A stretch of DNA of 17,421 nucleotides, taken from contig LKMN01000016.1 in NCBI GenBank assembly GCA_001563875.1, positions 1 through 17,421 on the forward strand. The letters run 5' to 3'. Within the stretch, counting starts at the first letter, position 1, and every line of letters begins with the position of its first letter. Of the stretch, positions 1-17,421 are shown in pieces. Position numbers and translations under genes: made by a program. The notes beneath the pieces are model-generated. The model saw only the letters and a program-made list of their open reading frames with translations. It was not told the DNA's origin and did not search any database. The stretch is from Nanohaloarchaea archaeon B1-Br10_U2g1 (GTDB lineage Archaea; Nanohalarchaeota; Nanosalinia; Nanosalinales; Nanosalinaceae).

Positions 1-99
1 CTGTAGAACAGGTATTGTTCGGTTGGACCCGAACAAAAACACTGGTAGAACGTTCATACTAACCAAAAACAACGGTTGCGGTTGAGTATCTGTGTTTCT

Positions 100-360
100 C
101 TATGTTCTTGGTAGCTCGTACTCTTCCAGAAGCTGTTCGGCATCGGGACCTGCGTAGATAGAGGTGTCTCTGTCGCCCGATATATGGACTACAGGGTACT
201 GCCTATCTATATCCATGCCTTTCTCCCGTTCCAGGTAGTCGACATGCTGTTCGTAGACATCGTCATCCGGCTCCAGACGGAATACGTCGTATTCCGGCTC
301 TTCCTCTACCTCTATCTCTACTCCTTTCTCCTTGTTGAAGTACGGTAACTTGTCAAACAT
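100..360 (-). CDS. hypothetical small acidic protein (86 aa)
   Basis: Complete ORF with ATG start. TATA-like TTTAAA (384-391) lies about 27 nt upstream of the ATG on the minus strand, and oligo-T tracts follow the stop. Very D/E-rich; I recognise no conserved motif. Confidence 0.5.
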   Translation of the reverse strand: MFDKLPYFNKEKGVEIEVEEEPEYDVFRLEPDDDVYEQHVDYLEREKGMDIDRQYPVVHISGDRDTSIYAGPDAEQLLEEYELPRT

Positions 361-534
361 AACACAGTAAGAAGATGGTTTTCATTTAAACGTTTACTTT
401 TACTTCTCCATATATTTGACAGTTAAAACAGCTATAAACAGTTTCCAAGACATAACAAAGATTAAAAAACTTGTAAAACTATTCAAACAGTATAATTATC
501 TTTAAAACAGTTTTGTAACTATTCTAATAGTTGT
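361..534. repeat. A/T-rich intergenic region with short direct repeats (AAAACAG x4; TTGTAA(AA)CTATTC x2) and multiple oligo-T tracts
   Basis: AAACAG occurs at 426, 437, 485 and 505. TTGTAAAACTATTC is at 471-484 and TTGTAACTATTC at 512-523. The region contains the TATA for the 100-360 gene and T-tract terminators for the 535-1107 gene. Confidence 0.3.
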
Positions 535-1107
535 TTACCAGTCCCGGAAATCTCTTTCAAAATCTTCTCTGACCTCCTCAGAGCCGTCCGGATCCATATA
601 AACCAAGCCGTAATGGTGCGAGTAATGGCTGGGAGAAAAGTTGAACAACGTTATAACTCCGTAGAAGATGTCTAGCTCGGAAAGACTTTCACTTGTTGAG
701 ACCGTTGTAAGCCCGTCACACGCCTCTTCCTCATACACAAGTAGCTCATGCTGCTCACGTAGATACTCCATACTGTCAAAATCTTCGGACATACCGGAAC
801 CGTCCAACACCTCCACAAAAGGAAGTTCGCCCTCTCTTATAGATCCTGACATACCTCTAAGCTGTTCTTCAAGCTCCTGCTCCGAACCGTAAAACTCTTC
901 TTCGTACTTGTTGTTCAAAGCCTTTCTAAGATAGTGAAGCTTTTTAAACCGTTTAAGCTCACTGAAAGACTCCTCGATACCGTTCTCAGATCTGAAACCG
1001 TTGTAAAGAGGTTCAAGAAAATGATCTAGTAAGGGCTCTATATCCTCAAGCCTGTCCTCATATCTCTGTATACGGTCCTCATAACGTAGCTCTGTAAAAT
1101 CTCTCAT
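535..1107 (-). CDS. hypothetical acidic protein (190 aa)
   Basis: Complete ORF with TAA stop, followed on the minus strand by several T5-6 tracts inside 361-534. No recognisable domain. Confidence 0.5.
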   Translation of the reverse strand: MRDFTELRYEDRIQRYEDRLEDIEPLLDHFLEPLYNGFRSENGIEESFSELKRFKKLHYLRKALNNKYEEEFYGSEQELEEQLRGMSGSIREGELPFVEVLDGSGMSEDFDSMEYLREQHELLVYEEEACDGLTTVSTSESLSELDIFYGVITLFNFSPSHYSHHYGLVYMDPDGSEEVREDFERDFRDW

Positions 1108-1170
1108 GGTTTCAGCATCTAATACCTTTGTTAGAAAAACTGTTTAAAACCGATCTGTAGAAATCAAAAG

Positions 1171-1197
1171 AAAAAAAGAAGTAGACTTTTCTACTTC
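1171..1197 (-). terminator. hairpin GAAGTAGA-cttt-TCTACTTC followed by T7 on the minus strand
   Basis: A perfect 8-bp inverted repeat (1178-1185 / 1190-1197) overlaps the TAG stop of the 1191-1589 gene. Reading the minus strand, a TTTTTTT run (plus-strand A7 at 1171-1177) comes immediately after it. Confidence 0.5.
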
Positions 1198-1589
1198 TCG
1201 ATCCTTGGTGTAGGGATCGGAGGTAGAAGCCCTAAGGTATCAGCGACTCCAACGCTTTGAGAGATACACTTCCTGTAAAGATCGTTCATCAAAGGCACTC
1301 GGACATCATCAGGAAGACTTTCATCTTCTTCCCAAGCATCCACAAGCTCTTCAGTATCTCCGTTCCAGAGAACGTTTCCTTCCATCTCTATAGATGCACC
1401 GGTCTTATCTCCGACGTTGTAGTTGACAGCGAAACCGAAGTTTATACGCGCAACCTGTTCATCGAAACCTCTAACATCAGCGGCCTCAACAGATTTTATC
1501 TCAGGCGAGTAGTTCACCTGAAGACTTCCTTTAGGTACGCCTTTCTTCTTTTCAGCGTTCAAAGAGTCTACATTAAATCCTACTATCAT
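1191..1589 (-). CDS. hypothetical protein (132 aa)
   Basis: Complete ORF. TATA-like TTAAAGAA (1613-1620) lies about 29 nt upstream on the minus strand. A terminator hairpin overlaps the TAG stop. No recognisable family. Confidence 0.5.
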   Translation of the reverse strand: MIVGFNVDSLNAEKKKGVPKGSLQVNYSPEIKSVEAADVRGFDEQVARINFGFAVNYNVGDKTGASIEMEGNVLWNGDTEELVDAWEEDESLPDDVRVPLMNDLYRKCISQSVGVADTLGLLPPIPTPRIEK

Positions 1590-1675
1590 AAAACAAGGAA
1601 TGGTACAAAAGATTCTTTAACGGTTACGGAAAAAAAGACGATCCTTTTTAACATTTCAGAGACAAACCCATAGGT

Positions 1676-2185
1676 ATGCCAACACCAAAACAGTTAGGAG
1701 TACTGGCCGTAGGACTCTTCACATCCGCAGGATTCTTCCTAGGAGGAATCTCATCATTCTCAGGAATGGTGGATACACAGCCGGCTCAGCCCGACAACCA
1801 AGCACCTGAAGCCGGAGAGCTACCCGGAGAAAACTTCAACCCGGACGGCTACAACATGGATGCTGAACAGATGTTTATGATAGCGGTCGAGAACGATGTA
1901 GTCTTCGTCAACGGTCTATACGAATCCGATGAACAGAGAACTGAACTAGAAGAAACATTTGAAGATATGCCGGAGACATTCGGTAACCGTGTATACGTCG
2001 GACTTGAAAACAACGAGTCAGCACTTGCAACAAACTACGGTGTAACAGACTATCCTTCAGCACTTGTAATAGGAGGAAACCAGCAAGCAGTACCACAGCC
2101 AATAGAAGCGGATGAAGAAACCGTAAGAGGACAGGTATGTGACTCATTCAGAGAGCTTGGAGCTGAAATAGCGGCTCAATGCTAA
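1676..2185 (+). CDS. membrane-anchored thioredoxin-fold-like protein lacking the CxxC motif
   Basis: N-terminal hydrophobic helix (LGVLAVGLFTSAGFFLGG). The downstream segment VVFVNG...NRVYVGLENN...YGVTDYPSALVIGG resembles the thioredoxin fold (cis-Pro loop) but has no CxxC. TATA TTTTTAAC (1645-1652) lies 24-31 nt upstream of the ATG. Confidence 0.45.
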   Translation: MPTPKQLGVLAVGLFTSAGFFLGGISSFSGMVDTQPAQPDNQAPEAGELPGENFNPDGYNMDAEQMFMIAVENDVVFVNGLYESDEQRTELEETFEDMPETFGNRVYVGLENNESALATNYGVTDYPSALVIGGNQQAVPQPIEADEETVRGQVCDSFRELGAEIAAQC

Positions 2186-2193
2186 TAGAACAC

Positions 2194-2203
2194 TTTTTAT
2201 TCA
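2194..2203 (+). terminator. oligo-T tract (CTTTTTATT) after the 1676-2185 gene, doubling as the TATA-like box for the 2225 gene
   Basis: T5 run 9 nt after the TAA stop. The same A/T element is about 24-31 nt upstream of the GTG at 2225. Confidence 0.4.
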
Positions 2204-2224
2204 AATCTTCTTCTTAACATAAAT

Positions 2225-2908
2225 GTGTCGAACGAAAAACTGGAGATCTGGGTCAAACAGAAACTGGACCAAGGAATAGAGCCTGAAAGGGTTAGAAAGG
2301 TTCTTAGAGAGACAGGTAGAGATCCCGGTGTAGTCGACCAGGTACTGAACCCGTTCGAGACAGAGAAGAAAAAAGTTGAAGAACAAGGGAAAAAAGATTC
2401 AGAGAAAAACTCCAAACAGGAAGAGAAGAACAAAAAGAAGAAGTCCCGGATAAAATCTCTGAAGAAAAAAGTAAGGAAGCCTGAGATATCCCGGCCAAGT
2501 ATCCCGGCACCTGAGATATCGAAAAAGGATATACCAAGGCCTGACATACCGATAAAACCTTTAGCCGGCATCCTAATGTTGTTGATCGCTACAGGTGTTT
2601 TCACAGCGGCCGATATAAGTATAGAAAATCCTTTCACCACCCACTGGGATGAGCCCAGAGACTGTGACGAAATAGAGTCAAGCGTACTTATAGCAGATGT
2701 AGAAGCTACAGAAGACGGTGTTACAGCGGAAACAATAGTTACTCGTACGGCTGAAGACGTCGTACTTGAAATATTCGATGAAGGTGAAAGAACAGGTTAC
2801 ACTCTCGAAAGCTTTGAAGGAAGAAAAGAGATAGAGGTAGACGCCTCTGGAGATACAGCTGTATTCCGTCCTACCGGATGCGACAACAGGGCTGTAGCCG
2901 ATATCTAG
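2225..2908 (+). CDS. single-pass membrane protein with a Lys-rich linker and Pro-rich decapeptide repeats
   Basis: GTG start; the adjacent ATG at 2223 is out of frame and opens only a 19-codon ORF. Layout: N-terminal globular segment, KKKK/EEK low-complexity linker, three ~10-aa repeats of the form PEIS(R/K)xxIPx, one TM helix (LAGILMLLIATGVFTAADI), then an acidic C-terminal domain. Confidence 0.5.
   Translation: MSNEKLEIWVKQKLDQGIEPERVRKVLRETGRDPGVVDQVLNPFETEKKKVEEQGKKDSEKNSKQEEKNKKKKSRIKSLKKKVRKPEISRPSIPAPEISKKDIPRPDIPIKPLAGILMLLIATGVFTAADISIENPFTTHWDEPRDCDEIESSVLIADVEATEDGVTAETIVTRTAEDVVLEIFDEGERTGYTLESFEGRKEIEVDASGDTAVFRPTGCDNRAVADI
2481..2560 (+). repeat. about 30-nt imperfect tandem repeat (CCTGAGATATC...) x3 inside the CDS
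   Basis: cctgagatatcccggcc / cctgagatatcg / cctgacataccg recur with a ~29-30 nt period and encode PEISRPSIPA / PEISKKDIPR / PDIPIKPLAG. Confidence 0.4.
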
Positions 2909-5664
2909 ATATCGAACGTTTTAGCAAAGTTATTATCTCCCTGAACGTTTGAAGAGTACTTCTCCAGATTTTCATCCGCATCAAACTCTTCATGGTAAGA
3001 AGCTGATACCGCGCCTTTCAGACCTTTCAGTGTTACGGAGGCCTGGTAATCCTTAGCAAGCTTTCTAGACACCTGTATCAGTAAACCGATGTTCTCTGTA
3101 GGCACCTCCTCTTCTATCACCCGGTCAGTCATCCTCTCACCGATCTCGGTCTCTATATCGTTTTCAAGTCCTTCGAGAACCTTCTCCCGGTTTTTACGTG
3201 TCTCAAAGATACTTCTCGACTTTTCAACAACGGTTTCGCCCTCGACTCTAGGCATCTCAACATCCTGATCCATATAATCGGACAGACGTAAGATCTTCTG
3301 TCTCAGAAGATCAAGATCCTCACGGAAGCTTTCGACAGTTCTTTCAAGCTGTTCAGCCTCCACAGAGAAGATATCCACAAGTTTTCTCTGAGCCTTTCTA
3401 TGGTTGTCAGGGCTTTCTACACCAAGCATATCTGAAACGGTTTCAACACGTTCCCTGATACCTTCAATATAGTCGAAAGCAGCGTCACCGGCCTTGTACT
3501 CCAGACGGATAACACCGTCCTGAACCTTCCTAGACCCGGTAAACACGAACTCTTCCACCTCTGAGCTTGCGGAGACATGTGTACCTCCACAAGCCTCGAT
3601 ATCAAAGCCGTCAACCTCAACTATACGTACCTCGTCACCTGGAGGAGCACCTCCCTGGTAGATTCGGAAACCGAAACGTCTCTCCGCCTCAGACTTCGAA
3701 AGAACGGTTTTTGAAACATCTATATCGTCTAATACAACTTTCCGTATATCCTGTTCCAGACGGTCAAGCGTATCCCTGTCAATATTCTCGTAATGCGTTA
3801 CGTCAAGACGTGCCTTCTCTTCGGTCTTCTTGGATCCGGCCTGCCATATATGGTTACCGAAGAACTGTTTGACCGCTCCATTAACTATATGTGTGGCGGT
3901 ATGGTTCTGCATCAGCTGGTAACGTCTCTCCCAGTCAACTACTGCGTCAACAGCCGTACCTTTCTCGAAAGAGTGTCCTGGAACCTTGTGAAGTACTATA
4001 TCGCCCTGTTTCTGGACATCGGTAACCTTCTCACCGTTTATTATACCTGTATCGTTTACTTGGCCTCCTCCTTCAGGATAGAAGACTGTACGGTCGAGTG
4101 CAACCCAGTCGTCAACCGTCTCAACCACTACAGCAGACATCTCTTTCTCTCTTTCATCCTCGTAGTAAAGCAGTTCGGTGCCGGGAACGCCGTCCAGATC
4201 AAAACGGTCGACAGCCTCCTCAACAACTTCGTCCTCCGAAGTGACGTGAGCGTAAAAGTCTTCAGGAACCTTGAAACCGGCTTCCTCCATCATCTCCGGT
4301 GAAACACCATGGCTCTCGTACAGTTCAACCATGTCATCGACCGAAGGCTGTTCATCCCAGCTCTCAAGCTGTTTCAAAGCGTTTCTACGGGCTTTCTCAT
4401 ACTTCTCGGCTTCGACATCCAGTATCTTCTTGACCTCCGGAAGCTTTTTCTCTAGCTCAGGGAAGATAGGTTTCAGCTCCTCAGCATGCCACTCCACAAC
4501 ATCACCGAGCTCTATACTCCAGTCATAACGTTCTATAAAGTCTTTAGCCCTTCTATAAACCAGTCGAAGGTTGTGTCCGCCCCCGGTGTTCGAAGGAAGC
4601 TTTCCATCCGCTAAAGCAAACAGAAGCGCCCGAGTGTGCTCTGCAACACTGTAAAGACCTGCAGCAGGCTTAATCTCATCTTTTAAATCCTTGGTATCTA
4701 TACCGATCTCTGAGCTTATCTCATCCCATTTAGCATCTATATCCTCTACCTCATCAACGTTCAACTCTCCGGAGTAAGGCAGAAACTGTTCCCATATATC
4801 TTGATCGGTCTCTAAACCGATCTCTTCCTTCATATTCTCAAGTACGCTAGGCATTACACATTCGTAGCTCGTCTCTGTACCCTGTGAAATCCAGGCAATT
4901 CTTTCATGTCCCATACCCATATCCAGAACACTTAGATCAAGCTCCTTGTACCCGTCCGAGGTAACCTCGTAAAACATGTATACCTGGTTCCAAAGCTCAA
5001 GACCGTCAACGAAGAACTCCATACAGGCACCTAGGTTTCCTCCTCCGCCCCAGGCATCCTCATGAAGAACAAGATCTTCTTTAGGTATACCAAGGACGTC
5101 TACAGCGAAATCAAACATATCCTTGAAGTAACGGTCCTGATCATACTCTTCTCTCGGTCTGAACGCTAACTGCCCTATCATAACAAAGTTGGTGTAATGT
5201 CTACCGGTGATACCTACGTTGTCAACGTCGTTGAAACGAAGACTTGGCTGAGGGATCACAAGCTCTTTGGCGGGCGGCTCTGCCTCACCTGAAACAACGT
5301 AAGGCTGGAAGCAGTAGATTGAAGCTCCTGTAAACTCTACATCATCTCTCCAACGAGCCACAACAGGGTAACGGTCTATAGAGCTGTAACCTCGGTCCTC
5401 CATATGGTCTCTGAACGCGTTCCAGGCCTCTGTATACGAAAAACTTTCGGAAGTAGGTGAATCATTGATAAAGGTGTAGCCGTCACCACATTCAGGTTCT
5501 CCACAGACATCTCTCTCATTAAAACTCCAGAAATAGACTCCGCAATTACTGCAACGACTTCTATTGAATCCTTCATCCCTTAGTACATCAGTTGCAAAGA
5601 ATTTGTCGGGATTGTCTGAGGCTTCTTCTTTAATCTGTTTTTTCAGCTCGTCGAGCGTAGGCAT
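2905..5664 (-). CDS. alaS: alanyl-tRNA synthetase
   Basis: Archaeal AlaRS N-terminal zinc motif (RCSNCGVYFWSF...CGEPECGDGYTF), HxxxH editing motifs, and a size of about 920 aa. The ORF track starts at a GTG at 5697, but that codon lies inside the A/T TATA-like box. The ATG at 5662-5664 (MPTLDELKK, matching the archaeal AlaRS N-terminus) sits about 30 nt downstream of ATAAAAAAA and is the likelier start. Confidence 0.93.
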   Translation of the reverse strand: MPTLDELKKQIKEEASDNPDKFFATDVLRDEGFNRSRCSNCGVYFWSFNERDVCGEPECGDGYTFINDSPTSESFSYTEAWNAFRDHMEDRGYSSIDRYPVVARWRDDVEFTGASIYCFQPYVVSGEAEPPAKELVIPQPSLRFNDVDNVGITGRHYTNFVMIGQLAFRPREEYDQDRYFKDMFDFAVDVLGIPKEDLVLHEDAWGGGGNLGACMEFFVDGLELWNQVYMFYEVTSDGYKELDLSVLDMGMGHERIAWISQGTETSYECVMPSVLENMKEEIGLETDQDIWEQFLPYSGELNVDEVEDIDAKWDEISSEIGIDTKDLKDEIKPAAGLYSVAEHTRALLFALADGKLPSNTGGGHNLRLVYRRAKDFIERYDWSIELGDVVEWHAEELKPIFPELEKKLPEVKKILDVEAEKYEKARRNALKQLESWDEQPSVDDMVELYESHGVSPEMMEEAGFKVPEDFYAHVTSEDEVVEEAVDRFDLDGVPGTELLYYEDEREKEMSAVVVETVDDWVALDRTVFYPEGGGQVNDTGIINGEKVTDVQKQGDIVLHKVPGHSFEKGTAVDAVVDWERRYQLMQNHTATHIVNGAVKQFFGNHIWQAGSKKTEEKARLDVTHYENIDRDTLDRLEQDIRKVVLDDIDVSKTVLSKSEAERRFGFRIYQGGAPPGDEVRIVEVDGFDIEACGGTHVSASSEVEEFVFTGSRKVQDGVIRLEYKAGDAAFDYIEGIRERVETVSDMLGVESPDNHRKAQRKLVDIFSVEAEQLERTVESFREDLDLLRQKILRLSDYMDQDVEMPRVEGETVVEKSRSIFETRKNREKVLEGLENDIETEIGERMTDRVIEEEVPTENIGLLIQVSRKLAKDYQASVTLKGLKGAVSASYHEEFDADENLEKYSSNVQGDNNFAKTFDI

Positions 5665-5685
5665 ACAGAAACCTGTAGTCGAGAA

Positions 5686-5694
5686 TTTTTTTAT
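5686..5694 (-). promoter_or_regulatory. TATA-like box (minus strand ATAAAAAAA) for leaderless alaS
   Basis: A/T box centred about 26-27 nt upstream of the ATG at 5664. This is typical archaeal leaderless geometry. Confidence 0.45.
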
Positions 5695-5763
5695 CACATA
5701 CCCCTACTACATTTATCACTGGCCAGCTCTCTCAAGCACTATACTTCCAATCCCAGAAGATTT

Positions 5764-6741
5764 TCACTCTCCTTTCAGCTTGTCCGTAGCATCCTTGATC
5801 TTGTCGGATATATCTAGGTCAAGTTCTTCGGCTTCCTCGTAATCTTGGTCTTTCAGAGGTGTTATGCCCCCGACTTCCGATAATACCGTTGTCAGATCTT
5901 TCTCCGTATCCACTATATACTTTGAACCGTTACGTAGAGAGTTCTGAACTGTTTCAAGTTTCTTGTGTTCTTGGGCTTCTCCTTTGAAATGCTGTCTTAA
6001 GGCTGTGTTAACAAGCTGTATCTCATTTGCCTCTGCTGTAGCCCGTAGCTCGATAGCTTTAGCGTCTCCCTCTGCTTCAAGTACTGCAGCCTTTTTCTTA
6101 CCTTCAGCCTCTTCAATAGCAGCTTTCTTGTTTCCACGCGCCTCTATCTCTGTGGCTTTAGCATCGTCCTGTGCCGCGTCTTTACGGTTCTCTGCTTTAA
6201 GTATCTCGTTCATTGACTCCTGGACATCGCTAGGAGGAGTTATCTCCTTCATCTCTACACGTACAACATCGATTCCCCAGGCATCCGTATCCTCTTCAAG
6301 CTCGCTGTGAAGCTTCTTGTTGATCTTCTGTCTCTCCGAGTTAACCTCTTCGAACTGTTTTGTACCTATAACGTTTCTGGCAGTGGTCTGCGCTAGACGC
6401 GTAATCTGTTTCTCGTAGTCGTCAACGTTGTAGAAACTTTTCTTCACATCGTCTTCGTTCGGCCTCACCTGGTAGTAGACATCGAGATCAACGTTAGCGT
6501 TCAGGTTTTCTCTTGTGATCATGTCGCTTGGCTGAACGTTCTTCATCTGTTCTGTAATATTTCTCTTGTAGATCTTATCCATCCAAGGCACTAGAAAATG
6601 TATCCCTGGTTCACAGTAACGGTGGTACTCTCCGAACCGTTCGACAACAGCTCTCTGATCAGGTCTAACAATTTTGAAAGTAGAGAACATCACGGCTGCG
6701 AAAGCCAGTACACCGACTATAATTACCCAGGTAGCTACCAT
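5764..6741 (-). CDS. SPFH/band-7 (stomatin/prohibitin-like) membrane protein
   Basis: N-terminal TM helix, the IVRPDQRAVVERFG motif typical of the band-7 core, and a C-terminal Ala/Glu/Lys coiled coil. TATA ATTATATT lies about 28 nt upstream. Confidence 0.88.
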   Translation of the reverse strand: MVATWVIIVGVLAFAAVMFSTFKIVRPDQRAVVERFGEYHRYCEPGIHFLVPWMDKIYKRNITEQMKNVQPSDMITRENLNANVDLDVYYQVRPNEDDVKKSFYNVDDYEKQITRLAQTTARNVIGTKQFEEVNSERQKINKKLHSELEEDTDAWGIDVVRVEMKEITPPSDVQESMNEILKAENRKDAAQDDAKATEIEARGNKKAAIEEAEGKKKAAVLEAEGDAKAIELRATAEANEIQLVNTALRQHFKGEAQEHKKLETVQNSLRNGSKYIVDTEKDLTTVLSEVGGITPLKDQDYEEAEELDLDISDKIKDATDKLKGE

Positions 6742-6791
6742 AAAACTATCTTAGATCTCAGAGAATATAATAGCACGGCCGATATCCGTCA

Positions 6792-7631
6792 CTACTCTAA
6801 ACCTATATCGGTCTCTTCACCGTAGCCGTAGAACTCAGTCTCGGAGTAAGCATCAGCTAAGCCGCTGAAACTTATCAGTCCTTCGTCATCATCTTCTATA
6901 TCTGAAGTAGAGCGGTAGGCAAGCTTCAAAGGTCTGTGGTTATCCTTATCGATCCAGAGATAGGTGCTGAACTCTACTATGTTCTCCTCATCCATCTCTT
7001 CCTCGGCCTCAGCCGTCTCGTTACCAGGACTGTCGGAGTGAAGGTTTAGAAGCTTCGAGAAATGTTCTGAGACATCGTCTGTCTCGGTATCTACAGACAG
7101 TACATATGCATCCGTCTCTCCAACCTTTTCAGCCCCTAAAAACTCGGCAGGCCTATCCTCTACGATACTGAAATCTACGAACGGGTTCTCATCAAAACCT
7201 GTCTCGAAAGTAGTTTCTGTATGTTCTCCTTCCGATACTGTCTCTACTAAGGTATCGTTCTCAGTTACATTTGTCTCGGCTTCAAAACCTGTAGAGTTTG
7301 ACAGTGTTAAAAGCCTGATATCGGTTTCTCCAGAGCTTCGTACCTCTGAAACCTTTTCCGAACGGTTGAAAACACCTTCAGAGTCTGAACCTATACCTAT
7401 ATCTATCCAGCTAGTTGTTACAAGCAGTTGGTTGGTTGAGTTCACTTTGAAGGTTTCAGCGCTGTTAAAACTTTCAATAGAGCTTTCCAGCAGCTCTTCA
7501 GCTGTCTTGTTCAGCTCGGTTTCTTCGGTATCAGGCTCTATATCATACTCAAGTCCTTCCGCCTGACCTAGACATCCTGCTGAAACCGTTACAAGCCCTA
7601 GTAAAACCGTTAGTAAGATTTTATTATCCAT
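6792..7631 (-). CDS. secreted acidic putative lipoprotein, function unknown
   Basis: Signal peptide MDNKILLTVLLGLVTV followed by the lipobox-like SAGC. The mature part is extremely D/E/T-rich. TATA TTAAAATA lies about 28 nt upstream. A LolA-like fold is only a weak guess. Confidence 0.55.
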   Translation of the reverse strand: MDNKILLTVLLGLVTVSAGCLGQAEGLEYDIEPDTEETELNKTAEELLESSIESFNSAETFKVNSTNQLLVTTSWIDIGIGSDSEGVFNRSEKVSEVRSSGETDIRLLTLSNSTGFEAETNVTENDTLVETVSEGEHTETTFETGFDENPFVDFSIVEDRPAEFLGAEKVGETDAYVLSVDTETDDVSEHFSKLLNLHSDSPGNETAEAEEEMDEENIVEFSTYLWIDKDNHRPLKLAYRSTSDIEDDDEGLISFSGLADAYSETEFYGYGEETDIGLE

Positions 7632-7716
7632 GAAAACAAGCTTCTTAACCCACTATTTTAACTATCCCGGTTTTTGTTCTACGGATTTCGAATAAAAATA
7701 AAGAGTAAAAGAGGTT

Positions 7717-8484
7717 TTAAGCCTCTGGAAGTCTCTGGTTGAACTCTACCAATGTGCTGTAGAACACTACAGTGGTTAGAGCACCTACCAGTGCAACTAA
7801 AGGACCTAGCACGAAGTTTACAGCGCTACCTCCGAATGCTGTTGAAACCGCGGAAACCGGTATCAGCACTACGTAAAGCAGTGCAACCGGTATAAGCGAG
7901 ATAAGCATTCTCAGCTTGTTGTCGTCTGATCTTTGAACGCTGTTGTCCAGAGATTCAAACAGTCTTGAATCGTTTACAACTATCTCTGGCAACGCATTGA
8001 TCAGTGCTGTAAACACGTACGCAACAACTCCCAGTGATGCAACTCCTAGTAATACTCCTAGAAGTCCTGTAAGCACAGCTATTGCTGTTGAACCTGCTGC
8101 AACACCCATCCCTGTAAATCCTAACGTTAGTGCTCCTGCTACTAAAGCAGGAATGAACGCAAGGGTCAGGAATACGGTGAACACAACGTTCACACCTACA
8201 AGTCTTAGGAAAGGCCAGATAATGTTCTCTGTAAACTGGGCTTTCTCAAGCTGCATCTCATCCAGGGCTCTGAAGGATCCGATCAGTAACAGGATTCCTG
8301 CTATACCGGCCACTATAGACACTAGTACTCCCAGGAAGGCTACTACGCCTCCTGCCTCGTAAGTATGTCCTGCGGCGATATTCAGTAGCTGTAGCACGAA
8401 AAATGCTGCTATCAGCTTCAATCCTATCTCTGACTTCGCCTTCTCAAATACCGACCCTAAAAGGTCGCTTATATCTAAAGCCAT
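7717..8484 (-). CDS. polytopic membrane protein (about 6 TM, Gly/Ala/Val-rich helices)
   Basis: Six hydrophobic segments and an amphipathic N-terminus. TATA ATTTTTAA (8509-8516) lies about 28 nt upstream of the ATG at 8484. T-rich tracts follow the stop. Confidence 0.55.
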   Translation of the reverse strand: MALDISDLLGSVFEKAKSEIGLKLIAAFFVLQLLNIAAGHTYEAGGVVAFLGVLVSIVAGIAGILLLIGSFRALDEMQLEKAQFTENIIWPFLRLVGVNVVFTVFLTLAFIPALVAGALTLGFTGMGVAAGSTAIAVLTGLLGVLLGVASLGVVAYVFTALINALPEIVVNDSRLFESLDNSVQRSDDNKLRMLISLIPVALLYVVLIPVSAVSTAFGGSAVNFVLGPLVALVGALTTVVFYSTLVEFNQRLPEA

Positions 8485-8695
8485 ACCTTGTTAATTGGTT
8501 TTTTATCCTTAAAAATAGGTTAGATGGTCCAGAACCGAAGAATAGATTATAAGCATCGGTAATCTGTCTCTCAGGATAACTTTCTGTGTCTTTATTCTTT
8601 TAGGAGCGATGCTTCGGGACCACTTTTTTCAGAAAAGTACGGCGAAGAACATGGTTATTTGAGATATGTGGGAAATAAGGAAGGATGGAAGACCT

Positions 8696-9004
<309 letters not shown>

Positions 9005-9043
9005 GTTGGTTTAACCTCGATACCATGGTTTTCCTATACAAAC

Positions 9044-9052
9044 CTTAAATAA
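9044..9052. promoter_or_regulatory. near-palindromic A/T box CCTTAAATAAGG between the divergent rpl12 and HTH genes
   Basis: It lies about 24 nt upstream of the ATG at 9076 (leaderless, plus strand) and about 40 nt upstream of the rpl12 ATG at 9004. The rpl12 leader carries GAGGT (minus strand of 9015-9019) as a Shine-Dalgarno-like motif. Confidence 0.4.
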
Positions 9053-9075
9053 GGTGTTTACATAATTGAATACAA

Positions 9076-9789
9076 ATGAGTCTGGGTTTTTCAGATCTGC
9101 CGGAAGAGACCAGAGTCAGGCTCTCCCAAGAAGGAGAAAGAGAACTCTGGCACCGCATAAACGAGTTCGGAGGAATCAAAACGTTCTCTAAAGCCTTCAA
9201 CTACTCCCCAACAAAGATGTACAACTGGAAAAACAAGGGCTCATACGTTCCTATAGAGCTTGTAAGAAAAGTGATGGGAAACAACGCATCAGAACAAGTA
9301 ACCGCATACAAAGGGAAAGGAAGAAGCAAACCGGTAGAAAACCCTGTCTTCCCGCTTCCGGAGAACAACGAACTTCTAACCCGTATAGACTGCTCCGTAA
9401 ACCTCTCCAAAGGAACACCTATATACCAAGCAAACGATCGAGGACAGATAGAACGTTTCCAAGAACTTCTAAACCTTTATGGAGACGTACCTCACAAAGT
9501 CTACAACCGTGGCTCGGTCCATGAACTAAGATACTCTAAACACATGCACAAAATACTCCAAAAAATGGATTATACGGAACATTTAGCCGCACAGATAGAT
9601 GAAAAAGGAACTATAAAAGAAAACAGTATAGAGATTGGACAGAAAAAGCTGAATCCTTCAGAGTTCGAAGGACAGCTCCACCACACTGAAAAAAGGCTCA
9701 AGCTCGCTCTTCTTAAAGACGATAAAGAAACGGTAAGAAAGATAATGGTAGAACAGGCTGAAAAAGTCGAGAAAACATTCGGAAAATAA
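9076..9789 (+). CDS. Cro/C1 (XRE)-type helix-turn-helix protein, 237 aa, Lys-rich and non-acidic
   Basis: Residues about 22-65 (LWHRINEFGGIKTFSKAFNYSPTKMYNWKNKGSYVPIELVRKV) fit the XRE HTH pattern. The rest is Lys-rich and I do not recognise a family. It is opposite-strand, with its own TATA, inside the rpl10-rpl12 cluster. Confidence 0.6.
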   Translation: MSLGFSDLPEETRVRLSQEGERELWHRINEFGGIKTFSKAFNYSPTKMYNWKNKGSYVPIELVRKVMGNNASEQVTAYKGKGRSKPVENPVFPLPENNELLTRIDCSVNLSKGTPIYQANDRGQIERFQELLNLYGDVPHKVYNRGSVHELRYSKHMHKILQKMDYTEHLAAQIDEKGTIKENSIEIGQKKLNPSEFEGQLHHTEKRLKLALLKDDKETVRKIMVEQAEKVEKTFGK

Positions 9790-9833
9790 AAAATCAGATA
9801 ATAAAGGAAAAGGAAGGATTTAGAAGAGAAATC

Positions 9834-10742
9834 TTACTCTTCCGTCTCCTCAGAATCGTCGTCCTCAGACTCTTCTACAGCTTCTAAGTCAAGCTGAGAG
9901 TCTACACCGCGAGCGTTGGATGCTGCGTAACCAACCGATTCCTCGATCGTGTCTTCCACAGGAAGACCTTCTGAAACCGCAACGTTCTTCGCCTTTCTTG
10001 AGGCTTCTCCAACAATTGCGGGAGCGGTTGTAGCGTTGACAACTCCTGCGTTAACTGCAAGGTTGAATGCGCCTGAAGCTGCTGCTTCAACATCGGATCT
10101 GTACTGTTCCGTATCGATATCCAGTTGATCGGAAGTGAATACTTCTCCTTCGCTGTAAGCAATCTTCAGATCCAAACCGATCTCTAAAGGCTCAATACCG
10201 ATCTGGTTAAGGATTTCTACTCCATCGTCATCGATAGTCTCTCCTTCCTCAATGATTACACCAGGGTTCTGTACATGGATAGTTCCATCGTCTACCTGTA
10301 CCTGAAGACCTGCGCCCTGTAGCTTTCCAAGCATAGGTCCTGGACCGATACCTGTGTCACCGTCAGGAATCTCTATATCGTTTGGAGCTGTCTCTCCGCC
10401 CTGTGCTGCTGCACTCGTCTTGTTTCTCTGGATAAGTGAGTAGAGCTGGAAAGGATCTTTCTCTGAGAAGATGAATGCTGGCTGCATCGCTTCACTTGGG
10501 TCAAGAGTTGTGATATCGTCTTTCTCCGCGTTCTCTAAAGCGATCTCCATCAGGTTCTTTCTTTCCATCCTGACGTTAGCAAACTCTTTCATCTCTTTCT
10601 TGATCTCTTGAAGCTGTTTGGCCGGAAGACTCTGCATGTCCAGTATACCGACTACTGATGCTTCTTCTATCTGTCCCTGTAACTGTTCAACAATCTGCTC
10701 CTTGTCTTCACGTGTCAGTGTTTTCGGTGTTGGCTGTACCAT
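9834..10742 (-). CDS. rpl10: 50S ribosomal protein L10 / acidic stalk protein P0
   Basis: N-terminal L10 domain (SVVGILDMQSLPAKQLQEIKKEM), a Gly/Ala hinge and an acidic C-terminus. The ATG is 1 nt after the rpl1 stop. It ends ...EESEDDDSEETEE without a P1-like hydrophobic tail. Confidence 0.9.
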   Translation of the reverse strand: MVQPTPKTLTREDKEQIVEQLQGQIEEASVVGILDMQSLPAKQLQEIKKEMKEFANVRMERKNLMEIALENAEKDDITTLDPSEAMQPAFIFSEKDPFQLYSLIQRNKTSAAAQGGETAPNDIEIPDGDTGIGPGPMLGKLQGAGLQVQVDDGTIHVQNPGVIIEEGETIDDDGVEILNQIGIEPLEIGLDLKIAYSEGEVFTSDQLDIDTEQYRSDVEAAASGAFNLAVNAGVVNATTAPAIVGEASRKAKNVAVSEGLPVEDTIEESVGYAASNARGVDSQLDLEAVEESEDDDSEETEE

Positions 10743-10743
10743 C

Positions 10744-11367
10744 TTACTCTACCTCCACAGGTTTACCCATCGTGGTCTTCACTAGAACTGATTTGATATT
10801 GTTGTTTCCTTGTGGAAGCTCTCTTTCGATAAACTCGTAGACTGCTGAAGCGTTTCTACCTACGTTTTCAGGATCTTGACCTTCGTTCCCTACTTTTAGC
10901 TGTAGTAGAGGATCTTCTTTCAGTCTTAGAGTTACCGTGTTCCTAAGTGATTCGATATCATCTGTCGGGTCCTCTCCCGGCTGTACAGGATCCGGCATCA
11001 TGTTTCTTGGTCCGAATACCTGTCCTAGATGTTGACCGATCTTAGGCATCAGAGGCGCCTCCGCTAGAAGGAATGAGAACTCTTCCGCTAAATCTTTAGC
11101 TTTTGAAGGATCTTCATACATTTCTTCTAGTTCGTCTTCGCTTACCTCGCGGTCTGCGTTGTCAACCTGTGAAGACACTGTGTCTCCGATTACCGCAATC
11201 TTTACTTCTTCATCTGCTTGGTAAGGAAGTTTTAGATCTTCGTTGAAACGGTTGTCAGGATCTGCTAGATCGAGATCCTTAAAGTTGACAATAAGATCGA
11301 TACTTTCTGTGAAGTTTCTCTGTTCTCCGTCTTCTACTGCCTGTTCAACTGCTGTTTCAAAGTTCAT
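10744..11367 (-). CDS. rpl1: 50S ribosomal protein L1
   Basis: L1 family motifs (IDLIVNFKDLD..., KIGQHLGQVFGPRNMMP, VTLRLK). The ATG is 2 nt after the rpl11 stop. A GGAGGG Shine-Dalgarno motif lies 9 nt upstream, inside the rpl11 3' end. Confidence 0.9.
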   Translation of the reverse strand: MNFETAVEQAVEDGEQRNFTESIDLIVNFKDLDLADPDNRFNEDLKLPYQADEEVKIAVIGDTVSSQVDNADREVSEDELEEMYEDPSKAKDLAEEFSFLLAEAPLMPKIGQHLGQVFGPRNMMPDPVQPGEDPTDDIESLRNTVTLRLKEDPLLQLKVGNEGQDPENVGRNASAVYEFIERELPQGNNNIKSVLVKTTMGKPVEVE

Positions 11368-11369
11368 AT

Positions 11370-11867
11370 CTAGATTCCCTCCTCGGCTTCTAGCCTGTCA
11401 TCGAACTTTCCTTCATCGATTTGTTGTTGTACTTCGTATGCGTCTTCTCCATCGATAGTGATTCCCATTGACTGTGCTGATCCTATCACTTCTTTTACTG
11501 CTCCTCTGAGATCCATTGCAAGCAAGTCTGACTCTTTCATCCTTGCGACTTTACATGTCTGTTCGAAAGACATGTCTGCTACTTTGTTTACGTTTGGTTC
11601 TCCTGAGCCTGAGTCGATTCCTAGTTCGTCTTTGATCAGTGCTGCCATCGGGGGTTTTCCTACTTCGATTTCAAAGTCTCCGGTTTCCTCATCGACTTCT
11701 ACGTCGACAGGTACTTCCATTCCTTCGAAGTCCTTGGTTTCTTCGTTTATTGCTGACACAACCTCTCCTACGTCCGCGGGCAATGGCCCGAGCTCCGGTC
11801 CTAGAGGAGGTCCTGCGGAGGCTGAGCCTCCTTCTACCAGCGTGTTTATGGTAGTCTTGTCTCCCAT
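11370..11867 (-). CDS. rpl11: 50S ribosomal protein L11
   Basis: L11 N-terminal domain (GPPLGPELGPLPADVGEVVSAINEETKDF) and C-terminal domain. GGTGA lies about 8 nt upstream of the ATG. Confidence 0.9.
   Translation of the reverse strand: MGDKTTINTLVEGGSASAGPPLGPELGPLPADVGEVVSAINEETKDFEGMEVPVDVEVDEETGDFEIEVGKPPMAALIKDELGIDSGSGEPNVNKVADMSFEQTCKVARMKESDLLAMDLRGAVKEVIGSAQSMGITIDGEDAYEVQQQIDEGKFDDRLEAEEGI
11377..11382 (-). promoter_or_regulatory. Shine-Dalgarno GGAGGG for rpl1, embedded in the rpl11 3' end
   Basis: Minus-strand GGAGGG with a 9-nt spacer to the rpl1 ATG. This contrasts with the leaderless pattern of most other genes in the window. Confidence 0.4.
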
Positions 11868-11901
11868 TTTATTGTTTCACCTTTTTTGGTATAGTATCGT
11901 T

Positions 11902-12339
11902 TTAGTCTTGGTTTGCTTTTCTTCTGACAGTATCGACGTCTACGGTTGTCGGTATTGGTACTGCGGCGTCAAGAAGTTCTATAGTAACTTCTCGGTTTGT
12001 ATCGTCGATTCTGTTGATTTTTGCATCTTCTCCTTTGAAGGGTCCGCCGACCACTTCTACCTTGTCTCCTACTTCGAGCTTGATCTCTTCCTCCTCTTCG
12101 CTGAGGTATTTCTCGATCTCATCGACTTCTACTTCCTCTTCTATTACTCCTCTGAGATGTCTTAGCTCGCTTGCAAGGTCTTGGATCTCTTGTTTGGATC
12201 CTTCTATGAATATATATCCTTTCAGGTCTTCCGGATGGAAAACCGCGTTTATATCAAGGTTTTTGGATTTGATCTTGCTCCGCATTTCTTCTATAGCGGT
12301 TTTCTCTCTTCCACGTGTGGTTCTGGCGGTAAGTATCAT
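11902..12339 (-). CDS. spt5: transcription elongation factor Spt5 (NusG homologue)
   Basis: NGN domain followed by a KOW motif (GDKVEVVGGPFKGEDAKINRID). This is the canonical position between secE and rpl11. Confidence 0.88.
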   Translation of the reverse strand: MILTARTTRGREKTAIEEMRSKIKSKNLDINAVFHPEDLKGYIFIEGSKQEIQDLASELRHLRGVIEEEVEVDEIEKYLSEEEEEIKLEVGDKVEVVGGPFKGEDAKINRIDDTNREVTIELLDAAVPIPTTVDVDTVRRKANQD

Positions 12340-12343
12340 TGTT

Positions 12344-12547
12344 TTATCCTATCATCTGTGGTAGTAGGTTTGAAGTGAGGTAGAACAAAAATCCTATGAG
12401 CCCGATACCTATTATTCCTATGCCTGTAACTTTTGCTGCCATTGAAAACTCTTCTCTGTCAGGCTTTGTGGATATCTGAAGCACTCTTTTGTATTCGTTG
12501 AATTTTGACTTCAGCTGGTTCTTCCACTTTACGGGTTCGAACTCCAT
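12344..12547 (-). CDS. secE: protein translocase subunit SecE (Sec61 gamma)
   Basis: 67 aa with an amphipathic N-terminus and a single C-terminal TM helix (GIGIIGIGLIGFLFYLTS). It is in the conserved position upstream of spt5. GAGGTG lies 11 nt upstream of the ATG. Confidence 0.85.
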   Translation of the reverse strand: MEFEPVKWKNQLKSKFNEYKRVLQISTKPDREEFSMAAKVTGIGIIGIGLIGFLFYLTSNLLPQMIG

Positions 12548-12649
12548 TGTTCTGTTTACACCTCTAGGACCCGTCAGTTAGAACTAGAACTGTCTAGCTC
12601 CCTCCCACCGCAGGTGGTTCTAACGGGTTATGTTAAAAAAGGGCACGAA

Positions 12650-12658
12650 TTTTTATAA
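12650..12658 (-). promoter_or_regulatory. candidate TATA box (minus strand TTATAAAAA) for the secE-spt5-rpl11-rpl1-rpl10 operon
   Basis: A strong A/T box about 100 nt upstream of the secE ATG implies a 5' leader of about 75-80 nt. The leader contains the hairpin CCACC-gca-GGTGG (12605-12617) and CTAGAAC tandem copies. The adjacent T6 (12635-12640) may instead terminate the upstream gene. Confidence 0.35.
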
Positions 12659-12672
12659 GGGGTTTGATACAG

Positions 12673-12921
12673 CTATGGATCAGCTTTGTAGTCGGGACAT
12701 ATCTCTTCAGACCTGTAGCTGGATACACTTCGGGAGTAAGGATAAGGCTCGTTCTGGTCTAAAGAATAGTTTTCAGATTCAAAACCTTCTGTATCGCAGG
12801 TTTCAGCATCACTAAATTCTATATCTCCTGCCTCCGGTTCTAATACTCCTCCCAGACTGGCCAATCCTACAACCCCTGATCCAAATACTTTGAGGATTCC
12901 TCTTCTGCTGTAGTCGTCCAT
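12673..12921 (-). CDS. small secreted acidic protein with a twin-arginine (Tat) signal
   Basis: The N-terminus DYSRRGILKVFGSGVVGLASLGG matches the Tat consensus S-R-R-x-F-L-K followed by a hydrophobic region. The mature part is about 50 aa and D/E-rich, with 2 Cys. It starts 8 nt after the ftsZ stop. Confidence 0.55.
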   Translation of the reverse strand: MDDYSRRGILKVFGSGVVGLASLGGVLEPEAGDIEFSDAETCDTEGFESENYSLDQNEPYPYSRSVSSYRSEEICPDYKADP

Positions 12922-12928
12922 AATTAGT

Positions 12929-13834
12929 TTATATGAACTCTACGCCGAGCTCCTTCTCGATCTCTTCTTCGTATTCGTCGCTATGAGTTTTCTCAGGTCC
13001 GTAGATCTGTGGGCTGTCTACTCCTGTCACGATTATCATCGACTGAAGTGTGTTGTTCATATCTTCTCTGACTTGTGCTCCCCAGATTACTTTTGCTGAG
13101 TCGTGTAGTTTTCCGGATACGGTGTTTACGACTTCTTGTGCTTCGTTCAGGCTGAGAGAGGTTCCTCCTGTTACGTTTACTAGCGCTCCTCGTCCGCCAT
13201 CGATATCTACGTCAAGCAACGGATTGCTTAATGCTTTCTGTACTGCTTCTGTTGCACGGGAATCTGTGTCGCTCTGTCCCATTCCGATCATTGCTATTCC
13301 TCCTTCGCCCATGACTGCTCTGATATCTGCGAAGTCTAGGTTGACTAGTCCTGGTTTTGTAACCAGCTCTGTTACTCCTTTGACTGCGTTCACAAGGATT
13401 TCGTCTGCAATCTTGAATGCTGTGTTTAGAGAAACGTCTGGAACGATTTCAAGCAGTTTGTCGTTAGGTATTACTATTAAGGTGTCAACTACGTCTTCCA
13501 TTCTTTCTAGTCCGTATTCGGCGTTCTCTGCTCTTGCCTGTCCCTCCATCTCGAATGGAAGTGTTACGATACCTACTGTTAGTGCGCCTTGTTTTTTGGC
13601 TTGCTGTGCGATTACCGGTGCGGATCCTGTTCCTGTTCCTCCGCCAAGTCCACATGTTATGAATACCATGTCGGCGCCGTCTACGGTTTCTTTAACTTTT
13701 TGTTGGGATTCCTTTGCGGATTCTTCTCCAACTTTTGGATCTGCTCCTGCTCCAAGTCCTCCGGTAAGCTCTTTTCCGATTAATACTTTCTTGTCTGCGT
13801 TAGCGTATAGAAGGTCTTGTGCGTCGGTGTTCAT
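12929..13834 (-). CDS. ftsZ: FtsZ, residues after the internal stop (T7 loop, GTPase core and C-terminal domain)
   Basis: NTDAQDL, GLGGGTGTGSAPV(I)A and NLDFADIR motifs. Its ATG lies 3 codons after an in-frame TAA. Confidence 0.85.
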   Translation of the reverse strand: MNTDAQDLLYANADKKVLIGKELTGGLGAGADPKVGEESAKESQQKVKETVDGADMVFITCGLGGGTGTGSAPVIAQQAKKQGALTVGIVTLPFEMEGQARAENAEYGLERMEDVVDTLIVIPNDKLLEIVPDVSLNTAFKIADEILVNAVKGVTELVTKPGLVNLDFADIRAVMGEGGIAMIGMGQSDTDSRATEAVQKALSNPLLDVDIDGGRGALVNVTGGTSLSLNEAQEVVNTVSGKLHDSAKVIWGAQVREDMNNTLQSMIIVTGVDSPQIYGPEKTHSDEYEEEIEKELGVEFI

Positions 13835-13843
13835 TGCGATTGT

Positions 13844-14041
13844 TTAGCATCCTTCGATTCCGACCTCGACAAGTCTAGAGATAGTATTGTTTCCTGCTCC
13901 TCCTGAGCCGACTACCTTTATATCGGCTTTTCTCTGCTGGATCAGCTGTTCCAGTTCTTCGTCTATATCATGGTTTTTCTGCTTAGATTGTGGTACGCTG
14001 CCTGTATCGTTCTTCCGTGCTTGTTGAATCTTATCTTCCAT
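13844..14041 (-). CDS. ftsZ: FtsZ N-terminal fragment (G1 motif), ending at an in-frame TAA
   Basis: [24 protein letters not shown] is the tubulin/FtsZ GGGTGxG-type N-terminal motif. It is in the same frame as 12929-13834. Confidence 0.8.
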
Positions 14042-14066
14042 TGGACGAGAACCCTTTTGTGTTGTT

Positions 14067-14075
14067 ATGTATAAG
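14067..14075 (-). promoter_or_regulatory. TATA-like box (minus strand CTTATACAT) for leaderless ftsZ
   Basis: It lies about 26 nt upstream of the ftsZ ATG at 14041. Confidence 0.4.
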
Positions 14076-14083
14076 AGGTTATC

Positions 14084-14104
14084 ACCAATCTATATAAAAT
14101 TGGT
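14084..14104. promoter_or_regulatory. perfect palindrome ACCAAT-ctatataaa-ATTGGT upstream of the ftsZ promoter
   Basis: 6-bp inverted-repeat arms separated by 9 bp of A/T. It sits at about -43 to -63 relative to the ftsZ ATG, where archaeal regulators typically bind just upstream of BRE/TATA. Confidence 0.35.
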
Positions 14105-14151
14105 CTATACCTCGGGGCATATAACCCTTTTTACAGGGGTTTTACCGGGTC

Positions 14152-14805
14152 TTATTCCTGTTCTATGAACTCCACTTCGAGGTCGGTGTACTCTTCGATT
14201 TCTTGTTTAAGTTCTTCACGTAGCTGTTCTGGTAGTTCGTGTACGTGGTCTCCGTGGCTGTGAGACTTCGGTATCTTCACGGTTCCGTTTTCGAACTCGG
14301 CGTCTTCTCCGTGTCCTACTCTGTAGCTGTAGATATGTTCTGCTATCTCTTCATCGTCTTCAACTTTTTCAACAACCTCAATGTCGTATTCAAGGTCTTT
14401 CCCTGCTAGAGGGTGGTTGAAATCAATTCTTACTCTTCCTGATCCTTTTGATAGTACTCTTCCTCTCTGGTTGCCTATCATAACTTCTTCTCCAGGTCTT
14501 ACGTTCACGCCTTGTTTCTTGAACTCTTTTTCTGGATATGTCTCTACTTTGTCACTGGAACGTTCTCCGTATCCTTTCTCTGAAGGTACTTCAACTGTTT
14601 TTTCTTCTCCAACTTCCATATCTTCTAGAGCTTCTTCAAATCCTTCGATAACGTATTCTTCTCCTATCAGTACGGGTATAGGTTCGTAGCTTACTTCTTC
14701 TCTTTTAACTCCTTCTTCCTCAGCTACTTCTTCATCTGTTAAATCAAAGATTTCGCCGTCTGTTCTTCCAACGTAGTCAACCAGTACCATGTCGCCTTTT
14801 TTCAT
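14152..14805 (-). CDS. FKBP-type peptidyl-prolyl cis-trans isomerase (long SlyD-like form with IF insert and a His-rich C-terminal segment)
   Basis: The MKKGDMVLVDYVGRTDGEIFDLT start is the classic archaeal FKBP N-terminus. A G..V..G.....IP core and a HSHGDHVHE motif are present. The ORF-track TTG at 14829 was rejected in favour of the ATG at 14803-14805, with a TATA-like TTAATACT about 30 nt upstream. Confidence 0.85.
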   Translation of the reverse strand: MKKGDMVLVDYVGRTDGEIFDLTDEEVAEEEGVKREEVSYEPIPVLIGEEYVIEGFEEALEDMEVGEEKTVEVPSEKGYGERSSDKVETYPEKEFKKQGVNVRPGEEVMIGNQRGRVLSKGSGRVRIDFNHPLAGKDLEYDIEVVEKVEDDEEIAEHIYSYRVGHGEDAEFENGTVKIPKSHSHGDHVHELPEQLREELKQEIEEYTDLEVEFIEQE

Positions 14806-14891
14806 CTTTACATCGAAGAAAACAGACAACGAGTATTAAAAGCGCTGCCCTTTGAGAACCGTTAAAAACATTGGAGTCCTGTATATCCGTT

Positions 14892-15155
14892 ATGGAATGG
14901 GTTGAACAGCTCCCTGAAAGAGTACAGGTGTCACTTGACACTCTTCTTGAAGATGTGGACAATCACGAAGACGTATACATGGAAGCACAGAACGTATCAG
15001 TGGGCCAGATATGGGTTGCGATGGCGCTGATGAACGAGAGGATAAGAAAGCTTGAAGACATGGTATCAGCACAGAGAAAGGCGTTGAATGAAGAGAATGT
15101 CGAAGTTGACAAGCATCTGGACCAGAAACTAAAGGAAAGTTTGAAACGTTACTAG
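14892..15155 (+). CDS. small coiled-coil protein (87 aa from the ATG), function unknown
   Basis: The ATG at 14892 is preceded by TATA-like TTAAAAAC (14858-14866) about 27-34 nt upstream. The heptad-like C-terminal half is RIRKLEDMVSAQRKALNEEN. The ORF-track upstream extension lacks a canonical start. Confidence 0.45.
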   Translation: MEWVEQLPERVQVSLDTLLEDVDNHEDVYMEAQNVSVGQIWVAMALMNERIRKLEDMVSAQRKALNEENVEVDKHLDQKLKESLKRY

Positions 15156-15156
15156 A

Positions 15157-15816
15157 TTAGAGAAAGTTTTTCTCATTCTCCGACCAGAACCTGTCTAAGT
15201 CAAAGTTGTAGTCGTGTTCAAGACATCTAGCTATATTTTCAGCGGTTACACGTGTTTCAGCAGTTAAGCTGTACCCGTCACCGTTTTTCTCTAGGTAGCC
15301 TGCGGATGAAAGAACTTCCAGCTGCTCCGAAAGATCTTTACCTACAACCTTCTCTATCTCCGAGTCTGTAAAGTTATGGTCGGATCCGTATAGACTGCTG
15401 TTTCCGAACGGCCAGAGCGCTACCGCGTACTCGTTCCCTAGATCCATCTCTATATCAGCAGGGTCTGGATTAAGATCAGGATTAGTCAGAGAATCTTCTA
15501 TGCTGTCTATTATTTCCTCTATCTCTTCGTCCTCTTCCAGCATTGTTCTTACATCACCGTCATACTCAAAATGTAGGGCGTAGTCTATTCTCTTTGCTTT
15601 GTCCTCATAACTTTTTGAAAGAGAAATTATCTCGTCTCTATCCTCCTGCGGAGATACATGAACTACTTCTGCTGCATTTAGTTCGACTAATGCATTTCTA
15701 ACATACTCCAGTTCACTTCTGGGTCTTAGATGGGAAAGACTGATCTCCGGCATCTCGTTACTGTTAAGCATCAATCCGAAGTCCGAAAGTATCTTTGTTA
15801 CAAGCTCTCTTTCCAT
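15157..15816 (-). CDS. acidic protein with a C-terminal winged-helix-like segment, immediately downstream of leuS
   Basis: It starts 4 nt after the leuS TGA, so it is probably co-transcribed. The C-terminus VVGKDLSEQLEVLSSAGYLEKNGDGYSLTAETR resembles a MarR/ArsR-type wHTH. The N-terminus may hold a second wHTH. Confidence 0.5.
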   Translation of the reverse strand: MERELVTKILSDFGLMLNSNEMPEISLSHLRPRSELEYVRNALVELNAAEVVHVSPQEDRDEIISLSKSYEDKAKRIDYALHFEYDGDVRTMLEEDEEIEEIIDSIEDSLTNPDLNPDPADIEMDLGNEYAVALWPFGNSSLYGSDHNFTDSEIEKVVGKDLSEQLEVLSSAGYLEKNGDGYSLTAETRVTAENIARCLEHDYNFDLDRFWSENEKNFL

Positions 15817-15820
15817 CGAA

Positions 15821-17421
15821 TCACTTAAGAATTATGGCAGGTTTACCAGGTTCGGCTCTAGAGGCCTTTCCTTCATCTGATTTCTCCTCCTCAACTACTT
15901 CGACGTCCAGTTCAAAACGGTCGCTCCAACGCCTCTTGTTCAGTTCAAGTGCTTCGGCCTCAACTTTCTGTGAGATGTACTGTTTTTCGAACTTCCCAGG
16001 ATTTTCCACAGCGTTGACCACCAACTGGTTTATATCCTGAGCATGAGGCTTCAGATCATCTTCTAGAACTCTGCCCATCATCTCTCCTACGTCTTTCACG
16101 TCAAGGTTCTGATCTATACGGGAGAATGCTCTGTACTTCCATTCTGAAGCCTGGATTATCTTCACATTGTTGACGTCTTCATCAACCATCTCGCTGATAT
16201 CTCTGATATCGCTGGAAACTCTCTGGAAGTAGTCCTCTATAACTTCGGCCTCCTGGTCTAGAAGCGTTTCATCTACTTCCGGCCACTCCGTTCTCAGTAC
16301 AAACTGGCTGTGACCTAGCTCGTTCCACAGTTCATCGCTTAGATGCGGTGCGTAAGGGTTTAACATCTTGACAAGGGTTCTTACGCCGTGGCTGAATATT
16401 GCAGGGTCAGGATCGTTCTGTTTATACCAGTAGAGCTTTGTTAGCAGACGGTCAAGCTCTCCTATAGCCATATGGAACTCGTAGTTTTCAGTATCTTCTG
16501 TAACTTTCTCTATAGCCCTCTGTATATGACTTGAGACGATCCGGTTCTCTAGACTTACATCCTCAAGTACGGGTTTGTTGTCGGTTATAAGCTCATAGTT
16601 CTCTGTGACGAGTCGATGAGTTCTTTCAAGCATCTCTTCAGATGATTCTACGCCTTTTTCGCTCCACTCTAGTTCTTTTGTCGGTCCTGCAGCTCTAAGT
16701 ATAAACAGCCTTGCTGTGTCGGCACCGTGATCCTCTATAAGCTGTTCAGGGTCAACAACGTTCTTCTTTGATTTACTCATCTTTCTGACGTCTACTTCAA
16801 GCTCTCTACCGCATTTGCTGCAGTTTTCGCCGTTTTCAACCTCTTCAGGGTACAGCCATCCATGCTCAGGGCATTTGTACGAGGGATGGTGAACCATTCC
16901 CAAGGTAAGCAGTCTCTCAAAAGGCTCGTCTGCTTCAAGCATGTCCTGGTCTCTGAAGAACTTTGTGAAAAATCTTGAGTAAAGCAGATGCATAACTGCG
17001 TGCTCTATACCGCCTATATACTGGTCGACGTTCATCCAGTAGTCTGCGTCATCAATATCGAAAGGAAGTTCTTCGTTTTCAGGAGAGATATAACGTAGGA
17101 AGTACCATGAGCTTCCGATAAAGGTGTCCATGGTATCGGTCTCTCTTCTCGCTTCTTCTCCGCATTCGGGGCACTCAACTTCGTCCCAGGACTCTGAGGT
17201 CTCTATAGGGTTTCCTTGTCCTGTGAACTCCACGTCTTCCGGAAGCTCTACCGGCAGGTCTTCCTCGGGTACAGGAACTGTTCCACATTCGCTACAGTTT
17301 ATAACTGGTATAGGTGTTCCCCAGTATCTCTGACGGGAGATAAGCCAGTCTCGAAGCTTGTAACTTACAGCGGCTTCTCCAGTATTTTCTTCCTCAAGTT
17401 TCTCTATAGCTTTCTGTATGC
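15821..17421 (-). CDS. leuS: leucyl-tRNA synthetase, C-terminal ~530 codons; the gene continues beyond the window end
   Basis: The frame is open to position 17421 and encodes ...[19 protein letters not shown](I)NC..C.. (LeuRS motif), a KMSKS motif ([14 protein letters not shown]) and the archaeal-type C-terminal domain. The ORF-track GTG at 17233 is internal. Confidence 0.93.

Follow-up and report, generated by a model that had tools for sequence, protein, structure and literature searches.

Why should the gene for an otherwise complete FtsZ carry a stop codon within its reading frame? The question is raised by a contig of Nanohaloarchaea archaeon B1-Br10_U2g1, of which a stretch of 17,421 nucleotides (referred to as the window) was analysed. 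The ftsZ1 gene occupies positions 12929-14041 on the minus strand. When translated from 14041 to 12929 it forms a single frame of 371 codons, consisting of a 370-codon FtsZ and a terminal TAA, in which codon 66 is also TAA. This codon (13846-13844, minus strand) is the sole in-frame interruption of the gene. The variant base is at 13846, where a T replaces G on the coding strand and converts GAA to TAA, equivalent to a change from C to A on the plus strand. The list of open reading frames (ORFs) contains two pieces on the minus strand in one shared frame, 13844-14041 (65 amino acids) and 12929-13834 (301 amino acids). The spacer between them has the sequence TAA ACA ATC GCA, exactly as originally described. 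An ATG was predicted to lie three codons after the stop. The ATG is indeed present (Met at 13834), but three codons, ACA ATC GCA (TIA), sit in between. It is thus the fourth codon past the TAA, codon 70, and the gap from stop to ATG is 9 nt.

Read through the stop, the protein starts with MEDKIQ and continues after the TAA with TIA, the Met, NTDAQ, GGGTGTGS, NLDFAD and ELGVEFI up to the terminal TAA. Piece 1 (residues 1-65) contains strand S1, the T1 loop GGAGNN (the G1 motif, within GSGGAGNN at residues 45-52) and helix H1. Piece 2 (residues 70-370) begins with Met70 and contains NTDAQ, GGGTGTGS (T4), NLDFAD (T7), the FtsZ_C domain and a C-terminal LGVEFI peptide. The fused protein matches the Pfam families Tubulin (PF00091, E = 4.2e-49, profile positions 2-189) and FtsZ_C (PF12327, 6.9e-32), and the NCBIfam equivalog TIGR00065 ftsZ with 433 bits (cut-off 295). 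Piece 2 alone matches the Tubulin profile only from position 50 onwards, and piece 1 alone has no Pfam match. Translation, Pfam and TIGR00065 thus bear out the original prediction that the two ORFs together make a complete FtsZ, and translation confirms that its motifs are divided between them, G1 in the first and NTDAQ and T4 in the second. The domain pair and the T1, T4 and T7 signatures of the FtsZ family are present; the uninterrupted frame is absent in the window and present in the near-identical contig L008 described below. Alignment to the structures 1W58/1FSZ shows that the break point falls within the nucleotide-binding fold, after helix H1 and before strand S2. Residue 66 itself is probably not catalytic, judging from the alignment to 1W58 and from knowledge of the fold.

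The opposite strand of the gene carries a 265-amino-acid ORF (13050-13847, plus strand), which was rejected as a gene because it is a Ser/Thr/Pro-rich shadow of the acidic ftsZ. Its TAG stop (13845-13847) is made by the same C-to-A base that produces the TAA in ftsZ.

The closest match in the PDB is the "FtsZ homolog 1" of Methanocaldococcus jannaschii (1W58/1FSZ; E = 1.6e-124, residues 27-343). Downstream of ftsZ, between 8696 and 12921 on the minus strand, there is a cluster consisting of an 82-amino-acid ORF, secE, spt5/nusG and the genes for the ribosomal proteins L11, L1, L10 and P1. According to Pfam labels, this order, starting with ftsZ, is common to the related contigs L001-L009. In archaea, ftsZ1 mostly adjoins genes of the translation machinery (Pende et al. 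2021, PMC8178401). Because of the synteny with secE, spt5 and L11-L1-L10, and because the closest structure is FtsZ homolog 1, we conclude that the window gene encodes the predicted FtsZ1 paralogue. The proteins encoded in the window are acidic, with a pI of about 4-5.

The C-terminus of the window FtsZ, ...EKELGVEFI, is conserved in L001, and its G-V-E resembles the archaeal "GID"-type SepF-binding motif, making it a putative site of this kind. Directly upstream of ftsZ there is a gene for an FKBP-type peptidyl-prolyl isomerase (14152-14829, minus strand), which ends with ...DLEVEFIEQE, to be compared with ...ELGVEFI in FtsZ (12929-12952, minus strand). Both C-termini are conserved in L001 (FKBP at 9231-9884, FtsZ at 10001-11113), which has about 83% DNA identity to the window. 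The common L-x-VEF-I/V tail could mean a shared partner, or it could be due to chance.

The downstream cluster also shows some variation. Between the L10 and P1 genes, on the opposite strand, there is a 237-amino-acid ORF (9076-9789, plus strand) with a basic pI of 9.2 and no Pfam or NCBIfam match. The same gap in L001-L003 is occupied by unannotated genes of 731, 90, 238 and 222 amino acids (15193-19124 in L001). It looks like a variable island inside an otherwise conserved L11-L1-L10-P1 cluster. The acidic C-terminal tail of L10 (9846 region, minus strand) differs in length between near-identical contigs as well as between related ones; there is a 9-nt insertion in L009 (about 2962-2970), and the protein has 302 amino acids here and 308 in L001. 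These tail differences are ordinary low-complexity variation.

The residue that is lost to the stop codon is common in the family but not near-invariant. A motif search among orthologues matched 119 sequences at the position of codon 66, of which 95 have Glu; the others have Lys (12), Asp (5), Gln (4), Met (2) or Tyr (1). Glu is found at this position in all orthologues with more than 90.3% identity, and the FtsZ1 of M. jannaschii has a lysine, Lys65. The description of the Glu as near-invariant was therefore too strong, and the name "GVEF motif" does not apply, since the local motif with the Glu restored is G-I-E-G-C-E-T-I-A-M-N-T-D-A-Q. The best homologues are nanohaloarchaeal FtsZ proteins of 370 amino acids with 87-97% protein identity, followed by those of other DPANN archaea. 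Every one of the roughly 120 best orthologues is a single protein of about 354-381 amino acids, none being split.

Contigs from the same population were retrieved by exact look-ups of neighbouring window proteins. Three of these are nearly identical to the window: L008 (NCBI GCA_001564195.1, LKMW01000053.1, from the metagenome-assembled genome (MAG) of Nanohaloarchaea archaeon PL-Br10_U2g19, taxid 1727664), with 99.7% identity over 5,476 bp; L014 (JGI SL_4KL_010 brine), with 99.8% over 4,325 bp; and L015 (JGI SL_5KL_010 brine), with 99.9% over 3,689 bp. They were assembled independently from different samples of the soda-lake population to which the window also belongs. Codon 66 is covered by each of them, and at 13846 each has a coding-strand G in place of the T of the window, so that the codon is GAA and the frame is open through it. 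L008, the only one of the three to span the whole 370-codon gene, encodes an FtsZ (P0121) that is the same as the conceptual protein of the window at 369 of 369 positions outside codon 66. Codon 66 is also GAA in L010-L013 (81-85% DNA identity) and, when read directly, GAG in L001 and L003 (about 83%). The proposal that a single G-to-T change had caused the interruption is thus confirmed, and the comparison of the Glu codon in related ftsZ genes that had been suggested as a check shows no stop in any related contig whose codon was read. A scan of genome and metagenome collections with a 32-nt pattern, having N at the variable base, found G alleles only. The public gene index contains neither of the exact products of 65 and 301 amino acids, and exact look-ups of the Band7 and FKBP products of the window came back empty as well.

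Six other sites in ftsZ vary among the near-identical haplotypes. All six are synonymous, and there is neither a frameshift nor a second lesion, which shows that the gene is under purifying selection in the population. Given this selection and the lack of further damage, any real inactivation would have to be extremely recent. Judged by the sequences compared, the TAA is established as an isolated single-base difference private to this sequence record, accompanied by no recoding signal.

The window is nevertheless more than a copy of the other contigs with one base altered. Set against two or more other contigs, it represents a distinct haplotype, with four synonymous changes and two intergenic differences (one of them an indel) that are private to it. 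It also has two private non-synonymous differences, E16Q in ribosomal protein L1 (11322) and an Asp-to-Asn change in leucyl-tRNA synthetase (LeuRS; 16546). The Asp in LeuRS is kept even in a relative whose LeuRS is only 32% identical. Two explanations fit these changes, namely a record that is slightly error-prone, or a lineage with mildly deleterious variants. A second in-frame stop had been suspected in LeuRS, for which the ORF list gives a start at 17233; translation showed the frame to be open to the edge of the window, and this candidate was dropped. Other contigs of the population have private non-synonymous differences as well, one of which lies 4 nt from a contig end (L017, window position 14190), indicating that such records contain errors. 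Substitutions that create a stop account for 141 of the 3330 possible in ftsZ1 (about 4.2%), and hence one stray base is enough.

A change in the genetic code, in which TAA would specify an amino acid in this organism, is so improbable that we regard it as ruled out by the gene ends of the window itself. Nothing beyond the in-frame TAA of ftsZ1 speaks for it. Among the genuine stops of the window TAA is the most frequent, terminating 12 of the 22 other ORFs. The TAA codons of P1 (...GLGDLF), L1, L10, Spt5, SecE and FKBP coincide with the C-termini of the L001 orthologues (81-83% DNA identity) or miss them by no more than a few residues, and no tRNA gene was found in the window. The code is standard, and the original view that reassignment is unlikely was correct.

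It has also been considered that the interruption is functional, the TAA being either read through in a programmed manner or followed by reinitiation at the ATG, with a working full-length or two-piece FtsZ1 as the result. The stop and the ATG are just 9 nt apart. Furthermore, the 82-amino-acid ORF begins 7 nt past the true ftsZ stop without a Shine-Dalgarno (SD) motif, suggesting that short-range coupling may occur in the organism. Against this, the stop is kept in no relative, even at 99.9% DNA identity. Its flanks are identical to those of the intact allele, so no readthrough signal can have evolved. The internal context, TAA-ACA, is like that of the true ftsZ stop, TAA-ACT, and of seven other TAA-A stops in the window, so that it equals the context of all 8 of these true stops. 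A 111-nt segment around the internal TAA folds worse than shuffled sequences (z = +1.56; 193 of 200 shuffles were at least as stable), on which ground a downstream readthrough structure was rejected, and no Rfam elements were found in the window.

The ATG likewise gives no sign of having been adapted to a split gene. Met70 is ancestral; intact close orthologues have it too (TIAMNTD), and more distant ones have Val, Ile or Leu instead. The sole SD-like motif upstream of it is GAAGGA, 15 nt away, whereas true operon-internal genes in the window have GGAGG or AGGTG 5-11 nt upstream of their starts. The idea that the ATG is an adaptation was discarded on these two grounds. The break between helix H1 and strand S2, within the nucleotide-binding fold, also argues against a working two-piece protein. 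Programmed readthrough, which had been raised as a rare case in an essential division gene, is not supported: the stop is private to one sequence, neither the three near-identical contigs nor any orthologue has it, its context is that of ordinary terminators, and no structure follows it. Taking all of this together, a functional interruption is very unlikely.

A related scheme can be imagined in which the TAA is real and fixed in a strain, and reinitiation at Met70 yields an FtsZ1 that is truncated to residues 70-370 and lacks the T1 loop. Alone or together with the 65-residue P-loop fragment, such a protein might work as a split FtsZ whose parts reassemble non-covalently, or it might cap filaments as a regulator next to FtsZ2. 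We give this scheme slighter odds still, and consider it barely credible.

A more serious alternative is that the TAA represents a real and very recent loss-of-function allele, ftsZ1 E66*. Cells with this allele would make no full-length FtsZ1 and would survive, perhaps poorly, on FtsZ2 and SepF, the gene being a nascent pseudogene or a transient deleterious variant. The original prediction had asked whether, if ftsZ is inactivated, there is a second ftsZ or an alternative division system elsewhere. A cell left without FtsZ is not supported, because the window gene appears to be FtsZ1 and further division proteins are listed for a close relative: the published table entry for the conspecific MAG PL-Br10_U2g19, as distinct from the window's own genome, gives one SepF, LKMW01000021.1_9, and two FtsZ homologues, of which LKMW01000053.1_9 is orthologous to the window gene and LKMW01000004.1_29 is the second FtsZ, and lists no ESCRT-III (PMC8178401 Supplementary Data 1). 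In the same table, four of the five nanohaloarchaea have two FtsZ proteins. Most archaea, including DPANN, have both FtsZ1 and FtsZ2, and H. volcanii lacking either one proliferates but divides badly (Liao et al., bioRxiv 10.1101/2020.06.04.133736). The distinct haplotype of the window, with its private single-nucleotide differences including two non-synonymous ones at conserved residues, also speaks for a real variant. On the other hand, no further lesion has accumulated, and none of the other assemblies shows this allele. The remaining ftsZ variation in the population is all synonymous, and many nanohaloarchaeal assemblies have kept an FtsZ1 with 87-97% protein identity, so that strong counter-selection is expected. 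In addition, a product of reinitiation at Met70, without the T1 loop but with the T7 face, could poison filaments. A real null allele is possible, although we think it less likely than not.

The TAA is probably a base-call or consensus error, or else a minority allele that was captured by the assembler. This reading is based on the fact that three independent assemblies with 99.7-99.9% identity have GAA. It is strengthened by the synonymous nature of the other ftsZ variation, by the unsplit orthologues, by the scan that returned only G, and by the absence of both pieces from the record. Moreover, by a rough prior that is not a measurement, a gene whose protein is about 90% identical between genera should not have a null allele at majority frequency, and erroneous consensus bases in MAG contigs of low coverage are more common than such an allele. 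It counts against an artefact that substitution errors are rare in a well-covered short-read consensus. The distinct haplotype with its private differences, the survivable loss of FtsZ1 in Haloferax volcanii and the second FtsZ listed for the conspecific MAG count against it as well. The advice to exclude an assembly or base-call error first was sound.

Assuming an artefact or a captured minority allele, the assembler or consensus step would have written a stray or minority T into a contig whose ftsZ1 is otherwise intact. As written, the gene would be a null allele, with translation stopping past residue 65. In the real population the gene would be read as one 370-amino-acid FtsZ1 with Glu66. 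Nothing would be programmed; there would be no recoding, no readthrough signal and no two-piece protein by design. The TAA is most likely not a fixed property of the organism.

For gene calling and pseudogene counts on this contig, ftsZ1 should be treated as intact pending read support, and claims about completeness or "gene loss" in this nanohaloarchaeon should not cite the interrupted gene. A real allele would mean that an obligate ectosymbiont, while keeping FtsZ2 and SepF, has a naturally occurring ftsZ1-null variant. Such a case would provide a modest data point on the dispensability of FtsZ1, and no new mechanism. Whether artefact or real null, the finding is an ordinary one, of small biological consequence and chiefly of practical use.

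A comparison with known systems leads to the same assignment. The window FtsZ has the same T1, T4 and T7 motifs as the FtsZ1 of M. jannaschii (1FSZ/1W58), and differs in having TAA at codon 66 in place of Lys65 and in belonging to a proteome that is acidic, as in halophiles. The neighbourhood of secE, spt5 and L11-L1-L10 matches that of archaeal ftsZ1 as described by Pende et al. (PMC8178401). The resemblance to programmed archaeal recoding, namely UAG for pyrrolysine, UGA for selenocysteine and leaky readthrough, is confined to an in-frame stop in an essential-looking gene. The stop in the window differs from these in being UAA, in being unconserved and in having no downstream element or structure. 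No archaeal recoding system is known to use UAA. Archaeal termination-reinitiation coupling has a similar short gap between stop and start, 9 nt in the window. There, however, the likeness ends, because the "cistrons" of the window are halves of one domain and the ATG is an internal Met codon in intact relatives. The internal-stop "pseudogenes" of MAGs, in which a single nonsense base stems from an error or a rare allele, share with the window gene a single substitution without further damage, the existence of intact and nearly identical alleles within one population, and evident selection. No feature distinguishes the window ftsZ1 from these, and it is in this category that it is filed.
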